This document shows, piece by piece, positions 1 through 62,240 of a stretch of DNA of 62,240 nt. Positions within the stretch are counted from its first letter, which is position 1. Each line of letters begins with the position of its first letter. The stretch is taken from the IMG/VR virus record IMGVR_UViG_3300045988_042951; one strand, 5' to 3'. Both the position numbers and the translations under genes were made by a program. The notes under the pieces are model-generated. The model was not told the origin of the DNA. It saw only the letters and a program-made list of their open reading frames with translations, and did not search any database. This DNA comes from a virus.

Positions 1-103
1 CTACAAGGGAGCTTCATCCGCAACAGGCGACTACGGAGCTTCATCCGCAACAGGCAACTGCGGAGCTTCATCCGCAACAGGCTACAAGGGAGCTTCATCC
101 GCA
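1..103 (+). repeat. 27-nt coding tandem repeat (9-aa unit x-x-G-A-S-S-A-T-G); continuation of 62131..62240
   Basis: Units tacaagggagcttcatccgcaacaggc / gactacggagcttcatccgcaacaggc / aactgcggagcttcatccgcaacaggc read directly. The first 30 nt are identical to the last 30 nt of the window. Confidence 0.9.
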
Positions 104-334
104 GACGATAGAGACAGCATAGCAGTTGCTTGGGGTTATCACGGCAAAGCTAAAGGAGTTATCGGTTCTTATCTTGTATTGGCTGACTGGGAGGGAGATG
201 AAGATAATTACTGGACACAGGAATTATGGTCGCTCAAGGGAGCAAAGATGGTAAGGGTTGATGGAACAAACATCAAGGCTAACACATGGTACACCATGAA
301 GAATGGTGAGATTGTTGAATTCGAGGAGGATTGA
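2..334 (+). CDS. 3' part of a wrap-around gene: repeat-containing hypothetical protein (5' part is 61795..62240)
   Basis: The frame is open from base 2 to TGA 332-334 with no start codon. It opens inside the same GASSATG repeat units that end the window. The tail reads ...DSIAVAWGYHGKAKGVIGSYLVLADWEGDEDNYW... Confidence 0.75.
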   Translation, partial: YKGASSATGDYGASSATGNCGASSATGYKGASSADDRDSIAVAWGYHGKAKGVIGSYLVLADWEGDEDNYWTQELWSLKGAKMVRVDGTNIKANTWYTMKNGEIVEFEED

Positions 335-744
335 TGTCAATTCTATACTTATTGATGGTGCTGATACAGATAACAACGGCAGTACCGAACAGCATAGAGA
401 AGCCCGTGGACTATACAAGTACCATGTCGGGTCCATCTAAGGAAATATCGGACGAATGGCAGTTGTTCACCATAACCGCCTACTGCGGTTGTGAGAAATG
501 TTGCGGTAAGACCGACAGGATAACGGTAACAGGCACATGTGCCGTTGAGGGCGTTACCATAGCGGTTGACCCTACGGTTATTCCTTACGGCTCACTGGTT
601 GACATTGAGGGTATCGGGACATTTGTTGCTGAGGATTGCGGCGGTGCTATCAAGGGCAACAAGATTGACATTTACTTTGAACAACATGAGGATGCTATGA
701 AATTCGGAGTTTGGAAAGATTGGAGAGTGAGGATAAGAAAGTGA
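334..744 (+). CDS. 3D-domain protein (RlpA/MltA-like double-psi beta-barrel), secreted or membrane-anchored
   Basis: Motifs TAYCGCEKCCGK, IAVDPTVIPYGS and AEDCGGAIKGNKIDIYF. Hydrophobic N-terminus. ATG 334 overlaps the upstream TGA. Confidence 0.75.
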   Translation: MSILYLLMVLIQITTAVPNSIEKPVDYTSTMSGPSKEISDEWQLFTITAYCGCEKCCGKTDRITVTGTCAVEGVTIAVDPTVIPYGSLVDIEGIGTFVAEDCGGAIKGNKIDIYFEQHEDAMKFGVWKDWRVRIRK

Positions 745-905
745 AACAGCCAAAGAAATTGACGTGCAAACAGAAAACTATTGTATCGTCACACAAGCTT
801 AATGCAAATGACTGGATGGTGGAAAAGGAAACAGAGTTTTATTTGTACCTTATAAGCAAGGACGGAGCCAAGAAGAAAATTATAGACAAATTTAAAAGGA
901 GGTAA
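741..905 (+). CDS. small basic hypothetical protein
   Basis: GTG 741 overlaps the upstream stop (GTGA), after GGAGAGTGAGG. TTG 711 is an alternative start. Sequence: VKQPKKLTCKQKTIVSSHKLNANDWMVEKE... Confidence 0.45.
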   Translation: MKQPKKLTCKQKTIVSSHKLNANDWMVEKETEFYLYLISKDGAKKKIIDKFKRR

Positions 906-919
906 GCACATTGACTGAA

Positions 920-1033
920 ATGAATGAATTACCAGTTGAATGGTTGATTTTTATATGCAAGGCTTCAAAAACGAGGCTTGTTATTGAGGATGGTAAGATT
1001 ACAGGAACCGTTCAGAAGGAGGAAGAGGAATGA
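920..1033 (+). CDS. very small hypothetical ORF (37 aa)
   Basis: ATG 920. The stop overlaps the next ATG (ATGA at 1030). It fills an otherwise empty gap. Confidence 0.3.
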   Translation: MNELPVEWLIFICKASKTRLVIEDGKITGTVQKEEEE

Positions 1034-2958
1034 ATATTAAGCTTTTGAACATGAAGTTAGAGAACTTCATGTGCTACGCAAGTAAGAATTTTGATTTTTA
1101 CGCCATTACAAAGATTATGGCTAAGAACGGTGTCGGCAAGTCAACAATAGCCACAGCTTATTTGTGGTGCTTATTTAACTGCGATTATGAGTTAAAGGAC
1201 AATCCGGTTGTCAGAAGAGAGGTTGACGGAGTATCAGTTGATGATATGGATGTATCTGTTGAGCTTGTACTGGATGCAGATGGTAAGGAAATTACCATGA
1301 AGAAAGTGCAGAAGAGAACTTACAGCAAGGATGGAAACAGCTATAAGGATGACAATAAGTATTTTGTCAATGATGTGCCTAAGACATTAAAGGATTTCAA
1401 CGCATACCTTGATGTTGATATGAATGTATTCAAGATGTGCAGCAATGTGAACGCTTTCCTTAATCAGAAGCCAGCTGAAATGAGAGAATACTTATTCGGT
1501 CTTGTAGGAGATGTTACAGACCTTGATATTGCTTCACAGAAAGCTGAATTAGCCGAGTTAGTTCCTTTACTTAATAAGTATACAGTTGAAGAATTATCCG
1601 CTATGAATAAGGCTACCAAGACCAAAATTACAAAGGATTTGCCTATTCTTGACGGGCAGATTAAGGAAAAGGAAAGAGATATACAGATTAAGCAGGACAC
1701 AGATGTATCTGACCTTGAATTACAGAAGAACAGCATTAAAGAGCAGATTGCTGGTTGCGTGGCAAAGCAGACCGACAATGACAAGCTGATGGCTGAATAT
1801 GACAAGGCTAGTTCAGATATTCTCAACTTGAAGTTTGAACTTAACGATATGACTCGCAAGGCTAACGAGGACAATATTAAGGCTAGGAGAGAGATTGAGG
1901 ACAAGATTTCTGATAAGCAGTTTCTTGTTAGGCAGACAGAAAAGACTATCAGCGAGACAGAGAAGTGCATTGAACTGTCCAAGAAAACCATTGAGAGTAT
2001 AACCGACTATCTCAATGTAGAGCGTAAGAAGTGGACTGAGGAGAATAACCGCCAGTTTGACGAAAACAGTCTTATCTGCCCTTATTGTGGCAGTGAATAC
2101 GGTGAGAACAAGAAAGAACAGCTAAGAGCCGACTTCAAGCAGCACAAGGCGGACACGTTAAAGGCTATCACCGATAACGGAAACCTTTACGCAGACAGAT
2201 TGAGCAAGGAGAAGAAAACACTTGCAGACCTCGAAGCAGAGTTGCCGGAGCACAAGGAAAGCCTTGAAATACTGAATACAGCTATCGAAGTTTTCACAGA
2301 GCAGTTATCGGAGTTACCACAGGAAACTGATGTAACAGCCACAGAGGAATACAAGGCATTGGAACAGCAGATAGCTGAAAAGGAAGAAGCTATGCACAAG
2401 GCTAATGACATATCGGCAGTTAAGGCTGAATTAAAGGCACAGGAAAGTGAGCTTAGGCAGCAGTTGTCCGATTGCGAAGCCAAGATTGCGGCAAGCAATA
2501 CCGCAATGGAAGAAGAAAGGCTAGAAGAGCTACGCAACCGGCAGAGAGATATGGAACAGAGCAAGACTAATGCCGAGAAAATCCTTGATTTACTTGACGA
2601 ACTGGATAGGGCAAAGAATGAAGCCTTGACAGAAGCAGTAAACAGCCATTTTGGGTTAGTTAAGTGGCAGTTGTTTGAATATGCTAAGAACGGCAATTAC
2701 AAGAGTTGTTGCATACCTACTGTTGACGGAAAGAGCATTTTAACAACTATGAGCAACAAGGGCAACAGGATTCTTGGAAGAGTTGACATTTGCAATAGCA
2801 TTCAGAAGATTAGCGGCATTACTTGCCCAGTATGGCTTGATGATGCGGAGAACCTTGATGAGAGCAATCAGAGCAAGGTTGCACAGATGGTTGACGGACA
2901 GGCAATTATGCTCATTGTGGACAGCAATTATAAGAATTTAAAGATTATGGAGGGATAG
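1030..2958 (+). CDS. SMC/Rad50/SbcC-like AAA ATPase (recombination module)
   Basis: N-terminal P-loop AKNGVGKST, long coiled-coil middle, CPYCG zinc-hook-like motif, C-terminal VWLDDAENLD (Walker B-like). Confidence 0.75.
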   Translation: MNIKLLNMKLENFMCYASKNFDFYAITKIMAKNGVGKSTIATAYLWCLFNCDYELKDNPVVRREVDGVSVDDMDVSVELVLDADGKEITMKKVQKRTYSKDGNSYKDDNKYFVNDVPKTLKDFNAYLDVDMNVFKMCSNVNAFLNQKPAEMREYLFGLVGDVTDLDIASQKAELAELVPLLNKYTVEELSAMNKATKTKITKDLPILDGQIKEKERDIQIKQDTDVSDLELQKNSIKEQIAGCVAKQTDNDKLMAEYDKASSDILNLKFELNDMTRKANEDNIKARREIEDKISDKQFLVRQTEKTISETEKCIELSKKTIESITDYLNVERKKWTEENNRQFDENSLICPYCGSEYGENKKEQLRADFKQHKADTLKAITDNGNLYADRLSKEKKTLADLEAELPEHKESLEILNTAIEVFTEQLSELPQETDVTATEEYKALEQQIAEKEEAMHKANDISAVKAELKAQESELRQQLSDCEAKIAASNTAMEEERLEELRNRQRDMEQSKTNAEKILDLLDELDRAKNEALTEAVNSHFGLVKWQLFEYAKNGNYKSCCIPTVDGKSILTTMSNKGNRILGRVDICNSIQKISGITCPVWLDDAENLDESNQSKVAQMVDGQAIMLIVDSNYKNLKIMEG

Positions 2959-2963
2959 GAAGA

Positions 2964-3563
2964 ATGAGTAAGGCATTAGATATGGCAAGAGAGCTTGTCA
3001 AGCAGTTAGAAGAAGCTGAAAAAGCTAACAAGGTACAGTTATCGGAGCTTAAACCGGGCGAGGTATTCAAGGCAGGAGAGCATGATTTTATTGTGCTTGA
3101 ACAGAAGAATGGAGCTACAAAGGTAATATCTAAGAACTTCACGGCGGAGAATGCTGTTTTTGACGAAGGTACGAGAGATTACAACAAATCCAATCTTAAG
3201 AAAGTCATTGAGAACGAAATACAGCCTATTATTGAAGCTAAATTAGGAGCAGATAATCTTGTCGAGCATATTGTTGATTTAACTTCGGTTGATATGCAGC
3301 ATGAGTTTGAGCCTTGCACTTGCAAGGTAAGACCTATCACGTTTGATGAAGCAAGGCAGTACAATGATTTACTTGTTAATAAGGAATTAGGCGATGGGTG
3401 GTGGACTTGTACGCCTTGGTCTACGGCTGAAAGAGGTTGGACATACGCAATAGCCGTTGTTTATTCATCTGGTGATTTAAGCAACCACAGCTATGATGTC
3501 TTCAACGGCGTTCGTCCAGTTTGTATCTTAAAATCTAATATCTTTGTATCGAGAGGAGAATGA
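2964..3563 (+). CDS. hypothetical protein, paralog 1 (C-terminal WWTCTPWST...GVRPVCI domain)
   Basis: The C-terminal motif is shared with the next ORF. It is reminiscent of the WW..RS..VRPALW-type domain seen in Firmicutes proteins (recalled from memory, not searched). Confidence 0.6.
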   Translation: MSKALDMARELVKQLEEAEKANKVQLSELKPGEVFKAGEHDFIVLEQKNGATKVISKNFTAENAVFDEGTRDYNKSNLKKVIENEIQPIIEAKLGADNLVEHIVDLTSVDMQHEFEPCTCKVRPITFDEARQYNDLLVNKELGDGWWTCTPWSTAERGWTYAIAVVYSSGDLSNHSYDVFNGVRPVCILKSNIFVSRGE

Positions 3564-4186
3564 CAATTATGGCTGCATTAACAATGAAGATGTTACAGGA
3601 GCAGATAACCGAATTAAGCAATAAGATAGCTGTGCTTGAAGGTAATGTGAATATTGAGGCTAAGGTAAGAAAGTGGTTTGCAAACTTAAAGGTCGGAGAT
3701 ACATTTGAGCTTGCAGGGCTTACTTGGAAGATACTTGATATTCCTGCCGAGGGTTATATGTGCCTTGCGGACAGGCTTACAGACAAGATGATGTTCGACG
3801 AGACTTCTAATGACTGGCTCCGAAGCCGGTTAAGAGAATATCTTAATACGGAATTAATTGAGGAGATTGCTGATGAGATAGGAGAAGAGAATATTGTCTC
3901 ATTTAAGCGAGATTTGCTTTCGCTTGATGGACAGACTGAGTACGGCGAATGCGAGGACAAGGTATCACTTCTCACGGTTGACGAATACCGCAAGTACAGA
4001 AACCTTATACCTAACACAGATGATTGGTGGTGGCTTGTTACTCCATGGAGTACGTCATACAACAATTACGAGACAGCTATTGTTGTTCTTCCGTCCGGCT
4101 GTATCTGTGCTGGTGGTTGCAGTGGCAGCGTCAGTGTTCGCCCGGTTTGTATTTTTTCCTCTTCAATCTTTGAATCAGAGGAATAA
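3560..4186 (+). CDS. hypothetical protein, paralog 2 (C-terminal WWWLVTPWST...VRPVCI domain)
   Basis: ATGA overlap with the upstream gene. Same C-terminal motif set as 2964..3563. Confidence 0.6.
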   Translation: MTIMAALTMKMLQEQITELSNKIAVLEGNVNIEAKVRKWFANLKVGDTFELAGLTWKILDIPAEGYMCLADRLTDKMMFDETSNDWLRSRLREYLNTELIEEIADEIGEENIVSFKRDLLSLDGQTEYGECEDKVSLLTVDEYRKYRNLIPNTDDWWWLVTPWSTSYNNYETAIVVLPSGCICAGGCSGSVSVRPVCIFSSSIFESEE

Positions 4187-4227
4187 TAAAACATTAAAGT
4201 AAATCAATTAGAAAGGCAGGAACAATT

Positions 4228-5328
4228 ATGGCAGAGAATACAGCAGTTGCAGAGAAGAAAGCTTTTACCACTTCGTTGAGTGAATGGAGCAATGCAATTA
4301 CAGGTCTTATCATTGATGATTACAAGGCTTGCGGAATGGATATGGACGATTACGCCAAGGAATGTGCCATGGAAGCCATGACAAGCATTTTCAGCCTTGT
4401 TAAAAGCAACCCTAAGGTTAATATGGGTAGCCTTGACACAAGCAATTTAAGGGGCATTGTGAAGCGTTGCGCAAGCCTTAAACTTAACGCAAGTGCGTAC
4501 CCGAGAGAATGTTACTTCCAGTTGCGGAATGTGAACATCGGGAAAGACGCCGACGGAAAAGAAATTTGGCAGCAGCAGGTCGAAATGGGTATTGAAGGTA
4601 GTGGTTATGATTCCTTACTTGCTAATTACGGAAAAGATGTTAAGCAGGTATATCCATATTGGGTGATTAAAGAGGGTGACAAGTACATACCGCCTAAGCA
4701 TAAAGGGCTTACAGTTACAGAACCCGAATGGGAGGAGAACGGTTTATCGGATAAGGCAGTAAGAGTTGTATATCCTGTTAAGCTGTTAGACGGAACAGTA
4801 ACATATCTTTCTGCTGATAGAGATAGCGTTAAGGTTAATCTGTTGGCTCATGTTAAGCAGAATATGATGAATGAAACATTTGGGTTAATTACCGGAACTA
4901 AAAAGCAGTATAACAAGGAAGTTGCAAGAACACGTTACGATGCTACACCGGAAGAGAAAGCGAAAATAAAGGAAAAGAAAGAGGAAGTCCTCAATGCTTT
5001 AAGAAGCTGTAAAACAGTGGATGAAATGCTTGAGTGTGAGCTTGCAAGACCATTTATTAGTGGTGCGTGGCTTGATACCCCAGAGAGCATGATACAGAGA
5101 AAAATGTGCAACAATGCCACAAGGAAATATCCTAAGAATTATGACCCAATGGCAAGACAGGCACAGGTTGAGATGGACGAAGTATATCAGGTCACACAGG
5201 CTGAAATTGCCGAAAATGCTAATTCTGTCGAGTTCATAGAGGATAAGGCAGATGTCGTCGACACCGCGGCAACAGAAGCAACCGAAGAACAGGCAGATAG
5301 CACGTTACCGCCATTCATGCAGGAGTAA
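4228..5328 (+). CDS. putative single-strand annealing / recombination protein (RecT-like)
   Basis: Sits between the SMC-like ATPase and the MBL hydrolase/SSB, as in Gram-positive phage recombination modules. Only weak RecT-like core pattern. Acidic C-terminal tail. Confidence 0.45.
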   Translation: MAENTAVAEKKAFTTSLSEWSNAITGLIIDDYKACGMDMDDYAKECAMEAMTSIFSLVKSNPKVNMGSLDTSNLRGIVKRCASLKLNASAYPRECYFQLRNVNIGKDADGKEIWQQQVEMGIEGSGYDSLLANYGKDVKQVYPYWVIKEGDKYIPPKHKGLTVTEPEWEENGLSDKAVRVVYPVKLLDGTVTYLSADRDSVKVNLLAHVKQNMMNETFGLITGTKKQYNKEVARTRYDATPEEKAKIKEKKEEVLNALRSCKTVDEMLECELARPFISGAWLDTPESMIQRKMCNNATRKYPKNYDPMARQAQVEMDEVYQVTQAEIAENANSVEFIEDKADVVDTAATEATEEQADSTLPPFMQE

Positions 5329-5332
5329 GCCT

Positions 5333-5719
5333 ATGAAATCAGCAAGTTTAGAGCAGATGATGGCTGATATGAATAATGGCACTTATGACTTGACTTGTAA
5401 CGGAGAATGTACTTGCGGTAATTGTTGTAGTAACTTACTTCCTATGACAGAAGATGAAATTACAACAATCCGCAAGTACATCAAGAAACATCATATCAAG
5501 GAACGCAGGCATAATTATCCGACAGCTACACCAACAATGGATATGACTTGTCCGTTCCTTAATGATGATAAGCCAAAAGAAAAGTGTGAGATTTATTCGG
5601 TCAGACCAAGGATTTGCAGAGATTTTATCTGCTGTCCGAGCAAAAGACCGCCGATTGATGATTGGGGTTACAAATTAAAGTGCAAGACAGTTGACGTTAG
5701 AAAGGAGTTTTTCAAATGA
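5333..5719 (+). CDS. YkgJ-family cysteine-cluster (putative Zn/Fe-chelating) protein
   Basis: CNGECTCGNCCSN plus downstream CPF..C..Y..RPRICRDF pattern. ATG 5333 lies just after the upstream stop. Confidence 0.6.
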   Translation: MKSASLEQMMADMNNGTYDLTCNGECTCGNCCSNLLPMTEDEITTIRKYIKKHHIKERRHNYPTATPTMDMTCPFLNDDKPKEKCEIYSVRPRICRDFICCPSKRPPIDDWGYKLKCKTVDVRKEFFK

Positions 5720-6030
5720 GAGTAATTTCACAGGGCGGAGAAATTGATGTTCCATATGACATTTTTGTATTTGGAATTACAATCGATAATCACGTAACGG
5801 CTATAAGAGATTCGGTTGTAAGACCTTATGAATGCATAAATGGCTTTATGGCAAAGTATTCCACCAAAGCAAAAGCAATTAAGGCTATGGAAATGTTGAG
5901 AGAAAAGTATCTTTCTAGAATGGAGCTTGATGGCGGCTATGACATTGTGAATAAATGCTACGTACAGCCTAACTATTGGGTACTTCCTAAAGTCTTCCAG
6001 TTTCCACAGGATGATGAAATCGAGGTGTGA
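5716..6030 (+). CDS. hypothetical protein
   Basis: ATGA overlap with the upstream gene. Coding-like composition. Confidence 0.55.
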   Translation: MRVISQGGEIDVPYDIFVFGITIDNHVTAIRDSVVRPYECINGFMAKYSTKAKAIKAMEMLREKYLSRMELDGGYDIVNKCYVQPNYWVLPKVFQFPQDDEIEV

Positions 6031-7211
6031 GTATGGCAAAACACACAATGCAGGAATTATACCAATGGCAGGCATTACCACTAAACATCAAAGTCAGAAT
6101 GACAGCAGAGAGAATAAGAAACTGGGTAAATGAATTTGGCGAAGATGGAGTGTATCTGTCATTTAGCGGTGGAAAAGACAGCACAGTTTTAGGACACATA
6201 ATCAGAGAGGTTTGCGGATATAAAAATATTCCTTTTGTGTTCGTAGATGTTCCGACACAATATCCAGAGTTAAAGCAGTTTGCACAGACATTCGATAATC
6301 TTGTAATTTTAAAACCTAAAATTTCATTCGCAGAAGTTTGTGAAAAGTATGGATTTCCGATGATTAGCAAGGAAGTGTCAAATTGCGTAAGCGGTGCGAG
6401 AAAATACGTTAAATACCTTGGCAGCCAAAAATCTAATAACACAATCTTGACAGACAGTTCCGTATGCTTGCTACATGGCAGATCTGCTAGAAATAGACAG
6501 GAGAATAAACAAGCAGAACCAACAGTTCCAATGTTTGCAGACGGGAGTTATCCCTAGTGGTTCAGAATATGGGTTACGCAGACTGAATGGAGAACTGACA
6601 GATAGTAAAGGCAATTATAGTCAGTTTAATCAAGAAAAATATAAGTTTTTTCTTGATGCACCGTTTGAGATAAGTGAAAAGTGCTGCGATGTCATGAAGA
6701 AAAATCCGGCGCACAAATACGAAAGAGAAACCGGAAGAAAACCATTCATTGCAACAATGGCAACGGAAAGTTCATTGAGAGCCAAAAAGTGGATGCAAGA
6801 GGGATGTAATGCATTTGATGCAAAACATCCTCATAGTAAGCCAATGACTTTTTGGACAGAACAAGATGTTTTGCTTTACATCAAAGAAAACAACTTGCCT
6901 ATATGTTCTGTTTATGGTGAGGTAGTCACGGATTATGAAGCTATGGGGCAATGCGAAAATCAGATGTCATTTGCAGATTTTGGGATTTTGACAAGGAAAG
7001 ACCATTGCTGAAAACAACAGGATGCCAAAGAACAGGTTGCGTACTGTGCGGATTCGGATGCCACTTAGAGAAAGAAAGCAGATTTTTAAGACTGAAAGAA
7101 ACACATCCTAAATTCCATAATCTGCTATATGTCTTGAAAAATAATGGTGTGACATACGCAGAAGCTATTGATTGGGTGAACGAACACGGAAATATGAATA
7201 TTAAGTATTAA
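6027..7211 (+). pseudogene. PAPS-reductase/PP-loop family gene split over three reading frames
   Basis: Family motifs lie in different frames. SFSGGKDS is in frame 0 (6027-6557). DAPFEISEKCC, MATES and FWTEQDVLLYI are in frame +1 (6451-7011). LKTTGCQRTGCVLCGFGCHLE and THPK are back in frame 0 (6939-7211). Confidence 0.7.
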
Positions 7212-7223
7212 AGGAGTACTTAA

Positions 7224-7949
7224 ATGAAACTTAAATGTATCGCAACTGGAAGTTCCGGGAACTGCTACACCTTAACTTCCAACAGTGGAGAAATACTTAT
7301 CCTTGATTGCGGAATACCGATTAAGGAGATCAAGAAAGGCTTGAATTGGAATGTTAAAGATGTTGTGGGTGTGTTATGCACCCATAAACACCTTGACCAT
7401 AGCAAGTCATTAGACGATTTAAAAAAAATGTCAATACCGGTATTTGCACCCTACCAGAGAAACTATAACAAGAAGAATTATGGCGGATTCACAATTTATC
7501 CGTTTCCACTACAGACATTGGACGGAAACTGGACACACACAGACGCAAGCGGCGAGCCTTGCCCGATATTCGGCTTTTTGATTACTCACCCGGAAATAGG
7601 AAGAACGCTTTATATAACCGATTGCGAATTAATCAAGTGGAGATTTAAAGACATAAACCACATTCTCTTAGGCGTGAATTATGACAAGGATTTAATCGAC
7701 AGGGATAACGCAGGCAAAGCTAATCACGTTTTCAGAGGTCACTTATCCATTGACACAGCTTGTGATTTTGTTAAGGCAAATTATTCAGACAGCTTGCAGA
7801 ATGTCATAATGTGCCATTTATCAAGTGAAAATGCTGATAGAGATAGTTTTATCGAGAAGATGAAAAAAGCCGCTTGTGGGGCAAATGTGGATGTTGCGGA
7901 AGCAGGGAAAAGTTGGGATTTGAAAAACCCTAGTGAGTGTCCGTTTTAG
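7224..7949 (+). CDS. MBL-fold metallo-hydrolase
   Basis: CTHKHLDH (HxHxDH) motif and N-terminal GSSGNCY...LILDCG pattern. Confidence 0.8.
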   Translation: MKLKCIATGSSGNCYTLTSNSGEILILDCGIPIKEIKKGLNWNVKDVVGVLCTHKHLDHSKSLDDLKKMSIPVFAPYQRNYNKKNYGGFTIYPFPLQTLDGNWTHTDASGEPCPIFGFLITHPEIGRTLYITDCELIKWRFKDINHILLGVNYDKDLIDRDNAGKANHVFRGHLSIDTACDFVKANYSDSLQNVIMCHLSSENADRDSFIEKMKKAACGANVDVAEAGKSWDLKNPSECPF

Positions 7950-7963
7950 AAAGGAGAATTGAA

Positions 7964-8299
7964 ATGAAGAAATCTGAACCAAAAATGATTTTAAATATAT
8001 CTCTCAATAGCGAGGAAATTGAAGAAAAGGTCAAGATTGCTATGGACGAATATGTAGAGAAAGTTATTTATAAAAATCTTGATGAAGAAATTACAAAAAT
8101 CGTTGACAGAAGAATTGAAAGGCTTGTATCTGCTTCGAGTTGGGGTAGTGACAGGAAAATACAAGGTGTTTCTTTTGAGCAGTTCGTGAAAGATAGGACT
8201 GAAAAAACTATCGGCGATTTTGTAGAAAAGAATATCAAAGAAATTCTCGCCAAGAGATTTGCTGAAATTATGACAGATAGGAGTTTTGACAATAATTAA
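7964..8299 (+). CDS. hypothetical protein
   Basis: ATG 7964 follows AAAGGAG. The upstream in-frame extension lacks an RBS. Confidence 0.55.
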   Translation: MKKSEPKMILNISLNSEEIEEKVKIAMDEYVEKVIYKNLDEEITKIVDRRIERLVSASSWGSDRKIQGVSFEQFVKDRTEKTIGDFVEKNIKEILAKRFAEIMTDRSFDNN

Positions 8300-8320
8300 A
8301 GATAGAAAGAAGAGAACAGT

Positions 8321-8983
8321 ATGAGTTATAGCAGTTTGTTTGGAATTAAAGTGAATTATACAGGAGAAATTATTTGTGATTTTAAAAATTCATGGCTTTT
8401 CTCACCTGTAGTTATGGGGATTCTTCCAGATAAATACATTCCTGAGTTTATCACAACACCCTTTGGCTTCAAGAAAAGCATTATCTTGGATATAACAGGA
8501 GAAGTGCATAAGCGAACGAATCACGAGGTAAATGTCTGCAAGAATACGGCAGATAGAATTTGTTGGGAACTTGCAAATCAACAGATATTCTTCACGAAAG
8601 ATAGGCAACTTGTTTCTGACAGTATCAGAAAATTCGTTAAACAGAATACAGATTACGATAAATCGGGTGAAGATGCACTGTCTCCACTTGAAAGAGAACA
8701 TATCATCAAAAGATTTAATGAGATTGCAGATAGCATTTTAGAACTTGACGAAAACAAATATCCATTCTTTGTGTTTAAAAACACGAGCTGTGATGATGGA
8801 GTGGAAAGATGGTTTGAACAATATGACGATAAGTGTGGCGAATATGTAGAGTGCTCCATGAAAGATAATACAGACAATTTCTATGCGGAATTTGTAGTTA
8901 TCGAAAATGGAGAAATTGTAAAGTTTATTACAAACAGAGATTTTGAATATCAAGGCGGAAAGGAGCAGGAATGGAGAGATTAA
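8321..8983 (+). CDS. hypothetical protein
   Basis: Long ORF with an RBS-like AGAAAGAAGAG upstream. Confidence 0.55.
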   Translation: MSYSSLFGIKVNYTGEIICDFKNSWLFSPVVMGILPDKYIPEFITTPFGFKKSIILDITGEVHKRTNHEVNVCKNTADRICWELANQQIFFTKDRQLVSDSIRKFVKQNTDYDKSGEDALSPLEREHIIKRFNEIADSILELDENKYPFFVFKNTSCDDGVERWFEQYDDKCGEYVECSMKDNTDNFYAEFVVIENGEIVKFITNRDFEYQGGKEQEWRD

Positions 8984-9555
8984 CACGGACGAGTGATTCT
9001 GGTGAAGCTGCGTTTACATTTAACTTATACATAAATTGCATGCCAAGCGAAGCAGAGAAAATCCTTAATGTGGCAACAAAGTTAAAAGAATATGAGGACT
9101 TAGAGGAACGGCTTAATAAGGTGTATGGAGAGTGTGACGGATTACTGTTGAGAGTGGTAGAAATGCTTGAGAAGCACCCATGCATTGATATGACAAGCAA
9201 CACATTGAAGTCACGGCTTCTTACTGATGGAGATGTCGACAAATGGGAGGAATACAAGCAGTTAGAGGAACAGGGCAGACTTATCAAATTCCTTTGTAGG
9301 GTGGGAGATATGCTTTATTATCCAGACAAGGAATTTAACATAATTATCCCTGTGAGACTAACTGAAATTGTTATAAAGTTCAACGGTCTTGATACAAGTT
9401 CTTGTCAGTATAATTGCAGTGGTTTTGACGAATGTGGAGATGTTTATGAAGAATATGAATTTGACACAAACGACTTTGGAAAGAGTGTATTCCTCACGAA
9501 ACCCGAAGCCGAAGCAAAACTGGAAGAATTGAGAGGTAATCAGAATGAAGTGTGA
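8971..9555 (+). CDS. hypothetical protein
   Basis: ORF overlapping its neighbours in operon fashion. Confidence 0.55.
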   Translation: MERLTRTSDSGEAAFTFNLYINCMPSEAEKILNVATKLKEYEDLEERLNKVYGECDGLLLRVVEMLEKHPCIDMTSNTLKSRLLTDGDVDKWEEYKQLEEQGRLIKFLCRVGDMLYYPDKEFNIIIPVRLTEIVIKFNGLDTSSCQYNCSGFDECGDVYEEYEFDTNDFGKSVFLTKPEAEAKLEELRGNQNEV

Positions 9556-9838
9556 TGAGTGCAACAATGCAAATATCTGCTTGGACCATATCGAATTTCC
9601 TAGCTTGGGTGGGTGTACGAGTGGAATGCCAGACCGCAAAGTAATCACCAATGCCGACAGGATAAGGAATATGTCGGATGAAGAGTTAGCAGAGCTTATA
9701 CATAAAATGGAAATCACTTGTTTTGTAGATATTATAGGATATGCAAATAAAGACTGCGGGCAAGGTAAAATTTCTTGTAGAGATTGCCGAGCAAAAGCAC
9801 CAACAATACTTAATTGGCTTCAATCAGAAGCGGAATAG
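9545..9838 (+). CDS. hypothetical Cys-containing protein
   Basis: The ORF overlaps the upstream stop. ITNADRIRNMSDEELAELI...WLQSEAE pattern is common in Firmicutes phages (recalled from memory). Confidence 0.55.
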   Translation: MKCDECNNANICLDHIEFPSLGGCTSGMPDRKVITNADRIRNMSDEELAELIHKMEITCFVDIIGYANKDCGQGKISCRDCRAKAPTILNWLQSEAE

Positions 9839-10027
9839 GAGAGAATATGGTTGAAAAGCCGTTATACAAAAGCGTACCAACAATGAGAAATTATGAAGAT
9901 TATATCAGCGAATGCGATTACACAAAGGGTTAGAATGACGCTATGGATTTTATTTTTCCAGAAGCAAAAGAGAAGCTGATAAATAAATGGTATGAATCAA
10001 AGAAAGGTGGAATGACTTATTAATAAA

Positions 10028-10456
10028 GTGATTTTAATAGGAAGATTAACGAGAGACCCGGAGATAAGGGTAAGCGTAGCGACAAATATTACAACCGCAA
10101 AATTCACACTTGCGGTTGACAGAAAATATAAGAAGGAGGGTGAGCAGCAGACGGCGGACTTCATAAGCTGTACGGCGTTCGGTAAAACCGCAGAAAGCAT
10201 TGAACGGTATCTTTATCAAGGAACCAAGATTGCGGTTGTCGGACGTATTCAGACTGGCAGTTACACTAATAAGGATGGAAATAAGGTGTACACCACAGAT
10301 GTTATTGTTGAGGAATACGAGTTTGCGGAGAGTAAGAACGCTAACAGCAGCAGTCCAAGCCAGCCAGCTTCAAATATGTCTGCCCCGGCAATGGCAAGTG
10401 ACGGCTTCATGAGCTTGCCATTGGGTGTAGAGGATGAGGGCTTACCGTTCAACTAA
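10028..10456 (+). CDS. ssb: single-stranded DNA-binding protein
   Basis: ILIGRLTRDPE OB-fold start, TADFISCTAFGK, acidic tail ending DEGLPF. GTG start; there is no in-frame ATG upstream. Confidence 0.9.
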   Translation: MILIGRLTRDPEIRVSVATNITTAKFTLAVDRKYKKEGEQQTADFISCTAFGKTAESIERYLYQGTKIAVVGRIQTGSYTNKDGNKVYTTDVIVEEYEFAESKNANSSSPSQPASNMSAPAMASDGFMSLPLGVEDEGLPFN

Positions 10457-10470
10457 GGAGATGAGACAGC

Positions 10471-10650
10471 ATGGCAAAACAGAAGAAATGTAGCACATGT
10501 AAATACAGTTGCCGTATAAGCTTTGAGGGTGGCGACAGGTTCTGCCAGTACATATTGATAACCGGGCACAGAAGACCGTGTCCGGGAGGCGATGAATGTA
10601 CGGTGTACGAGAAAGGCAAGCGGCTAAAGGAATATAATTTTGGCGATTAA
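10471..10650 (+). CDS. small Cys-rich hypothetical protein (59 aa, below the ORF-track cutoff)
   Basis: ATG after TAAGGAG. Sequence: MAKQKKCSTCKYSC...CPGGDECTVYEKG. Confidence 0.55.
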   Translation: MAKQKKCSTCKYSCRISFEGGDRFCQYILITGHRRPCPGGDECTVYEKGKRLKEYNFGD

Positions 10651-10666
10651 ACTAGGAGGGGATAAT

Positions 10667-10862
10667 TTGGGTGTTCAGGAAGCAATTGAAATTCTTCGTG
10701 ATGAACAAAAACTACTAATAAATGCAATAGCAGTATACAGTAGCGATTACTTGGGATTGAGTGAAGCGAAGAAAAGAGAACTTACAATGATAAACAAAAA
10801 AAAGAATTGAAGCTATTAAGATGGCGATTGAAGCACTGGGAGGTAGAGAAAATGAAGTCTAA
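10667..10862 (+). CDS. small hypothetical protein interrupted at an A8 run
   Basis: TTG 10667 follows AGGAGGGG. Frame 1 stops at 10810. The +1 frame continues RIEAIKMAIEALGGRENEV to 10862. The A8 run is at 10796-10803. Confidence 0.4.
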
Positions 10863-10980
10863 GAACGGTAACATGAGCGCGTTTATTTACGGCAAGCCGA
10901 CAGGCGGTAGCCGTTACGTTGGAAGCAAGAAGAAGCGTAAGACTACAAGAATTAATAAGAGTAAGAAGGTGGTTTCGTGA
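10852..10980 (+). CDS. small basic hypothetical protein (42 aa)
   Basis: ATG after GGGAGGTAGAG. The stop overlaps the next GTG start. Confidence 0.45.
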   Translation: MKSKNGNMSAFIYGKPTGGSRYVGSKKKRKTTRINKSKKVVS

Positions 10981-11396
10981 CAGAGAGTGAAGTAATTAAG
11001 GAATTACAACAATACGTTGGCTTACCGTTTGAAATGGACGTATTAGAAGAAGCGGTAAAGATGGCAATACAGGCACTTGGAGAAGTACAACAGTACCGCG
11101 CAATCGGCACACTGGAAGAATTACAGGATATGAAAAGCAATTATTTTGAAGCGTTAAGTGATTGGCGTCAATATCGCAAGATTGGAACTTTGGAAGAGTG
11201 CCGGACGGCGAGAGAAAAGCAGATATCGAAGAAGCCTATATTTAACCATAACCTTAGTGATACTCTTTCTGTATTCCGTTGCGAATGCGGAAACATAATC
11301 AAAGTCAGTCACGATGTAGGAATAATGAATAACAACAATGCGCCAAATTACTGTAGTAAGTGTGGTTGTAGGCTAGATTGGAGTGATGAAGAATGA
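10977..11396 (+). CDS. hypothetical protein with C-terminal zinc ribbon
   Basis: CECG...CSKCGC pairs near the C-terminus. GTGA overlap with the upstream gene. Confidence 0.55.
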   Translation: MTESEVIKELQQYVGLPFEMDVLEEAVKMAIQALGEVQQYRAIGTLEELQDMKSNYFEALSDWRQYRKIGTLEECRTAREKQISKKPIFNHNLSDTLSVFRCECGNIIKVSHDVGIMNNNNAPNYCSKCGCRLDWSDEE

Positions 11397-11584
11397 ATGA
11401 AGAACTTAAGCCGTGTCCATTCTGCGGTGGGAAAGCAGAAATTATAATCTTTAGTGCCGAATACGGAACGGTGACTGTCGGCTGTACTAACGAAGAGTGC
11501 GATATTACTATGGGGAAAGCGTTTTTCACTGACGAAGAAGCTATTCGACACTGGAATAGGAGGGTGAACGATGAAGCTGATTGA
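11393..11584 (+). CDS. Lar-family restriction-alleviation-like protein
   Basis: LKPCPFCGG near the N-terminus, second Cys pair (GCTNEEC), C-terminal EAIRHWNRR. This matches the Lar family pattern. Confidence 0.65.
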   Translation: MNEELKPCPFCGGKAEIIIFSAEYGTVTVGCTNEECDITMGKAFFTDEEAIRHWNRRVNDEAD

Positions 11585-11855
11585 CGCAGACAAATTATTA
11601 GAGCTGATAAAAGAACAGAAAGAACGAGAGATAGGGGCATACGAAAAAGGCATAAATGCTGGTCTGAATATCGTAAAGAGTATTATCAATGATGAAACAC
11701 AAACTTCAACTGCCTATGATGTGGATAAGGTTGTTGAAGAGTTAAAGGATGTATCATATGAACGATTTGGATATGCTGGAATGGGCGGGGAGAATGTCGT
11801 TAATTTAGATGATGCAATCGAGATAGTAAAGGCAGGTGTGACAAATGAAAGCTAG
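11571..11855 (+). CDS. hypothetical protein
   Basis: ORF in operon register. Confidence 0.5.
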   Translation: MKLIDADKLLELIKEQKEREIGAYEKGINAGLNIVKSIINDETQTSTAYDVDKVVEELKDVSYERFGYAGMGGENVVNLDDAIEIVKAGVTNES

Positions 11856-12036
11856 ACCTAGAAGCGAAGTTATGTATAGGTTCGGTGGCACACTATATCC
11901 GTGTTATATTTATTGCTATCCGCAGCAGAAATGGGATTATGTCTATACAAGCGATAAAGTCGAACTTAGGTACAAAAACATGACTATAACAATAACAACG
12001 TACGATTTTAAAGAACATTGGTTGGAGGTAAATTAA
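11845..12036 (+). CDS. hypothetical protein
   Basis: ORF in operon register. Confidence 0.45.
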   Translation: MKARPRSEVMYRFGGTLYPCYIYCYPQQKWDYVYTSDKVELRYKNMTITITTYDFKEHWLEVN

Positions 12037-12075
12037 ATTAAATGAAAAAATAGAATTTGATTGGAGCGATGAGTC

Positions 12076-12336
12076 ATGAATATAACACAGACAAGGGTTA
12101 AGCAGTACAACAGCACATACAAGACGGTGATTTCAGTTGACGGAGTACCGGTTTGCATTACACAGAGCAACAAGAGAGCAAGTGATATTGCTTCTTATTT
12201 AACAGGTTACGAAGTTGAGATATATGATGGCAAATTAAAACGCCAACTGGACAAAATCAAAAGTAAAAATGGTTGGGATATAAAAAAAATACTAACTACC
12301 CCAACACAAATAAAGAATCGAGGTGGTAAAAAGTGA
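12076..12336 (+). CDS. hypothetical protein
   Basis: ORF with GGAGCGATGAG upstream. Confidence 0.5.
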   Translation: MNITQTRVKQYNSTYKTVISVDGVPVCITQSNKRASDIASYLTGYEVEIYDGKLKRQLDKIKSKNGWDIKKILTTPTQIKNRGGKK

Positions 12337-12860
12337 TACTTCTTGAAGATACAAGAAATCAAGTTGGCAAACACGATAAGAAAAATGAATATTTTTATAA
12401 AAACGGAATTGAGGTTCGCAGAACTAAATTATACTGTGGAGATTATACATTGCCGACAAACCAGAGCGTGTGTATTGACACAAAAAAAGACATACAGGAG
12501 CTTATAGGAGATATATGTGGGAAATCGCACGAAAGGTTCAGAAATGAGCTTATAAGGGCACAAGAAAGCAATATAAAGCTAATCATTCTTACTGAAGATG
12601 ATGGATGTTATTGCGACCGTAAAAAAACAATATACAACAAGCCTGTGACTTGCATAAATGACTTGTTCGGTTGGAAAAATCCGAGATTATTTATATGGCA
12701 AGGCGGAAAACAGAAATATCCAAAAGCTACAAAAGGACAGACATTGGCAAAGTGCTTGCTTACATTACAAGAAAAGTATGGCTGCGAATTTGCATTTACA
12801 GCAAAGAAAAATAGTGGTTCGGAAATTTTAAGGCTTTTAGGTATCGCAGAAGCAGTATGA
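12333..12860 (+). CDS. ERCC4/XPF-type nuclease-like protein
   Basis: LYCGDYTL ... CIDTKKDIQELIGDI ... FRNELIRA pattern resembles the ERCC4 nuclease core (GDY ... ERK ... DL). The ERK position is degenerate. Confidence 0.45.
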   Translation: MILLEDTRNQVGKHDKKNEYFYKNGIEVRRTKLYCGDYTLPTNQSVCIDTKKDIQELIGDICGKSHERFRNELIRAQESNIKLIILTEDDGCYCDRKKTIYNKPVTCINDLFGWKNPRLFIWQGGKQKYPKATKGQTLAKCLLTLQEKYGCEFAFTAKKNSGSEILRLLGIAEAV

Positions 12861-12896
12861 GAAGTTTATGGATTTGCTGAAAGTAGGTGAAGGCGA

Positions 12897-13187
12897 ATGA
12901 ATAATATTCCTATTGGCGCATACACATTTTCGGATTCTTATTTGAGAAAGCTTAAGAAAGATGAGCTAATAGAGCATTACAGAACACTGGAGAAAAATTG
13001 GTTTAATGAAATTAAATCAAGCAATATTCAAATTGATAATTCAAAGAAAATGCTTAAAGAAGAATATAACAAGGCAGTTGATGATTTTGCAGAATCGGTC
13101 AAAAATTTAATCGTAGATTTGTCTGTAATCAGATTTAAAGACATTGATGAGATAACAGAACAGTTAAAGCGAGGTGATTCAGAATGA
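12897..13187 (+). CDS. hypothetical protein
   Basis: ORF with AGGTGAAGG upstream. Confidence 0.5.
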   Translation: MNNIPIGAYTFSDSYLRKLKKDELIEHYRTLEKNWFNEIKSSNIQIDNSKKMLKEEYNKAVDDFAESVKNLIVDLSVIRFKDIDEITEQLKRGDSE

Positions 13188-13489
13188 GCGGTGGAAGTTG
13201 GAATTATTTATATTCAAAAGACATTGACGACCTTATGCAGTACAGCAACATTAAATTATTAGAAGAAATAGCTGATTATCTCAATCAAAACGGATATGAA
13301 GATGTGGCAAAAGATACAAGGCGGTTAGTTGAATATATCAAATCAGCTAAAATAAGAGTGGAAACACTCTTTGAAATGTTAAGCCCTGTTTTTAAAGCTG
13401 TTGAATGGTACAGTAGTGGGGATTGGGGTAAAGATAGAGTTGGCAAGGCAATAGAAGAATATAGGAATGGAAAAGGTGATTCAGAGTGA
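13184..13489 (+). CDS. hypothetical protein
   Basis: ATGA overlap with the upstream gene. Confidence 0.5.
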   Translation: MSGGSWNYLYSKDIDDLMQYSNIKLLEEIADYLNQNGYEDVAKDTRRLVEYIKSAKIRVETLFEMLSPVFKAVEWYSSGDWGKDRVGKAIEEYRNGKGDSE

Positions 13490-13716
13490 GTAAAGCATAC
13501 AGATGTGATGTTTGTGGCAAATTTTGTAGCGATTGTTATGAAATAAATGGCTTTGATATTTACACTGATGATTACGCAAAAAGAGGCTATTCAAATGTTG
13601 ATAAAAAGACAGTGATAAATGAAATATGTAGTGATTGCTATAATGATATTAAGACCTACATTCACGATAAGGTATTTGAAGCAGCTAAAAAGCGTATAAA
13701 AAATTCAATTAACTAG
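13486..13716 (+). CDS. hypothetical zinc-ribbon protein
   Basis: CDVCGK ... CSDCYN pairs. GTGA overlap with the upstream gene. Confidence 0.5.
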   Translation: MSKAYRCDVCGKFCSDCYEINGFDIYTDDYAKRGYSNVDKKTVINEICSDCYNDIKTYIHDKVFEAAKKRIKNSIN

Positions 13717-13779
13717 AAATCAAAGAAAGGAATAGGTTGTGCGCACATAAAACCGAGGTTTCCTTTTGGTAGATTTAGA

Positions 13780-14691
13780 ATGTATAAAAAGAAGATTAAA
13801 TGTGAGATATATCGTGATTCTATGCAGAATTACAAGAAATATGCAATACCGCCAGCACAGCTTATTATTGCTGATGTTCCTTACAATGTAGGAACTAACT
13901 TTTATGGAAGTAACCCAATGTGGTACAACGGTGGCGATAACAAAAATGGAGAAAGCAAACTTGCGAAAAAGGCGGCTTTCAATTCAGATTTTAATTTCAA
14001 TCTGTATGAATACTTCCATTTTTGTTCAAAGATGTTGAAAAAAGAGGACACAAAGCCTATCGCAAGGGGTAGAAGCAGTAATAGCCCTTGTATGATTGTA
14101 TTTTGTTCGTTTGAACAGTTATCAACATTGATTGCCGCCGCAAAGAAACACGGATTTGTCAATTACATACCGCTTGTATTCTGTAAAAATTACAGTCCAC
14201 AGGTACTTAAAGCGAATATGCGTATTGTTGGTGCTACGGAATATGCACTCGTACTGTACCGAAATAAGTTGCCGAAATTCCGAAACGGCTTGCAGATTGA
14301 TGAAAACGGAAAGAATATCAGAGGTACAGGACATATGGTATTTAACTGGTTTGACGGCGGTAATGAAGCGGAATGGGGCAGAACTTACTATAACAATGGC
14401 TCATATATGATGTGGGAAAAAGACGGGAAAGATGTACCTAAGATACACCCAGCACAAAAGCCTGTAGCAGTTCTTAAAAAGCTGATTGAGATTTTTACAG
14501 ACGAGGGAGATGTAGTTATTGACCCTTGTTGCGGTAGTGGTAGCACGCTAAGAGCCGCCGCAGAACTTGGCAGAAGTGCATACGGATTCGAGATTGACAG
14601 AAACTTTTACGAGCGCGCAAAGAATGAAATGCTTGTATTTGAAAAGGACAGTCAAATGAATATAAGTGATTTTATAGGAGATACAGTATGA
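13780..14691 (+). CDS. DNA N6-adenine/N4-cytosine methyltransferase (beta-class order)
   Basis: Catalytic ADVPYN (DPPY-type) near the N-terminus. AdoMet motif VIDPCCGSGST near the C-terminus. Confidence 0.85.
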   Translation: MYKKKIKCEIYRDSMQNYKKYAIPPAQLIIADVPYNVGTNFYGSNPMWYNGGDNKNGESKLAKKAAFNSDFNFNLYEYFHFCSKMLKKEDTKPIARGRSSNSPCMIVFCSFEQLSTLIAAAKKHGFVNYIPLVFCKNYSPQVLKANMRIVGATEYALVLYRNKLPKFRNGLQIDENGKNIRGTGHMVFNWFDGGNEAEWGRTYYNNGSYMMWEKDGKDVPKIHPAQKPVAVLKKLIEIFTDEGDVVIDPCCGSGSTLRAAAELGRSAYGFEIDRNFYERAKNEMLVFEKDSQMNISDFIGDTV

Positions 14692-14948
14692 CACAGGATG
14701 GACAGTTTGAATTAACCGACTTTTTGAGCAAGAAGATTGAGAGTAAATCTGTTATGGACTTGACAGCTTGGATAAACAGCCAAGGCAAAGCACAATATAC
14801 GCAGATTGGTGAGATTGTAGAAGATGTTTACAACCGTGAAAAAGATGGTGAAGAACTTATTGAAAGGCTTACAAATGCTGTATCAGTATATGTTCTTAAT
14901 CAGTCTATGGGATATATGGATTATTTGCGCGCTGTATCAAAGGAATAA
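14688..14948 (+). CDS. hypothetical protein
   Basis: ATGA overlap with the upstream gene. Confidence 0.5.
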   Translation: MTQDGQFELTDFLSKKIESKSVMDLTAWINSQGKAQYTQIGEIVEDVYNREKDGEELIERLTNAVSVYVLNQSMGYMDYLRAVSKE

Positions 14949-14974
14949 AATCAAACGAAAAAGGAGATTAAGTG

Positions 14975-15472
14975 ATGGCAGACAAGCGAATGTTCAGTAA
15001 AAAGTTAATAGATTCGGATGCGTTCCTTGATATGCCAATATCGGCGCAGGGTTTGTTTTTCCACTTGTGCATGAGAGCAGATGATGACGGCTTCGTGGAT
15101 GCACCTAAGAGGATTGCAAGGGAATGTCAAGCGTCAAGTGAGGACTTGCAGATGTTAATTGACAAGCGGTATATTTTGACGTTCCCTAACTCTAACGTCA
15201 TTGTAATTAAGCATTGGCGGCTACATAACACCATACCTAAGGACAGATATAAGCCTACACTGTACACGGAAGAGAAATCGCAGATAGGTGTTAAACCTAA
15301 CGGAGCCTACACGGATGACCCGGCAAAGATGGTGAGCATGAGTACAACTCAGCATGTAACACCCAAGACGAAGAACACGTTTAACTGCTGTTCACAGAGA
15401 CAGTACAGTGGTGAACAGTTTGAGGAACTTGAAAGGCAACTAATCCAGAAAGGAGTTAAAAATGGCGGCTAA
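14975..15472 (+). CDS. replication initiator / replisome-organizer (DnaD-like N-terminal domain)
   Basis: DKRMFSKKLIDSDAFLDMPISAQGLFFHLCMRADDDGFV...IKHWRLHN is the pattern I recall from Firmicutes phage/plasmid replication proteins. Confidence 0.65.
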   Translation: MADKRMFSKKLIDSDAFLDMPISAQGLFFHLCMRADDDGFVDAPKRIARECQASSEDLQMLIDKRYILTFPNSNVIVIKHWRLHNTIPKDRYKPTLYTEEKSQIGVKPNGAYTDDPAKMVSMSTTQHVTPKTKNTFNCCSQRQYSGEQFEELERQLIQKGVKNGG

Positions 15473-15830
15473 TGAAATATATTATAAACGTAAGGCGAAC
15501 CACGAATGTACATACTGTGGAACTAAACTGCCAGACAATTACAAGCTTTCAAGGTGCGAGAATTGCTTGAAAGCTGAAAGCGAAATGACTAAATACGCAA
15601 GGAAAATGGCATTAAAGGCAGGATTATGTACAATATGCAAGACAAGGAAAGCGCGCCCTGGTAGGGTGACTTGCGAATTGTGCGGACGAAAGAAATCAGA
15701 TGAGGTTATGGCACGGCGAAAGCGGCTCAAAGCACAAGGGTTATGTACCATGTGCGGGAAAGTACCGCGCACAGAAAGTTCCTGCTTATGCGAGGAGTGC
15801 AAAATCAAATGGAGGGGGTATAACTATTGA
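15462..15830 (+). CDS. Cys-rich (multiple CxxC) hypothetical protein
   Basis: Repeated C..C pairs with basic linkers. Confidence 0.5.
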   Translation: MAANEIYYKRKANHECTYCGTKLPDNYKLSRCENCLKAESEMTKYARKMALKAGLCTICKTRKARPGRVTCELCGRKKSDEVMARRKRLKAQGLCTMCGKVPRTESSCLCEECKIKWRGYNY

Positions 15831-15997
15831 TGGCAACGACAATAGCTTTTTTGGCTGGAACGATATTATCAGCTATGGCAACATTTCTGATAGTGGGAGC
15901 AAGCAAAAATAATGCAATCATTGAAGCATACGAAGAGGGCTACAGAGATGGGCTAAATGTAGCCGGAAACGGAGTAAAATATGACGAGGTTCGCTGA
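15830..15997 (+). CDS. small membrane protein (55 aa)
   Basis: TGATG overlap with the upstream gene. MATTIAFLAGTILSAMATFLIVGA forms a TM helix. Confidence 0.4.
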   Translation: MATTIAFLAGTILSAMATFLIVGASKNNAIIEAYEEGYRDGLNVAGNGVKYDEVR

Positions 15998-16184
15998 TAA
16001 TCTCCGGGTGCTTATGGCAAGGCAAAAGGTGTCGCAGTTTAAACTTGCCAGCGATTTGGGCTTGTCTCAGGCACAGGTGAGCAAGTATTTATGTCGCAAG
16101 GCATACCCTAGACCGCATACGTTAGATAAGATAGCAACATACTTTAATGTGAGTACTGATGAACTGGAATGCGAAAGAATGTGA
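15981..16184 (+). CDS. XRE-type helix-turn-helix regulator
   Basis: LRVLMARQKVSQFKLASDLGLSQAQVSKY HTH pattern. Confidence 0.7.
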   Translation: MTRFADNLRVLMARQKVSQFKLASDLGLSQAQVSKYLCRKAYPRPHTLDKIATYFNVSTDELECERM

Positions 16185-16197
16185 GGAATGACGGACA

Positions 16198-16590
16198 ATG
16201 GCTAAGAGTGACAAGAAGATACATGAATATAGAATGTCGGGTGCGGCGTGGATATTAGATATCGCGCAGCGATACGGCATTGATGAAGCAGTTAAGGAGT
16301 TGAAGCAAAGGAACGCCGAGTTTATTCCGCTTGAAGTATCGCACGAAGAATTAGAAGCGTGTACCAAGCGAATCAAGAATAATGTTATTGATTCGATATG
16401 CTTACTTTCGGCAGTTACGCTCCGAGATGAGTTTGACTTCGGGCGTTCAAGATTAAACCGATTTATAGATAGGTTTAATAGCAAGGCAGAATGCCTTGCT
16501 GATGACGATGTGAGTTGGGCGGACATGAGACAGACAATGCGTGAAGAGTGCGGCTTGGACTTTAACTGGCGAAGAGAAGAGGGAGAATAG
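16198..16590 (+). CDS. hypothetical protein
   Basis: ORF with GAGGAATGACGG upstream. Confidence 0.5.
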   Translation: MAKSDKKIHEYRMSGAAWILDIAQRYGIDEAVKELKQRNAEFIPLEVSHEELEACTKRIKNNVIDSICLLSAVTLRDEFDFGRSRLNRFIDRFNSKAECLADDDVSWADMRQTMREECGLDFNWRREEGE

Positions 16591-16605
16591 GAGGAATAAC
16601 GGCTT

Positions 16606-16809
16606 ATGAAGCTGTCAAAGCTGACTAAGCCAGAGCTTGAACGTATTAGCAACAACGCCAATTTTACAGAGGAAGAGCTAGAAGTGTTTAAACTTCTAAC
16701 TAAAGGGAAAACCATCACAGAGATTGCACAACAAGTATCCGTGTGCAATCGAACTGTGAATAGAAGAATAAGTAAAATAATGTCAAAAATCAGCAGATTG
16801 GAGGGGTAA
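16606..16809 (+). CDS. sigma-70 region-4 / LuxR-type HTH protein (candidate phage transcription factor)
   Basis: LEVFKLLTKGKTITEIAQQVSVCNRTVNRRISKI. Confidence 0.6.
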   Translation: MKLSKLTKPELERISNNANFTEEELEVFKLLTKGKTITEIAQQVSVCNRTVNRRISKIMSKISRLEG

Positions 16810-16811
16810 TC

Positions 16812-16913
16812 ATGGTGGTTGTGACACAGAATGGCAAGGAAATCAAGGCAGGTGAAATCAAATTGCCAGACAAGACAAAAGAACTGATTGCATCAATAAT
16901 TGACAATCAGTAA
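16812..16913 (+). CDS. very small hypothetical ORF (33 aa)
   Basis: ATG lies 2 nt after the upstream stop. Last ORF before the strong terminator. Confidence 0.35.
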   Translation: MVVVTQNGKEIKAGEIKLPDKTKELIASIIDNQ

Positions 16914-16924
16914 GCATGGGAGTA

Positions 16925-16963
16925 GAATGTGCCGTAACGCGATAAGTACGGCACATTCTTTTT
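16925..16963 (+). terminator. rho-independent terminator ending the early operon
   Basis: GAATGTGCCGTA-N10-TACGGCACATTC followed by TTTTT. Confidence 0.85.
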
Positions 16964-16982
16964 AATAAGAGGAGGTTAAACA

Positions 16983-18344
16983 ATGGAATGTGTTGCGTAC
17001 ATGAGAGTGTCGACAGAAAGGCAAGCTGAAGAAGGCAACGGACTTGAGAGCCAAAAGAGAGACATTCTCGACTACTGTTCTAAGAGCGAGCTGATCGTGA
17101 CAGATTGGTATGTTGACGATGGCTACACCGGGGCAAATATGAACCGCCCGGAGCTTCAAAGGCTTGTCACTGACTGTAAGCATAAGAGGATATCTTGCGT
17201 GGTGGCTTTTAAGCTTGACAGATTATCAAGGAATATGATTGACGGTCTATATATGATTGAGAAGATATTCCAGCCAAACGGCGTACAGTTCAAGTGTGTC
17301 CATGACAGTGTAAGCTATGACAGCCCAATGGAACAGGCGTATACTCAGATGATGGCTGTTTTTGCACAGCTTGATAAGAATACAATGATGTTGCGTATGC
17401 GTGGCGGCATGTTGGAAAGAGTAAAACAGGGTTACTGGCCGGGTGGCGGTAATACGCCTTATTGCTATTCTTATAGCAAAGACCAAGGTATATTAATACC
17501 TATCCCGGAACGAGCGGAACAAGCAAGAAAAGGTCTTGAATTGTACATCAAAGGATATTCGGATATAAAAATCTGCAAAATATGTGGATATAAAGGTGAG
17601 AAAGTTGTCCGGCAGATACTCACAAGCCCGGTAAATATCGGTATGATACCATACAAGGGCAAGATATATCAAGGTTTGCATGAGCCTATTTTTGATAAGG
17701 AATTGTTTGAGCTTGCACAGCAGTTGAGGAAATCCCGAAGTCTTAATAAGGCAAGCTGTATAACTGAACCGAACTTATTGACCGGGCTGTGTTACTGTGG
17801 TGTGTGCGGATGCGCTATGAGGTATCAGAAGTGGACACATGGAAAGCACAAGATATATTGCATGTCAAGAAACAAGTCCATGTCTTATTTGCCGAACCAC
17901 AACCCGGACTGCAATAATTCGCTTGAATGGGCGGATGATATAGAGGAGCAAGTCGAGAGAGAAATGCTCAAAATATCGCTTGACTTATCATCGTACAAGC
18001 CTAAGGAAAAGGAAACAAAGCTTGACATTATGCAGTCACAGCTTGACAAGGAGCAGACAAAATTGAAAAGGCTTTATGGCTTGTATGCTGATGGGAACGA
18101 CACAGTACTGAGCATGATTAAGGAGCTTGAAGGAAATATATCTGCGATTAAAGAGAACATAGCAGAAGAACAGAAGAACTTTTCGGCAAGGCAGAAGAAT
18201 GCTATCGTATATGACGAAATAAAAAAACTTGCCGATGTTTGGGGTAACATCGACAAGAAACAAAAAAATATGATACTTAAAACTATAATTGACAAGATAA
18301 TCATTGTCAACGGAAATATTGAAATACAGTTAAAAAGTTTTTAG
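16983..18344 (+). CDS. large serine recombinase (phage integrase type)
   Basis: YMRVSTERQ catalytic-Ser motif, DRLSRN, recombinase domain, Cys4 zinc ribbon (CYCGVCGC...C...C), coiled-coil C-terminus. Confidence 0.9.
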   Translation: MECVAYMRVSTERQAEEGNGLESQKRDILDYCSKSELIVTDWYVDDGYTGANMNRPELQRLVTDCKHKRISCVVAFKLDRLSRNMIDGLYMIEKIFQPNGVQFKCVHDSVSYDSPMEQAYTQMMAVFAQLDKNTMMLRMRGGMLERVKQGYWPGGGNTPYCYSYSKDQGILIPIPERAEQARKGLELYIKGYSDIKICKICGYKGEKVVRQILTSPVNIGMIPYKGKIYQGLHEPIFDKELFELAQQLRKSRSLNKASCITEPNLLTGLCYCGVCGCAMRYQKWTHGKHKIYCMSRNKSMSYLPNHNPDCNNSLEWADDIEEQVEREMLKISLDLSSYKPKEKETKLDIMQSQLDKEQTKLKRLYGLYADGNDTVLSMIKELEGNISAIKENIAEEQKNFSARQKNAIVYDEIKKLADVWGNIDKKQKNMILKTIIDKIIIVNGNIEIQLKSF

Positions 18345-18506
18345 CACTTACTGTATGCCGTGCCTATGGCAGCATGCTAGTGCTAATGCCGTATTTATCG
18401 CGTTTTTCAAAAAGGAAAATAAAATATTTGTCGCTTTTATGTCGCCGAGCTGTCGCTTTGAGCGACTTTTTTTATGTCAAAATATAAACAAAAGGAGGGA
18501 TAGCAG

Positions 18507-18671
18507 ATGCTGTCGGACAAAGTGAAAGAAAAGCTTTTTGCAAAGAAAGAAATACAACAGCTTGACCTGATGACGGTATCCCTTGTCATTAGTGCGATTG
18601 ATGAAGCAATGGAGGAGGTAGACCAAGAAGATGCAGCTAAACAATCCTCAATATATGAACAGCGTGTATAA
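18507..18671 (+). CDS. small hypothetical protein (54 aa)
   Basis: ATG after AAGGAGGG. Overlaps the next ORF start. Confidence 0.45.
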   Translation: MLSDKVKEKLFAKKEIQQLDLMTVSLVISAIDEAMEEVDQEDAAKQSSIYEQRV

Positions 18672-19170
18672 CCCACAGGGGTTTTATCCACAGCAGTACG
18701 GCAATTATGCACCATATCAACAGATGCAGCAACAGAGATTTCAGCCTCAGGAGCAATATCAGGCAATGCAGAATCAGCAGGCGATACCTCAGCAGGCAAT
18801 AGGGCTTAATGGACGTATTGTGCAAGTGGTCGAAAACATCAACGCCAACGAGGTCCCCATGGATGGCAGTATGGCTTTTTTCCCGAAACAGGATATGTCA
18901 GAGATTTATGTCAAGGGTTGGAATGCTGATGGAACAATCAAGACGATTGTGTATAAGCCACAAATAGACAATAAATCTGTGCAAGCGGTAAATACTCCGC
19001 TCGATACGGAAAAACTCAAAATCGACCTATCAGAGCAAGCCACAGCAGGCATTATGCAACGCTTTGATGACTTATCGGCAAAGATTGAGCAGTTGGAAAA
19101 CAAGGTAGCTTTAGGAACGCAAAGAAAAAATTCACAATCGCAAAGTAAAAAGGAGAGTGATGAGGCATGA
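18631..19170 (+). CDS. Q-rich low-complexity protein with conserved-looking C-terminal half
   Basis: N-terminal NPQ/QQ-rich stretch, then GRIVQVVENINANEVPMDGSMAFFP...TIVYKP. Confidence 0.6.
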   Translation: MQLNNPQYMNSVYNPQGFYPQQYGNYAPYQQMQQQRFQPQEQYQAMQNQQAIPQQAIGLNGRIVQVVENINANEVPMDGSMAFFPKQDMSEIYVKGWNADGTIKTIVYKPQIDNKSVQAVNTPLDTEKLKIDLSEQATAGIMQRFDDLSAKIEQLENKVALGTQRKNSQSQSKKESDEA

Positions 19171-19403
19171 TGAACCCGATGCAATTAATTCAAATGATGC
19201 GTGGCGGCAATCCGCAGCAGTTCTTACAGCAGATGATGGGGAATAACAGCGTAATGAGCAACCCTATGGCTAGAAATGCTATGCAGATGGCTCAAAAAGG
19301 AGATTCCAAGGGCATAGAGCAGATGGCTAGGAATTTGTGTCAAGAAAAAGGGTTAAACCCCGATGACATTATAAAGCAAATTAAAAGTGGATTTGGAATA
19401 TAG
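19167..19403 (+). CDS. M/Q/N-rich small protein
   Basis: ATGATG overlap with the upstream gene. Sequence: MMNPMQLIQMMRGGNPQQFLQQMMGNN... Confidence 0.55.
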   Translation: MMNPMQLIQMMRGGNPQQFLQQMMGNNSVMSNPMARNAMQMAQKGDSKGIEQMARNLCQEKGLNPDDIIKQIKSGFGI

Positions 19404-19461
19404 CATATTAGAGGAAAACCCGGGAACCTCTTTATGAATAAATTAAACAGGAGGACAAAAT

Positions 19462-20244
19462 ATGTTCAACTCAAATTGTGCATCGGTTCCGTTGGTCGCC
19501 AATATCGACGGAAACAATAATAATGGCTGGGGAGCTGACGGCGGATGGCTTTGGTTTATAGTCGTTATCTTTGCGATTTTCGGTGGCTGGGGCGGTGGCT
19601 TCGGCGGCTGGGGCAACAATGGCGGCGGTGCTATGCAGGGCTACGCTACGCAAGCAGATATTCAGCGCGGATTTGATAATCAGGCGGTTATCTCAAAGCT
19701 TGACGGATTATCAAACGGCTTATGTGATGGCTTCTACGCTATGAATAACAGTGTACTTACTGGTTTCAACGGTATTAACACAAATATCATGCAGACCGGT
19801 TATGGCATCCAGCAGGCTATTAACGCTGATACAGTTGCTAACATGCAGAATACCAATGCTTTACAAGCGCAGCTTGCTAACTGCTGCTGTGAGACAAGGG
19901 AAGCCATCCAGGGCATAAACTACAATATGGCTACTAACACCTGTGCTTTACAGAACACAATGAATAATAATACAAGAGATATTATTGACAGCCAGCAGGC
20001 AGGAACGAGGGCTATTCTTGATTATCTCTGCAATGAAAAAATCTCTAGCTTACAGGCAGAGAATAACGACCTTCGCAGAGCAGCTTCACAGGATAGACAG
20101 TCAGCGTTGCTCACTACTGCAATGTCAGCACAGACACAGCAGATTATCAATGCTGTAAATCCTACAGCTATTCCAGCCTATGTTGTGCCTAATCCTAATG
20201 CTTATGCGTATGGCTGTGGTTGCAACACCGGCTGTAATTGCTAA
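19462..20244 (+). CDS. Gly/Trp-rich membrane-anchored, N/Q-rich, Cys-cluster protein
   Basis: GGWLWFIVVIFAIFGGWGGGFGGWG (TM segment flanked by GGW repeats, like YjcZ-type tiny sporulation proteins), internal CCCE, C-terminal YGCGCNTGCNC. Confidence 0.6.
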   Translation: MFNSNCASVPLVANIDGNNNNGWGADGGWLWFIVVIFAIFGGWGGGFGGWGNNGGGAMQGYATQADIQRGFDNQAVISKLDGLSNGLCDGFYAMNNSVLTGFNGINTNIMQTGYGIQQAINADTVANMQNTNALQAQLANCCCETREAIQGINYNMATNTCALQNTMNNNTRDIIDSQQAGTRAILDYLCNEKISSLQAENNDLRRAASQDRQSALLTTAMSAQTQQIINAVNPTAIPAYVVPNPNAYAYGCGCNTGCNC

Positions 20245-20443
20245 AACTGAATAATTGAGTATCTTAATTGAGTTTAACTCAATTATGTCTGCCAAGCAGT
20301 ATTACTTGATGTTACCGACACAAATGTCGGGAAGATAAAGGGCAGACTATAATGTTTGCCCTTTTGCACATTGAAAACAGAATATTAAGTTGATGGATTT
20401 TTAAAGTTGTGGTACAATTTTCAAAAAAGAAAGGAGTGCCAAA

Positions 20444-20758
20444 ATGGTTATTTTCAGACAACACAGAGGTGGATTAGCTGAATCCCTAGAAACGGCAAGG
20501 GAATTTGAAAACTTTGATGATATGAAAAAATACATATATCAAATTCACAAAGACTTTTGCCAAAAGACAGGAGTAGAAAATGCACCATTTGAAATATCAG
20601 ACATTGTAATTGACCATACTTCAAAAGCAGAAGATGCGAGAACGAATTGGCATGATACAATGTATGTTTGTGTTAAACGATACGGAGATGAAGATTATAT
20701 TGAAAAATACGGAACTCCGCAATGCATAGGAATGTGTGCTACAGACTACAAAAAATAA
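20444..20758 (+). CDS. hypothetical protein
   Basis: ATG after AAAGGAG. Followed by the hairpin ACCATCAACT..AGTTGGTGGTTTTTT. Confidence 0.55.
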   Translation: MVIFRQHRGGLAESLETAREFENFDDMKKYIYQIHKDFCQKTGVENAPFEISDIVIDHTSKAEDARTNWHDTMYVCVKRYGDEDYIEKYGTPQCIGMCATDYKK

Positions 20759-20830
20759 ATAATGGATTTTCAAACCATCAACTAATATTCAGTTGGTGGT
20801 TTTTTATTTTATGAAAGAGAGGTAAGGATA

Positions 20831-21250
20831 ATGGAAGTAACAGGAATTGCATTACAAACCGTTGCCGCTGGAGAAGATGTTGCATTTACAGAAACACCGG
20901 TATGCGGTAGCAAATGTATAGTCCACAGACAGGGAAGTGGAATTATCAAGTTAAGAGGCATTACAAATCAGTGCAAGGCAAGATTTTTAGTATCATATTC
21001 TGGTAACATTCAGATACCGACAGGCGGTACAGTAGGCGAGATTTCTCTTGCAATCGCAGTTGATGGAGAGCCTTTACAGTCAACAAAGATGATAGTCACT
21101 CCGGCAGCAGTTTCAAATTTATTTAACGTATCAGCTCAGGCATACGTTGATGTGCCTTGTGGCTGTTGCAGTACAGTAGCAGTGCAGAATACATCTACGC
21201 AGGCTATCGAAGTGCAGAACAGTAACTTAATAGCAATAAGGGAGGCTTGA
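20831..21250 (+). CDS. small beta-rich Cys-containing protein (BclA-CTD/C1q- or spore-appendage-like by eye)
   Basis: Alternating beta-strand pattern: FLVSYSGNIQIP...ISLAIAVDGEPL...PCGCCSTVAVQN...LIAIREA. No search possible. Confidence 0.5.
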   Translation: MEVTGIALQTVAAGEDVAFTETPVCGSKCIVHRQGSGIIKLRGITNQCKARFLVSYSGNIQIPTGGTVGEISLAIAVDGEPLQSTKMIVTPAAVSNLFNVSAQAYVDVPCGCCSTVAVQNTSTQAIEVQNSNLIAIREA

Positions 21251-21256
21251 CGCAAT

Positions 21257-21988
21257 ATGCATATCGAAAGAATACACAGAATGATTGAATGTCTTACCGA
21301 AAAGACACTGTCCGAACTTGACAAAGGCATTGAAAACGTAAATGTTGAGGAAATGTCTGAAGCCGTTGATATGATTAAGGATTTATGCGAAGCGGAATAT
21401 CGCGCGGTTATTGTAAAGTCAATGAAAGAAGCAGATGAGGAAGAGAAAGAGCATGACAAAGAACTTCTTAGAGTTTTAAAAGACGAATACGGCGAAGAGG
21501 GTGGCAGACGCTACTACGATGAATACCGCTATATGCGTACTGGCAGGTACGCACCAAAAGGCAAGGGCAGTTATGTAGGCAGACGTGGTTATGAGGAACC
21601 GCCATATTGGCACAGATACCCGGGCGATATGACAGATATGGATTATGACAGCATGGAGCGCATGAGAGACATGGATAGATTGAGCCGGGGCAAAATGTAT
21701 TACACCGACATGTCAGACCGCATGGGAATGATTGACCAGCCGAGAAACGGCAGTTCTACGGAACGTGATATGCGTGAGGGCAGAAGTGGCATAAGCCGCA
21801 AGCATTACATGGAGGCTAAGGAACAGCACAAGGCAAACACTCAGCAGGACAAGGATGCCAAAATGCAGTCACTCGACGAGTACATGAGGGAGTTGAGCGC
21901 TGATATGACAGAGCTTTTAACCGACATGACACCTGAGGAACGCACAATGCTAAAAAGTAAAATGTCAGTGCTTATGACTAAGATTTGA
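21257..21988 (+). CDS. charged D/E/R/M/Y-rich low-complexity protein
   Basis: RRYYDEYRYMRTGRYAPKGKG...MERMRDMDR...; C-terminal LDEYMRELSADMTELLTDMTPEE. Confidence 0.55.
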   Translation: MHIERIHRMIECLTEKTLSELDKGIENVNVEEMSEAVDMIKDLCEAEYRAVIVKSMKEADEEEKEHDKELLRVLKDEYGEEGGRRYYDEYRYMRTGRYAPKGKGSYVGRRGYEEPPYWHRYPGDMTDMDYDSMERMRDMDRLSRGKMYYTDMSDRMGMIDQPRNGSSTERDMREGRSGISRKHYMEAKEQHKANTQQDKDAKMQSLDEYMRELSADMTELLTDMTPEERTMLKSKMSVLMTKI

Positions 21989-22035
21989 TTTTTAGAGGTA
22001 GGGGCAGAAATGCTCCTACCATTGTGAGGTGTATT

Positions 22036-22356
22036 ATGTTTACGATTAACGGCGTTGATTGGAACTTAATATTTGTAAATGGCGCAAGCCACGATTTATT
22101 GCGTTCAGACGGCACTACAAGCCTTGCTGTGACTGATTGGAACCGCAGGAGTATATTTGTATCAACCGCACCAAAAGGGACGTATTTAAGGCGCATAATC
22201 GCTCACGAACTATGCCACGCATTTTGTTTCAGCTATGACATATCAATGCCGATTGAACAGGAAGAATATCTTGCGGGCTGGATAAGCCTTTACGGCACTG
22301 ATTTAGTATATTTGCTTGACGACATCATGTCAAGCCTAGCACGGAGGGCAGTATGA
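22036..22356 (+). CDS. putative small Zn-metallopeptidase-like protein (HExxH)
   Basis: IIAHELCHAF motif. ATG 22036 follows GTGAGGTG; the longer upstream extension lacks an RBS. Confidence 0.5.
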   Translation: MFTINGVDWNLIFVNGASHDLLRSDGTTSLAVTDWNRRSIFVSTAPKGTYLRRIIAHELCHAFCFSYDISMPIEQEEYLAGWISLYGTDLVYLLDDIMSSLARRAV

Positions 22357-22493
22357 CAGCGGAACAGTTATTAGAGTACATAAGGAGAACCAACCCGGAA
22401 ATGACCATGGAGCGTATGCTATACGAACTTAGTCAAAGCATATATGCGGCTAAAGCTGTGGTTTTTACTGCACAGAATCAAGTTGAAAAATAA
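22353..22493 (+). CDS. very small hypothetical ORF (46 aa)
   Basis: ATGA overlap with the upstream stop. Confidence 0.35.
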   Translation: MTAEQLLEYIRRTNPEMTMERMLYELSQSIYAAKAVVFTAQNQVEK

Positions 22494-22515
22494 TTAAAAA
22501 ATTTTGATGTAAAAA

Positions 22516-22748
22516 TTTTTAATACCCCCTACCTATGAAAATGAAAAATAAAAAATCGAAGTCAAATTCTTGTGAAATTTGGCTCCGATTTAGTGTCATT
22601 TTGTCTGATTTTCTCGATATTTTTTTCAAAAAATTTTCCTAAAATTTTCGGGTCAACATTTTTGGTACGCCCCTATACCCGGAACGCAAATTTTGAAAAT
22701 TGATTTCAGATTTTCGCAAAACTCGGCTCTGATTTGGTGTTGTTTTTG
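22516..22748. repeat. two ~90-nt degenerate direct repeats spaced 143-144 nt apart in AT-rich non-coding DNA
   Basis: TTTTTAATACCCCCTACC...GGCTCCGATTTAGTGT (22516-22596) versus TTTTTGGTACGCCCCTATACC...GGCTCTGATTTGGTGT (22659-22740). Confidence 0.7.
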
Positions 22749-22947
22749 AGCCTAAAATGGATCTGTGTGACGGCGGGACCAGTAGAATATCACGCCCAAA
22801 GCCACCCGGCTCTGCCTATGACAATAAAGTTAGGCGCAACGAACAGACCACCAAACAGCATTGCGTTACAAGCTGTCGCCCATTAAGGGCGCAGTTGTCC
22901 GCTTGATGATAAAATAGCACTTCGATTTCAATTTGTCAAGGAACGAC

Positions 22948-22978
22948 AAAAAGAGAACTTTTTAGAAGTTCTCTTTTT
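22948..22978. terminator. bidirectional rho-independent terminator
   Basis: AAAAAGAGAACTT-TTTAG-AAGTTCTCTTTTT. Confidence 0.8.
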
Positions 22979-22984
22979 AACTAC

Positions 22985-23146
22985 TTATTCCTCCTCAATG
23001 GTATCAAGCACCATCTGAATGGCGTACTCACGGGAGCACATCTCGGCACCATCCCATCTGTTCGCCTCAACCATCTTGTTGGCTTCGGTTTCTGCATCAG
23101 CACGAGTGTAGCCGCAGCTCATGAGCCAATTAATTATCTTGTCCAT
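22985..23146 (-). CDS. small acidic hypothetical protein (53 aa, below the ORF-track cutoff)
   Basis: The minus strand reads GGGAGGATTTACACC-ATG GAC AAG..., giving MDKIINWLMSCGYTRADAETEANKMVEANRWDG...EEE*. Confidence 0.6.
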   Translation of the reverse strand: MDKIINWLMSCGYTRADAETEANKMVEANRWDGAEMCSREYAIQMVLDTIEEE

Positions 23147-23195
23147 GGTGTAAATCCTCCCTTGCTAAATTTTCAAGCCCCAAAGCGGAGCTGAT

Positions 23196-23237
23196 ACCGC
23201 CGCCCGGTAATGAGCCGGGGACATTCTCTGCGGCGGT
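23196..23237 (-). other. structured intercistronic element (copy 1 of the ACCGCCGC...GCGGCGGT clamp)
   Basis: The plus strand reads ACCGCCGCCCGGTAATGAGCCGGGGACATTCTCTGCGGCGGT: an outer 8-bp stem enclosing an inner hairpin. Confidence 0.6.
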
Positions 23238-23242
23238 GAATT

Positions 23243-23545
23243 TTACAAGCCGTAAAAGCTGAGAAGTTCAGCCTTGCGGCTATCATCGAACACGACCTCA
23301 GTCTTGCGGACACCAAAATCACAAAATAGCCAAGTGTCGCCGGCAACTATCGAAGCTGCTAACCCTCCCATCAATGCGTGGTCGACACAGCCAGCGACTG
23401 CATAAGCCAGCATCTCAGTTGTACCCTTTGACAGGCAAGTCAACATAAGTGCCTCGCTTGTAGCTGTTTTTTTGGCTACAAGCTCCATAATTTCATTGCT
23501 AGACGTAAATACGTCATCGCAATTATAAATGTCTAGTTTCTTCAT
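23243..23545 (-). CDS. hypothetical protein (100 aa)
   Basis: ORF with ACGGAGGTATTAG upstream on the minus strand. Confidence 0.6.
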   Translation of the reverse strand: MKKLDIYNCDDVFTSSNEIMELVAKKTATSEALMLTCLSKGTTEMLAYAVAGCVDHALMGGLAASIVAGDTWLFCDFGVRKTEVVFDDSRKAELLSFYGL

Positions 23546-23596
23546 ATTCTAATACCTCCGTATATTTAATTATATAGCCGACTTTATCGGCTGAAA

Positions 23597-23642
23597 AGTG
23601 ACGGGCGGAATCGAACCGCCCACGTTGGCACCTGCCGTCACT
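23597..23642 (-). ncRNA. tRNA-like minihelix (7-bp acceptor-like stem plus T-arm GGCGG-UUCGAUU-CCGCC), no D or anticodon arms
   Basis: The minus strand reads AGUGACG-GCAGGUGCCAACGUG-GGCGG-UUCGAUU-CCGCC-CGUCACU. It starts 3 nt after the stop of 23646..23921. Confidence 0.5.
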
Positions 23643-23645
23643 TGG

Positions 23646-23921
23646 CTAGTTTGATAAAATCATTCTAGCCGTGTTATAAACATACAGCCTGTTGTGGCTG
23701 TGGCGTTTAAAATCTCCATTTTCAGCAATCACGCGCCCGATATTCTCATATTTGAGGCTCACAAGCATTAAATACTTGTCGAGCAGTTCATCCGGGCATT
23801 TCAGACACTCGATGGCGTTTTCTATCTCGTCTTTCTTGCTGTTATAATAAATGCCCTCGATTTTCACGCCCTTGCTGTCTTGAAGCTTTTCAAATTCCTG
23901 CATCAATTCTGCTTTCGTCAT
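23646..23921 (-). CDS. hypothetical protein (91 aa)
   Basis: ORF with TAAGGAGGAATTTTT upstream on the minus strand. Confidence 0.6.
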   Translation of the reverse strand: MTKAELMQEFEKLQDSKGVKIEGIYYNSKKDEIENAIECLKCPDELLDKYLMLVSLKYENIGRVIAENGDFKRHSHNRLYVYNTARMILSN

Positions 23922-23974
23922 AAAAATTCCTCCTTATAATGTTAAAATTTTAATACCCCTATAAAGAGGGGAGA

Positions 23975-24016
23975 ACCGCCGCCAGTATCGGTCTGGCTGG
24001 CATCCTCTGCGGCGGT
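23975..24016 (-). other. structured intercistronic element (copy 2 of the ACCGCCGC...GCGGCGGT clamp)
   Basis: The plus strand reads ACCGCCGCCAGTATCGGTCTGGCTGGCATCCTCTGCGGCGGT. It has the same outer stem and CTCTGCGGCGGT end as copy 1. Confidence 0.6.
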
Positions 24017-24022
24017 TTTCAC

Positions 24023-24232
24023 TTAAATAATCTCTGAATATCCTAAGATTTTAACATCTGCTGGAATGCAGAAGAACATCACACCGGACGGCTCATAATC
24101 TGGAACGTAAGAAGCGTTATAACTTCTTCCGTCATTTCCAATTGCCAGATATTCGCCGGCTGTATGCTTCTTTGCTATTTCCTCAAAACTTATTAAATCC
24201 TCTGTATTTATCTTTCTTTCTACAACTGTCAT
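24023..24232 (-). CDS. hypothetical protein (69 aa)
   Basis: ORF in the same leftward operon. Confidence 0.55.
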   Translation of the reverse strand: MTVVERKINTEDLISFEEIAKKHTAGEYLAIGNDGRSYNASYVPDYEPSGVMFFCIPADVKILGYSEII

Positions 24233-24311
24233 ATCTATTCTCTTTCTGGTCTGCCATCATCAGAGCCGGGAGACCATCCCACGGCTGACGCTCCGAAGTG
24301 GAGCGTTTCGG

Positions 24312-24491
24312 CTATCTTTTTCGGCTGTAAAAATTCTCGCAAACCTCATCAAACTCCTCCGGCTTGGCGATAAAACGGACGCGGTAGCCGTTGCCTCGGA
24401 GAGCATCTGCATAGGCTCTCTTCGTTGTAAAAGTATCATTTTTTACAACTTGTATCTCGCCCTCATATCTCACGCTTGCCATTAACATCAT
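24312..24491 (-). CDS. small hypothetical protein (59 aa, below the ORF-track cutoff), first gene of the leftward operon
   Basis: The minus strand reads AAGGAGGTGACTATAT-ATGATG..., giving MMLMASVRYEGEIQVVKNDTFTTKRAYADALRGNGYRVRF... Confidence 0.6.
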   Translation of the reverse strand: MMLMASVRYEGEIQVVKNDTFTTKRAYADALRGNGYRVRFIAKPEEFDEVCENFYSRKR

Positions 24492-24566
24492 ATATAGTCA
24501 CCTCCTTATTTTTGGGTACAACAAACACATGTTTTGTATTTGTTCTATTTCCCTTTCGTTGATATT

Positions 24567-24595
24567 ATAATATCACTTTTAACAGTGATAGTCAA
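24567..24595 (-). promoter_or_regulatory. leftward promoter (TTGACT-17-TATTATAAT) with operator O1 in its spacer
   Basis: The minus strand has TTGACT (24595-24590) and TATTAT (24572-24567). The perfect palindrome TATCACT-N6-AGTGATA at 24571-24590 fills the spacer. Confidence 0.7.
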
Positions 24596-24601
24596 TAGGT
24601 T

Positions 24602-24656
24602 TATCACTTTTTTTAGAAATATTTTTATTGACTTTTTTTTAAAACTGCCATATATT
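24602..24656 (+). promoter_or_regulatory. regulator promoter (TTGACT-17-TATATT) preceded by degenerate operator O2
   Basis: TATCACT-N6-AGAAATA at 24602-24621. TTGACT at 24628-24633. TATATT at 24651-24656. Confidence 0.6.
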
Positions 24657-24681
24657 AAAAACACAACGAGGAGGTGATAGG

Positions 24682-24930
24682 ATGCTTAAATATAAATTTA
24701 ACGTGGGCGATGCCTTGGAGCGCGCCGGCTTCAATACCTACAAAGCTAAAACAACCGGACTGATAAGCCAAGACGCATTAAGGAAGATTAAGAATGAAGA
24801 TACAGGCATTAACTTAACAACGCTCAACAACCTGTGCCTGATACTGGACTTGCAGCCGAAGGACATATTCATATATGAAGAGACAGCGGAGGAGCACGAG
24901 AAGAAATTAAAAGTTTTTTCAAAAAATTAA
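24682..24930 (+). CDS. small HTH DNA-binding regulator (82 aa)
   Basis: ISQDALRKIKNEDTGINLTTLNNLCLILDLQPKDIFIY is an XRE/Cro-like HTH. ATG follows GAGGAGGTGA. Confidence 0.7.
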   Translation: MLKYKFNVGDALERAGFNTYKAKTTGLISQDALRKIKNEDTGINLTTLNNLCLILDLQPKDIFIYEETAEEHEKKLKVFSKN

Positions 24931-24933
24931 AAA

Positions 24934-24971
24934 TATCACTTGCAAAAGTGATAAAGATATGATATTATAAT
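24934..24971 (+). promoter_or_regulatory. operator O3 plus promoter (TTGCAA-17-TATTATAAT) for 25050..25361
   Basis: Perfect TATCACT-N6-AGTGATA at 24934-24953. It overlaps the -35 TTGCAA (24940-24945). -10 at 24963-24971. Confidence 0.65.
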
Positions 24972-25049
24972 GATGTCGGAAGGGAGAAAATAAGAATTTC
25001 CGAACGTGTGTTTGTTGCACGAAAAATTAAAATTTGGGAGGAAAAAATC

Positions 25050-25361
25050 ATGACAGTTAAAGAGTACATTAATAGTTGCTTGCAGTTTGCGGAGGACACA
25101 AGAGAATGGGGTGGACTTAATGAATACCGCTTCTACAGCACGACGGAGGGCTGCGGCTACTGGTATGAATCCTGCGACAACGCCGAGGGTGGACTTGATG
25201 TAAGTTGGGCTTTCGGTTTGACGGCAGAGCAGATACTAGACGAGGGAGCGCAGCACTTCGTGGATGAGCTGGCGACGCTGATAAGATGTACCGCTGACCA
25301 GTGCGAGGACGAGCGCGACGCTGAGATGCTGTACAGTGATTTAAAGTATTTTGAGCATTAA
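25050..25361 (+). CDS. acidic hypothetical protein (103 aa)
   Basis: ATG 25050 follows GGGAGGAAAAAATC. Asp/Glu-rich sequence. The GTG-extended ORF-track start lies in the leader. Confidence 0.6.
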   Translation: MTVKEYINSCLQFAEDTREWGGLNEYRFYSTTEGCGYWYESCDNAEGGLDVSWAFGLTAEQILDEGAQHFVDELATLIRCTADQCEDERDAEMLYSDLKYFEH

Positions 25362-25365
25362 AAAA

Positions 25366-25405
25366 GCGAACCGGGCGAGGTTAAGAACTTTCCCGGTTCG
25401 TTTTC
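25366..25405 (+). terminator. rho-independent terminator
   Basis: GCGAACCGGG-N16-CCCGGTTCG followed by TTTT. Confidence 0.75.
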
Positions 25406-25571
25406 TGCTGTAAAGTGCCTATTAAATTAAATAATAATGGCTCCTGCCAAGTCACGACCGATTAAAAACGTACCAAGCGACATTAACGGTCAGCACTTCC
25501 AGCTCTCACAGCATACATGATTTACGGCTGGTTGTCAACGTATCAGATATTATATTGATGTATTTTAAGCA

Positions 25572-25715
25572 TTGACAAATCCACGGCTAACTGATAATAT
25601 CATAGACGGGCGAGGGCGAAGAACTCATGGTAGTATCGCAAATAGCACATTGACAACCGCATATCTCACACACCTATAATTTTAGACCAATAACAATCCG
25701 TTATGTGGTCTTTTT
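25572..25715 (+). ncRNA. candidate small RNA (orphan promoter-to-terminator unit)
   Basis: TTGACA-17-TAATAT (25572-25600). Second TTGACA-19-TATAAT (25650-25680). Hairpin AGACCA..TGGTCT plus T5 (25684-25715). No ORF. Confidence 0.3.
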
Positions 25716-25898
25716 GTCGTTCTGTTAATATCTCAACAATGTATCTTATTTAATCCCATGTCTTTAAGTTATTTATGTATCGTATATTATTATAAAATTT
25801 ACTGCCATAGATTAAGAGCCTGAGCCCTTATATTATATTTATTAATACATAGGGCTGCTGGGCAGATGAACACAGCCCACATCATTGCATTAACGTGA

Positions 25899-25970
25899 TA
25901 AAATCTGTATACAAACTGTAAACAAAACGTAGCCTAGAGAAGATAAGATTAGAGAAGATAAGATTAATGA
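25899..25970 (+). repeat. dispersed ~75-nt repeat, copy A (upstream of terS)
   Basis: TAAAATCTGTATACAAACTGTAAACAAAACGTAGCCTAGAGAAGATAAGATTAGAGAAGATAAGATTAATGA. It matches 51699-51776. Confidence 0.8.
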
Positions 25971-26174
25971 GAACGCGTAAATAAATAATCAGTTTTTTTA
26001 AAAACGTATATAATTATATACTGTATATGTGATTAGTACCAAAGTACTATGCTCAAATACCCCAAAGTTATATTTTATATAGATTTTCGATATAGGCAAG
26101 GCTTATATCAAGTGCTATGATAATACCAGTGTGAGAGATAACCCGGAGATTATAACAGTGGAGGTGAATACATC

Positions 26175-26789
26175 ATGAGCGATAATAATATTATATATGA
26201 TACCCAAACAATTAGAACAGTAGACGATATGCGTATAGTCGCTAGCGATATAGTCACTGATTACTGTAATAGACATGGTATTAATGAGAATGATATATAC
26301 CCGTCTATATGGGCTGATATAATCGACGAATTATATATCAGTTTATTTAAACCATGTAATCGGTTATTAAAAACTGATGATAATTTATATAATCAGTATG
26401 ATAAAGAAAAAGTTGGATATGTATATAATTATATTTACAGGCGTTTATGTAACAGTCATTGCCAAGAGATAACACAGAAGGGTTTTTGTGATATGGCTGG
26501 AATCGATAAGCAGACGCTGTATAATTGGCTAAGCTCTTCGGCTTTCGACCTGCAGGAAAAAATCATGCAGGATAACGAGGAGAGTCTGTTTAACCTGATG
26601 AAAGACCGCCGATATAATCCGATGAAAATACTGCCGAAGCTGAACAAGGTGCACCACTGGAACATGCCGGGTGTCAAGGTTGAGAAGCCAGCCGAAGCGC
26701 TCGGAGCCGATGCCCTGATACAGCTTGGACAGCAGCCAAGACCGCTTGAGCTGTCAGATAATAGCTCAGTGATAGACAGTGATAATTGA
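26175..26789 (+). CDS. terS: putative terminase small subunit
   Basis: Central HTH-like GFCDMAGIDKQTLYNWL followed by ...LFNLMKDRRYNPMKILPKLNKVHHWN resembles Firmicutes phage TerS proteins. First gene after a long leader. Confidence 0.5.
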   Translation: MSDNNIIYDTQTIRTVDDMRIVASDIVTDYCNRHGINENDIYPSIWADIIDELYISLFKPCNRLLKTDDNLYNQYDKEKVGYVYNYIYRRLCNSHCQEITQKGFCDMAGIDKQTLYNWLSSSAFDLQEKIMQDNEESLFNLMKDRRYNPMKILPKLNKVHHWNMPGVKVEKPAEALGADALIQLGQQPRPLELSDNSSVIDSDN

Positions 26790-27160
26790 TGTTTTATCTC
26801 ATGCAGTTGTCACACAATCTAATACAATTCACAAATGCCCTATTTACAAGGGTTTGTGGTTCTGTAGCTCATTGTAAACTGTTCGCAAAAGTTAGGTTTA
26901 ACGAATAGTTAAGCAAAACAGAATGGAATAATAACGCTATTGCATGAATTGTTTGAGAATTGTGTATAAACAGACTGATGGCACGGGACCAGACCGGGTG
27001 GGGGTTATATGGTTGCTAGATACGCCCCCTCTAAGTGCCAAAAACTCCGACAAAAATAAAAAGCCATGGCATAGATAGGGTAGCTCCCAACAAGCTATAA
27101 GCCTTAATAGCTTCTATGCCATTCACAATAAGGCAAATATCAGAAAGGCAGGTATAAGCG

Positions 27161-27847
27161 ATGAATGAGTTGAAGATTTTTGGGAAAAAGGATTTTTGTA
27201 AGATAAAGGATTTTCAAAAAGAAAAGCCAAACTCGGTTGTAGGGATTATATATGTGATAGGATATAACAACAGTTTTTGCAAAATTGGTATGTCTTCGTT
27301 GCCGGCAGATAGAACATTGGCTTTACGTCATTATATTTCTGACTATATGCAGATGTCAGTTGACAAGATAGCTATAAGCAGCTGGCACACAAATTACAAG
27401 CAAAACGAAAAACTATTACATGAAAATTTTTCAAGTTGTCGTATACCGAATACTGAATTGTTTTCATGTGATATCCAAGAAGTTACTGAATTTATACAAA
27501 ATGATGGCATCAAGTTTGAAGATAATTCTGAAGAGATTTTGAAGAATATACAAAGAGGTAGCGATGCAGTTGTTGAATTTGGAAAAGCTATCATGCGGGG
27601 CGATTTTGAGCAGAAAAGCGAAAATACTTTTGATGAAAAATACAATAAAATGTTAAAAGAGTCAAATAAATTAACTGACGAAATCCTTTTTTCGGCGAGG
27701 TTTTTAGTTGATAGCTATAAAGAAGCATTAGAAACTCGCATGGAAAAAGAACTGAATGCACTTAAAGGGTATTTTGTTGATAAATGGATACAACACGGAC
27801 TAATAGATAAAGAAAGTGTTTTTGATTCACAGCAAAAAAATGACTGA
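27161..27847 (+). CDS. T5orf172/GIY-YIG-like domain protein with coiled-coil C-terminus
   Basis: GIIYVIGYNNSFCKIGMSS...R...H...NTELFSCD pattern at the N-terminus. Confidence 0.5.
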   Translation: MNELKIFGKKDFCKIKDFQKEKPNSVVGIIYVIGYNNSFCKIGMSSLPADRTLALRHYISDYMQMSVDKIAISSWHTNYKQNEKLLHENFSSCRIPNTELFSCDIQEVTEFIQNDGIKFEDNSEEILKNIQRGSDAVVEFGKAIMRGDFEQKSENTFDEKYNKMLKESNKLTDEILFSARFLVDSYKEALETRMEKELNALKGYFVDKWIQHGLIDKESVFDSQQKND

Positions 27848-27874
27848 AAAGCTTTTAATCGGAGGAGTAACAAA

Positions 27875-28249
27875 ATGACAGGCAAAGAATATCAGCAGTT
27901 GGCGATGAGAACCAACGATGGACTTAATAGATTGCGTTTAGAGGACGCAATCGCAAATCAGGGTGACATATCGGTATCACAGTTGCTTAACGGAGCATTA
28001 GGGCTTACTGGTGAAGCCGGAGAAGTCTCAGACCTCATAAAGAAAGGCATATTCCACGAAAAAGGCATAGACCTTGAACATCTCAAAAAGGAGCTGGGTG
28101 ATTGCGCATGGTACTTGGCAATGATATGTGACGCTTGCGGATTTACGCTTGATGATGTCATGCAGACAAACATTGATAAACTCAAGGCGCGTTATCCCGA
28201 GGGCTTTGACACATACAGAGCTAACAACAGGACGGAGGGTGATATATGA
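27875..28249 (+). CDS. MazG-like nucleotide pyrophosphohydrolase
   Basis: YQQLAMRT...GLTGEAGEVSDLIKK...ELGDCAWYLA...DKLKARYPEGF. Confidence 0.8.
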   Translation: MTGKEYQQLAMRTNDGLNRLRLEDAIANQGDISVSQLLNGALGLTGEAGEVSDLIKKGIFHEKGIDLEHLKKELGDCAWYLAMICDACGFTLDDVMQTNIDKLKARYPEGFDTYRANNRTEGDI

Positions 28250-28443
28250 TAACGGATTTGGTAGTATTTGGAATTTTATGTATGCTTGAAGCTCCTGTAT
28301 GGTGCTTCGTGGCAATCGGTATATCGGTTTTAATCAGGGTAATCAGCTTTGGTATGAACTTGGGTGCCAGACAATCAGAAAAAGCCTTAGATGAGGCAAT
28401 AAAGAGGTCATTAAATGAAATATCAAGGCAGAGAGATAAATGA
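28246..28443 (+). CDS. small membrane protein
   Basis: ATGA overlap with the upstream gene. Two hydrophobic segments. Confidence 0.5.
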   Translation: MITDLVVFGILCMLEAPVWCFVAIGISVLIRVISFGMNLGARQSEKALDEAIKRSLNEISRQRDK

Positions 28444-28591
28444 TGAGTGCTCATGTTGCGGTAACATATTTGAGTGTGTGCTATTCCTCAAAGGTCACGG
28501 CATAGGCACAGAGCGTGAGCATGTGGCGGATATGATTAAATGCCAATTTGAGCACAAAGAAAGGAATGATAAAAGCAATGGGGATAATTAA
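28415..28591 (+). CDS. small Cys/His-containing hypothetical protein (58 aa)
   Basis: ATG after AAGAGG. Sequence: MKYQGREINDECSCCGNIFECVLF... Confidence 0.4.
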   Translation: MKYQGREINDECSCCGNIFECVLFLKGHGIGTEREHVADMIKCQFEHKERNDKSNGDN

Positions 28592-28703
28592 ATTTCTCGG
28601 TCTGACAGTTCTGGGGATATTTATAATTGGCGTAATAATAGTACTCATAGTGAGTTTTGCCATAGCCATAAAGGCACTTATACAGATATTCAAAGACATG
28701 TAA
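28578..28703 (+). CDS. tiny membrane protein (41 aa)
   Basis: MGIIKFLGLTVLGIFIIGVIIVLIVSFAIAI. The minus-strand ORF 28481..28732 is its shadow. Confidence 0.4.
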   Translation: MGIIKFLGLTVLGIFIIGVIIVLIVSFAIAIKALIQIFKDM

Positions 28704-28706
28704 TTT

Positions 28707-28778
28707 TGGGCTATCGCCAAGCGGTAAGGCACAGCACTTTGACTGCTGTATTCGTGGGTTCGAATCCCACTAGCCCAG
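28707..28778 (+). tRNA. tRNA-Gln (anticodon UUG)
   Basis: Cloverleaf read by hand: acceptor TGGGCTA/TAGCCCA, anticodon stem CAGCA/TGCTG with loop CTTTGAC, T-arm GTGGG-TTCGAAT-CCCAC. Confidence 0.85.
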
Positions 28779-29015
28779 CTTGGTCATTTATGACCACTGT
28801 TTTACTCACATTGTCATGTGGTGTAAAACCTCCCTTACGACACCTATTAGCGGAATGCTGTTAAGAGCCGTCACAAGGCTCGATAGGTTTATGGGTTTTG
28901 TTGCTTTAGTTCCCCAGTGTTCCATAACACACTAAAAGAATAGCAACAGTGCGGACAACATAAGCCGGGAAGCTTGCGACACTGCTGGTTCTCGCTGTCG
29001 CCCAGTCTGCACTTA

Positions 29016-29089
29016 CGGGATATAGTTCAGCTTGGCAGAACGCTCCGCTTGGGACGGAGAGGTCGTAGGTTCAAATCCTGCTATTCCGA
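29016..29089 (+). tRNA. tRNA-Pro (anticodon UGG)
   Basis: Acceptor CGGGATA/TATTCCG, D-arm GTTC..GAAC, anticodon stem CTCCG/CGGAG with loop CTTGGGA, T-arm GTAGG-TTCAAAT-CCTGC. Confidence 0.85.
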
Positions 29090-29181
29090 CTGCCTCGAAT
29101 GAGGCACAAAGCAATACCCCTTTTGATTCAATTTTCATGTAGCCTTGCCACCGCTCGGCAAGTAAAACAAAGAGCGGACAT

Positions 29182-29253
29182 GGCGCATTAGTCAAGTGGT
29201 TAAGACACCGCCTTTTCACGGCGGAGACGTGAGTTCGATTCTCTCATGCGTCA
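29182..29253 (+). tRNA. tRNA-Glu (anticodon UUC)
   Basis: Acceptor GGCGCAT/ATGCGTC (one G-U pair), anticodon stem CCGCC/GGCGG with loop TTTTCAC, T-loop TTCGATT. The T-stem has one T-T mismatch. Confidence 0.75.
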
Positions 29254-29452
29254 CTTAGACGTAAATTGTCTGTTGGTGTGTAGCAAAATAGGTAAACGCA
29301 AGCAAAGAAGCTGATTGATAGCATGTTTGCCAAGTAATAAGCGGGGATTGTCCGTAATTAGCAACAAGCAGCTTTCAGAAATCAATCATGTGTGGTGCAA
29401 ATCCACACCGCATCAATCTTTTGGTATTGACACTGAATTACGGAGGACTGCA

Positions 29453-29671
29453 ATGGACTATTTTAGCATGTATAGAGATATATGGACATTCCACAAGAAA
29501 TACATCGACAAGATAAAGTTTGCCGATGATAAGATGTGGGCTGAAATAGTAGCAGAAAGTAGCGAACTCTGTAAAAGATATGATAACTGTGGGTTTATTT
29601 TGTCATTGGCAGTGAACGAGGTGAATGAGTTTGAGGAGATTAGCAAATCTGTACATTCGATACAAAACTAA
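29453..29671 (+). CDS. hypothetical protein
   Basis: ATG 29453 follows GGAGGA. The longer ORF-track start overlaps tRNA-flanking DNA. Confidence 0.5.
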   Translation: MDYFSMYRDIWTFHKKYIDKIKFADDKMWAEIVAESSELCKRYDNCGFILSLAVNEVNEFEEISKSVHSIQN

Positions 29672-29699
29672 AAATCTAAAGAGAATACCATTGTTTACG

Positions 29700-29864
29700 A
29701 TGACATTCAATTATCCAAAGTATAAGGCTGAGGGCAAGAAAGATAGCTGCATGTTTTACGCACACCCTTATATTGCGCAAGATGAATTTGTAACGAGCAA
29801 ATTACAGGAAGTTGTTGACCATATCAGGGATAACTATGATTTGGATATATTTACAAAGATTTGA
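29700..29864 (+). CDS. hypothetical protein
   Basis: Internal ATG chosen. Weak RBS. Confidence 0.35.
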   Translation: MTFNYPKYKAEGKKDSCMFYAHPYIAQDEFVTSKLQEVVDHIRDNYDLDIFTKI

Positions 29865-29872
29865 GGTGTAAT

Positions 29873-30097
29873 ATGAAAGATTGCTCAATTTGCAAATATT
29901 GTGATGAAGATTTTATCTTTGATGAGGAAACAGGAGAAGAATATCCGTTTTATGGTTGCCAAAAAGGGAATGATATATCACTTGACTATGAGTGCAAGGA
30001 TTTTGAGAAATACAAGCCTCGAAAATATAAAGAGAAAAATACCGAATGCGATATATGCGAATACAGAGAAAATGTGCAAAATATAGTTCTGGGATAG
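29873..30097 (+). CDS. small Cys-rich hypothetical protein
   Basis: ATG after TTGAGGTGTAAT. CSICKYC...GC...C...CDIC pattern. Confidence 0.5.
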   Translation: MKDCSICKYCDEDFIFDEETGEEYPFYGCQKGNDISLDYECKDFEKYKPRKYKEKNTECDICEYRENVQNIVLG

Positions 30098-30190
30098 ACT
30101 GTACAACTTGCGGAGATACAAAAACACATATTATCTATCCACAAGACAAATGTATTAAAAGGGCAAAAGAACTAGGGATTGAGGTGTAAT

Positions 30191-30409
30191 ATGTGTAAGT
30201 TTTGTAAAGGTAAACATAAAGCTATGATTGCTGATTTAAAAGTATATAAAGACAGAACTGTAACGGTTACTTCTACAATAGTAAACGGCAACACCTTAAA
30301 GTTTTTTGCAACTTTGCAAAGCGGACATTTTGTCGGGCTCATTCCGTTAGAAGCAGAAACAAAAATATCTTACTGCCCAATGTGCGGTAGAGAGTTGGTG
30401 AAAGAATGA
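30191..30409 (+). CDS. small zinc-ribbon hypothetical protein
   Basis: Same TTGAGGTGTAAT-ATG initiation context as 29873. CKFC...CPMCG pattern. Confidence 0.5.
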   Translation: MCKFCKGKHKAMIADLKVYKDRTVTVTSTIVNGNTLKFFATLQSGHFVGLIPLEAETKISYCPMCGRELVKE

Positions 30410-30555
30410 AACATCAAAAAGAATGGCGCACTTGCGACAGATGCGGAAAAGAAATAAAAGCAGGCTTGTTGTGTACGAATTCAATCACAAGAAACGGCAT
30501 TTTTAATATAACCTACGTTGGCATAAAATGGATGAAAATGGAAACACAATTCTGA
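30406..30555 (+). CDS. small hypothetical protein (49 aa)
   Basis: ATGA overlap with the upstream gene. CDRCGK motif. Confidence 0.4.
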   Translation: MKHQKEWRTCDRCGKEIKAGLLCTNSITRNGIFNITYVGIKWMKMETQF

Positions 30556-30615
30556 ATGAGAATAAAACCGGCATATTGACAGAGGGTATCAAAATAAATT
30601 GCTAGGAGTGGAAAT

Positions 30616-30846
30616 GTGAAAATATCAATACAGGAAATAGTACAAGAAGCGGCTGACAAGGCATTAGACGATGTCAAAATCAATAATATCCCTTTTCGTG
30701 AATGGATTGATAATGTAAATAATGCTTATGAAAATAAAAAGTGTAATTTAGCTTCATGCCGATACAATGCAGATGGCAAATGCACCAATGACGAGAAGAG
30801 AAAAGAATGTATTGAAGTTTCTGAAAAAGTGTTGTGTATAAAATGA
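30616..30846 (+). CDS. hypothetical protein
   Basis: GTG after AGGAGTGGAAAT. Confidence 0.45.
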   Translation: MKISIQEIVQEAADKALDDVKINNIPFREWIDNVNNAYENKKCNLASCRYNADGKCTNDEKRKECIEVSEKVLCIK

Positions 30847-30857
30847 AAGGAGATTTT

Positions 30858-31241
30858 ATGAAAAAGAAAATTTTAGTATTAGGAATGATAATCTGCATTG
30901 CACTTGGAATGGTTGGTTGTAGAACTGCAGATGTCGTAAACCACAATCTGTCAAAAGATGGAGATGAGTTCAATCTCTATCGAAAAATTACAGTTACAAA
31001 TGCAAGAACAGATACAATTATGTTGCAGGCAGAGGGATACATGAGCCTTAGCAATAACAGTAGTAATGAACTTGTAGTTACTATCAAAACAGGCGAGAAC
31101 ACATATTATAAAGATTATATATATCTTAACGATTGGACTTGTTATGTTATGGAGCAAACAGAACCGGTTGGAACAGATAAGTATCATTATGAATTAGTTT
31201 TTTACCCTGAAAGATTAATACCAGACATTGATATTAAATAA
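30858..31241 (+). CDS. putative lipoprotein
   Basis: MKKKILVLGMIICIALGMVGC is a signal peptide plus lipobox-like Cys. ATG follows AAAGGAG. Confidence 0.65.
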   Translation: MKKKILVLGMIICIALGMVGCRTADVVNHNLSKDGDEFNLYRKITVTNARTDTIMLQAEGYMSLSNNSSNELVVTIKTGENTYYKDYIYLNDWTCYVMEQTEPVGTDKYHYELVFYPERLIPDIDIK

Positions 31242-31332
31242 ATAATATATTACCGCCGCATAAGAGATTTGCGGTGCTACCCTAAAACAATTATAGGCAG
31301 AGGTCTATAAGCACCTTTGCTGTGAAAGCGAG

Positions 31333-34161
31333 GTGCTTTTTCTTTTGGCTAGTTCTGAATTGATAAAGCAATTTCAAAACAATAACAACTACATAGAGCG
31401 AAAAGGCATACATCAAATTGTTAAAAACAAAGAAACTGACACCGTCATTAAAGCCTATGTAGATTCTATCAAGTGGGGTATGTGTAATGACAAAGACATA
31501 CCTTTTTCACTGGAAATTTCAAAAAAAACCAAAAAGTTAATAGATGAACTTATCTGTGAATCAACTAACGGATGGCATATACCTGATTTAGAGGTATATT
31601 GCGGTGAAAATAATGCACAGTTTAAAACGCTTGATGATTTTTATGAGGTTTTAAGGCTTGAAGCTCCATATCTGGTTGACAGCTTTTTCTACTACATCGA
31701 AATTGACGAAAAAGACCCATTTAAGCGGTTCTATTTCCCTAGACGTAAGGTTTTACAGCCTGTTGTCGGAGCTTATCAAGAGGTTTATGACGGCAAATTA
31801 GATTTCCTGTCGGTATCGCAACCCAAGCGTACTGGTAAAATGCTACTAAATGATGAGTTAATAGCAACACCAAATGGATTTGTTAAGAACGGAAGTCTTA
31901 AAGTCGGTGATTACGTCATATCTGCAAGTGGAAAACCAACAAAAGTAATCGGTGTATACCCACATAAAAACAAGAGAATTTACGAAGTTATCATAAGTGA
32001 AAGTGGAAAATCTAAACAGGAAACAATTATAAGGTGTGGGGCAGACCATTTATGGGAAGTTAGCACCGAGGACAGCAGGTACAAGAGTAAGCCTAACAGA
32101 GTAATGAGTACAATAGAGCTTATGAATGGTGTGCTTAAACGTGGCGCAGACATGCATAACAATTATGCGATTGATTATGTCAAGCCTGTTGAATTTGAAA
32201 GCAGTGCAGTAAGTGTAGATCCTTGGTTGCTTGGAATATTGATAGGCGATGGCTCACTTTCGGGTGAAAATCTATGTGTATCAAATACGGAAAGGGACAT
32301 TCTGCAAAGAATAGCTGATACTGTAGCTCCGTATGGAACAAAGCTTGTAAGCAAGGGCAACAATAAGGATTATGCACTATCCTGTGGAGAGCTTAGGGCA
32401 AGATTAAGAGAGCTAAGCCTTACTGGCAAAAAAAGCGAGGAAAAGTTTATCCCGAAGAATTATCTGTTTAATTCTGTAGAAGTAAGGACTAAACTTTTGC
32501 AAGGACTATGTGATGCGGACGGTTTTACTGAAAGTGGAGGTGTCGAATACTGTACAACCTCTAAGCAACTGGCAGAGGACATTATATTTTTAGTAAAGTC
32601 CTTAGGCGGTAAAGCAAGCAGTAAGCTAAAACATACACATTATACGCGAAACGGAGCAAGGTATGTCGCTAATGATGCTTACAGAATATATATCAATTTT
32701 CCAAAGGGTGAAATTACACCTGTGTCGTCTGAAAAACACCTAAAAAAATACAATCCGCAAAGAACAAAACTGTATCACTTTATATCTGGCATAAGAGAAA
32801 CAAATGATTTTGCTGACATGACATGTATAGAAGTGGAGGACGAGAGCCATTTATATTGTGCGACAGAGAACTTTATTCTTACTCACAATACTACTGGTGG
32901 ACTAAGGCTGGCGCAGATGATGGGTGGCAGAGAGCCAGACGGAAGTATATTTGGTGTCGGCAAGGGCGAAGGACTTGTTAAGCGGTTTTACGGTGGCTTG
33001 TTACAAGGATTTGAGACAGAAAGCACATATAAGCGTTTCCTAAGTGTGTTTCCTGAGGCAGTAAAGATAGGCGATAAGGATTATAAGAGCGCCGAGAACC
33101 TATCTATTGACTTGAAAAGCAAAAACATATTTCCGACATTTACTTGCAGACCGATTGATGGAGCTATTGTCGGTTGCACAGAAGCAAATGTACTTGTTTA
33201 TATTGATGACTGCGTTAAGAACCATGAAGAAGCACGAAACAGAGACCGCTTAGAGTTCTTATGCGAGAAAGTCACAGATGACGTTTTAGGACGTAGGCTA
33301 GAGGGCACGCCTATTATTATACAAGGAACAAAATACAGCCTATATGACCCTATTACAGCGTTACAGAACAAAGCTGATGAGTTAGGGTGGCGATGGAGAG
33401 AAGTTGCAATTCCAGCCCTCGACCCTATCACAGATGAAAGCAACTGGGAGATTTACCGCAAAGATAAAAAAGGCTTGCGAAAAATATTCACAACTGATTA
33501 TTACCGTAAGGAACGTAAGCTTGTATCGGAAGAAACATGGGCAGCGGAGTTTCAGCAGGAGCCTTACGAAGCAAAAGGACGTATGTTTGCAGAAAGTGAG
33601 CTTAATTACTTTGAGGAACTTCCTGTTGACAGAGAGCCGGACGCTATTATGGCGGCTTGCGACAGCGCAGATAAAGGCGACGATAGCTGCTCAATGCCTG
33701 TTGGCTACGTTTACGGCAATGAGGTGTACATAGTTGATGTTGTGTTTGACAATGCCGGAACGCAGTTTACCAAGCCGGAATGCGCCAATATGCTTATTAA
33801 GCACAACGTAAAGACGGTTACATTCGAGAGCAACAGTGCCGGAGAATACTTCGGACGTGATGTAATGGAAATCGTAAAAGATAATGGTGGTAGATGCAGC
33901 GCAAGGTTTAAGTTTAATTGTACCAATAAGATAACACGAATGGAAAACGCAAGAGATAATATCATTCGTGATTATTATTTCCGCGATTTCAAGAAAATGG
34001 ACAGGCAAAGCCAATATTACAAATTCATGAAAGAACTTACTACGATGACACGAAGTGGAAAAGTTCCTCACGATGATGCACCAGACAGCATTGCATTATT
34101 CGAGAACGAAATGCGTAGCGGAGTGGTTAGAACAGCGTCCATTATATCAAGCCCTATATAG
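31333..34161 (+). CDS. terL: terminase large subunit interrupted by an intein (start codon uncertain)
   Basis: Deviant Walker A ...SQPKRTGK | intein | TTGG...; Walker B-like VLVYIDD; nuclease part ACDSADKGDDS...; C-terminal PHDDAPDSIALF. GTG 31333 lies inside a terminator-like hairpin (AAGCACCT..AGGTGCTT plus T-run), so the true start may be downstream. Confidence 0.85.
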   Translation: MLFLLASSELIKQFQNNNNYIERKGIHQIVKNKETDTVIKAYVDSIKWGMCNDKDIPFSLEISKKTKKLIDELICESTNGWHIPDLEVYCGENNAQFKTLDDFYEVLRLEAPYLVDSFFYYIEIDEKDPFKRFYFPRRKVLQPVVGAYQEVYDGKLDFLSVSQPKRTGKMLLNDELIATPNGFVKNGSLKVGDYVISASGKPTKVIGVYPHKNKRIYEVIISESGKSKQETIIRCGADHLWEVSTEDSRYKSKPNRVMSTIELMNGVLKRGADMHNNYAIDYVKPVEFESSAVSVDPWLLGILIGDGSLSGENLCVSNTERDILQRIADTVAPYGTKLVSKGNNKDYALSCGELRARLRELSLTGKKSEEKFIPKNYLFNSVEVRTKLLQGLCDADGFTESGGVEYCTTSKQLAEDIIFLVKSLGGKASSKLKHTHYTRNGARYVANDAYRIYINFPKGEITPVSSEKHLKKYNPQRTKLYHFISGIRETNDFADMTCIEVEDESHLYCATENFILTHNTTGGLRLAQMMGGREPDGSIFGVGKGEGLVKRFYGGLLQGFETESTYKRFLSVFPEAVKIGDKDYKSAENLSIDLKSKNIFPTFTCRPIDGAIVGCTEANVLVYIDDCVKNHEEARNRDRLEFLCEKVTDDVLGRRLEGTPIIIQGTKYSLYDPITALQNKADELGWRWREVAIPALDPITDESNWEIYRKDKKGLRKIFTTDYYRKERKLVSEETWAAEFQQEPYEAKGRMFAESELNYFEELPVDREPDAIMAACDSADKGDDSCSMPVGYVYGNEVYIVDVVFDNAGTQFTKPECANMLIKHNVKTVTFESNSAGEYFGRDVMEIVKDNGGRCSARFKFNCTNKITRMENARDNIIRDYYFRDFKKMDRQSQYYKFMKELTTMTRSGKVPHDDAPDSIALFENEMRSGVVRTASIISSPI
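31840..32889 (+). mobile_element. intein (350 aa) with LAGLIDADG homing-endonuclease domain; class-3-type motifs
   Basis: Hint block A MLLNDELIATPNG. Block B IIRCGADHLWEV. LAGLIDADG motifs LLGILIGDGSLS and LLQGLCDADGFT. Block F DMTCIEVEDESHLYCA. Block G NFILTHN followed by the +1 Thr. Confidence 0.8.
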
Positions 34162-34171
34162 GAGGTGACTT

Positions 34172-34603
34172 ATGACAACCAAAGACTATCTCAATCAAAT
34201 TAGCAGACTAAACCGCATGATTAACAATAAGTTGGTTGAAATTCAACAGCTCAAAGAAATGTCTTGTTCTATATCCGCTATAACAAATAGCGAAAGAGTA
34301 CAGACAAGCCTTAGCCCAGACAAAATCGGTTCCAATATCGCCAAAATTGACGAAATGGAACGTAACATTGACAGCATGATAGATACCTATGTCGATAAGA
34401 AAAACCTCATTATCGCTCAAATAGACAGCATAGAGGATGAAGATTGCTATAATATCCTTTTTTCTCGGTATATTGAAAAAAAGACCTTTGAGGTCATTGC
34501 AACCGAATTAAATTATTCGTGGAGACAAATAGTAAGGCTTCACGGAAAGGCATTAAAGATATTTGAGGATAAATATGGTAACGGCTATTTGAAGATGTCA
34601 TAG
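34172..34603 (+). CDS. sigma-70 region-4-like phage regulator (DUF1492/ArpU-like by eye)
   Basis: C-terminal ILFSRYIEKKTFEVIATELNYSWRQIVRLHGKALKIF. Confidence 0.55.
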   Translation: MTTKDYLNQISRLNRMINNKLVEIQQLKEMSCSISAITNSERVQTSLSPDKIGSNIAKIDEMERNIDSMIDTYVDKKNLIIAQIDSIEDEDCYNILFSRYIEKKTFEVIATELNYSWRQIVRLHGKALKIFEDKYGNGYLKMS

Positions 34604-34732
34604 AATGTCATATTGTCGCTATGATATTATTATAGTCGAAAGAACTGACAAAGTTTTTCAACAGCTTAATATCTCCTTGAAAGAAGCACTGTTGCATTTT
34701 GCAATGGTGCTTTTGCGTGAAATGAGGGTTTT

Positions 34733-34942
34733 ATGAGGGAAAAGACAAAATCAAATAAATACACAATATACTGTCCGCAATGTCACCGCAGAGTTGCGGA
34801 GTGGGACGGAAAGTATTCAAGCAATGTAATAGTCGGTTGCCGTAAGTGTCACAAGAAGATTGTATACCATACAGACACAGGCATTACAGATATTAAGTCG
34901 TGGGAGCCAAGACGAACAGCAAGCGGCATGACATATCTTTAG
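34733..34942 (+). CDS. Com-like zinc-ribbon protein
   Basis: YCPQCHRRV...VGCRKCHKKIVYH: two CxxC pairs in the arrangement of Mu Com-type proteins. Confidence 0.45.
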   Translation: MREKTKSNKYTIYCPQCHRRVAEWDGKYSSNVIVGCRKCHKKIVYHTDTGITDIKSWEPRRTASGMTYL

Positions 34943-34953
34943 GAGAAGTTAAA

Positions 34954-36513
34954 ATGCAGAGAGGACGCAATATCTTATTTACAGAGGAACCGGAAATTAC
35001 ATACGAAAACGTATTAGATGTATTGCGTAATGTTTTTCCGGCTCATATACAAAATGCAACTCAAATACAATTCTTACTTGATTATGACAACGGACAGCAA
35101 CCGATAATCCGTAAAACTGCTAAGACATATAGACCGGATATTGATTGTGAATGTTCAGATAATGTGGCTCATCAAGTTTCGGATTTTTGGACTTCTTATG
35201 CATGGGGAAATCCAATAAGTTTAGTCCAGAACGGCGATAGCGTTAATAACATTATTGCTGAAGGAATAACAGAACTTAACAAGCAATATGAGCTTGCTAA
35301 AATCAAGTCCAAGACACAGGAAATCGGAAGATTTGTTGAGATAGGCGCTACATGCAATGTGCTAATTGATGTAAACACCGAATGGAAACCGGGAAAATGT
35401 TATTTTAGCCTTGATGTATTAGACCCAAGAACATCGTGCATTATTCGTTCAAGCTATTATTCAGACAAACGACCGATGATGGGAGTTACATACAGACACA
35501 GCAATACAACTGGTAATACATATTTTACTTGTATTACTAAAGATTACAGATTTGAAATTATCAATCTTCAAGAAATTTCCAACGGAGATTATACAAAAAA
35601 AGAGGCGTGGCAACATCGACAGCGCAGTGGCGAAGTAAATCCATTAGGTGTTGTGCCGATTGTTGAATATTTTCGTTCGTATGACCGCATGGGTGTGTGG
35701 GAACACCAGTTGTCTGAAATGGATAACCTTAATTTGTTGATTTCCGACTTCACAAACGATGTCGAACAAAACACGCAAGCTGTATGGCACACTAACGATG
35801 TGGAATTTCCAACTATTTTCAACAAAAGCGAAGATGGAACAGTAACAGAAGAAGTTAGGAAACCTAAATCAGGTGAATGGTTACAGACCTATACATCGCA
35901 AAATGGCAAAACACCAATGGTCGAACCACTTACTATCAATTACGATTACACAGGTATGCTTAATAATATTCAGTACCGCAGGGACAAAATATTAGAAAAA
36001 TGCAATGTTCCATTAACCAACAGCAATGCCTCTAATATGACAGGTGTTGCATCCAACAACGCTTCCGGTTGGGACCATGCTGAGGCAGCTGCATCTAAAC
36101 AGCAAATGATAACCGAAAGTTGCAAGATAGACGAGCTAGAGGTTGTGCTTGCCGCTTTGCAAAATAGTTCATTTTTGCCTGTGGACAGTCCGTTACGACA
36201 ACTAAACCTTGGCGACATTGAGGTAAATATCAAGCGTCAGAAATTATATGAGTTGTCAACAAAAGCTAACAGCATTGCCACGCTTATCAATATTGGTCTT
36301 AACGGCGGCAAGGTGCTTAATGCTATCCCGATATTTGATGACCCTAATGAAGTATGGGAATCAAGTAAAGACACAGTCTGTAAGATACAGGAAAGCAAGA
36401 TTACGTCTGGCAATAGCAATACTGTATCGCCAAACAGTGGTAGAACAATGCAGGACTTGTCAGACCAAATCAGTAACAGCCCTCTGATTGATAAGAACAG
36501 GGCAACAAAATAA
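34954..36513 (+). CDS. portal protein (SPP1 gp6-like)
   Basis: Size, position after terL, and N-terminal pattern ...LDYDNGQQPIIRKTAKTYRPDID.... ATG follows TAGGAGAAG. Confidence 0.8.
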   Translation: MQRGRNILFTEEPEITYENVLDVLRNVFPAHIQNATQIQFLLDYDNGQQPIIRKTAKTYRPDIDCECSDNVAHQVSDFWTSYAWGNPISLVQNGDSVNNIIAEGITELNKQYELAKIKSKTQEIGRFVEIGATCNVLIDVNTEWKPGKCYFSLDVLDPRTSCIIRSSYYSDKRPMMGVTYRHSNTTGNTYFTCITKDYRFEIINLQEISNGDYTKKEAWQHRQRSGEVNPLGVVPIVEYFRSYDRMGVWEHQLSEMDNLNLLISDFTNDVEQNTQAVWHTNDVEFPTIFNKSEDGTVTEEVRKPKSGEWLQTYTSQNGKTPMVEPLTINYDYTGMLNNIQYRRDKILEKCNVPLTNSNASNMTGVASNNASGWDHAEAAASKQQMITESCKIDELEVVLAALQNSSFLPVDSPLRQLNLGDIEVNIKRQKLYELSTKANSIATLINIGLNGGKVLNAIPIFDDPNEVWESSKDTVCKIQESKITSGNSNTVSPNSGRTMQDLSDQISNSPLIDKNRATK

Positions 36514-36630
36514 TTATTGTTATCAAGCCATTAGGAATTATTCTAGTGGCTTTTTATATTGCACAGAGAAGTGGATAAAACACAAGTGGCAGAGAAGCCA
36601 ATAAAACACAGAAAGAACGAGGTACATATC

Positions 36631-37209
36631 ATGGAAACAGAAGTAACTAATTCAACCAATGCAACAGAGACAAACGCAGTAGAGACAACTCCTCAGGCTG
36701 ATAATGATAGCAAGCCAACGGTTGAAGAGCTTTTGGCACAGTTAGCAGCAGAAAGAGCAGCCAATGCCAAGAACAAGCAGGCGCTTGACAAGGCACTCAA
36801 GGAAAAAGGGGATGTAACCAAGGCATTGAGAGCCAAGCAGACAGCAGAGGAACAGGAAGCGGAAGCCAAGGCAGAAGCAGAACGTATTCAGAATGAGAAG
36901 TACGAGGCGACAGTTAAAGAACTTAACCATATCAAGGCAGTTGCGGCGTATAAGAATTTCTCTTCCGATAATGCGATTGAAAGCATGATTGAGGCGGTTG
37001 CGGATGGAGACCACGGTGCTATTGCGGCGCTGATTGACAATGAGGTTAAGGCAGCTACCACAGCAGCTAAAGCTGAATGGATGAAGTCAAGACCAAGAAT
37101 GAATGTCGGCGGTGAATATTCAGGCATGACAAAGGAACAAATAATGGCAATCCCGGACAGAGCAGAGCGTAGAAGAGCTATTGCGATGAATCCGAGCTTA
37201 TTTAATTAG
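36631..37209 (+). CDS. capsid scaffolding protein
   Basis: Ala/Glu/Lys-rich coiled coil between the portal and capsid genes. ATG follows ACGAGGTAC. Confidence 0.65.
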   Translation: METEVTNSTNATETNAVETTPQADNDSKPTVEELLAQLAAERAANAKNKQALDKALKEKGDVTKALRAKQTAEEQEAEAKAEAERIQNEKYEATVKELNHIKAVAAYKNFSSDNAIESMIEAVADGDHGAIAALIDNEVKAATTAAKAEWMKSRPRMNVGGEYSGMTKEQIMAIPDRAERRRAIAMNPSLFN

Positions 37210-37223
37210 GAGGACAGATAAAT

Positions 37224-38087
37224 ATGGCAGCAGAAACAGGATTAATCAAGAAGGAAGACCTTGCAAGAGCAAGGGAAGTTGAGTTTGTCGAAATGTTCGG
37301 CTACTCAATTAAGAAGTTAATGGAAGCACTTGGCGTGACCCGCAAAATTCCCAAGGTAGCAGGAACGGTGTTAAAGACCTACAAGGCGAGTGGAACACTC
37401 GAAGACGGCAAGGTTGGAGAGGGCGAATTAATTCCGCTTTCTCATTATACAGTAGAGGCTGTATCTTACAAGGAAATTGAGCTCAAGAAGTGGAGAAAAG
37501 CAACGTCGGCAGAGGCGATTATTGAGAAGGGATATGACCAGGCAGTTGAAATGACTACGGACGCACTGCTCAGGGATGTCCAGAAGGGTATTCGTAAGGA
37601 TTTCTTCACTTTTCTTGCAACAGGAACAGGAACAGCAAGCGGAGCGACATTCCAGAAAGCTATTGCTCAGGCGTGGGGGCAGTTACAGGTCAAGTTCGAG
37701 GATGACGAGATAGAGGCGGTTTATTTCATGAATCCGCTTGATGCGGCTGACTATCTTGGTGATGCAACTATTATCACCCAGAACGCTTTCGGTATGAGCT
37801 ACGTTGAAAACTTCCTCGGACTTGGAACTGTTATTTTCAACAGCTCCGTAACCAAGGGGAAGATATACGCGACCGCTAAGCAGAACCTTGTACTTTACTA
37901 TATCCCGGTAAATGGTGCAGACCTTAGTGAAGCATTTACGTTTACATCGGATGCAACCGGGCTTATTGGTATCCATGAAGCTCCTGACTATCCACACATG
38001 ACAGCGGAGGATGTTGTTGCGTCGGGTCTTACTCTTTTTGCTGAGAGAATAGACGGCGTTATTATTTCGTCTATTGTTGGAGCTTAG
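37224..38087 (+). CDS. major capsid protein
   Basis: Position after the scaffold gene, size 287 aa, strong RBS TAGGAGGACAG. Confidence 0.7.
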   Translation: MAAETGLIKKEDLARAREVEFVEMFGYSIKKLMEALGVTRKIPKVAGTVLKTYKASGTLEDGKVGEGELIPLSHYTVEAVSYKEIELKKWRKATSAEAIIEKGYDQAVEMTTDALLRDVQKGIRKDFFTFLATGTGTASGATFQKAIAQAWGQLQVKFEDDEIEAVYFMNPLDAADYLGDATIITQNAFGMSYVENFLGLGTVIFNSSVTKGKIYATAKQNLVLYYIPVNGADLSEAFTFTSDATGLIGIHEAPDYPHMTAEDVVASGLTLFAERIDGVIISSIVGA

Positions 38088-38094
38088 GCAGTAG

Positions 38095-38415
38095 ATGTAT
38101 CAGGTAACAGAATTATTCGCGGATTTACAGGATAATTCGCACGTCTATATTCCGGGGGATATATTTCCCCGGAAAGGCGTTGAAGTCTCTGACAAGAGAT
38201 TAGAAGAGCTGTCAACCTGTAACAATCTGCGTGGAATACCACTTATTAAGGTGGTTGGAAACGAAAGAAAAAGTAGTAATTACACCAAGACCGACATTAA
38301 CCGCATGAGTACCGCCGACTTACAGGCACTTGCCAAGGAGCAGGGCATTGGCGGTGCCGAACTGTTAAGCGGCGCAGAGCTAAAAAAGCTGTTAATTGAG
38401 AGGTTCAATTTATAG
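38095..38415 (+). CDS. head protein with Rho-N/SAP-like C-terminal helix-extension-helix
   Basis: C-terminal MSTADLQALAKEQGIGGAELLSGAELKKLLIERF. Confidence 0.5.
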   Translation: MYQVTELFADLQDNSHVYIPGDIFPRKGVEVSDKRLEELSTCNNLRGIPLIKVVGNERKSSNYTKTDINRMSTADLQALAKEQGIGGAELLSGAELKKLLIERFNL

Positions 38416-38425
38416 GAGGTTAGTC

Positions 38426-38803
38426 ATGTACACAACATTAGAACAAGTCAAAATCAGACTTCACCAATACCATATTGATACAGTCAAGAATGATGATAAT
38501 GACACCACGACTAATGTTGTGGTATTTGATGACATTGAGGATAATCCACTAATTGAACAGCTCATTGAGCAGTCAAGGCAGGAAATAATCAGCTTAAGGA
38601 ATTATCCGAGTAGTTATACGCAAGAGCAAATTGATAATGACTTGTCTAAGTACGAGAGCGTTATTGTCAACCTCACGGTGTATGACCACTCGCAAGCCGG
38701 TGAGAACTACATGACGAGTATGAATGAGGGTGGTGTCAACCGCACTTGGAAAAACCGTAATGAGCTATTTGCTGGGGTATTTCCGTTAGTCAATGTGATA
38801 TAG
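38426..38803 (+). CDS. head-tail connector (gp6-like) protein
   Basis: Position and size. ATG 38426 follows TAGGAGGTTAG. Confidence 0.5.
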   Translation: MYTTLEQVKIRLHQYHIDTVKNDDNDTTTNVVVFDDIEDNPLIEQLIEQSRQEIISLRNYPSSYTQEQIDNDLSKYESVIVNLTVYDHSQAGENYMTSMNEGGVNRTWKNRNELFAGVFPLVNVI

Positions 38804-38996
38804 CCTATCTACCATGAGTAGAACAGGAATCCGATTTTTGCAAAGCAGTTATCGGTGTTTAACAGAGCCTACAGGGCATTAAAAAAATAAGAAGATTGTG
38901 CGTTACCATGTTACTGATGTCGGCAATATGGTAGCAGGCGGCACACATTAAGGGTGGTGGGCGGTGTGCCAAAATTATACGAAAGGCGGTATATCA

Positions 38997-39320
38997 ATGC
39001 CAACAGCAGTAATTATAAGCATCGTATCAGTTGCTTTTTCCGTCTTTTTCGGACTGTTTACCTTAGGACTTAATCTTAAGAACAACAAAAAGTCTGACAA
39101 TGCAGAACTTACGGAGCGTGTAAAGGAAAATACACGCATAAATATGAAACTTGACACAATATCAGGCAACACAACAGAGATAAAAAATGAAGTTATAGAA
39201 ATGAGAAAAGAGCTTAATTCTCATGATAACCGAATTGTCAAGGTTGAGGAGAGCGTCAAGTCGGCTCATCACAGAATAGATGGGCTTGAAACAAGGATTA
39301 ACAGTGATAAGGAGGACTAA
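38997..39320 (+). CDS. XhlA-like membrane protein (N-terminal TM plus coiled coil)
   Basis: MPTAVIISIVSVAFSVFFGLFTL forms the TM segment. C-terminal VKSAHHRIDGLETRI resembles the XhlA family. Confidence 0.5.
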   Translation: MPTAVIISIVSVAFSVFFGLFTLGLNLKNNKKSDNAELTERVKENTRINMKLDTISGNTTEIKNEVIEMRKELNSHDNRIVKVEESVKSAHHRIDGLETRINSDKED

Positions 39321-39323
39321 GAC

Positions 39324-39593
39324 ATGGATTTCACACAGGTATCAACAGTAGTTGCAATCGTTGTAATTACATATCTGATAGGCTTAGGAGCCAAGGTAAT
39401 TCCGCAGATTAAGGATAATTTCATTCCTATAATTGTCGGCATTGCAGGTGGCATCTTAGGCGTTGTCGGAATGTATGTAATACCTGATTTCCCAGCAACA
39501 GATGTTCTCAATGCAATAGCAGTAGGTATTGTGTCGGGACTGTCCAGCACTGGTGTAAATCAAATTTACAAGCAGGTAAAGAAAAATGCTTGA
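39324..39593 (+). CDS. holin
   Basis: 89 aa, multiple TM segments, charged C-terminus KQVKKNA. Adjacent to the XhlA-like gene. Confidence 0.65.
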   Translation: MDFTQVSTVVAIVVITYLIGLGAKVIPQIKDNFIPIIVGIAGGILGVVGMYVIPDFPATDVLNAIAVGIVSGLSSTGVNQIYKQVKKNA

Positions 39594-40050
39594 AATTAAC
39601 AAGCAAAACATGAAGTGTTCACGGCAAGGACAGCATGTAACCATCTATGAGACTGACGATGACGGCAACATCATATATGAGGGCTTTACTGACAGTGAGG
39701 GTAACTTTACACCATATCTTGACAGCAAAGGCAATAAGATACCTCGTATCAAGGATGAATATGTCGGTTATTCCTTGCCGGTTGACTTCCGGGCAAACAT
39801 ATCATTCAGTGGTGGTGAAGCACAGGCTCAGGAGTACGGCTTCAATGTAGCTGATTTCGACGCGGTTATGATTACAGACCGCAATAAGTTTCCATTTGGA
39901 AAAGGTGACATTATATGGCTTGACAGTGAGGTCGGATATAAGAACGAGGATAAGACACAGGTTGATGAGCTTACATCGGATTTCATTATTGTGGGTGTTA
40001 AGCCGTCGCTTATATCGACTAAGTATGTGTTAAAGGCGAGGACAAAGTAA
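39586..40050 (+). CDS. head-tail joining / head-closure-like structural protein
   Basis: Assigned by position in the connector block only. Confidence 0.4.
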   Translation: MLEINKQNMKCSRQGQHVTIYETDDDGNIIYEGFTDSEGNFTPYLDSKGNKIPRIKDEYVGYSLPVDFRANISFSGGEAQAQEYGFNVADFDAVMITDRNKFPFGKGDIIWLDSEVGYKNEDKTQVDELTSDFIIVGVKPSLISTKYVLKARTK

Positions 40051-40580
40051 TGGCAAAGCATAAGATTACACTTAATCCGCTCTCACAAAGCTCCATTCAG
40101 AACGCAATTAAAGCCTTGCAGAGCTATCAAGACGGCTTGACATATAAATGCCAGCTCCTTGCGGAAAAGCTTGCAGAAAAGGGCGTAGAAATCGCAAGAG
40201 TGCAAATTGCAGACCTTGACGCAGTGTTTACGTCTGAATTGCTTCAAAGCGTTCATTCTGAATACAAGGGCAGTGTAAAAGGTGGCGGTGTATGGGCGGT
40301 TGTGACAGACAGCAAGCACGCCGCTTTTGTTGAGTTTGGAACAGGAATTATCGGCAAGGCAAACCCATATAAGGGAACATTACCTGAGGGCGTTGATTGG
40401 CAATATGCAAGCGGTAAAACCATTCGACAGCTTGCCGATGGTCGCTATGGTTGGTTTTATAAGGGAAAGGACGGCAACTGGTATTTTACCGAGGGTATGC
40501 CGTCAAGACCATTCATGTATAACACCGCAAATGAGTTGAAGTCAATCATTGTAAGTACAGCAAGGGAGGTATTTGGCTGA
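40050..40580 (+). CDS. HK97 gp10-family tail-completion/neck protein
   Basis: HAAFVEFGTGIIG pattern and position. Confidence 0.6.
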   Translation: MAKHKITLNPLSQSSIQNAIKALQSYQDGLTYKCQLLAEKLAEKGVEIARVQIADLDAVFTSELLQSVHSEYKGSVKGGGVWAVVTDSKHAAFVEFGTGIIGKANPYKGTLPEGVDWQYASGKTIRQLADGRYGWFYKGKDGNWYFTEGMPSRPFMYNTANELKSIIVSTAREVFG

Positions 40581-40996
40581 TGGCAAGCGAAAATTCATGG
40601 GCTTATGGCATTGAGACTACAATATATTCCATTATCAAAAGCAAAACATATTCGGAAATTCAGAAGAAATACCATAATCTGCTGTTCACTGATAAAGGGC
40701 AAAGCGACAGTCCACCAGCATTCCCTACGGTGTACATTCACATGTTAGCACCGACCGAACAAGGGCAGACGCTTGACGGACAGACAATTAACGGCTTACT
40801 TGTGACGGTACAGGTTGATGTAACAACGAACACTAGCGGTTCAGATGCACGTTGGGTTATGGCTAAGGTTGCCGAAGCGTTCAAGGAATTACGATTTGGA
40901 GCCAAGCCGATGCCTGAGCTAACCTATTCGGACAAAATATATAGAAGCACCGCAAGGTTTAATCGTGTTATCGGTGCAAATGACAGATTGTTGTAA
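40580..40996 (+). CDS. tail terminator-like structural protein
   Basis: Lies immediately before the major tail protein. TGATG overlap with the upstream gene. Confidence 0.4.
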   Translation: MASENSWAYGIETTIYSIIKSKTYSEIQKKYHNLLFTDKGQSDSPPAFPTVYIHMLAPTEQGQTLDGQTINGLLVTVQVDVTTNTSGSDARWVMAKVAEAFKELRFGAKPMPELTYSDKIYRSTARFNRVIGANDRLL

Positions 40997-41048
40997 TTAA
41001 GAGCTGATGAAGCTCTTTTTTTATTTTCATTTTTAAGGAGGAATACAA

Positions 41049-41525
41049 ATGGCAGTAGCAGGTATATCTACATTAGGTGTTACGTTTGGTTACGGCGCAG
41101 AAACAACAGCCGGAACTAAGCCGACAACATTCACACAGCTTACCAGAATTAATACTATTGGGGGAATTACTATTGACCCACAGACCATCGACGCATCAGC
41201 ACTTGAAGATATGGTAACAAGAAGTATTAAGGGTAGAGCAGATACAGGCGGTACATGGACTGTTACAATCAATCTTACAGACGAGACAGAAGCAGAATGG
41301 GAAGCTCTTATGACAACGTATAAAGCTCTTACCGGCGGCAAGAGAATGTGGTTCGAGACGATTTTTAAGGGCTTGACCAAGAGCTTTTTTGTTGTGGCTC
41401 AACCGCCAGATGAGATTCCACATCCATCAACAGACCAGAATGGTCTTGCAACAGTTGAAATCAACCTTACAATCGAGGAATACAAAGGGCTTGACACAAA
41501 GGTGGAACTTACACCGGGGGAATAG
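41049..41525 (+). CDS. major tail protein
   Basis: Position upstream of the chaperone/tape-measure genes. Strong RBS AAGGAGGAA. Thr/Gly-rich beta pattern. Confidence 0.7.
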   Translation: MAVAGISTLGVTFGYGAETTAGTKPTTFTQLTRINTIGGITIDPQTIDASALEDMVTRSIKGRADTGGTWTVTINLTDETEAEWEALMTTYKALTGGKRMWFETIFKGLTKSFFVVAQPPDEIPHPSTDQNGLATVEINLTIEEYKGLDTKVELTPGE

Positions 41526-41677
41526 TAAGTCATTCAGCTGATATGGCTGTACTGAATGACGATACAGCCGATGATTACTTGCCAATATACGGCAAGTAAG
41601 TAATTATTTGACAGAGAAGGGCGGTCTACGGACTGCCCCTTTTCCTATGGCAAGCATAGGAGGAAAAGGAGAACATA

Positions 41678-42130
41678 ATGATAACATTTGATATTGATAA
41701 CAAGGAATATAAGTTAGAGTTTGGCTTTGACGCGGCAGAGGACAAGGACATTGTCCAGAAGATGTTCAATTATATGACAGGTGCATACATTTACAAGGAA
41801 ACCGGAAACACAATTACCGCAACATCTAACGGTGCGGCTAAGATGGTTGCTGATTACAGCGAAGTATGCCAGATGGCTTTTTACGCTGGCTGTTTACAGC
41901 ACAATGCAGTGTCAAGAGCAGAGGCTAAGACTTTAGCAAGAGCATACATTACACAGAAGAGAAAGGCAGACAGCAAGTACGGCTATTATCAGCTATTCGA
42001 GGATATTAAGATTGCTATGGCGGACGATGGTTTTTTCGAGTTGAGCGGCTTGGCGCAGACAGTAGAGGAGATGAACAAGTCGGTGGCGGAGCAGTTGGAG
42101 AAGATGCAGAAAGAGAAGTCAAAGAAGTAA
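41678..42130 (+). CDS. tail assembly chaperone (G-like)
   Basis: Position before the tape measure. Acidic C-terminus. Confidence 0.7.
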   Translation: MITFDIDNKEYKLEFGFDAAEDKDIVQKMFNYMTGAYIYKETGNTITATSNGAAKMVADYSEVCQMAFYAGCLQHNAVSRAEAKTLARAYITQKRKADSKYGYYQLFEDIKIAMADDGFFELSGLAQTVEEMNKSVAEQLEKMQKEKSKK

Positions 42131-42510
42131 ACTTCCACAAGCTGATATGGGAAGAATACTTTCCGCTTGCTTTTTCAATTGGAATCAGCCTTGAAGAGTT
42201 TAAAAGACTTACTCCTAAGACTTTAGGGTATTGCCTTAAAGGCGAAGAGTTGCGGCGTAAAGAACGTGACCGGGAAATGTGGGTGTGGACACGTCAATAC
42301 GGCATACCGGCAATCATCATCGGAACAAGAAGCGGTGCATGGGGCAAAAGCAAGGTTGAATATCCTGAGCAATCAATTTATGTTGAGCAGGACCCGGTTG
42401 AGCAAGAAAAACTTGCCGAGAAGAAAAGACAAGAGTTCCTGCAAAGCTTATTGTCTATGCAGGATAATTTTGAACGAAATAAAAAGAACAAAGTAGGCGG
42501 TACGGAGTAA
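41678..42510 (+). CDS. tail assembly chaperone -1 frameshift product (G-T-like)
   Basis: The -1 frame is open from 42010 to 42510 and overlaps the end of G. Slippery T TTT TTC lies at 42031-42037. Confidence 0.55.
42031..42037 (+). promoter_or_regulatory. candidate -1 programmed frameshift heptamer T TTT TTC
   Basis: X XXY YYZ in the zero frame (GGT TTT TTC) within the G/T overlap window. Confidence 0.5.
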
Positions 42511-42547
42511 TCTGTACCGCTTTTATTTTTAGCAAGGAGGTGAGAAC

Positions 42548-45500
42548 GTGGCAGAGATAGACATCTTGGAGATAAAACTTCAAGCGAACGCCCAAAAAGC
42601 AAACACGGCGATAGATAGTCTCATAACCAAGCTTGGCAACCTTGCAACATCACTTGGACGTGTTAATGGTTCAGAACTTAATACGTTGTCAATGAACGTC
42701 ACTAACCTAAGTACGTCCATGAGAGCCATTAACGATGTAGGCACGGCAAGCTTTACAAGACTTGCGAAAAACATCGGAAAGATAGCAAGCGTGGACAGTT
42801 CAGCACTTAATACGGTTGCAGGCTCACTTAATTCCACAGCTAGTGCGTTTAACCAGTTTACAGCGGTGTCTGAAAATGCGGCGCAGATTGGTGAAGTCGC
42901 TAAGAACATAGCAAAGCTTGGCAACAAGAGCGTTCAAGCCTCAATTACGAATATGCCGCAGTTGGCGACTTCACTCACAAACTTACTCACAACGCTTGCA
43001 GGCGCACCGACAGTAAGCAATAACGTCATTCAGATGACTAACGCATTGGCAAATTTAGCCAGTCAAGGTTCAAGGGTAGGTTCTGCTTCACGGACAATCC
43101 AAAGGAGCCTAAATGGCGTTCACAGAAGCGCACAGACGGCAACTAAAAGCACATGGTCACTAGCTAAGGCGTTCGGTAAGTTTTATGCGTCATACTTTAT
43201 GGTTGTGCGTGGCGCCAAGGGCTTGTGGAAATCCATCGAAAGCACCACAGACTACATCGAGGCATTTAACTACTATGCAGTTGCATTTGGCAAAATCGGT
43301 TCTGAATGGGGCAAAGACTTTGAAAAGTTTGGCTATGACAATGCCACTGATTATGCGAACAGCTTTTCGGACAGAGTAAGTGCGTTGCTTGGTAAGCTTT
43401 CAGGACTGCAGGTTGATGTTGAGGGCGGTTTGCTCACAGCAGACGGCGCAAAAAACTTAGGCTTGAATATTCAAGAGGTTACGGAGTTTGCGTCACAGCT
43501 TGCTTCGGTGACTAATTCACTTGGACAGACAGGAGAGACAACCACGGCGGTAGCAAAGTCAATGACAATGCTTGCAGGCGATATAAGCTCTCTTTTCAAC
43601 ATAGACTATACATCCGTAGCCACCAACATACAAAGTGGCTTAATCGGTCAATCAAGGGCATTGTACAAGTATGGTATTGATATTACCAATGCCACATTGC
43701 AGACATACGCTTACAACTTAGGTGTTGAAAAATCCATAAGCGAAATGACGCAGATGGAAAAGCAGCAGTTAAGAGTACTTGCTATACTTGACCAGTCTAA
43801 GGTTTCATGGGGTGATTTGTCTAACACAATAAACAGTCCAAGTAACATGATTAGGCAATTCAACACAAACGTCAAAGAGACAGGCATGGTATTAGGGCAG
43901 ATTTTTATACCTGTCCTTCAAAAGGTTATGCCTGTTGTTAATGGTGTGACAATCGCTATTAAGCGTATGCTTGTGAGCTTTGCGGCGCTTATGGGTGTCA
44001 AGATTGATTTTGACGCTTTCGGGCAAAATGGCTATAAGGACACCACGGACGGCTTAGAGGATATGGCAGACGGCTATGATAGCGTGGCAGATGCGGCTAA
44101 AAACGCACAAAAGGGTGTTCGTGGATTTGATGAGCTTGAAAACAGAACCACAGGAACAAGTAAAAGCGGTACTTCCACCGGTACAGGCGATACGATTGAC
44201 CTCACGGACGAGATTGTTAAGGCTACGGAAGAATACGAAAAAGTATGGAATGAAGCCTTTGATAAGATGGAGAATAAAGCTGAGGCATGGGCAGATAAAA
44301 TAGTCAAGGCTCTATTTCCAGTTAAAAGTATTTTTAAAAATTTCGTTGCTGGAGATTTCTTTGCAGCAGGACAAGATACATCATCACTTGTCAGTGGTTT
44401 ATTCAACTGGGTTGCTGACGCAATAGACAATGTTCCTTGGTTTACAATCGGCAGAAATGTAGGAAAATACCTTGCCGGACTTGATTGGACGGAGATATTA
44501 AAATCAGCGGCTAAGGTTTTATGGGAAGGTTTCAAGGGTGCATTGGAGTTTTATGCCGGAATGTTCACAGCCGCACCGCTGGAAACAGTTGTTGTATCGT
44601 TCATGGCTATGCCGGGATTGCTTAAAGCTATCACAGCAAGTAAGTTCGTGACAGGCGTTAAGAAACTTTGGTCAAATTTCAAGGCTTTTGGAACGGTTGT
44701 TAATAATACAGCCCTTGCGCTTTCGGGCGATGCGGCAGCAACAGCCACACTTACTACTATGTTTCCTAATCTTTCGTCCAAGGTAGCAGCGGTCAAAACA
44801 GCGTTCACGAATTTAGCAACTTCCATTCAAAACAAAGGCTTATGGAGAGGTATTAATGACAGCATAACATCGCTGAGAAACAACCTTACAGGCTTTCAGA
44901 AAGGACTTATTGGTGTTGCGTCAACAGCAATAGAGTTCGCGGTGCTCAAAGATGCGTTCAATGACCTCACTGTTGGTAGTGACAATATGCTATTGTCCAT
45001 TGGCAAGATTGCCGGAGTTAGTGCGGCGGCAGCTGGTGCAATGTATCTTGCTTTCGGACCGGCAGGTATCGCAATAGCAGGAATAACTGGCGTGGTTGCA
45101 GCTATAAGCGGAATTAAAAAAGGCTTAGATGAAGTAGAACAAAGCTCGATGATTTCAGCACTTTCTATAGAGGGAGGAGCTACGCTTGAAGAGTTTAACC
45201 AAAAAGCAACCAGCACATTTGATAATGTAAAAGAAAAAGCAGAAGAAACAACTCAAAAAATATCTGAAATTGACACTGTAAAAAGCAATATTGCCGATAC
45301 TGTTGAAAGCATTGGAACAATATATACAGCCGTTGAAAGCGGAGCTAAGAATGTCGAAGATGAAATACCAAGATTTAAGTCTGCGTTCGAGCAACTTAAA
45401 ACCGACACCGAAAGTGTTTTAAAACAGGAATACGATGTAATTGTTGGATATATACTTGGAGCGGTTTCAGATACGACAGAAGTACTTGGAGGTGAAACAC

Positions 45501-47185
45501 CGAAAGCTGTTGCTGACGCATTGGGCGAATTGTATGGCGTGCAAGAAAATATGCTTAGTTCTCTTAGCGATACAAAAGCAGAGTATGATAAACTGGTAGC
45601 CGCATTGGATAACGGTGAAATTTCTCTAGAAGAGTTTGTAAATCAAGCCGCACCACTGGCAGATAAGCTTTCACTAACAGGAGAAAAAGCAGAAGATGCG
45701 GCTGATAAAATTGCTGCATACGGTGAGGCACTTGACTTATCTAAATATGTATCAGAAAGTGGTTTTGATGCTGAAAGTTTTTCGTCTGATATAGATGCTG
45801 TAGTTCAATCAGCACAAGAGGGCATAGACGCAGTGAAAAACGCCAACAATGCTTTTAATGATACTTTCGATAGTTGGATGACAAATGCGGAAAAGCAAGG
45901 TGAAACAGTAAGCAAAAAAACGCAAAGTATAATTGATAAGTATGTGGGAGAAGATAGAGATAAGAATCTTCAAGAAATAAATGATGCTTATACAGAATAT
46001 GCAAATGCTGTTCAATATGGCTTGCTCGAACAATTACCATCTGTAGTCGAAAATGCAACATCAGGCTACGAAAACTTGAATTGGTGGTCGAAATTATTTA
46101 CCACCAAAGAAGAGTATGTTAGCAATGTTATTGGCAAGTGGGAAAAAGAAGTTTTGTCTCCTGCAAACGAGGCAATCCAAGGTGGCTTTAACCAACTTGG
46201 TATTGACAATAGCCCTTTTGCAGAAGAAGCGGCAAAAAAATTAGTCGGAACACTTTTTGATACAACCACAACAATGAGCTATGAAGGCGTTGAACTGACA
46301 ACTACAACATTGCGTTCTGATTGGGCGGAAGCTCTTACTAATGCTTTAGGAGGACTGAAATCAATAGTTAACCCTGAGCAATACGGAGAAGATACGACAG
46401 AAGGCTTCAACAACGGAATCAAAGATAATATAAGCACCTCAAAGTCAGCTATTGATAAATGGATGGAATCCATTGACGAATATATTCATGATAGTGTTAT
46501 GAGGTATGGTTCACCGTCTAAAAAAGCCAAACAATACGGTTTATGGACGGTGCAAGGGTTTACAGAAGGAATTGCAAGCAATACTTTTTTGGCTAACAAC
46601 TCAATAAATAGAATGTTTGCTGGAGTTCTTAATCAGTTTTCAAGCAAAATACCATTGTTTAAGCCGATTGGCGTTCAAGTGATGTCTGGCTTCCTTAATG
46701 GCTTGACCTCAATGGAACAGTCAGTATACAGCAAGGCAGACGAGATAGCCAAGAACGTAGCAAAGACTATCCAATCAGCCCTTGACATTCACTCACCATC
46801 AAGAGTTATGTTTGAACTTGGTGCCTACACCACAGAGGGCTTCAAAGATGGTATGGAGAGCCTTTATGAAGCAACGCAGTTGTCAGCAAAGGATTTTGGC
46901 TTTGGTGTTGTCGAAGCTGTACACCCACAGCAGCTGTATAGTGACTATATGAGCAGTACACCGGCTGTTAGCCCTATGGCAAGTACTGCAACGCAGAATT
47001 ATTACAATTCCAACACAAGCGTTGACAATGCAGAAACTAATGCACTGTTGAGAGAGCAGAACCAGTTGTTGCAGCGTATTCTTGCAAAGGAATACGGCAT
47101 AAGCAAAGACGATATAGGAAAAGCGTCAAGAGATTATGCAAGAGACTATTTCAGGCGCACAGGGCGAGACGCTTATACATTTTAA
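42548..47185 (+). CDS. tail tape measure protein
   Basis: 1545 aa, Ala/Ser/Thr-rich helical repeats with hydrophobic segments, downstream of G/G-T. Confidence 0.9.
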   Translation: MAEIDILEIKLQANAQKANTAIDSLITKLGNLATSLGRVNGSELNTLSMNVTNLSTSMRAINDVGTASFTRLAKNIGKIASVDSSALNTVAGSLNSTASAFNQFTAVSENAAQIGEVAKNIAKLGNKSVQASITNMPQLATSLTNLLTTLAGAPTVSNNVIQMTNALANLASQGSRVGSASRTIQRSLNGVHRSAQTATKSTWSLAKAFGKFYASYFMVVRGAKGLWKSIESTTDYIEAFNYYAVAFGKIGSEWGKDFEKFGYDNATDYANSFSDRVSALLGKLSGLQVDVEGGLLTADGAKNLGLNIQEVTEFASQLASVTNSLGQTGETTTAVAKSMTMLAGDISSLFNIDYTSVATNIQSGLIGQSRALYKYGIDITNATLQTYAYNLGVEKSISEMTQMEKQQLRVLAILDQSKVSWGDLSNTINSPSNMIRQFNTNVKETGMVLGQIFIPVLQKVMPVVNGVTIAIKRMLVSFAALMGVKIDFDAFGQNGYKDTTDGLEDMADGYDSVADAAKNAQKGVRGFDELENRTTGTSKSGTSTGTGDTIDLTDEIVKATEEYEKVWNEAFDKMENKAEAWADKIVKALFPVKSIFKNFVAGDFFAAGQDTSSLVSGLFNWVADAIDNVPWFTIGRNVGKYLAGLDWTEILKSAAKVLWEGFKGALEFYAGMFTAAPLETVVVSFMAMPGLLKAITASKFVTGVKKLWSNFKAFGTVVNNTALALSGDAAATATLTTMFPNLSSKVAAVKTAFTNLATSIQNKGLWRGINDSITSLRNNLTGFQKGLIGVASTAIEFAVLKDAFNDLTVGSDNMLLSIGKIAGVSAAAAGAMYLAFGPAGIAIAGITGVVAAISGIKKGLDEVEQSSMISALSIEGGATLEEFNQKATSTFDNVKEKAEETTQKISEIDTVKSNIADTVESIGTIYTAVESGAKNVEDEIPRFKSAFEQLKTDTESVLKQEYDVIVGYILGAVSDTTEVLGGETPKAVADALGELYGVQENMLSSLSDTKAEYDKLVAALDNGEISLEEFVNQAAPLADKLSLTGEKAEDAADKIAAYGEALDLSKYVSESGFDAESFSSDIDAVVQSAQEGIDAVKNANNAFNDTFDSWMTNAEKQGETVSKKTQSIIDKYVGEDRDKNLQEINDAYTEYANAVQYGLLEQLPSVVENATSGYENLNWWSKLFTTKEEYVSNVIGKWEKEVLSPANEAIQGGFNQLGIDNSPFAEEAAKKLVGTLFDTTTTMSYEGVELTTTTLRSDWAEALTNALGGLKSIVNPEQYGEDTTEGFNNGIKDNISTSKSAIDKWMESIDEYIHDSVMRYGSPSKKAKQYGLWTVQGFTEGIASNTFLANNSINRMFAGVLNQFSSKIPLFKPIGVQVMSGFLNGLTSMEQSVYSKADEIAKNVAKTIQSALDIHSPSRVMFELGAYTTEGFKDGMESLYEATQLSAKDFGFGVVEAVHPQQLYSDYMSSTPAVSPMASTATQNYYNSNTSVDNAETNALLREQNQLLQRILAKEYGISKDDIGKASRDYARDYFRRTGRDAYTF

Positions 47186-47205
47186 ATTTAACTAAAACAA
47201 TAGTT

Positions 47206-47235
47206 CCCCAGCAGATTATGTTTGCTGGGGTTTTC
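47206..47235 (+). terminator. rho-independent terminator directly after the tape measure gene
   Basis: CCCCAGC-N11-GCTGGGG followed by TTTT. Confidence 0.8.
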
Positions 47236-47270
47236 TATTTAAAAAATCATCAACAGAAAGGAATGATACT

Positions 47271-47927
47271 ATGTTAGTAGAAACAAGAAAAATCGGTAAA
47301 AGCAAAGAGGTAACTGTTGTTAGTAGTCTTGATGTAGCGGAGACTTTCGAGAAAGACCATAAGCATGTTCTTGAAGATATAAGAAGAATATGCGATAGTT
47401 TAAGTACAGCCGAATTTTCGGCTCTATTCTATGAAAGCGATTACGTTGCATCAAACGGCAAGAAAAATCCAATGTACCTTATGAACCGAGACGGCTTTAC
47501 GCTTTTGGTAATGGGCTATACAGGTGAAAAGGCTATGAAGTTTAAGCTGGCTTATATCAATCAGTTTAATGCGATGGAACAGCTTCTTACAGGAAAACTA
47601 ATTGAGCGTGAAAAGGGCATTGCAGTAAGACAGTCACTCACTAAGGCTATCCAGCAGTCAAATGAGAATGAGCGTATGCACGGACACGCTTATTCTACAT
47701 ATACCGACATTATTTACAAAGTGATATTCGGCAAAACAGCAAAGCAGTTAAGGGAAGAATACGGCATTGACAAAAAGACTAATTTAAGAGACTGCTTTAC
47801 GGCTGAGGAGCTTGCGAAAGTCCAGTCCATAGAAATGATTGTCAGCGGTCTTGTAAATTGCGGCTGGGGATATGATGATATAAAGAACTTCATCACCAAT
47901 CCGACCAAGAAATTACTTGTAGCATGA
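47271..47927 (+). CDS. Rha-family phage regulatory protein (copy 1)
   Basis: VVSSLDVAETFEKDHKHVLEDIRR...NPMYLMNRDGFTLLVMGYTGEKAMKFKLAYINQFNAME. Confidence 0.8.
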   Translation: MLVETRKIGKSKEVTVVSSLDVAETFEKDHKHVLEDIRRICDSLSTAEFSALFYESDYVASNGKKNPMYLMNRDGFTLLVMGYTGEKAMKFKLAYINQFNAMEQLLTGKLIEREKGIAVRQSLTKAIQQSNENERMHGHAYSTYTDIIYKVIFGKTAKQLREEYGIDKKTNLRDCFTAEELAKVQSIEMIVSGLVNCGWGYDDIKNFITNPTKKLLVA

Positions 47928-47991
47928 ATTGACACGCCTCCCATAAAGTAGTAGTATTAAGTCACTACACAAATATGGGAGGTATTGTTAT

Positions 47992-48240
47992 ATGGAAGAA
48001 AAAACTACTAAAACCGACAATCAAAGCAAAGACAGTGAGGATATTAAAATAAATGTAATATCCATACTGCTTGGTTTAGCTTTTTTGTTAGGTGTATTTT
48101 TGGCTTTAACTGGCAGATTTATGATTTTATTGTGGATAATAGGCATTTTTTTAAGCCTGTTTTGCTTATTTTTGGGTATAAGACTTTGCTTTGATGTCCA
48201 CGCAATCAGAAAGCACTTTGAAAGCAAGGAGGGCAGATAA
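47992..48240 (+). CDS. small membrane protein
   Basis: Two TM helices (ISILLGLAFLLGVFLAL, ILLWIIGIFLSLFCLFLGI). Confidence 0.6.
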   Translation: MEEKTTKTDNQSKDSEDIKINVISILLGLAFLLGVFLALTGRFMILLWIIGIFLSLFCLFLGIRLCFDVHAIRKHFESKEGR

Positions 48241-48242
48241 TT

Positions 48243-49691
48243 ATGAAAGCACTTAAAGTTGGAGTGGTTGTTTTATCTGTCACTTTAATGGTTTGCGGTT
48301 GCAATAGTCCTCAGGATAATGCAGAGACAACTATACCGGCAGAAACAACTACAGAACTACTAACGGAAAAAGCTTCTGAAAATGTTCCTAAAACAGTAAA
48401 TGAGACAACTACGGAAAGTAAAAACATTGAAACCGAAAGTAAGGCAGGAGAATACATAGACGGATTTGAAGTAGCTGATTATGATAAATTTAATTCTTAT
48501 GCGTCAGAAAATGGGCTTGACGGAACTTATGTGTATATTGAAGGTAAAGTTTTAAATCAAACAAAGTTAGCCGACACGGAATTCCCGATTATTTCATTAA
48601 CTGTCGAGCAGGAAGATGGCAACAGATGGAGCGTAGCGTTTGTATCTGAAGAAAAATTGGATATTTCAGAAAAAAATGTAAGAGCATTTGGCATGTATGC
48701 CGGGTATTCTGATGTAGTAAATCTGCCTGTCATAAATATATTAACTGAAGATTTAGATAAAATAGATAAAGTAAGGATTGAAGCACTAGAAAATGAAAAA
48801 TGGATAAATATTTATACTTATGCCGACTACCTGAAAACTCAACCTATTGTCGGTAAACTTTATGACGGCGAATTGACGACAAGGACAATACAAGATATTT
48901 GTTTTGATATCCCAATAGTGTTTCAAGATGAAGTAAGTCAAGAAGGAGATTGGACATATTTTTATTATGAGGATATAATGCTTGCAATTAATAGCAGAGT
49001 TGATGTTGATGGTATAAGTGATAGTTTTATTGAAAATAGTGATGAGTTTGTAGACGGAATGTTAAAAGCTGCTACGGATTCTATGCTTATAGAAAAAAAT
49101 AATATACAGATAAACACAGGTGATGCTATAAAAGTTAAGATGGAATATACAATAGATGGTGAAAGGTATCTTTGCGATTCTCTTAATTTTATGTATAATG
49201 GCTATTATTACAGTTTTGGACTTTTAAGAAGTGTTTATACGCCGTATGACTATTCAGAAGATTTCACAGATCTTACTAAATCGATAAGGGCTAATAGTGT
49301 TTTGGCAGATAAAGAAGAACAAACAAAGCAATCAACTAATGAAAACATAGTTTATGAGGATGAATACATAAGAGTGGAATATAACGGTGTTGAAAAAACG
49401 AGATATAGCGATGGCAGCTATGATATAATCGTCACAGTAGAGAACTTGACAGACCAAAGTATGACAGTGCAAGCAAGAGAAATGTCTATAAACGGTTACA
49501 TGGTTGACCCAATTTATTCTTGTGACATTGCGGCTGGAAAGAAGTCTAAGGAGGGAATGAGGATAAGTTCCGACAACGCAAAGGATTGTCCAATATCTGA
49601 TATTGAAAATATTGAGACAAGATTTATTTGTTATGGTTCTGGATTTAATTCACTAGAAAAGACAGAACCTATTGTGTTATATCAGAAATAA
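48243..49691 (+). CDS. putative surface lipoprotein (482 aa)
   Basis: Signal peptide MKALKVGVVVLSVTLMVCGC with lipobox-like Cys, Thr/Glu-rich linker, beta-rich body. Confidence 0.6.
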   Translation: MKALKVGVVVLSVTLMVCGCNSPQDNAETTIPAETTTELLTEKASENVPKTVNETTTESKNIETESKAGEYIDGFEVADYDKFNSYASENGLDGTYVYIEGKVLNQTKLADTEFPIISLTVEQEDGNRWSVAFVSEEKLDISEKNVRAFGMYAGYSDVVNLPVINILTEDLDKIDKVRIEALENEKWINIYTYADYLKTQPIVGKLYDGELTTRTIQDICFDIPIVFQDEVSQEGDWTYFYYEDIMLAINSRVDVDGISDSFIENSDEFVDGMLKAATDSMLIEKNNIQINTGDAIKVKMEYTIDGERYLCDSLNFMYNGYYYSFGLLRSVYTPYDYSEDFTDLTKSIRANSVLADKEEQTKQSTNENIVYEDEYIRVEYNGVEKTRYSDGSYDIIVTVENLTDQSMTVQAREMSINGYMVDPIYSCDIAAGKKSKEGMRISSDNAKDCPISDIENIETRFICYGSGFNSLEKTEPIVLYQK

Positions 49692-49747
49692 GCAGAAGGG
49701 AGCTGAAAAGCTCCTTTTTGTTTGCAAAAAATTTTTTAAAAAAGGGA

Positions 49748-49776
49748 TTGACTTGTTACATGTAACACTGTATAAT
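49748..49776 (+). promoter_or_regulatory. consensus sigma-A-type promoter TTGACT-17-TATAAT with palindrome GTTACATGTAAC in the spacer
   Basis: Read directly. Followed by GTAACTCGTAAC and the RBS AAGGAGGTGA. Confidence 0.75.
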
Positions 49777-49830
49777 GTAACTCGTAACAAGGAGGTGAGA
49801 AAAATAGCACCAGAAAGCAGAGCCGATTAT

Positions 49831-49977
49831 ATGAAAGAGCGACGCAAAAAGACAAGGAATTTTAGTGTTGAACTTGATAAGGAAAAGTTTGATAAGTTAG
49901 AGGAAAAACTTTCCAAAAAAGGCATTACTAAAAAGAAATGGCTTAATGATAAGGTCGACGAAGAAATCGGAGATTAA
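49831..49977 (+). CDS. small basic ribbon-helix-helix-like protein (start uncertain)
   Basis: MKERRKKTRNFSVELDKEKFDKLEEKLSKKGITKKKWL. The strong RBS at 49790-49799 is followed by ATA/GTG rather than ATG, so a non-ATG start upstream is possible. Confidence 0.45.
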   Translation: MKERRKKTRNFSVELDKEKFDKLEEKLSKKGITKKKWLNDKVDEEIGD

Positions 49978-50116
49978 ACAAAAGAAGCGGTTGCAAATGT
50001 TTTGACCGACATGCAACCACTTCCCAATCACCAATCCGCAAAGGAATTGATAAGCATATTCTATCATTCCTTTGCGGAGAAATCAAGAGGTTTTACACAG
50101 AAAGGAATGGTATGAT

Positions 50117-50356
50117 ATGGCAAGAATTAACTGGAGAGAAGAATTTGACAAGGTAGACGAGGAAAACATGAGACTGCTTTGCGAGTGCAGGAAAGAGCAG
50201 TTGAGAAAAATCATTATGCAGGTTGTCTTGGATTGCGATAACGAGAAGTACTTAGACAATATCGCGGTTTTCGCCGCCGCTATGAATGACAAGAGCGTAA
50301 GGCGTGTCATGGGCGGCTATGAACTTACCTCAAAAGGAAAGGCAGGTGTTGCATAA
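50117..50356 (+). CDS. hypothetical protein
   Basis: ATG 50117 follows AAAGGAATGG. Confidence 0.45.
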   Translation: MARINWREEFDKVDEENMRLLCECRKEQLRKIIMQVVLDCDNEKYLDNIAVFAAAMNDKSVRRVMGGYELTSKGKAGVA

Positions 50357-51048
50357 TGGCAGAGCTTGTAAAGATTGAGGGAACAGAGCTGGCAATCCGT
50401 GAGTACAACGGACAGAGAGTTGTCACATTCAAGGATATTGACACAGCACACCATAATAAAGATGGAATTACAAGAAGAAGTTTTAGTAGAAATAAAAAGC
50501 ACTTTATAGAAGGTGAAGATTATTTTGTTTTAAACAAGGCAAATTCTAATGGGACAAATTGTCCCATTAGAAATATCACTATTCCCAATAAGGGGATAAC
50601 AGTATTAACGGAAAGCGGTTATTTGCTTATAGCAAAATCATTTACCGATGACTTATCATGGCAGGTACAGCGACAGCTTGTCAACGCATACTTCAAGGCT
50701 AAGGCACAGCCGCAGACAGCGGTTGCACCGGTGCAGGTTGAGGACACCAAGTACAACACAAGCAATACGCTGGTACCTAAGGTCAAGAGCTGGTATATCC
50801 GCAACAGAAGCAACCTTGAATGGGTTGCATATAAGACGAATTGTAAGCTTTCATACGTTTGCCATAGGCTCTTGAAGCGCATAGGCGAAGAGTATGACTT
50901 AGATGCGGCAAAGAAGATATACGAGGAAGAAACAGGACATGCACCGCAGTACCCACTTGATGTTGTGGACTATTTCCCTCAATTATCAGCAATGGCTACA
51001 TGGTGGTTGAATGACCTGATTAAAGTAATTGAGGAAGAAAATAAATGA
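50356..51048 (+). CDS. ORF6N-domain antirepressor-like protein
   Basis: IREYNGQRVVTFKDIDTAHHNKDGITRRSFSRNKKHFIEGEDYF. Confidence 0.65.
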   Translation: MAELVKIEGTELAIREYNGQRVVTFKDIDTAHHNKDGITRRSFSRNKKHFIEGEDYFVLNKANSNGTNCPIRNITIPNKGITVLTESGYLLIAKSFTDDLSWQVQRQLVNAYFKAKAQPQTAVAPVQVEDTKYNTSNTLVPKVKSWYIRNRSNLEWVAYKTNCKLSYVCHRLLKRIGEEYDLDAAKKIYEEETGHAPQYPLDVVDYFPQLSAMATWWLNDLIKVIEEENK

Positions 51049-51187
51049 AAAGATGGCACCCCGGAAATGGGGTGCTGTTTTTTGTAAGCAATTTTTAATG
51101 GGACAATTTGTCCCTTTTAAGCATTGCAAAGGTATGTACGTTAAACGTACTTTTAAAATGTATTGTTTGATGAAAGGAGCATAAGCG

Positions 51188-51409
51188 ATGGAAAATTCAA
51201 GAATTGAAATCAAAACAGACGGAGCTTTTTCGCAGATATTGATTGACGGCAAGAAACTCAATGGTGTAAGGAACTATAAGTTAGAACATGCGGCAGGCGA
51301 AGCGCCAACATTAACACTAGACCTCAACGCATTTGATTTAACCGTTGATGGGCAAATGCTATTGATGCAGAAGGGTGTCGGTGAGATTGATGTGAGTATA
51401 AAGGGGTAG
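51188..51409 (+). CDS. hypothetical protein
   Basis: ATG after AAAGGAGCATAAGCG. Confidence 0.5.
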   Translation: MENSRIEIKTDGAFSQILIDGKKLNGVRNYKLEHAAGEAPTLTLDLNAFDLTVDGQMLLMQKGVGEIDVSIKG

Positions 51410-51429
51410 CTGATAACTACCCCACAGTT

Positions 51430-51630
51430 TTAGCCCGAAATGCTTTCAGGAGCATTTGAAGCAATAGGACATTGAGGTAAATCACAATCATTGCCACAGC
51501 TAGTATAATCGCAACTTGCAATACCTTTGGCATACTCAAAGCGTTCGGTTGTTGAAGCGTTGATGTAATTAACTCTAATCGAATAGTCCTTGTTTTGGGT
51601 CGGGCAAAAACCATATACTCTTTTGTACAT
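51430..51630 (-). CDS. small Cys-rich hypothetical protein (66 aa)
   Basis: The minus strand reads GAGAGGAGGTGTATT-ATG, giving MYKRVYGFCPTQNKDYSIRVNY...CDYTSCGNDCDLPQCPI. Confidence 0.6.
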   Translation of the reverse strand: MYKRVYGFCPTQNKDYSIRVNYINASTTERFEYAKGIASCDYTSCGNDCDLPQCPIASNAPESISG

Positions 51631-51698
51631 AATACACCTCCTCTCAACGGAGATTGTAACACGAAAATAATTAAAATCCACTTTTACGATTTACTATA

Positions 51699-51776
51699 CT
51701 AAAATCTGTGTACATTCTGTAAACAAAGCGTAACCTAGATTAGATAAGATAAGTATAGTATAGATAAGATTAATAT
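51699..51776 (+). repeat. dispersed ~75-nt repeat, copy B (upstream of the lysin/tail-tip genes)
   Basis: CTAAAATCTGTGTACATTCTGTAAACAAAGCGTAACCTAGATTAGATAAGATAAGTATAGTATAGATAAGATTAATATG. It matches 25899-25970. Confidence 0.8.
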
Positions 51777-51901
51777 GTATATATATTATATATAAATATA
51801 TATATTAATAAATACAGTAAATTATATAGATAATATAAAGGGCAGTCCGTGTGGGCTGTCTTTTTTATTAGATAAAATTAGACACATGGAGGGATAAGAC
51901 T

Positions 51902-52654
51902 ATGAATATCGGTAACAGAGTATTTGCAGTTCAAGGCTATGTTGTGACGCAGACATACGCACAGCACGTTGAAGCTGTCAAGGGCGGCGGTTATGCACAG
52001 GGAGTTGACCTTGTGCCACAGAAGGACAACAGATACATTCAGAGCAATATTGTGGCTCATTCGGACGGCACAGTGCTTTATGCAGGCAATGGTGACGGCT
52101 ATGGCAATGCGGTGTGGATATTACACAATGACAACTATGTGACTGGATACGGACATATGAGAGAGCTTAGGGTTAAGACAGGTGACAAGGTTAAGCGTGG
52201 CGATGTGATTGGTGTTGTCGGCAACACAGGCCATTCAACAGGTATTCATCTTCATTTTGAAGTGCGCAAGTACAAGAAGCCCTACACTGTCAACGCTGGT
52301 GATTTCTGGGGCGTAAACTCTTTTATGAACACTTCAAAGTTTGACTGGGTAGACCCGACACCTTATATTAACGCTGATTTGCCTAATCAGACACCTAAGG
52401 TCGAAGCAAGCACCGATAAGTACTATCGTGTGCAGGTTGGAGCTTTCGAGAACAAGGCTTATGCAGTGAATATGGCAAGAGGCGTGCGCTCCAAGGGATT
52501 TGATACAATAATCAAGTATTACGAGGGCAACTACCATGTACAGGTTGGAGCATACGAAGCGTACTGGCGCGCCGTGGCTATGAAAGCAAGACTGATTGCG
52601 GCGGGCTATAAAACATTCATTACAAATAAGGCAGGGCAGGACATAGCATTTTAG
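51902..52654 (+). CDS. endolysin: M23 (LytM-type) peptidase with C-terminal SPOR domain
   Basis: GNTGHSTGIHLHFEV (HxH) and upstream GVDL. C-terminal YYRVQVGAFENKAYA...YHVQVGAYEAYWRAVAMKARL SPOR repeats. Confidence 0.8.
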   Translation: MNIGNRVFAVQGYVVTQTYAQHVEAVKGGGYAQGVDLVPQKDNRYIQSNIVAHSDGTVLYAGNGDGYGNAVWILHNDNYVTGYGHMRELRVKTGDKVKRGDVIGVVGNTGHSTGIHLHFEVRKYKKPYTVNAGDFWGVNSFMNTSKFDWVDPTPYINADLPNQTPKVEASTDKYYRVQVGAFENKAYAVNMARGVRSKGFDTIIKYYEGNYHVQVGAYEAYWRAVAMKARLIAAGYKTFITNKAGQDIAF

Positions 52655-52703
52655 CACCTATCACTGATAGGTGCTTTTATTATGCCTCGGAAAGGCGGTA
52701 ACA

Positions 52704-53120
52704 ATGGCATATGGCGGTTATTTGTTTAAGGTGGGAGAATATATCGTCCCACAGAAATTCATCAAAGCTGACACATATAGGTCTTATGTGAATATGCAGG
52801 ACATAGACGATTACCCGGACGCTAATGGTTATTTACATCGCAACGCGGTTGAACTTAAAGCGGTGAAGATTGAGTTTGATGTGCGTGCCATGCTGACAGG
52901 TAGTGAACTGGAAGAGCTTATGTCTAATATCCGTAACAACTATACAAGCGCAAGAGGCAGAGAGTGTATCATTACCGCTTTTATTCCTGAGTACAACGAC
53001 TATGTGACGCAAAAGGGCTATCTCGCTGACTTCCAGCCGCAGATATATGGCACATACGGCGGTGAGATACATTACAGCTCATTCAGAATGGCATTTATTG
53101 GGGGTGTATACGATGGTTGA
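52704..53120 (+). CDS. distal tail protein (Dit)-like
   Basis: Lies before the large tail-tip protein. ATG 52704 follows AAAGGCGGTAAC. Confidence 0.5.
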   Translation: MAYGGYLFKVGEYIVPQKFIKADTYRSYVNMQDIDDYPDANGYLHRNAVELKAVKIEFDVRAMLTGSELEELMSNIRNNYTSARGRECIITAFIPEYNDYVTQKGYLADFQPQIYGTYGGEIHYSSFRMAFIGGVYDG

Positions 53121-56100
53121 TTACGGTTTACAGGATTTGTTTTACGCCCCTAACGTAGATAAACAGCTCATTATTACAACAGATGACGGCTCCGTGACAA
53201 TCACCAACACGGAGCTACATCAAGAGAGCTTTGAACTGACAGAAAGTTTATGCTCCGAGAGTGAGTTGACATTCGGAGCGTGTGAAGCGGCGGCGGTTAA
53301 GTTCACAATATCAAATGTTTTTACATCGCTAAAGGATAAGTGGATAACCGTTAAGATGGTGCTTAACGGCGACAACTCTAATCCATTCATATTTGGACGC
53401 TACAAGGTTGTATCGGATAAACCAACGGCTGATAGAACAAAACGCGAAATTGAGGCTTACGATGCGCTGTACGACGTGATTAACGCCGATGTCGTTGGTT
53501 GGTATAACAACATACTGCCTAACACAGAGACTTATGTAACATTAAAGCAATTCAGGAATAACTTTTTCAATTATTTTGGCATTGTACAAAAAGATATAAC
53601 GCTTGCTAACGATGATATGACGACAAGCAGAACTGTTGATGCAGATGAATTGAGTGGAAGCCAAGTACTCAATGCTATATGCGAAATCAACGGTTGCTTA
53701 GGACACATCGGGCGCACCGGGCAATATGAATATGTTTATCTTGACAGCACATCACCAATAACTATCAGTAAGAACCATTATATCAGTGCTGACTATCAGG
53801 ACTATATGGTGGCACAGATTGATAAATTGCAGATAAGACAGGATGAGGACGATATAGGTTCGATTGTTGGCACAGGCAGCAATACTTATGTAATCGAGAA
53901 TAATTTTCTTGTGTATGGGAAGGATGCGGCACAGTTAAAGACTATTGCGACTAATGCGTTCAATCGCATTAAGAGTATTACATATCGCCCGGCAGAAATA
54001 TCAAGTGTAGGAAACCCATGTATTGAAGTCGGTGACGCAATTAAGCTGTCAACTAAGTATGCAGAGCTAACCACTTATGTCTTAGAACGCTCCCTGAAAG
54101 GCATACAAGCCCTTACAGACAGTTTTACGGCACAGGGCGAACAATTACGCACCACACAAATAAACAGCTCTAATAAGTCGATTACGCAACTCAAAGGCAG
54201 AGTAAATCGGTTGACCCACAATGTTGACCAAAACAAAGCGGAAATATTGAATGTTGAAGAAGGATTAAAAAACGAGATAACGCAGACTGCATCGGAACTA
54301 GAAATTAAGATACAAAGTTTGCAATCGCAGATAGACGGTGAAATAACAGTAATCAACGGACATGGAGTACCAACGCTCTATAATTACCCTGCATACAACT
54401 GGACAGCAAGCCCTAAGACAGGTGATATTCTTGTTGAGGGACTAAAGTTCACCTATTCGGATGAAGTGTATCGTAAACATCAGCGAACTTTATTTTTTGA
54501 TGAAGATAGCATAACAACTTATCGTTTTATCAAAAAAGATAATGTGTGGACGTGGGAGCCGATAGTCGACACTGAATATTCAGTGATTCAAAAGCAGATA
54601 GCAGACTTGAACGTAACTACACAGGGGATTACTCAGAGCGTTGAGCAGTTGTCAACCAAGGTAACGAATGATTATATCACACAAATTGACGCCAAGACGC
54701 TCGTATCGACTACAGCAGACGGAATCAAGGAGGATATATCTAAGACATACACCACTAGGGATTACATCAACACATTGAGCGCAGAGTTTAACAGGACAGC
54801 AGAAGGGCTTACTGCACAGATAAGTGAAGTAAATGAAGCACTTGACGGTGCAAATGAAGTCTACACCATACAAGGAACACCAACCTTGCGGAATTACCCT
54901 GCATACAACTGGACATCGGGACCAGTGGTTGGCGATAAACTTACGCAAGGATTGCGCTTTACTTATTCGGATGTAAGCTATAAGAAACACAACAGAGCAC
55001 TTGTGTATGACGAGGTTGCCGGCAAGACGTATAGATTCATTAAGAATGGCGATACGTGGGGATTCTCCGATGTTGGCAATACCGAGTTTTCATGGGTCAA
55101 CAAGAAACTTGCTGAGTACAAGGCGACAGTTGATGGAGTTTCCGCCGATTTGTCAAAGTTTGAAACAAAAGTCGGTTCGGATTATATAACCAAGGTTGAC
55201 GCTCAGGCAAGTATTAATTATTCGGTGGAAGAACTATCTAGAGAGTTCAGTAAGACTTACGCAACACAAGAAGCTCTTAGCGATTATTCAACCACTACGC
55301 AGATGAATACCGCGATAGCCGAAAGTGCAAAGGGCATTAAAATTGAAATCAGTAAAAGCTACGCAACGCAAAAAACTGTGGATGATATGAAGACCACATT
55401 AAATGCCACGGCAGAAGGGCTGAGCGCAAAAGTTGGAAAAAACGAACTGATAACAGAAATCAATGCAAGTGCTGAGCAAGTCAAAATAGCATCGAGCAAG
55501 CTTGACTTACAAGGTTTGGTTACGATTTCTTCTCTGAAAGAAAGCGGACAGACTGTAATTAATGCGGACAATATTACGACAGGGACTATTAATGCTCTTG
55601 CAATTGATGGCTGTACAATAACAGGTAGTTCAGTTGCGTTTGCTAATGACACGGGTGGATGGAATACGATTATTAATTCAGCAGGATGGTGGATGGTTGG
55701 TAAGAACCCTGCCACGGGAGAAGAAAATGCTTTGAATACACCTGCATACTTTATGGATAATAGTGGTTTCTCGAGCATGTATGTAGGCGGACTTCTTAGA
55801 TATCGCAATGAAGCAGAGTTTTTGACGGGCGCGTATGCGAGTGGCTCAGGAGCTTACTACTCGCAACGTGCTAGATGGTACAACATTGCGCTAATGGCTA
55901 ATAGCACATCTGATATACGATATAAGAATGATATACAGTACTTGGACGATGAAGAGAACATGGAAGAACTTTTCGACAGTCTTTTGCCAGCAGCGTTCTA
56001 TTATAACAAGGGAACAGGCTATATTGAGACGCAAAGGCACTTAGGTTTTATCGCACAAGATATCGAAAAAGCTATTGCAAATTTAAGAATTACCAATGAT

Positions 56101-56238
56101 ATGGCATTATTTGACCATGAGGATGAGAAAAAGCTGGGTGTTGATAAACAAGAGCTAATAGCCCTGTGTGTATGGCAAATTCAAAAATTAAAAGCCCGTG
56201 TCAAGGAGCTTGAAACAAATATAGGAGGCACAACATGA
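53113..56238 (+). CDS. tail-tip/fibre protein with internal 170-aa duplication and C-terminal S74 intramolecular-chaperone domain
   Basis: The start overlaps the Dit-like stop. Repeat P(T/N)L(Y/R)NYPAYNWT at 54371 and 54881. C-terminal SDIRYKNDI...GFIAQDIEKA...ELIALCVWQIQKLKARV. Confidence 0.75.
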   Translation: MVDYGLQDLFYAPNVDKQLIITTDDGSVTITNTELHQESFELTESLCSESELTFGACEAAAVKFTISNVFTSLKDKWITVKMVLNGDNSNPFIFGRYKVVSDKPTADRTKREIEAYDALYDVINADVVGWYNNILPNTETYVTLKQFRNNFFNYFGIVQKDITLANDDMTTSRTVDADELSGSQVLNAICEINGCLGHIGRTGQYEYVYLDSTSPITISKNHYISADYQDYMVAQIDKLQIRQDEDDIGSIVGTGSNTYVIENNFLVYGKDAAQLKTIATNAFNRIKSITYRPAEISSVGNPCIEVGDAIKLSTKYAELTTYVLERSLKGIQALTDSFTAQGEQLRTTQINSSNKSITQLKGRVNRLTHNVDQNKAEILNVEEGLKNEITQTASELEIKIQSLQSQIDGEITVINGHGVPTLYNYPAYNWTASPKTGDILVEGLKFTYSDEVYRKHQRTLFFDEDSITTYRFIKKDNVWTWEPIVDTEYSVIQKQIADLNVTTQGITQSVEQLSTKVTNDYITQIDAKTLVSTTADGIKEDISKTYTTRDYINTLSAEFNRTAEGLTAQISEVNEALDGANEVYTIQGTPTLRNYPAYNWTSGPVVGDKLTQGLRFTYSDVSYKKHNRALVYDEVAGKTYRFIKNGDTWGFSDVGNTEFSWVNKKLAEYKATVDGVSADLSKFETKVGSDYITKVDAQASINYSVEELSREFSKTYATQEALSDYSTTTQMNTAIAESAKGIKIEISKSYATQKTVDDMKTTLNATAEGLSAKVGKNELITEINASAEQVKIASSKLDLQGLVTISSLKESGQTVINADNITTGTINALAIDGCTITGSSVAFANDTGGWNTIINSAGWWMVGKNPATGEENALNTPAYFMDNSGFSSMYVGGLLRYRNEAEFLTGAYASGSGAYYSQRARWYNIALMANSTSDIRYKNDIQYLDDEENMEELFDSLLPAAFYYNKGTGYIETQRHLGFIAQDIEKAIANLRITNDMALFDHEDEKKLGVDKQELIALCVWQIQKLKARVKELETNIGGTT

Positions 56239-56462
56239 GTAGTAATTATGACATTAGGATATTCCGCAATTCGTTAATATCCTACATTAGGAAGTCACCG
56301 ATAGAACCGGAGGTTAAGCTTCTGGTTCTAAAGGATTTAACCGCTCAGACAGAGAAGGACGCAGACGAGATAGTTGTCCGCGAGGCAGCGGAATTAGAAA
56401 AAGCGGCGCAACTTAAAAGAAATGCCGATAAGGCATCAGAGCAGAAAGAAAGCGAGGCATAA
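56235..56462 (+). CDS. hypothetical protein (75 aa)
   Basis: ATGA overlap with the upstream gene. Confidence 0.5.
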   Translation: MSSNYDIRIFRNSLISYIRKSPIEPEVKLLVLKDLTAQTEKDADEIVVREAAELEKAAQLKRNADKASEQKESEA

Positions 56463-56465
56463 ACT

Positions 56466-56843
56466 ATGGCAGTAGAATATAATCAGCATACATGGGGGTA
56501 TGGCGAGGAGCTTACACCCGATAAGTTTAATAATATTGAGGGCGGTGTTAAGGCAAATGCGGATGCAATTAATGAGGTAAATAATAATTTAAACATTTCA
56601 AGCCTTGAAATGGGAACAGCTACAACTCCAACCGAAGGGCAAGCAACTATTTATTATTCTAAAACTCATGATAGACCAGCAGATATTATCATCGCCACAG
56701 CTCTAAGTGCACACGATGTTGTAAGAATTGTGCAAATTACAGGCTCATATAATAATAGATTCTTGGCAGAATGCTGGAATGATAGTTTCAAGGACTTTGT
56801 CAATTGTACCTTTAGTTACCTTGCAATTTGGAACAAGGCATAA
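56466..56843 (+). CDS. small fibre-tip / receptor-binding-type protein: constant N-terminus plus currently expressed C-terminal cassette C1
   Basis: The N-terminus MAVEYNQHTWGYGEELTPDKFNNIEGGV resembles Gram-positive phage fibre N-termini. Crossover site A lies at codons 38-42. Confidence 0.65.
   Translation: MAVEYNQHTWGYGEELTPDKFNNIEGGVKANADAINEVNNNLNISSLEMGTATTPTEGQATIYYSKTHDRPADIIIATALSAHDVVRIVQITGSYNNRFLAECWNDSFKDFVNCTFSYLAIWNKA
56577..56595 (+). repeat. crossover site A (GTAAATAATAATTTAAACA)
   Basis: A perfect 15-bp inverted copy lies at 57464-57478. A 15/17 inverted copy lies at 57208-57224. All are in the same codon register. Confidence 0.65.
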
Positions 56844-56845
56844 CA

Positions 56846-57235
56846 TTATCCTAATTGTAATGCGTAGAATGTTGGAGTATATATTGACATATTGCCATCA
56901 GTAACGCACCAGAAATATATTGGTAATTCTTTACTTGTCTCAATACATTGGGCAAGATTTACATTTGTTTTTACAGCACCTTTCAATATTTGACCTTCAT
57001 AACTTTGAGCAAGTGCAAATGAATAGCCTGCTTCACCGCTTATTACAACATAACTGGTAAATCGGTCATCGCCAACTTCGACATATGCGTTGCCGAACAG
57101 CAACCATTTACCTGCGGTTAAATTGATGGTCTGTAAGATTGCCGAATCGTTTGTTACATTGATGGTTTCAACTTTGTTATATACACTTTTTTGAACATTG
57201 GATATTTTGTTTAAATTAATCTTTGTTTGAGTTAG
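56846..57235 (-). other. promoterless, start-less alternative C-terminal cassette C2
   Basis: The minus frame is open from the TAATAA at 57241-57236 down to the stop at 56846. It reads LTQTKINLNKISNVQKSVYNKVETINV...TPTFYALQLG*. There is no ATG or RBS (the ORF track only finds an internal TTG). Confidence 0.6.
57208..57226 (-). repeat. crossover site C (minus strand: ACAAAGATTAATTTAAACA)
   Basis: It shares TAATTTAAACA and 15/17 positions with site A, in inverted orientation and in frame. Confidence 0.5.
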
Positions 57236-57238
57236 TTA

Positions 57239-57478
57239 TTAATATTCTGCAACAATAGCCAAGCCGATATTACCTTTACCATCACTCCAGTCGAATGCAA
57301 AACTTGAATTGCTAAGTATTTTCTTGGGGAGCAATATATCCCCCGTGTTAGTTAGTACAAAAGCTATGTATTGTGTAGTATCAATACTGTTAAATTCAAC
57401 TACCTCGTTACCATCTGTACGCTGTTTGGTTTGAAAACGCATTTGAGCAAGTCTGGAGCGTGCTAAATTATTATTTAC
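57239..57478 (-). other. promoterless alternative C-terminal cassette C3
   Basis: The minus frame reads VNNNLARSRLAQMRFQTKQRTDGNEVVEF...GLAIVAEY*. The internal Met at 57442 has no RBS. The frame opens right after the recombinase stop. Confidence 0.6.
57464..57478 (-). repeat. crossover site B (minus strand: GTAAATAATAATTTA)
   Basis: Perfect 15-bp inverted repeat of 56577-56591. It lies 12 nt from the recombinase stop codon. Confidence 0.65.
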
Positions 57479-57490
57479 ATGGCTACGGCA

Positions 57491-58483
57491 TCACACTGTA
57501 GCCACATACTTCTCAAAGATAGTTCGTGTATGCTCCTCACCTATGTAACTGTAATGCTTGCCTGTAACGCTTTGGTCTTTGTGTCCAAGATATTCCCCAG
57601 CATCATGCACCGAACCACCACGCTTGATGATGTTGGTGGCGGTGGTCTTACGGAATAGGTGAGGATATATGCGGCGGTCAATCCTTGCGTTGTTCTTAAT
57701 GCGTGTAAGCGTTGCCCTTACGCTATCTTCACTCATTGACTTATCTGTGCGGCTTTGGGTAAAAAGCGGCTTATCGGGGCTGTTAGAGCCGTTCCTTGAC
57801 ACGATATAGTCGCGCAGATACTTGTAAGCCACATCATCAAGATAGACTGTTCTGTAATTCTGCGTTTTGGGTGCGAATATCCGCACTGTCTTATTATTCC
57901 AGTCCACATCGGACACTTTCACATTGATTAGCTCACCGACACGGACAGCGGTTGAACGAAGAAATTCTATAATTGCCCTGTCCTTAGGAGCAGTGCAACC
58001 GCTTTTTAATTGTTCATATTCTGTCGGCTCCATGTGGTCAATCGGCTTTTCAATTTCCTTGTATGCCTCGATTGCGTCACATGGGTTGCGGTCAATTATA
58101 TTCTGTTTGCACAACCAACGATAAAATGCCGATATATTACGGCGGTGATTGTTAAGCGATACAGCGGAATTGTTAGGTGCAAGACTGCCTAAGAAGCCCT
58201 CAATGTCGATTGAGGTTATATCGGCTATTGACTTGTTAGCGTATTTGATAAGTTTGTTGACAGTATCAAGGTAATAGCTTGCAGTTTTGGGCGATATTTT
58301 CGGTGCTTTTATCTTATTAAACAAGTCAAATATCTGCTCATCAGTGTAAGTGCTTGGTTTATCCACAATATTCACAGTCAACAGTTCACAGCTTATGGCA
58401 TCAACCAAGACAGCCATAGCCTTAGCTGACAGAAAATCGGTCATTTTGGTTACAACATTGTTAATAATTGTCGCTTTGTTCAT
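57491..58483 (-). CDS. tyrosine site-specific recombinase (integrase/Rci/Xer family)
   Basis: SAM-like N-domain. Catalytic pattern ...STAVRVGEL..., YPHLFRKT (HxxR), LGHKD, GKHYSY (Tyr). Confidence 0.9.
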   Translation of the reverse strand: MNKATIINNVVTKMTDFLSAKAMAVLVDAISCELLTVNIVDKPSTYTDEQIFDLFNKIKAPKISPKTASYYLDTVNKLIKYANKSIADITSIDIEGFLGSLAPNNSAVSLNNHRRNISAFYRWLCKQNIIDRNPCDAIEAYKEIEKPIDHMEPTEYEQLKSGCTAPKDRAIIEFLRSTAVRVGELINVKVSDVDWNNKTVRIFAPKTQNYRTVYLDDVAYKYLRDYIVSRNGSNSPDKPLFTQSRTDKSMSEDSVRATLTRIKNNARIDRRIYPHLFRKTTATNIIKRGGSVHDAGEYLGHKDQSVTGKHYSYIGEEHTRTIFEKYVATV

Positions 58484-58740
58484 AGTAAAACCTCCGTATT
58501 TTGTAATGTTTTGTCAAATTTTGGTTGTCGATTGTTCAGATTTTAGTACAATAAAGTGCTATTATGGACTTGTCCAATAAGGACAGGTTCAAGCTTTGGT
58601 GAGCAAGGGGCAATGTTGATTGGCGTTGGCATTGTTCCTTGCGAGTGGGGGTTATTAGTTGTCGACATTAGCGAACAAATGTTCTATAATTGGGACATCG
58701 CTACTGGAAAACGTGTGGTTGTAAAGGGGAAATGCAAAAC

Positions 58741-58863
58741 ATGAAAAAAAATGCGGATTACTACCGAAGAAGAATAATTGACTTAATTAACAAAACGGAT
58801 GATTTGTGGATATTGGACCATATACTAAAATTTGTTCAAGGAATGACAAAGGAGAGGGAATAA
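58741..58863 (+). CDS. very small hypothetical protein (40 aa)
   Basis: MKKNADYYRRRIIDLINKTDDLWILDHILKFVQGM. Ends in the bidirectional terminator. Confidence 0.4.
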   Translation: MKKNADYYRRRIIDLINKTDDLWILDHILKFVQGMTKERE

Positions 58864-58877
58864 CCCTCTCCTCTTTT
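58851..58877. terminator. bidirectional terminator
   Basis: GGAGAGGG-AATAA-CCCTCTCC with flanking T/A runs. Confidence 0.7.
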
Positions 58878-59238
58878 ACTCATCTAACAGTTTCTTTGCT
58901 ATTTCAGCAAGATTTTCCCAGTCTTTGACGGTTAGCCTTGTTAAGGCTGATACAAATTTTTTCTGGAAATTGTCATCTTTTAAAGCCATCGTCTCAGTGA
59001 CAAAAGCTCCGATTTCCTGCTCCTTGGTTCTTGATTTGAACATTTCCCCGATGCCATTCCGAAGCCATTCTTCATTGACGTTAAATTCTTTACATATCAA
59101 TGCTATAGCTGAATCACTTGGAATACTTCTACCCATTTCGTATGTTGCAACAGTGTTTCTTTTCACTTTTATTTTGTCAGCAAATTCTTGTTGCGTCAAA
59201 TTCAGAGCATTTCTTATCTTCCTAATACGCTCATTCAT
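58876..59238 (-). CDS. CI-like XRE-family repressor
   Basis: IRKIRNALNLTQQEFADKIKVKRNTVATYEMGRSIPS HTH. Divergent from the early promoter. Confidence 0.8.
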   Translation of the reverse strand: MNERIRKIRNALNLTQQEFADKIKVKRNTVATYEMGRSIPSDSAIALICKEFNVNEEWLRNGIGEMFKSRTKEQEIGAFVTETMALKDDNFQKKFVSALTRLTVKDWENLAEIAKKLLDE

Positions 59239-59280
59239 TTATTTTCACACCTCCTTCCTGCAAATTTATATTATCACGCC

Positions 59281-59355
59281 TTGTTGAAAAAATCAACAAA
59301 AATATGTTGACAAATGTTTTTTAATGACATATAATTGTTTTACAATCAACAGAAA
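59281..59355 (+). promoter_or_regulatory. early rightward promoter TTGACA-17-TATAAT flanked by operator-like inverted repeats
   Basis: TTGTTGA-N5-TCAACAA at 59281-59299. TTGACA at 59307-59312. TATAAT at 59330-59335. Partial second site TTGTTTTACAATCAACA downstream. Confidence 0.7.
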
Positions 59356-59367
59356 AGAGGTGAGAAC

Positions 59368-60042
59368 GTGAACGAACTTGTACATTTAGAGCATGATGAA
59401 GCTGTATGCAACAGTTTGGAGGTTGCTGAAAAGTTTGGTAAAAGACATGACAAGCTGATTTCAGAAATAGAAAGAATGTACTCTGATTTAATCGGAAAAG
59501 GGTGTGCCCAAAATGGTGGAGACCCCCTATTTGTAAAAAGTAGTTACATTCATCCACAAAATAAACAGGAATATCCAATGTACCTTATGAACCGAGACGG
59601 CTTTTCATTATTGGTAATGGGATTTACCGGAAAGAAAGCGTTAGATTGGAAACTTAAATACATAAACGCTTTTAATCAGATGGAGAATTACATCAGAGAA
59701 AAACAGTCGCAGTCTTGGATTGAAACAAGAACAGTCGGTAAGCTGTCGAGAAAAGCTGAAACAGATGTATTAAAGCAGTTAGTTGAATATGCCAAACAGC
59801 AGGGAAGCGAACACGCTGATATGCTGTATATGACATATTCAAAACTGGCAAACAAAACTGTCGGTGTGGCTGATAGAGATACCGCAACCGCTAAACAACT
59901 GACGAACTTATCCGTCACAGAAAATATCATATTGAAAGTAGTTGAAGAAGGTATCAGCCAACAGCTCCATTATAAAGAGATTTACAAGAATTGTAAAGAC
60001 CGATTGGCGATAGTCAATCAGTTAGCGTATTTGACAGTATGA
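59368..60042 (+). CDS. Rha-family phage regulatory protein (copy 2)
   Basis: GTG after AAGAGGTGAGAAC. VCNSLEVAEKFGKRHDKLISEIER...YPMYLMNRDGFSLLVMGFTGKKALDWKLKYINAFNQME. Confidence 0.8.
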   Translation: MNELVHLEHDEAVCNSLEVAEKFGKRHDKLISEIERMYSDLIGKGCAQNGGDPLFVKSSYIHPQNKQEYPMYLMNRDGFSLLVMGFTGKKALDWKLKYINAFNQMENYIREKQSQSWIETRTVGKLSRKAETDVLKQLVEYAKQQGSEHADMLYMTYSKLANKTVGVADRDTATAKQLTNLSVTENIILKVVEEGISQQLHYKEIYKNCKDRLAIVNQLAYLTV

Positions 60043-60089
60043 AAGGAAGTGAGCTTTTGAAAAAAATGACATACCGACAGAAACGAGAT

Positions 60090-60482
60090 TTACTCAATAA
60101 GTTCGAACCGTTCATAATCGGTGCAGTTCAACTCATAAGTGCTTTGGCTGGTGCTGCTACTGGAATAGCTATCTGCTACTTTTTCTAAATGATATGTAGC
60201 CGTGGCGGTTACAAGAGCCACAATAAAAGGGATTAGGATATTTCTTAAAAATTCGAGAAAAACATATTCTTTATAGTGTTTTCCTTTAACAGATAAAACA
60301 TAAGAAAACACCGTTCTATCATTGGAAACATCTACGTTTCTGAAAAAGCCTAATTCTTTTAAATCTAAAAAAGCTTGGTAAATATCTTCACCGGAATATT
60401 TACCGAATTTTGAAAGTTCAATGGAGCCAACCATATTTGAAGATACTTTTTTCAAAATAGTTCTTTCAATTTTTAAAAGCAT
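60090..60482 (-). CDS. membrane-anchored hypothetical protein
   Basis: C-terminal-half TM segment ILIPFIVALVTATATY. Lone reverse-strand gene in the early region. Confidence 0.55.
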   Translation of the reverse strand: MLLKIERTILKKVSSNMVGSIELSKFGKYSGEDIYQAFLDLKELGFFRNVDVSNDRTVFSYVLSVKGKHYKEYVFLEFLRNILIPFIVALVTATATYHLEKVADSYSSSSTSQSTYELNCTDYERFELIE

Positions 60483-60534
60483 AATAATACCTCCGGTTTT
60501 TAAAACATTATATCACAGAAGGGAAGTGAATTGA

Positions 60535-60684
60535 ATGAGTGAGCAGGAAAAAGAGATTATTCGTAAGCTGTCCGACACAATCCCTAAGCTTGACGATAAC
60601 AAGAAGAACTACATTCTTGGTGTAGCCGAGGGAATGGCAATAGCTAGAGAAGCAGAGAAAAGCGAAAACAGCAGAAAGGAGTAA
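60535..60684 (+). CDS. small hypothetical protein (49 aa)
   Basis: ATG after GGGAAGTGAATTGA. Sequence: MSEQEKEIIRKLSDTIPKLDDNKKNYILGVAEGMAIAREAE. Confidence 0.45.
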   Translation: MSEQEKEIIRKLSDTIPKLDDNKKNYILGVAEGMAIAREAEKSENSRKE

Positions 60685-60687
60685 GAC

Positions 60688-60864
60688 TTGAAGAAAGTGT
60701 TCGACATGAACAATATAGGCTCAATTCAGTGTGTCGCACTTGCTACAACTGAAAAGGACAAGGACGAACTATTGAAAAGAGCCTATTGGGTGATGTTTTC
60801 ACCCGAGGAAAATGATATTAACTGCTGGGTTCTGTGTCGAGATAAATCGGAGGTTCCGAGTTAG
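60688..60864 (+). CDS. small hypothetical ORF (58 aa)
   Basis: TTG 60688 or ATG 60706. Converges on and overlaps 60818..61009. Confidence 0.3.
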   Translation: MKKVFDMNNIGSIQCVALATTEKDKDELLKRAYWVMFSPEENDINCWVLCRDKSEVPS

Positions 60865-61009
60865 ACCATTCTAAATGAATCCACGAATAGTCCGCAGGGA
60901 ATCCGCTTGATATTCCGATGTACTTCCAACCAAGACTTACATATTTGGAAATTATCTCATTGATTCTATCATCGGACAGTCCATTGCATTTAATCATTTT
61001 CTTTTCCAT
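60818..61009 (-). CDS. small hypothetical protein (63 aa)
   Basis: The minus strand reads AAGAGGTGATACT-ATG GAA AAG. The longer ORF-track version starts in the intergenic region. Confidence 0.5.
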   Translation of the reverse strand: MEKKMIKCNGLSDDRINEIISKYVSLGWKYIGISSGFPADYSWIHLEWSNSEPPIYLDTEPSS

Positions 61010-61067
61010 AGTATCACCTCTTTTCTGATTAAAGAATAAGAGGATTATAGCACAAGAAAGGAGAAGA

Positions 61068-61793
61068 ATGAACGAGTTAATCAAAGTTGACGCTGATGCA
61101 CAGGTTGTATCAGCGAGAGAACTACATGAAGCCCTTGGAGTTGAGAAAAGATTTAGTGCTTGGTTTGAGACAAATTCTCAAGGGTTCGTTGAGGGAGAAG
61201 ATTTTACAAGTGTACTTTCAGGTACGGTTGTAAATAACGGAGCACACAGAGAGTTGCAGGATTATAACTTGTCTGTCGATATGGCAAAGCACATCTGCCT
61301 TATGAGTAGAACAGATAAAGGTAAGGCTTGCAGGCAATACCTTATAGATGTTGAAAAGGCTTGGAACACACCAGAGCAGGTAATGGCAAGAGCATTAAAG
61401 ATTGCTAATCAAACAATAGACAGTTTGAAAGAGAATAACATAAGGCTTATTGAAGCTAATGAGAGAATGAAGCCGAAGGAGATTTTTGCTGACGCCGTGG
61501 CTACAAGCAAGACTTCAATTCTTGTCGGAGACTTGGCGAAGCTGATATGCCAGAACGGCTACCAAATAGGACAGAAGCGGTTATTTGACTGGTTACGCAA
61601 CAACGGATATTTAGTCAAGAGCGGAAGTTCTTACAATATGCCTATGCAGAGATATGTTGAACAAGGCTTATTCGAGGTCAAGGAAAGCAACGTGCAGAAT
61701 CCAGACGGAAGTGTAAGAACTACACGCACGACAAAGGTTACAGGCAAAGGACAGGTCTATTTTGTTAATAAGTTTTTAGGGAGAGGAGAATGA
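61068..61793 (+). CDS. phage antirepressor (AntA/Bro-N-like N-terminus plus KilAC C-terminus)
   Basis: VSARELHEALGVEKRFSAWF...FVEGEDF at the N-terminus. C-terminal FADAVATSKTSILVGDLAKLICQNGYQIGQKRLFDWLRNNGYL. Confidence 0.8.
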   Translation: MNELIKVDADAQVVSARELHEALGVEKRFSAWFETNSQGFVEGEDFTSVLSGTVVNNGAHRELQDYNLSVDMAKHICLMSRTDKGKACRQYLIDVEKAWNTPEQVMARALKIANQTIDSLKENNIRLIEANERMKPKEIFADAVATSKTSILVGDLAKLICQNGYQIGQKRLFDWLRNNGYLVKSGSSYNMPMQRYVEQGLFEVKESNVQNPDGSVRTTRTTKVTGKGQVYFVNKFLGRGE

Positions 61794-61794
61794 A

Positions 61795-62240
61795 ATGGCA
61801 ATCAAAGCATACAAAGGGTTCAAAAAGGATATGACATGCAAAGGCTTTCAGTACGAAGAGGGCAAAGAGTACGAAACTGACAAGGCAGAAGTGTGCGAAA
61901 CAGGCTTTCATGCGTGCGAGTATCCGTTAGACTGCTTTAAATATTATGCTCCGAGTGAGAGCGTATTCCACGAAGTTGAACAGGGCGGAGAAATTAGCCG
62001 CAAAGGTGATGACACGAAGCTTGCATCGACCAAGATTAAAATAGGCGTGAGCTTAAACATTGCTGGCATGGTTAAAGCAGCCATTGAATACACCAAGAGC
62101 AGAACAGATAAAGAAGCCGACAGCAATTCAAACTACGGAGCTTCATCCGCAACAGGCTACAAGGGAGCTTCATCCGCAACAGGCGACTACGGAGCTTCAT
62201 CCGCAACAGGCTACAAGGGAGCTTCATCCGCAACAGGCGA
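61795..62240 (+). CDS. 5' part of the wrap-around repeat protein (continues at 2..334)
   Basis: ATG 61795 lies one nt after the upstream TGA. MAIKAYKGFKKDMTCKGFQYEEGKEYE...CETGFHACEYPLDCF.... It runs off the window end inside the GASSATG repeats. Confidence 0.75.
   Translation, partial: MAIKAYKGFKKDMTCKGFQYEEGKEYETDKAEVCETGFHACEYPLDCFKYYAPSESVFHEVEQGGEISRKGDDTKLASTKIKIGVSLNIAGMVKAAIEYTKSRTDKEADSNSNYGASSATGYKGASSATGDYGASSATGYKGASSATG
62131..62240 (+). repeat. 27-nt coding tandem repeat (N/D-Y or Y-K, then G-A-S-S-A-T-G); continues at 1..103
   Basis: Four complete units read directly. The final 30 nt equal window positions 1-30. Confidence 0.9.

What the first reader, a model, noticed from the sequence alone, without database searches (positions are those of the whole stretch)
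22985..25361. Self-contained island under a private HTH regulator: three TATCACT-N6-AGTGATA operators and an inverted duplicate promoter-leader cassette
Seen in sequence:
- An 82-aa HTH gene (24682..24930) is flanked by two outward-facing promoter-leader units that are about 70% identical to each other. Each has a -35 element, a 17-nt spacer and TATTATAAT. Each has a leader containing GAAGGGA/GAAAGGGA and the 17-mer AC(A/G)TGTGTTTGTTG(T/C)AC (24516-24532 on the minus strand, 25004-25020 on the plus strand).
- Each promoter carries a perfect palindrome TATCACT-N6-AGTGATA overlapping its -35/spacer (24571-24590 and 24934-24953).
- A degenerate third copy (24602-24621) abuts the regulator's own promoter.
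- The left unit drives five small proteins (59, 69, 91, 100 and 53 aa). Two of these fall below the ORF-track cutoff.
- The right unit drives an acidic 103-aa protein.
- None of these products shows a phage structural or replication motif.
- The island is bounded by strong terminators (22948-22978 and 25366-25405).

Inference: a tightly repressed accessory module. The architecture resembles Aca-controlled anti-defence operons or a moron cassette, and the small and acidic products are plausible anti-defence candidates. Function cannot be read from the sequence.
Basis: partly seen in the sequence, partly recalled or inferred. Interest (0 to 1): 0.65.

Follow-up and report, generated by a model that had tools for sequence, protein, structure and literature searches.

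The report
Repressor-controlled phage operon punctuated by RNA elements
A small phage repressor with conserved operator sites controls two outward-facing arrays of tiny unknown genes. In the leftward array every gene is followed by an RNA "cut-here" signal: a hammerhead ribozyme, a tRNA-like stub, or an uncatalogued 48-base motif. This offers a direct way to test what phage hammerheads are for.

Summary
Two perfect TATCACT-N6-AGTGATA palindromes and one degenerate copy sit on three sigma-70-like promoters around an 82-aa Cro/C1-type HTH gene. The two leaders are about 71% identical.

The regulator is not private to this phage. At least 173 viral contigs encode relatives. In 80 of them the half-sites are conserved while the N6 spacer and the cargo genes vary. 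The phage's CI/integrase module lies elsewhere (57.5-61.8 kb).

All four 79-101-nt intergenic spacers of the leftward operon carry a structured RNA element on the coding strand:
- a type II hammerhead (24245-24313, 65.5 bits);
- two copies of a 48-nt three-way-junction motif, "R1", absent from Rfam;
- a tRNA-like acceptor/T-arm minihelix, "TL".

R1 and TL each occur in more than 119 viral contigs, always co-oriented with these operons. They are anchored to the preceding stop codon as the hammerheads are, and they swap with hammerheads at homologous junctions.

Best reading: a repressor-gated cassette array whose transcript is cut into single-gene mRNAs. Self-cleavage is strongly supported. Cleavage of TL and R1 by host tRNA-processing enzymes is inferred.

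No cargo function, anti-defence or otherwise, could be established.

The parts
22948..22978 (.). Perfect 13-bp hairpin with A-run and T-run flanks. Bidirectional terminator-like end of the leftward operon.
   Evidence: I9, 100% complementary arms; sequence
22985..23146 (-). 53-aa cargo ORF (p53).
   Evidence: homologs at 88-96% aa identity in L048, L183, L184, L189, always preceded by R1
23177..23191 (-). Small companion hairpin (GCUCCGCUUUGGGGC) between R1 and the ribosome-binding site of p53.
   Evidence: fold; a hairpin starting about 4 nt after R1/TL is seen in 56-71% of instances against 18% of shuffles
23192..23239 (-). R1 motif, copy G4. A 48-nt three-way junction: P1 ACCGCCG/CGGCGGU, mini-hairpin with GAGAA loop, and 5-bp stem with 7-nt loop CUCAUUA.
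   Evidence: model R1: 38.7 bits, E 3e-9; no Rfam match at E<=10
23243..23545 (-). 100-aa cargo ORF (p100).
   Evidence: homologs at 86-98% in six further loci (L048, L185-L189); 11 unnamed homolog clusters
23576..23592 (-). Companion hairpin (AGCCGAUAAAGUCGGCU) after the tRNA-like element.
   Evidence: fold
23593..23644 (-). TL element (G3), a tRNA-like minihelix. It has a 7-bp acceptor-like stem AGUGACG/CGUCACU (23642..23636 with 23603..23597), a 15-nt linker that folds as a short hairpin with an AGGU loop, a 5-bp T stem GGCGG/CCGCC with canonical T-loop UUCGAUU, then UUUU. It has no anticodon arm.
   Evidence: model R2, 64.7 bits, but this sequence was in the training set; T arm matches the tmRNA/tRNA clan; not called a tRNA by ARAGORN
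23646..23921 (-). 91-aa cargo ORF (p91).
   Evidence: homologs at 74-95% in 7 loci, always followed by a TL element
23956..23971 (-). Companion hairpin (CCCCUCUUUAUAGGGG) after R1 copy G2.
   Evidence: fold
23971..24018 (-). R1 motif, copy G2 (AACCGCC-GCAGAGGAUGC-CA-GCCAG-ACCGAUA-CUGGC-GGCGGUU).
   Evidence: model R1: 68.1 bits, E 6e-18. In L189 the slot before the p91 homolog holds a hammerhead. After p69 homologs, four loci hold a hammerhead where the window has this R1.
24023..24232 (-). 69-aa cargo ORF (p69).
   Evidence: homologs at 81-86% in L222, L242, L243, L255
24245..24313 (-). Type II hammerhead ribozyme. It starts inside the UAG stop codon of p59. The predicted cut is after GUC, between 24287 and 24286 on the minus strand.
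   Evidence: Rfam RF02276: 65.5 bits (gathering score 37), E 2e-11; full-length; core CUGAUGA, GAAA and GUC intact
24312..24491 (-). 59-aa cargo ORF (p59), first gene of the leftward operon.
   Evidence: homologs at 92-98% in L048, L185, L188, L189
24506..24557 (-). Left leader, the inverted duplicate of the right leader (24979-25030). It forms a 5'-proximal hairpin.
   Evidence: I1, 71%; fold -14.7 kcal/mol, z -3.3, 0 of 200 shuffles as stable
24567..24595 (-). Promoter PL (TTGACT-17-TGnTATTAT). Operator OL (24571-24590) fills the spacer.
   Evidence: an equivalent site is found upstream of the regulator in about half of 80 relatives
24602..24621 (.). Degenerate operator O3 (TATCACT-N6-AGAAATA). 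It lies between the -35 boxes of PL and Preg, 31 bp centre-to-centre from OL.
   Evidence: a similar second upstream site, TATCACTTTTTTTAGTAATA, occurs in relatives
24628..24656 (+). Promoter of the regulator gene (TTGACT-17-TATATT).
24682..24930 (+). 82-aa Cro/C1-type HTH regulator.
   Evidence: Pfam HTH_26, E 1.5e-7; 173 viral contigs encode relatives, and the 80 best kept are 73-99% identical
24934..24968 (+). Operator OR (24934-24953) overlapping the -35 of promoter PR (24940-24968, TTGCAA-17-TGnTATTAT).
   Evidence: present right after the regulator's stop codon in nearly all 80 relatives, with conserved half-sites and a variable centre
25050..25361 (+). 103-aa acidic cargo ORF (p103), followed by a terminator-like hairpin at 25363-25404.
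   Evidence: 7 unnamed homolog clusters. In L183 its homolog is preceded by a TL element.

Best explanation
The locus is the variable accessory-gene region of a large family of roughly 57-62-kb temperate siphovirus-like phages of gut Lachnospiraceae and related Clostridia.

Regulation. A small Cro/C1-type HTH protein binds TATCACT-N6-AGTGATA operators. These overlap two strong outward-facing promoters: PL, where the operator fills the spacer, and PR, where it covers the -35. A weaker third site sits next to the regulator's own promoter. The protein therefore gates two arrays of small promoterless gene cassettes. Binding itself is inferred from conservation.

RNA elements. The leftward transcript is polycistronic. 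Each cassette ends in an RNA module that starts at or within a few bases of the stop codon. The module is either a type II hammerhead, a tRNA-like acceptor/T-arm minihelix (TL), or the related three-way-junction motif R1. TL and R1 are followed by a U-rich linker, a small hairpin and the next ribosome-binding site.

Proposed function. The three element classes share strand, position and stop-codon anchoring, and they replace one another at homologous junctions. They most likely do one job: they cut the operon RNA between cassettes, so that each mRNA ends in a 3' structure and begins with a 5' hairpin. This would insulate freely shuffled cassettes from one another.

Shown versus inferred. The hammerhead cuts itself; the motif is shown here, and cleavage is established for clustered prophage hammerheads. 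TL and R1 are proposed to be cut by host tRNA-processing enzymes. RNase Z-type cleavage on the 3' side is favoured, because RNase P cleavage at the 5' side would often truncate the stop codon. Another endonuclease acting in the U-rich linker is also possible. This step is inferred, not shown.

The function of the cargo proteins is unknown.
For: Operators and promoters:
- Exact palindromes occur only here in the window.
- The promoters are recovered by the consensus scan.
- The half-sites are conserved and the N6 spacer is free across 80 loci.
- A separate CI/integrase module exists elsewhere in the window.

Hammerhead:
- It scores 65.5 bits against a gathering score of 37, with a complete core.
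- Relatives carry up to three per operon.

R1:
- The fixed pattern hits more than 119 viral contigs.
- A variant P1 (GCCAUUG/CAAUGGC) gives three compensatory pairs.
- 96.7% of cells are paired, and 0 of 500 shuffles reach the covariation score.
- All 32 hits in 80 regulator-anchored loci lie on the leftward-operon strand.

TL:
- It has a 7-bp acceptor stem, a 5-bp T stem and a UUCGAUU loop, with several pair types at each stem position.
- One subfamily alone hits at least 120 viral contigs.
- All 64 model hits are co-oriented with the two outward operons.
- ARAGORN calls none of the elements in the ten sequences it scanned a tRNA.

Shared syntax:
- The first nucleotide of the element is the last base of a stop codon in 60 of 112 R1, 106 of 162 hammerhead and 25 of 73 TL contexts.
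- A companion hairpin follows R1 or TL in 56-71% of cases, against 18% of shuffles.

Interchange at homologous junctions:
- After p69 homologs: R1 in the window, hammerhead in four loci.
- After p59: hammerhead in the window, R1 in L048.
- Before p91: R1 in the window, hammerhead in L189.

Precedent: clustered hammerheads flanking single prophage genes cleave in vitro, and in E. coli for the A. tumefaciens ardA cluster. They were proposed to process long phage transcripts (PMC3088659).
Against: - No transcript or cleavage data exist for this locus.
- R1 lacks a canonical T-loop. It is not detected by the TL model, so its kinship with TL rests on architecture only.
- P2 of R1 shows no compensatory change.
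- About three quarters of R1 copies, and most TL copies, are followed by UUUU. This would also fit leaky intrinsic terminators, although the two R1 copies in the window lack a U-run.
- If RNase P cut at the 5' end of TL or R1, it would destroy the stop codon in the many cases where the two overlap.
- TL instances were selected by a rule that requires pairing, so the percentage paired is by construction. Only the variety of pair types is informative.
- My ORF calls in the census of gaps were naive.
- Many relatives carry hammerheads with CCGAUGA in place of CUGAUGA. These may be slow or inactive.
Confidence: 0.6

Rival explanations
1. R1 and TL are not cleavage sites. They are leaky intrinsic terminators or 3'-end stabilisers that grade expression along the operon. 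The hammerhead is an unrelated neighbour.
For: - Most R1 copies end in GGCGGCGG-UUUU(U/A), and TL copies end in UUUU/UUUA.
- The catalogue of IMG/VR structured RNAs reports many terminator-like candidates (PMC10690425).
Against: - The window's own R1 copies are followed by UUCUCCCC and UAUCAGC, not a U-run.
- The terminator scan does not flag them.
- Three or four terminators in series would silence the distal cassettes.
- A plain terminator needs neither an invariant GCAGAGRAUGC segment nor a canonical T-loop.
- These elements swap with a self-cleaving ribozyme at the same junctions.
Confidence: 0.2
2. R1 is itself a new class of small self-cleaving ribozyme. It occupies the same slot as the hammerhead because it performs the same chemistry.
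For: - It has the same position, strand and stop-codon anchoring as hammerheads, and it swaps with them.
- An 11-nt invariant segment sits in a compact three-way junction.
- It is absent from Rfam 15.
- Searching next to known ribozymes is how twister-sister, pistol and hatchet were found (own knowledge of Weinberg et al. 2015).
Against: - The architecture parallels the TL elements. It has the same order of 7-bp stem, GCA-loop-UGC mini-hairpin, 5-bp stem with 7-nt loop, 3' strand and U-run. That points to protein or RNase recognition rather than catalysis.
- It has very few unpaired junction nucleotides.
- I tried an HDV-like fold and it fails: there is no P2, no P1.1, and no J4/2 cytosine in copy G2.
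Confidence: 0.1
3. The elements act mainly at the DNA level, as conserved boundary sequences at which cassettes are exchanged between phages. This would resemble lambdoid boundary sequences or integron attC sites.
For: - The cassette order is mosaic among relatives.
- Chimeric R1 copies combine a 5' half of one type with a 3' half of another (L120, L134).
- L048 has a deletion with one end inside an R1 copy.
Against: - The elements are strictly strand-specific relative to transcription.
- One class is a bona fide ribozyme with an intact catalytic core, and another has a T-loop.
- Compensatory changes preserve RNA pairing, including G-U pairs.
- No integron-type integrase is adjacent.
- Recombination at conserved elements can be a by-product of their conservation.
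Confidence: 0.07
4. One reading: the payload is an anti-defence arsenal under an Aca-like repressor. This is compatible with the best explanation, because it concerns the cargo and not the RNA elements.
For: - A conserved regulator and operator are combined with hypervariable small cargo.
- The module is separate from the lysogeny switch.
- Neighbouring genes include a DNA methylase and MazG.
- A hammerhead-flanked ardA anti-restriction gene is a precedent (PMC3088659).
Against: - No cargo protein matches any known family, anti-defence or otherwise.
- The structure model is unusable.
- The regulator is not co-transcribed as the last gene of the cargo operon, as most Aca genes are.
Confidence: 0.35

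Closest known systems
Clustered hammerhead ribozymes flanking single genes in prophages (Perreault et al. 2011, PMC3088659; examples include Clostridium scindens and the A. tumefaciens ardA cluster)
   Same: - A type II hammerhead sits in a phage operon of small genes, directly after a stop codon.
- Relatives carry up to three per operon.
- The host clade is similar (Lachnospiraceae).
- The proposed role is processing of long phage transcripts.
   Different: - Here the hammerhead is only one of three interchangeable element classes.
- The other two (TL and R1) are not ribozyme families in Rfam.
- I did not find them described in the searchable literature.
tRNA punctuation of mitochondrial polycistronic transcripts, and tRNA-like processing signals (plant mitochondrial t-elements, MALAT1-mascRNA)
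   Same: - tRNA-shaped structures between cistrons are the presumed substrates of RNase P and RNase Z.
- The elements abut or overlap stop codons.
   Different: - This is a bacterial virus.
- The elements are 46-56-nt stubs without an anticodon arm and with a vestigial D arm.
- Cleavage is untested.
- No polyadenylation is known here that could complete a truncated stop codon.
Aca-regulated anti-CRISPR operons
   Same: - A small HTH repressor is present.
- Inverted-repeat operators overlap a strong promoter.
- The small cargo next to a conserved regulator is variable.
   Different: - The regulator has its own promoter and sits between two cargo arrays.
- No cargo is a known Acr.
- Membership in Aca families could not be tested.
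Lambdoid Cro/CI immunity region
   Same: - A Cro/C1-type HTH is present.
- Three related operators lie between back-to-back promoters.
- The half-site TATCAC resembles lambda operator half-sites (own knowledge).
   Different: - The phage's CI-like repressor, integrase, Rha and antirepressor are 33 kb away.
- The operators are 7-N6-7, not 17-mers.
- The module controls small accessory genes.
RNase III processing sites between phage T7 early genes
   Same: Structured intercistronic elements turn a polycistronic phage transcript into stable monocistronic mRNAs.
   Different: - The structures differ: a three-way junction or a tRNA-like fold, not long irregular hairpins.
- The enzymes probably differ.
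- A ribozyme can substitute here.

Membership tests
Hammerhead ribozyme, type II (Rfam RF02276) | Score above the curated gathering threshold over the full model | tested here: met
   65.5 bits against 37; model positions 1-66 of 66; E 2e-11
Hammerhead ribozyme, type II (Rfam RF02276) | Conserved core CUGAUGA, GAAA and an NUH cleavage triplet; stems I and III closed by loops; stem II open | tested here: met
   The alignment and 6 reads CGAAAC-stem III-GUC-stem I-CUGAUGA.
Hammerhead ribozyme, type II (Rfam RF02276) | Self-cleavage activity | not testable with these tools
   Needs in vitro transcription. Close prophage examples cleave (PMC3088659).
tRNA / tRNA-like structure (element G3 and the TL family) | 7-bp acceptor stem stacked on a 5-bp T stem with a 7-nt T-loop UUCRANY | tested here: met
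   G3 reads AGUGACG...GGCGG-UUCGAUU-CCGCC-CGUCACU. Across 32 family members, six of the seven acceptor positions and three of the five T-stem positions show several pair types.
tRNA / tRNA-like structure (element G3 and the TL family) | D arm and anticodon arm; recognised by tRNA finders | tested here: not met
   Only a 9-25-nt linker is present, sometimes with a 3-4-bp hairpin that has a GG loop. ARAGORN and Rfam tRNA do not call these elements. They are therefore tRNA-like stubs, not tRNAs.
tRNA / tRNA-like structure (element G3 and the TL family) | Cleavage by RNase P and/or RNase Z | not testable with these tools
   Inference from shape only.
R1 as a member of the TL family | Detectable by the TL covariance model, or possession of a T-loop | tested here: not met
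   The R1 copies do not score with model R2 at E<=1. The loop is xUCRxxx with an invariant C3, but no U54-A58-type pair is possible. The resemblance is architectural only.
HDV-like ribozyme (considered for R1) | Nested double pseudoknot with P1.1, P2 and a catalytic C in J4/2 | tested here: not met
   By inspection, no P2 partner or P1.1 exists. Copy G2 has no C after the second hairpin, and many copies lack a second hairpin. No Rfam hit.
Intrinsic terminator (considered for R1 and TL) | G+C-rich hairpin immediately followed by a U-run | tested here: inconclusive
   The R1 copies in the window lack a U-run, and the scan does not call them. About 75% of R1 copies elsewhere have UUUU.
Aca-controlled anti-defence operon | HTH regulator with inverted-repeat operator overlapping the cargo promoter | tested here: met
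Aca-controlled anti-defence operon | Regulator encoded in the cargo operon; cargo includes a known anti-defence protein | tested here: not met
   The regulator has its own promoter. No cargo protein matched any of the libraries searched, and none of these holds anti-CRISPR or Aca families as such.
Phage immunity (CI/Cro) switch | Adjacent to integrase/lysogeny genes and the only such repressor module | tested here: not met
   The CI-like HTH_3 gene at 58876-59238(-) lies next to the Tyr integrase at 57491-58483(-), Rha and Ant.
Integron-like cassette array | IntI-type integrase next to the array and attC sites acting as folded DNA | tested here: not met
   No integrase is adjacent; the nearest is a serine recombinase 4.6 kb away on the other strand. 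The elements have RNA-family hallmarks.

The most novel reading that the evidence does not exclude
Gut phages use a modular, interchangeable set of "cut-here" RNA signals to break cassette operons into single-gene mRNAs. The set comprises a self-cleaving hammerhead, a tRNA-like stub that borrows the host's tRNA-processing enzymes, and the R1 motif. This would be a bacterial-virus counterpart of mitochondrial tRNA punctuation. R1 would be either a new RNase P/Z-type substrate class or a new self-cleaving ribozyme.
Probability: 0.4. Interest if true: 0.85.

Novelty: new variant of a known kind. Interest (0 to 1): 0.72.

Why it matters
The biological role of most bacterial and phage hammerheads is still described as unresolved (review PMC6765202).

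In this locus a hammerhead shares its exact slot with elements shaped like substrates of tRNA-processing nucleases. The shared features are the position directly after a stop codon, the strand, and the operon. In relatives the elements replace one another. This is independent comparative evidence that the job is intercistronic RNA cutting. It also yields simple, decisive experiments.

The work adds two widespread and apparently uncatalogued phage RNA motifs. Each is present in more than a hundred gut viral contigs.

It describes a natural version of the ribozyme and tRNA insulators that synthetic biologists build into operons.

It also defines a conserved repressor-operator pair that marks hypervariable cargo arrays. 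These arrays are a good hunting ground for host-takeover or anti-defence genes.

Tried and rejected
- **HDV-like fold for R1.** The 7-bp P1, the stem with a 7-nt loop, and the second hairpin looked suggestive. No P2, P1.1 or catalytic C is conserved, and many copies lack the second hairpin. Rejected.
- **Known ribozyme or other Rfam family for G2, G3 and G4.** The permissive scan at E<=10 found nothing except a T-arm match.
- **RNA hairpin covariation in the shared 17-mer leader.** The two differences do not fall on pairing partners, and the 17-mer is confined to close relatives. It is treated as a trace of the duplication.
- **Function of the cargo proteins.**
  - Pfam, PHROGs, NCBIfam, PADLOC and PDB sequence searches were empty.
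  - Homolog searches returned only unnamed close relatives.
  - The AlphaFold model of p103 had pLDDT 55, so no fold search was run.
- **MAFFT alignment of all TL subfamilies.** It misplaced the 5' strands. Pairs were counted from a structural parse instead, and a model was built from one consistently aligned subset.
- **RNAalifold on the R1 alignment.** It recovered only part of P1 because of gap columns.
- **High-GC genome hits to the R1 pattern** (Solirubrobacteraceae and others). They score only about 25 bits and are taken as forced pattern matches.
- **Supplements of the IMG/VR structured-RNA catalogue.** They are not held, so I could not check whether R1 or TL are listed there anonymously.

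Full report
**1. The observation.**
- Two perfect TATCACT-N6-AGTGATA palindromes lie at 24571-24590 and 24934-24953. A degenerate copy (TATCACT-N6-AGAAATA) lies at 24602-24621.
- In the whole 62-kb window these are the only matches with two or fewer mismatches.
- A consensus scan recovers three promoters: PL on the minus strand (24595..24567, TTGACT-17-TATTAT with TG), Preg (24628-24656) and PR (24940-24968, TTGCAA-17-TATTAT with TG).
- OL fills the spacer of PL. OR covers the -35 of PR. O3 lies between the back-to-back -35 boxes, 31 bp from OL.
- The promoter-leader units are inverted duplicates: 52 nt at 71%, with TGATATTATAAT exact.
- The 82-aa product is a Cro/C1-type HTH (Pfam HTH_26, E 1.5e-7).
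- The five leftward ORFs and the 103-aa rightward ORF (ATG at 25050) exist. Hairpins close both ends.

**2. The regulator in context.** The HTH is not private to this phage.
- At least 173 IMG/VR contigs, mostly 55-62 kb, encode relatives. The 80 best that were kept are 73-99% identical.
- In 80 fetched loci the half-sites TATCACT/AGTGATA are kept while the central six bases vary freely. Examples are TGCAAA, TTACAT, TTATGT and TGTAAA.
- The OR-PR unit follows the regulator's stop codon in almost all of them. An upstream site is found in about half.
- The genes downstream of PR differ from phage to phage. This is phylogenetic footprinting for an operator, not proof of binding.
- The window is a temperate siphovirus-like genome. 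It encodes SbcC-like and RecT proteins, a serine recombinase, large terminase, portal and tape measure.
- Its lysogeny module lies elsewhere: Tyr integrase 57491-58483(-), CI-like HTH_3 58876-59238(-), Rha and antirepressor.
- The HTH at 24682 is therefore a second, local regulator of an accessory region.
- All six small ORFs recur in other contigs at 73-98% identity in different orders. They are real, mobile cassettes.

An Rfam scan finds a full-length type II hammerhead at 24313..24245 on the minus strand.
- It scores 65.5 bits against a gathering score of 37, E 2e-11.
- It starts inside the UAG of the 59-aa gene. The predicted cut follows GUC, between 24287 and 24286.
- The other three intergenic spacers of the operon (101, 100 and 96 nt) are also structured on the coding strand.
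- Two of them share ACCGCCG-CAGAGRAUG...CGGCGGU.
- The third has an acceptor-like 7-bp stem stacked on GGCGG-UUCGAUU-CCGCC, a textbook T arm.

**4. The R1 motif.**
- Nearly all hits are the same 48-nt element in intergenic DNA, starting at a stop codon and followed by the next gene's ribosome-binding site.
- The structure is a three-way junction. It comprises P1 of 6-7 bp, a GCA-GAGRA-UGC mini-hairpin, a two-base linker, a 5-bp stem with a 7-nt loop xUCRxxx, the P1 3' strand and usually UUUU.
- A scan that freed P1 found a variant, GCCAUUG...CAAUGGC, with three compensatory pairs. It also found chimeras of the two types.
- On 50 distinct sequences, 96.7% of cells pair, five pairs show double changes, and 0 of 500 shuffles reach the covariation score. 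P2 is invariant and therefore uninformative.
- A covariance model scores the window copies at 68.1 and 38.7 bits and finds no others in the window.
- Rfam 15 has nothing like it at E<=10.
- True copies also occur in genomes of Lachnospiraceae and other Clostridia: Faecalicatena contorta, Moryella indoligenes, Bariatricus, Mediterraneibacter and Clostridium spp.. This points to the host clade.

**5. The tRNA-like (TL) elements.**
- A structural parse finds a family with a 7-bp acceptor-like stem, a 9-25-nt linker, a 5-bp T stem, UUCGAUU, the acceptor 3' strand and UUU(U/A).
- There are at least five subfamilies, with different pair types at six of the seven acceptor-stem positions and three of the five T-stem positions. 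Pairing itself was a selection criterion; the diversity of pairs is the evidence.
- Longer linkers fold into 3-4-bp hairpins with GG-containing loops (ACCG-GAGG-CGGU, GCA-GGCGG-UGC). This echoes R1's GCA-GAGGA-UGC.
- One subfamily alone hits at least 120 viral contigs.
- A model built from 15 members finds 64 hits in the 80 regulator-anchored loci. Sixty lie in the leftward operon, four lie in the rightward operon, and none is antisense.
- ARAGORN calls none of the elements in the ten sequences it scanned a tRNA, and the model does not pick up the window's real tRNAs.

**6. One syntax, three classes.**
- All 32 R1 hits in the 80 loci are on the leftward-operon strand.
- Rfam finds a hammerhead in 13 of 20 loci at the first junction.
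- Relatives have up to three hammerheads per operon, of three sequence subtypes. One was confirmed at 35.3 bits, E 6e-5.
- In L006 a hammerhead, a TL and an R1 occupy three consecutive junctions.
- The first base of the element is the last base of the stop codon of an ORF of at least 40 aa in 60 of 112 R1, 106 of 162 hammerhead and 25 of 73 TL contexts. Nearly all the rest lie within 12 nt.
- The 34 nt after R1 or TL fold into a small hairpin starting about 4 nt downstream in 56-71% of cases, against 18% of shuffles.
- At homologous junctions the classes swap. After p69 homologs the window has R1 and four loci have a hammerhead. After p59 the window has a hammerhead and L048 has R1. Before p91 the window has R1 and L189 has a hammerhead.

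**7. Mechanism.**
- *Shown.* The motifs, their conservation, orientation, anchoring and interchange are shown.
- *Established elsewhere.* Clustered prophage hammerheads flanking single genes cleave in vitro and in E. coli. They were proposed to process long phage transcripts (PMC3088659). Their role is still called unresolved (PMC6765202).
- *Inferred.* All three classes cut the operon RNA between cassettes.
  - The upstream mRNA keeps a structure directly after its stop codon: hammerhead stem III, or the whole TL or R1.
  - The downstream mRNA starts with a hairpin: hammerhead stem I, or the companion hairpin.
  - Both ends would then be protected from exonucleases, as expected from established knowledge of 5'-proximal stabilisers in Firmicutes.
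- For TL the obvious enzymes are RNase Z and RNase P. I favour a 3'-side cut, because a 5'-side cut would often remove the last base of the stop codon. An endonuclease acting on the U-rich linker is equally possible.
- The repressor probably shuts both strong promoters after an early burst, but the timing is a guess.

**8. Rivals.**
- Leaky terminators are plausible for many U-run-bearing copies. They are less plausible for the window's R1 copies, and they do not explain the invariant loop, the T-loop or the swaps.
- R1 as a new ribozyme is not excluded and is cheap to test.
- DNA-level boundary sequences are suggested by chimeras and mosaicism. They are contradicted as the primary role by strand specificity and RNA hallmarks.
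- The anti-defence reading concerns the cargo and remains open. No protein matched anything.

**9. Novelty.**
- The regulator-operator design and the hammerhead-in-prophage-operon theme are known kinds.
- I did not find the co-option of tRNA-like stubs and R1 as alternates of a ribozyme in Rfam 15 or in seven full-text searches.
- A 2023 catalogue of 8,495 anonymous IMG/VR structured-RNA candidates may contain these motifs, but I could not check it.
- I rate the finding a new variant of a known kind, with high interest because it makes the function of phage hammerheads directly testable.

Noticed in passing
window 22690-22939 (minus strand): Just beyond the left terminator there is a near-consensus promoter (TTGACA-17-TATTTT with TG, 22939..22911). 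It reads into about 200 nt without a convincing ORF. That stretch folds moderately better than shuffles (z -2.0) and is conserved in relatives (L185-L188). It may be a small RNA gene.
   Followed up: partly
window 25406-26174: A 770-bp stretch has no ORF of 60 aa or more. It carries several promoter-like sites on both strands (25578..25549, 25538..25510, 25572-25600). It lies between the rightward cargo gene and the first late-region ORF.
   Followed up: no
relatives, e.g. L191, L196, L209, L210, L217, L222 (leftward operons): Many hammerheads of one subtype carry CCGAUGA instead of the core CUGAUGA (U4 to C), in otherwise intact and variable sequences. They could be slow or inactive variants, or a tolerated core change.
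   Followed up: partly
L120 386-433, L134 5588-5635; L048 1165-1204: Chimeric R1 copies pair the 5' strand of the GCCAUUG type with the 3' strand of the CGGCGG type. In L048 a deletion ends inside an R1 copy. This suggests recombination within the elements.
   Followed up: partly
window 23258-23284 versus 24290-24316: The last codons of the 100-aa gene resemble the start of the hammerhead (78% over 27 nt: GATAGCCGCAAGGCTGAACTTCTCAGC versus GATAGCCGAAACGCTCCACTTCGGAGC). This may be a relic of a hammerhead that once followed an ancestral gene end.
   Followed up: no
window 16983-18344 and 57491-58483: The phage encodes two recombinases: a 453-aa serine integrase/invertase-type protein and a 330-aa tyrosine integrase next to the CI-like repressor.
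   Followed up: no
L012 5483-5550, L243 6908-6973, L238 6963-7029: Relatives carry an int-alpA RNA (RF02996) next to their tRNA cluster. The window, which has tRNA-Gln, tRNA-Pro and tRNA-Glu at 28707-29254, shows no such hit.
   Followed up: no
window 13780-14691, 27161-27847, 27875-28249: A DNA N6/N4 methylase, a T5orf172-domain protein and a MazG-like pyrophosphohydrolase flank the region. These genes are often linked to phage-host conflict.
   Followed up: no
L183 4159-4213, L185/L186 4146-4201, L188 4141-4196 (plus strand): The rightward operon of close relatives also contains a TL element after its first gene. In L183 it precedes the homolog of the window's 103-aa protein. The window instead has a single gene followed by a hairpin.
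   Followed up: partly

What the first reader, a model, noticed from the sequence alone, without database searches (positions are those of the whole stretch)
31840..32889. Terminase large subunit P-loop split by an intein with class-3 hallmarks (Met1, Trp-Cys-Thr motif) and a LAGLIDADG endonuclease
Seen in sequence:
- The TerL ORF reads ...SVSQPKRTGK | MLLNDELIATPNGF ... NFILTHN | TTGGLRLAQMM...
- Removing the 350-aa insert recreates a terminase-type Walker A (R-T-G-K-T).
- The insert has Hint blocks A, B, F and G and two LAGLIDADG motifs (LLGILIGDGSLS, LLQGLCDADGFT).
- Its first residue is Met, not Cys/Ser/Thr.
- Block B reads IIRCGADHLWEV (Trp at position 12). Block F reads DMTCIEV (Cys at position 4). 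Block G reads FILTHN (Thr at position 5) with +1 Thr.

Established knowledge: lack of an N-terminal nucleophile together with the non-contiguous W-C-T triplet defines class 3 inteins, which splice through a block-F cysteine branched intermediate. The terminase P-loop is a known intein insertion hotspot in phages.

Inference: this is a splicing-competent class 3 intein with an intact homing endonuclease. The block alignment was done by eye, and block B position 7 is Gly rather than Thr.
Basis: partly seen in the sequence, partly recalled or inferred. Interest (0 to 1): 0.75.

Follow-up and report, generated by a model that had tools for sequence, protein, structure and literature searches.

The report
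Class 3 intein in phage terminase
A mobile, self-excising protein insert (an intein carrying its own DNA-cutting enzyme) sits in the ATP-binding loop of a gut phage's DNA-packaging motor; it carries every sequence hallmark of the known "class 3" inteins, so it is well supported but ordinary.

Summary
ORF 31333-34161 is a 942-aa terminase large subunit (TerL). Compared with many intein-less homologues, up to 98% identical, it carries one exact 1050-nt (350-aa) in-frame insert at 31840-32889. Those homologues read ...QPKRTGK|TTGG... straight across the site.

The insert is an intein of HINT fold with a two-motif LAGLIDADG endonuclease (AlphaFold pLDDT 95.8; PI-SceI-like). It starts with Met. Its H70, W72, C329, T348, H349 and N350 align with His65, Trp67, Cys320, Thr339, His340 and Asn341 of the mycobacteriophage Bethlehem class 3 prototype, and with the catalytic residues of MchDnaB1. 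Thr is at +1.

Among 163 inteins from its nearest relatives, 160 have W-C-T, 135 of 139 aligned lack a nucleophile at position 1, and Met1 occurs in 7. The Met1 allele is under strong purifying selection (dN/dS 0.067). A 43-nt tract of synonymous changes abuts the insertion site in an otherwise identical intein-less allele, which indicates recent transfer by homing.

Class 3 inteins in TerL and in P-loops are well documented, and the prototype itself sits in a TerL. Verdict: interpretation supported by sequence and predicted structure only, new member of a known kind, modest interest. The side observation worth keeping is that orthologous inteins at this site carry Cys, Met, Ala or Glu at position 1 with W-C-T unchanged.

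The parts
31333..34161 (+). TerL precursor ORF (942 aa including the intein). The true start may lie 4 codons downstream, as in the 588-aa homologues.
   Evidence: ORF list. TIGR01630 phage terminase large subunit scores 55.7 bits against a cut-off of 41.65. The spliced form hits phrog_38 'terminase large subunit' at 1e-39. The spliced model matches PhiV-1/T7-like, T4, D6E and Sf6 TerL structures. An SPP1-type portal gene lies downstream at 34900-36513.
31333..31839 (+). N-extein, ending in the Walker A residues ...QPKRTGK.
   Evidence: Alignment with intein-less homologues. In the model of the spliced protein, strand 158-162, loop 163-171 (QPKRTGKTT) and helix 172-181 give the Walker A strand-loop-helix arrangement.
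31840..32889 (+). Intein, 350 aa: HINT splicing domain (about aa 1-115 and 301-350) with a LAGLIDADG endonuclease domain inserted between blocks B and F.
   Evidence: Exact presence/absence polymorphism. AlphaFold2 model pLDDT 95.8, pTM 0.93. Foldseek: PI-SceI E 1e-19, TM 0.74; class 3 MchDnaB1 (target-normalised TM 0.75-0.81, except 0.57 for chain 6riy_A) and MsmDnaB1 (0.77) mini-inteins.
31840..31878 (+). Block A (MLLNDELIATPNG). Position 1 is Met (ATG 31840-31842), which is not a nucleophile.
   Evidence: The register is fixed by the conserved T10-P11-x-G13, shared with the Bethlehem intein (PLALNTEVPTPSG) and MchDnaB1.
32020..32061 (+). Block B (ETIIRCGADHLWEV): C66 = B:6, G67 = B:7, H70 = B:10 (32047-32049), W72 = B:12 (32053-32055).
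   Evidence: H70 and W72 align with His65 and Trp67 of both the Bethlehem and MchDnaB1 inteins. H is present in 93/93 and W in 92/93 family members.
32227..32262 (+). LAGLIDADG motif 1 (LLGILIGDGSLS), acidic residue D137.
   Evidence: Pfam LAGLIDADG_3 E 9e-10 and Hom_end E 1e-5; position; aligned with the PI-SceI motif.
32494..32529 (+). LAGLIDADG motif 2 (LLQGLCDADGFT), acidic residues D225 and D227.
   Evidence: D225, D227 and G228 are invariant in alignment A3.
32815..32862 (+). Block F (DMTCIEVEDESHLYCA): C329 = F:4 (32824-32826), the proposed branch-point nucleophile; H337 = F:13; Y339 = F:15.
   Evidence: C329 aligns with Cys320 of the Bethlehem intein and Cys124 of MchDnaB1. Cys is present in 91/93 family members and in all 163 representative inteins.
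32869..32892 (+). Block G (NFILTHN) plus Thr+1: T348 = G:5, H349 = G:6, N350 = G:7 (32887-32889), T+1 at 32890-32892.
   Evidence: aligns with Thr339-His340-Asn341|Thr+1 of the Bethlehem intein.
32890..34161 (+). C-extein (TTGGLRL...): the rest of the ATPase domain plus the RNase H-like nuclease domain.
31797..31839 (+). Upstream flank carrying 14 synonymous differences from an otherwise identical intein-less allele; a probable homing co-conversion tract.
   Evidence: Window versus L008: no mismatch from -349 to -44, then 14 mismatches in -43..-1, with the protein unchanged. Binomial p = 4e-10.
32890..32985 (+). Downstream flank with a weaker excess of synonymous differences (14 in 96 nt).
   Evidence: p = 0.025 only, because the C-extein background is itself more diverged.

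Best explanation
This is a splicing-competent class 3 intein with a LAGLIDADG homing endonuclease. [quoted passage not shown]

Proposed mechanism, inferred by homology:
1. The 942-aa precursor cannot bind ATP, because the P-loop is split.
2. Position 1 is Met, so no N-S acyl shift can occur there.
3. The block-F Cys329 attacks the Lys(-1)-Met1 peptide bond, helped by His70, with Trp72 packing behind it. This gives a thioester-linked branched intermediate on Cys329.
4. Thr+1 takes over the N-extein by transesterification, giving the block-G branched intermediate.
5. Asn350 cyclises, assisted by His349, His337 and Thr348, and releases the intein.
6. An O-to-N shift restores ...RTGK-TTGG..., giving an active 592-aa TerL.
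7. The freed intein's endonuclease cuts intein-less TerL alleles in co-infecting relatives. Repair then copies the intein and a few tens of bases of flank into them.

Shown here: the exact insertion, the residues, the predicted fold, family membership, purifying selection and a conversion-tract signature. Inferred: that splicing happens, that it depends on Cys329, and that the endonuclease is active.
For: - Exact in-frame 1050-nt insertion relative to intein-less alleles up to 98% identical.
- Met at position 1; H70, W72, C329, T348, H349, N350 and T+1 align with the mutationally validated residues of the Bethlehem intein (PMC2807308) and with the Cys124-His65-Thr143/Trp67 site of MchDnaB1 (PMC7664689).
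- Among PDB chains shorter than 150 aa, the family profile finds MchDnaB1 and MsmDnaB1 (both class 3), gp41-1 and, much more weakly, one bacterial intein-like domain (2lwy, 6.8e-5). The high-confidence model has a HINT plus LAGLIDADG fold.
- Among 93 homologous inteins: H 93/93, W 92/93, C 91/93, T 91/93, and +1 is Thr or Ser in 90/93. All sit at GK|T/S of phage P-loop ATPases.
- Among 163 inteins from the 147 nearest 50%-identity cluster representatives: WCT in 160; position 1 is non-nucleophilic in 135 of 139 aligned; Met in 7.
- The Met1 allele compared between two diverged phages has dN/dS 0.067 (Hint-N 0.046, endonuclease 0.084, Hint-C 0.055). Its synonymous divergence (pS 0.37) is lower than that of the surrounding TerL (pS 0.78).
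- A 43-nt tract of 14 synonymous changes abuts the insertion site in an otherwise identical allele, p = 4e-10.
- Literature: class 3 inteins occur in TerL and mostly in P-loops (PMC2807308); 82.5% carry LAGLIDADG domains (PMC7891396); mycobacteriophage TerL inteins splice and cut intein-less alleles (PMC5050341).
Against: - There is no biochemical evidence for this protein. Grafting WCT plus C1A onto gp41-1 did not give a splicing intein (PMC7664689), so the motif alone is not sufficient.
- Most orthologous inteins at this TerL site begin with Cys1 (16 of 22). One could therefore argue that the Met1 allele is a class 1 intein that lost its nucleophile.
- Pfam's Hint model is below threshold.
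- The endonuclease target site was not identified. The nearest intein-less allele differs at 14 of 43 upstream bases, so it may not be a substrate.
Confidence: 0.82

Rival explanations
1. Decayed or inactive intein. A class 1 ancestor (Cys1, as in most orthologues at this site) lost its nucleophile by a Cys-to-Met change. The precursor no longer splices, so this TerL is dead and the genome is defective or depends on a helper.
For: 16 of 22 orthologous TerL inteins start with Cys. In class 1 inteins, non-conservative changes at position 1 block splicing (PMC3196547). One WCT-like intein, Arth_1007, is a documented pseudogene (PMC3196547).
Against: - dN/dS is 0.067 across both the Hint and endonuclease parts between two Met1 alleles in diverged phages.
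- All catalytic residues are intact.
- The Met1 allele is seen in at least three phage backgrounds (window, L007, L004-L006), and the cluster of P0001 has 99 member sequences.
- All outgroup inteins are non-nucleophilic at position 1. The neighbour-joining tree, weakly at depth, makes Cys1 the derived state.
- Arth_1007 lacks the F:4 Cys, whereas this intein has it.
Confidence: 0.05
2. It splices, but not through Cys329. Either Thr+1 attacks the N-terminal junction directly (class 2-like), or another cysteine, such as the conserved Cys66 at B:6, is the first nucleophile.
For: No mutant data exist for this intein. Cys at B:6 is common in the family, for example as ECC, KCS or RCG. Sequence signatures cannot separate class 2 from class 3 without the F:4 mutant (PMC5222942).
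Against: - Known class 2 inteins are all KlbA orthologues with Ala1 and Ser at G:6, and the +1 attacking residue of the class is Cys (PMC4031507); here G:6 is His and +1 is Thr.
- C329 is the cysteine that aligns with those residues. It is present in 91/93 and 163/163 family members, whereas B:6 varies.
Confidence: 0.06
3. The insert is removed at the RNA level (a group I or II intron encoding a LAGLIDADG protein), or it is a free-standing homing endonuclease gene splitting TerL into two genes. In neither case would it be an intein.
For: LAGLIDADG endonucleases are often intron-encoded or free-standing in phages.
Against: - The insert is exactly 350 codons, in frame with both exteins, with no internal stop and no start context.
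- It has Hint blocks A, B, F and G under purifying selection and a HINT fold.
- No Rfam family, including introns, matches 31300-34200 at E <= 1.
Confidence: 0.01
4. A variant of the main explanation, not exclusive of it: the intein is a conditional, redox-gated switch. Oxidation would tie up the catalytic Cys329 in a disulfide (for example with Cys66 or Cys340) and pause TerL maturation and DNA packaging.
For: In the class 3 MsmDnaB1 intein the catalytic Cys118 forms a reversible disulfide with a non-catalytic Cys48, and H2O2 blocks splicing in vivo (PMC6195587). This intein has 7 cysteines, including C66 beside block B His70 and C340 in block F.
Against: Not tested here at all. The host is probably a strictly anaerobic gut Clostridia member, where such a switch has no obvious use. 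82.5% of class 3 inteins carry endonucleases, and such inteins were suggested to be constitutively splicing, selfish mobile elements (PMC7891396).
Confidence: 0.1

Closest known systems
Mycobacteriophage Bethlehem 'DnaB' intein (MP-Be DnaB), the class 3 prototype. It lies in the 903-aa gene AY500153 7260-9971 just upstream of the portal, called TerL1-c/gp10 by Kelley et al. 2016.
   Same: It has no nucleophile at position 1. His B:10, Trp B:12, Cys F:4, Thr-His-Asn and Thr+1 are all at equivalent aligned positions. It has a two-motif LAGLIDADG endonuclease between blocks B and F, is of similar size (341 vs 350 aa), and its host protein is a phage TerL ATPase domain. Its splicing and endonuclease activity were shown experimentally (PMC2807308, PMC5050341).
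   Different: Only 23% identity. It has Pro1 rather than Met1. It is inserted at Gln|Thr in a poorly conserved helix of TerL (PMC5050341), not at Lys|Thr of the Walker A loop. It comes from an actinobacteriophage, not a gut Clostridia-type phage.
Mycobacterial DnaB-1 class 3 mini-inteins (MsmDnaB1 6bs8, MchDnaB1 6rix/6riy, Mle DnaB)
   Same: They use the same type of insertion site (P-loop) and have the W-C-T motif. Together with gp41-1 they are the solved mini-inteins most similar in sequence (E 1e-18 to 1e-19). By fold they are the best-matching mini-inteins (target-normalised TM 0.75-0.81 for five of the six listed chains, 0.57 for 6riy_A). The catalytic Cys/His/Thr/Trp align residue for residue.
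   Different: They are mini-inteins without an endonuclease, start with Ala1, and sit in a bacterial DnaB helicase. MsmDnaB1 has Ser at +1.
Mycobacteriophage TerL1-a inteins (PMC5050341)
   Same: They have the same insertion point in the same kind of protein, between the invariant Lys and the Thr of the TerL Walker A motif. The paper calls this the 'classic' P-loop intein insertion.
   Different: The paper names only TerL1-c, -d and -e as class 3 among the TerL inteins, so TerL1-a is apparently class 1. This is my inference from the text. No sequence comparison was made here.
gp41-1 naturally split intein (6qaz; engineered WCT variant 6riz)
   Same: It is the best sequence match to the Hint part among solved structures (wild type 2.7e-19, WCT-engineered 1.5e-23). 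It shares the Thr-His-Asn C-terminus and a similar block B.
   Different: It is class 1: Cys1, Phe at B:12 and Asp at F:4. It is split and has no endonuclease. Grafting WCT plus C1A onto it did not give splicing (PMC7664689).
PI-SceI (Sce VMA1 intein) and archaeal VMA/PI-PfuI inteins
   Same: They share the overall two-domain architecture, HINT plus LAGLIDADG (query-normalised TM 0.74, E 1e-19). The endonuclease part is homologous by profile (2e-24).
   Different: In the alignment PI-SceI ends Val-His-Asn (Val, not Thr, at G:5) and has Gly where this family has Cys F:4. It sits in a eukaryotic V-ATPase. That PI-SceI splices by the class 1 route with Cys1 and Cys+1 is from my own knowledge and was not checked here.

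Membership tests
Intein (HINT protein-splicing domain) | Precise in-frame insertion in a conserved host protein, absent from close homologues. | tested here: met
   Nine intein-less TerL homologues (83-98% identical) join RTGK|TTGG exactly. The 1050-nt presence/absence is seen at DNA level.
Intein (HINT protein-splicing domain) | Splicing blocks A, B, F and G in order, C-terminal His-Asn, and a nucleophile at +1. | tested here: met
   Blocks located. The intein ends in H349-N350 followed by Thr+1. The profile matches solved inteins at 1e-18 to 1e-24.
Intein (HINT protein-splicing domain) | HINT fold. | tested here: met
   AlphaFold2 pLDDT 95.8. Foldseek hits to PI-SceI, VMA inteins, PI-PfuI, MchDnaB1, MsmDnaB1 and gp41-1. 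This rests on a predicted, not solved, structure.
Intein (HINT protein-splicing domain) | Actual excision with ligation of the exteins. | not testable with these tools
   Only indirect support: dN/dS 0.067, and TerL is essential for packaging.
Class 3 intein | No Cys, Ser or Thr at intein position 1. | tested here: met
   Met1, ATG 31840-31842. The boundary is fixed by the intein-less homologues.
Class 3 intein | Trp at block B position 12, two residues after the block B His. | tested here: met
   H70-L71-W72 aligns with His65/Trp67 of the Bethlehem and MchDnaB1 inteins.
Class 3 intein | Cys at block F position 4. | tested here: met
   C329 aligns with Cys320 (Bethlehem) and Cys124 (MchDnaB1).
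Class 3 intein | Thr at block G position 5. | tested here: met
   T348-H349-N350 aligns with Thr339-His340-Asn341.
Class 3 intein | Thr or Ser (rarely Cys) at +1. | tested here: met
   Thr+1. In the family, +1 is Thr in 131, Ser in 30 and Cys in 2.
Class 3 intein | Belongs to the class 3 sequence clade (reported as monophyletic, of phage origin, in P-loop ATPases and helicases). | tested here: met
   The nearest 163 inteins are 160 WCT, and 135 of 139 aligned lack a position-1 nucleophile. Hosts are AAA_24, PhoH, RecD-like, DnaB, RecA, UvrD and TerL proteins at GK|T/S. No formal tree with class 1 outgroups was built.
Class 3 intein | Absolute requirement for Cys F:4, and formation of the block-F branched intermediate. 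| not testable with these tools
   Needs mutagenesis and biochemistry.
Class 1 intein | [quoted passage not shown] | tested here: not met
   Position 1 is Met.
Class 2 (KlbA-type) intein | No position-1 nucleophile and no WCT triplet; KlbA orthologue; Ser at G:6, Asp at F:4, Cys+1. | tested here: not met
   WCT is present, G:6 is His, F:4 is Cys, +1 is Thr, and the host protein is TerL.
LAGLIDADG homing endonuclease (single-chain, two-motif) | Two LAGLIDADG motifs, each with the conserved acidic residue, and a matching profile and fold. | tested here: met
   Motifs at aa 130-141 (D137) and 219-230 (D225, D227). Pfam LAGLIDADG_3 39.1 bits against a cut-off of 22.5, and Hom_end 26.1 against 21.1. 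Fold matches to PI-SceI and I-DmoI.
LAGLIDADG homing endonuclease (single-chain, two-motif) | Site-specific cleavage of the intein-less allele. | not testable with these tools
   Indirect support only: the conversion-tract signature, dN/dS 0.084 for the endonuclease domain, and an intein less diverged than its extein.
Terminase large subunit (host protein) | N-terminal P-loop ATPase plus C-terminal RNase H-like nuclease, encoded next to the portal gene. | tested here: met
   TIGR01630 is above its cut-off. phrog_38 at 1e-39 over aa 131-586 of the spliced form. Foldseek finds whole-length TerL structures. The Walker A strand-loop-helix appears in the model. The portal gene is at 34900-36513. 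Pfam does not recognise the ATPase domain.

The most novel reading that the evidence does not exclude
The orthologous inteins at this one TerL site form a natural series in which position 1 is Cys (16), Met (3), Ala (2) or Glu (1). His B:10, Trp B:12, Cys F:4, Thr-His-Asn and Thr+1 never change across them. All outgroup inteins lack a position-1 nucleophile, and one Ala1 member nests inside the Cys1 group.

The most novel reading not excluded is that Cys1 was regained and lost again on a class 3 chassis. The Cys1 members would then either ignore their Cys1, or be able to use both routes. That would make them living intermediates between the class 1 and class 3 mechanisms. It bears on the dispute over whether class 3 diverged from class 1 (Tori and Perler) or arose separately (PMC7664689).

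WCT inteins with Ser1 or Cys1 are already on record: 3 of 37 in PMC2807308. What would be new is a closely related, same-site series suited to swap experiments.
Probability: 0.35. Interest if true: 0.5.

Novelty: new member of a known kind. Interest (0 to 1): 0.25.

Why it matters
In itself it matters little. About 1,700 class 3 inteins were already catalogued in 2020, 82.5% of them with LAGLIDADG domains (PMC7891396). P-loops of phage ATPases, TerL included, are their classic home (PMC2807308, PMC5050341). This one adds a well-resolved example from an uncultivated human-gut phage, probably infecting Lachnospiraceae or Eubacterium. It is less than 36% identical to any intein in the annotated phage collection.

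Three things give it practical value. First, an almost isogenic pair of intein-plus and intein-less TerL alleles comes with a sharply bounded conversion tract. That is a clean natural record of a homing event in a gut phage population. Second, the same-site family with Cys, Met, Ala or Glu at position 1 could be used to ask what makes the N-terminal nucleophile dispensable. Third, the model is very confident, which may help engineering of class 3 inteins; these are of interest because no N-terminal Cys or Ser is needed.

Tried and rejected
- A megablast of window 30000-36000 against 50,697 GenBank phage records found nothing. The phage has no close cultured relative, so no annotation could be borrowed.
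- Pfam alone does not call the Hint domain (Hom_end_hint E 0.01, below cut-off) or the TerL ATPase domain. Both needed homologue profiles, PHROGs and predicted folds.
- Tori and Perler 2011, which tested WCT inteins that have Ser1 or Cys1, is not held. What it showed about such inteins could not be checked and is not relied on. A search for 'TOPRIM intein' found nothing.
- The supplement of PMC2807308 is not held, and PMC7891396 gives triplet counts but no position-1 frequencies. I derived position-1 frequencies from database homologues instead.
- I looked for the Bethlehem 'DnaB' intein in the annotated DnaB-like gene gp62, which is only 273 aa and has no intein. The prototype is actually in the TerL gene.
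- I tested whether intein-plus alleles share one flank haplotype, which would point to a common donor. They do not: the window, L007 and L004 flanks all differ. The donor of the window's tract is therefore unidentified. Loss of the intein by conversion from an intein-less allele cannot be formally excluded, but the same intein-less flank haplotype in three backgrounds (L008, L011, L001) favours gain.
- The first neighbour-joining bootstrap timed out and was redone with a faster script. Deep branching inside the TerL intein clade is poorly supported (20-28%), so 'Cys1 is derived' rests mainly on outgroup states.
- Considered and rejected: a group I intron or free-standing endonuclease (in-frame ORF); a second intein elsewhere in the window (none); internal translation start at the Met1 ATG (no ribosome-binding-like sequence upstream, read).
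- P0038 could not be located on a contig.

Full report
**1. What is in the sequence.**
The + strand ORF 31333..34161 encodes 942 aa reading ...SVSQPKRTGK MLLNDELIATPNGF ... NFILTHN TTGGLRLAQMM.... The ATG of the insert is at 31840 and its last codon, AAT (Asn), ends at 32889. That is 1050 nt, 350 codons, with no stop. A search of about 5.8 billion proteins returned two kinds of relatives. Some are of about 880-950 aa and carry an insert at the same place. Many are of 579-600 aa, up to 98% identical, and lack it. In the alignment every short homologue runs ...QPKRTGK|TTGG... with no residue gained or lost. K/M and N/T differ, so the boundaries are unambiguous. At DNA level, a 59-kb gut-metagenome contig (L001) is collinear with window 22-44 kb at 84-94% identity and lacks exactly these 1050 nt.

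**2. The host protein is a terminase large subunit, and the site is its Walker A loop.**
- NCBIfam TIGR01630 (phage terminase large subunit) is above its cut-off on the C-terminal domain.
- The intein-less form hits PHROG 38 'terminase large subunit' at 1e-39 over residues 131-586.
- An AlphaFold model of the intein-less form (pLDDT 72.6) retrieves whole-length TerL structures: PhiV-1/T7-like 8dgc at 8e-14, then T4 gp17, D6E and Sf6.
- In that model, FLSVS is a strand (158-162), QPKRTGKTT a loop (163-171), and a helix follows (172-181). This is the P-loop arrangement. The junction lies between the Lys and the Thr.
- An SPP1-type portal gene follows at 34900-36513.
- Pfam itself does not recognise the ATPase domain.

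**3. The insert is an intein with a LAGLIDADG endonuclease.**
- Pfam LAGLIDADG_3 (E 9e-10) and Hom_end (1e-5) pass their cut-offs. The Hint model does not (0.01).
- An AlphaFold2 model built on 55 homologues has pLDDT 95.8 and pTM 0.93.
- Foldseek against the PDB gives PI-SceI (E 1e-19, TM 0.74), archaeal VMA inteins and PI-PfuI for the whole protein, and I-DmoI for the endonuclease domain.
- Among solved mini-inteins, those that best match the splicing domain are the class 3 inteins MchDnaB1 and MsmDnaB1. Their target-normalised TM scores are 0.75-0.81 for five of the six listed chains and 0.57 for 6riy_A.
- Both LAGLIDADG motifs keep their acidic residues (D137; D225 and D227).
- No Rfam family, introns included, matches the region, and there is no other intein in the window.

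**4. Class 3 hallmarks, tested against characterised inteins.**
Class 3 is defined by three things: no Cys, Ser or Thr at position 1; Trp at B:12, Cys at F:4 and Thr at G:5; and usually Thr or Ser at +1. The F:4 Cys attacks the N-terminal junction (PMC2807308, PMC5222942).

I recovered the prototype from GenBank AY500153. The 'MP-Be DnaB' intein lies in the 903-aa gene just upstream of the portal. Its exteins are VSQDQ|...|TKNTF, and it has Pro1, Ser62, His65, Trp67, Cys320, Thr339, His340 and Asn341, exactly as published. Kelley et al. call this gene TerL (TerL1-c, gp10; PMC5050341). The class 3 prototype itself therefore sits in a terminase.

A profile of the window's family matches it end to end (E 3e-31), and BLASTP gives E 2e-23 at 23% identity. 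The aligned pairs are H70=His65, W72=Trp67, C329=Cys320, T348=Thr339 and N350=Asn341. The same equivalences hold with MchDnaB1 (His65, Trp67, Cys124, Thr143, PMC7664689).

In a profile search of all PDB sequences, the matched chains shorter than 150 aa are gp41-1, MchDnaB1 and MsmDnaB1, at 1e-18 to 1e-23, plus one much weaker bacterial intein-like domain (2lwy, 6.8e-5). No other chain of that size reaches E 0.01. The top gp41-1 hit (6riz) is an engineered C1A/F65W/D107C variant, which inflates its score (PMC7664689).

**5. Family context.**
Searching with the intein alone found 90 relatives, 27-62% identical to it. Most of the 68 newly found proteins whose intein aligns end to end are recognisable P-loop ATPases of phage type: AAA_24, PhoH, RecD-like, DnaB, RecA, UvrD.
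- In 93 full inteins, position 1 is Ala 47, Cys 16, Met 8, Glu 5 and others 7, with 10 not aligned at this position. His B:10 is present in 93/93, Trp 92/93, Cys F:4 91/93 and Thr G:5 91/93. The +1 residue is Thr in 77 and Ser in 13. The residue before the intein is the P-loop Lys wherever that position aligns, apart from five Arg and one Ala.
- An exhaustive HMMER scan of 1.84 billion cluster representatives found 17,414 clusters at E <= 1e-3 and 3,177 at <= 1e-30.
- In 163 inteins from the best 147 of those, WCT occurs in 160. Position 1 is Ala 93, Glu 13, Gly 11, Met 7, Cys 3 and Ser 1.

The window's intein therefore sits squarely inside the class 3 sequence family, and Met1 is a minority state but not a unique one.

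**6. Evidence that it is functional and mobile.**
The Met1 allele occurs in the window, in L007 (96% protein identity) and in L004-L006 (87%; TerL DNA 79%).
- Between the window and L004 the intein has dS 0.52, dN 0.035 and dN/dS 0.067. By region, dN/dS is 0.046 for Hint-N, 0.084 for the endonuclease and 0.055 for Hint-C.
- The flanking C-extein is synonymously saturated (pS 0.78 against 0.37 for the intein).
- The intein is thus under strong purifying selection in both domains. It is also younger than the gene around it, as expected for a horizontally moving element.

Against the intein-less allele L008, the N-extein has no mismatch from -349 to -44. It then has 14 mismatches in the last 43 nt (window 31797-31839), with the protein unchanged (binomial p = 4e-10). 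Downstream there are 14 in the first 96 nt, a weaker excess (p = 0.025). The intein-less flank haplotype is shared by three backgrounds (L008, L011, L001). The window's flank is therefore the likely import, a co-conversion tract of the kind homing leaves. The donor was not identified, because the other intein-plus alleles have different flanks.

Intein-less relatives occur as prophages in MAGs of Eubacterium sp., Lachnospiraceae and Acutalibacteraceae. This suggests a gut Clostridia host.

**7. Mechanism.**
By homology with the Bethlehem, Msm, Mle and Mch inteins, the steps are as follows:
1. Cys329 attacks the Lys(-1)-Met1 amide, helped by His70, with Trp72 in a structural role.
2. The N-extein moves from Cys329 to Thr+1.
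3. Asn350 cyclises.
4. An O-to-N shift regenerates the Walker A loop.

The residues, their alignment and their conservation are shown here. The chemistry is inferred. The rivals are a dead intein, a class 2-like or other-cysteine route, and RNA-level removal. Each is contradicted by specific results: selection and intact residues for the first, the precedent of every tested WCT intein for the second, and the in-frame ORF with no intron model for the third. Only mutagenesis can exclude the first two.

**8. A side observation worth keeping.**
Among 22 orthologous inteins at this TerL site, position 1 is Cys in 16, Met in 3, Ala in 2 and Glu in 1. The rest of the catalytic set is invariant. In a neighbour-joining tree the TerL inteins are monophyletic (100%). 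The Met clade (100%) and the Glu/Ala pair (100%) branch outside a group that holds all the Cys1 members plus one nested Ala1 member (77% with a Cys1 partner). All outgroups are non-nucleophilic. The deep order is weak, at 20-28%. The simplest reading is that Cys1 was regained on a class 3 chassis and lost again. WCT inteins with Ser1 or Cys1 are already on record (3 of 37, PMC2807308), and I could not read the paper that tested them. I therefore score this as a lead, not a finding.

**9. Verdict.**
The element is a new member of a well-known kind. Class 3 inteins with LAGLIDADG endonucleases in phage P-loop ATPases number in the thousands, and TerL is a documented host. Interest is modest, at about 0.25. 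What value it has lies in the near-isogenic plus/minus allele pair and in the same-site series with different residues at position 1.

Noticed in passing
window 31797-31839 and 32890-32985; L008 (ERR8262986_57779), L011, L001: The intein-less allele L008 is identical to the window for 306 nt of the N-extein. It then differs at 14 synonymous positions in the 43 nt next to the insertion site. Downstream there are 14 differences in 96 nt. This looks like a homing co-conversion tract. It could also mean that the intein-less alleles carry a recoded, possibly cleavage-resistant target site.
   Followed up: partly
Homologues P0003-P0013, P0018, P0043, P0045, P0048, P0051, P0067, P0070, P0088 (alignment A1, column of window residue 170): Orthologous inteins at the same TerL site start with Cys (16), Met (3), Ala (2) or Glu (1), while H, W, C, T-H-N and T+1 are invariant. 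Block B reads ECC in most Cys1 members, RCG in the Met1 members and RAG in the Glu1 member.
   Followed up: partly
P0008 (881 aa), alignment A1 columns about 323-388: One orthologous intein has lost about 65 residues of the endonuclease domain, including LAGLIDADG motif 1, while keeping the splicing blocks. This is a decaying endonuclease, as expected in the homing cycle.
   Followed up: no
window 32035-32037 (Cys66, block B position 6) and 32857-32859 (Cys340, block F): A cysteine immediately before B:7 is common across the family (ECC, KCS, RCG). The intein has 7 cysteines in all. By analogy with the Cys48-Cys118 redox trap of MsmDnaB1, one of them could pair with the catalytic Cys329. This is pure speculation.
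   Followed up: no
window 28707-29254: A cluster of three tRNA genes (Gln-TTG, Pro-TGG, Glu-TTC) lies about 2 kb upstream of TerL.
   Followed up: no
window 1-103 and 62132-62240: The first and last 30 nt of the window are identical. Both ends lie in a 27-nt tandem array (unit GGAGCTTCATCCGCAACAGGCNNNNNN, encoding Gly-Ala-Ser-Ser-Ala-Thr-Gly-x-x). The window is probably a circularly closed assembly of a roughly 62-kb phage genome, cut inside a repeat-containing structural gene.
   Followed up: partly
window 30834-31241 and 34172-34603: The ORF just upstream of TerL is a strong match to Pfam Phage_VG64 (E 3e-44), and no recognisable small terminase lies next to TerL. A 143-aa ORF with weak DUF1492 and sigma-70 region 4 similarity sits between TerL and the portal gene.
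   Followed up: no
L008 and L007, upstream of TerL: In the close relatives L007 and L008 an N6/N4 DNA methyltransferase gene precedes TerL, whereas the window has different genes there. The region upstream of TerL is mosaic among these phages.
   Followed up: no
GenBank AY500153 (Mycobacterium phage Bethlehem) 7260-9971: The gene that holds the class 3 prototype, the 'MP-Be DnaB intein', is annotated only as a hypothetical protein (gp11) in this record. By position and later literature it is the terminase large subunit. The record's annotated DnaB-like gene (gp62, 273 aa) has no intein.
   Followed up: yes
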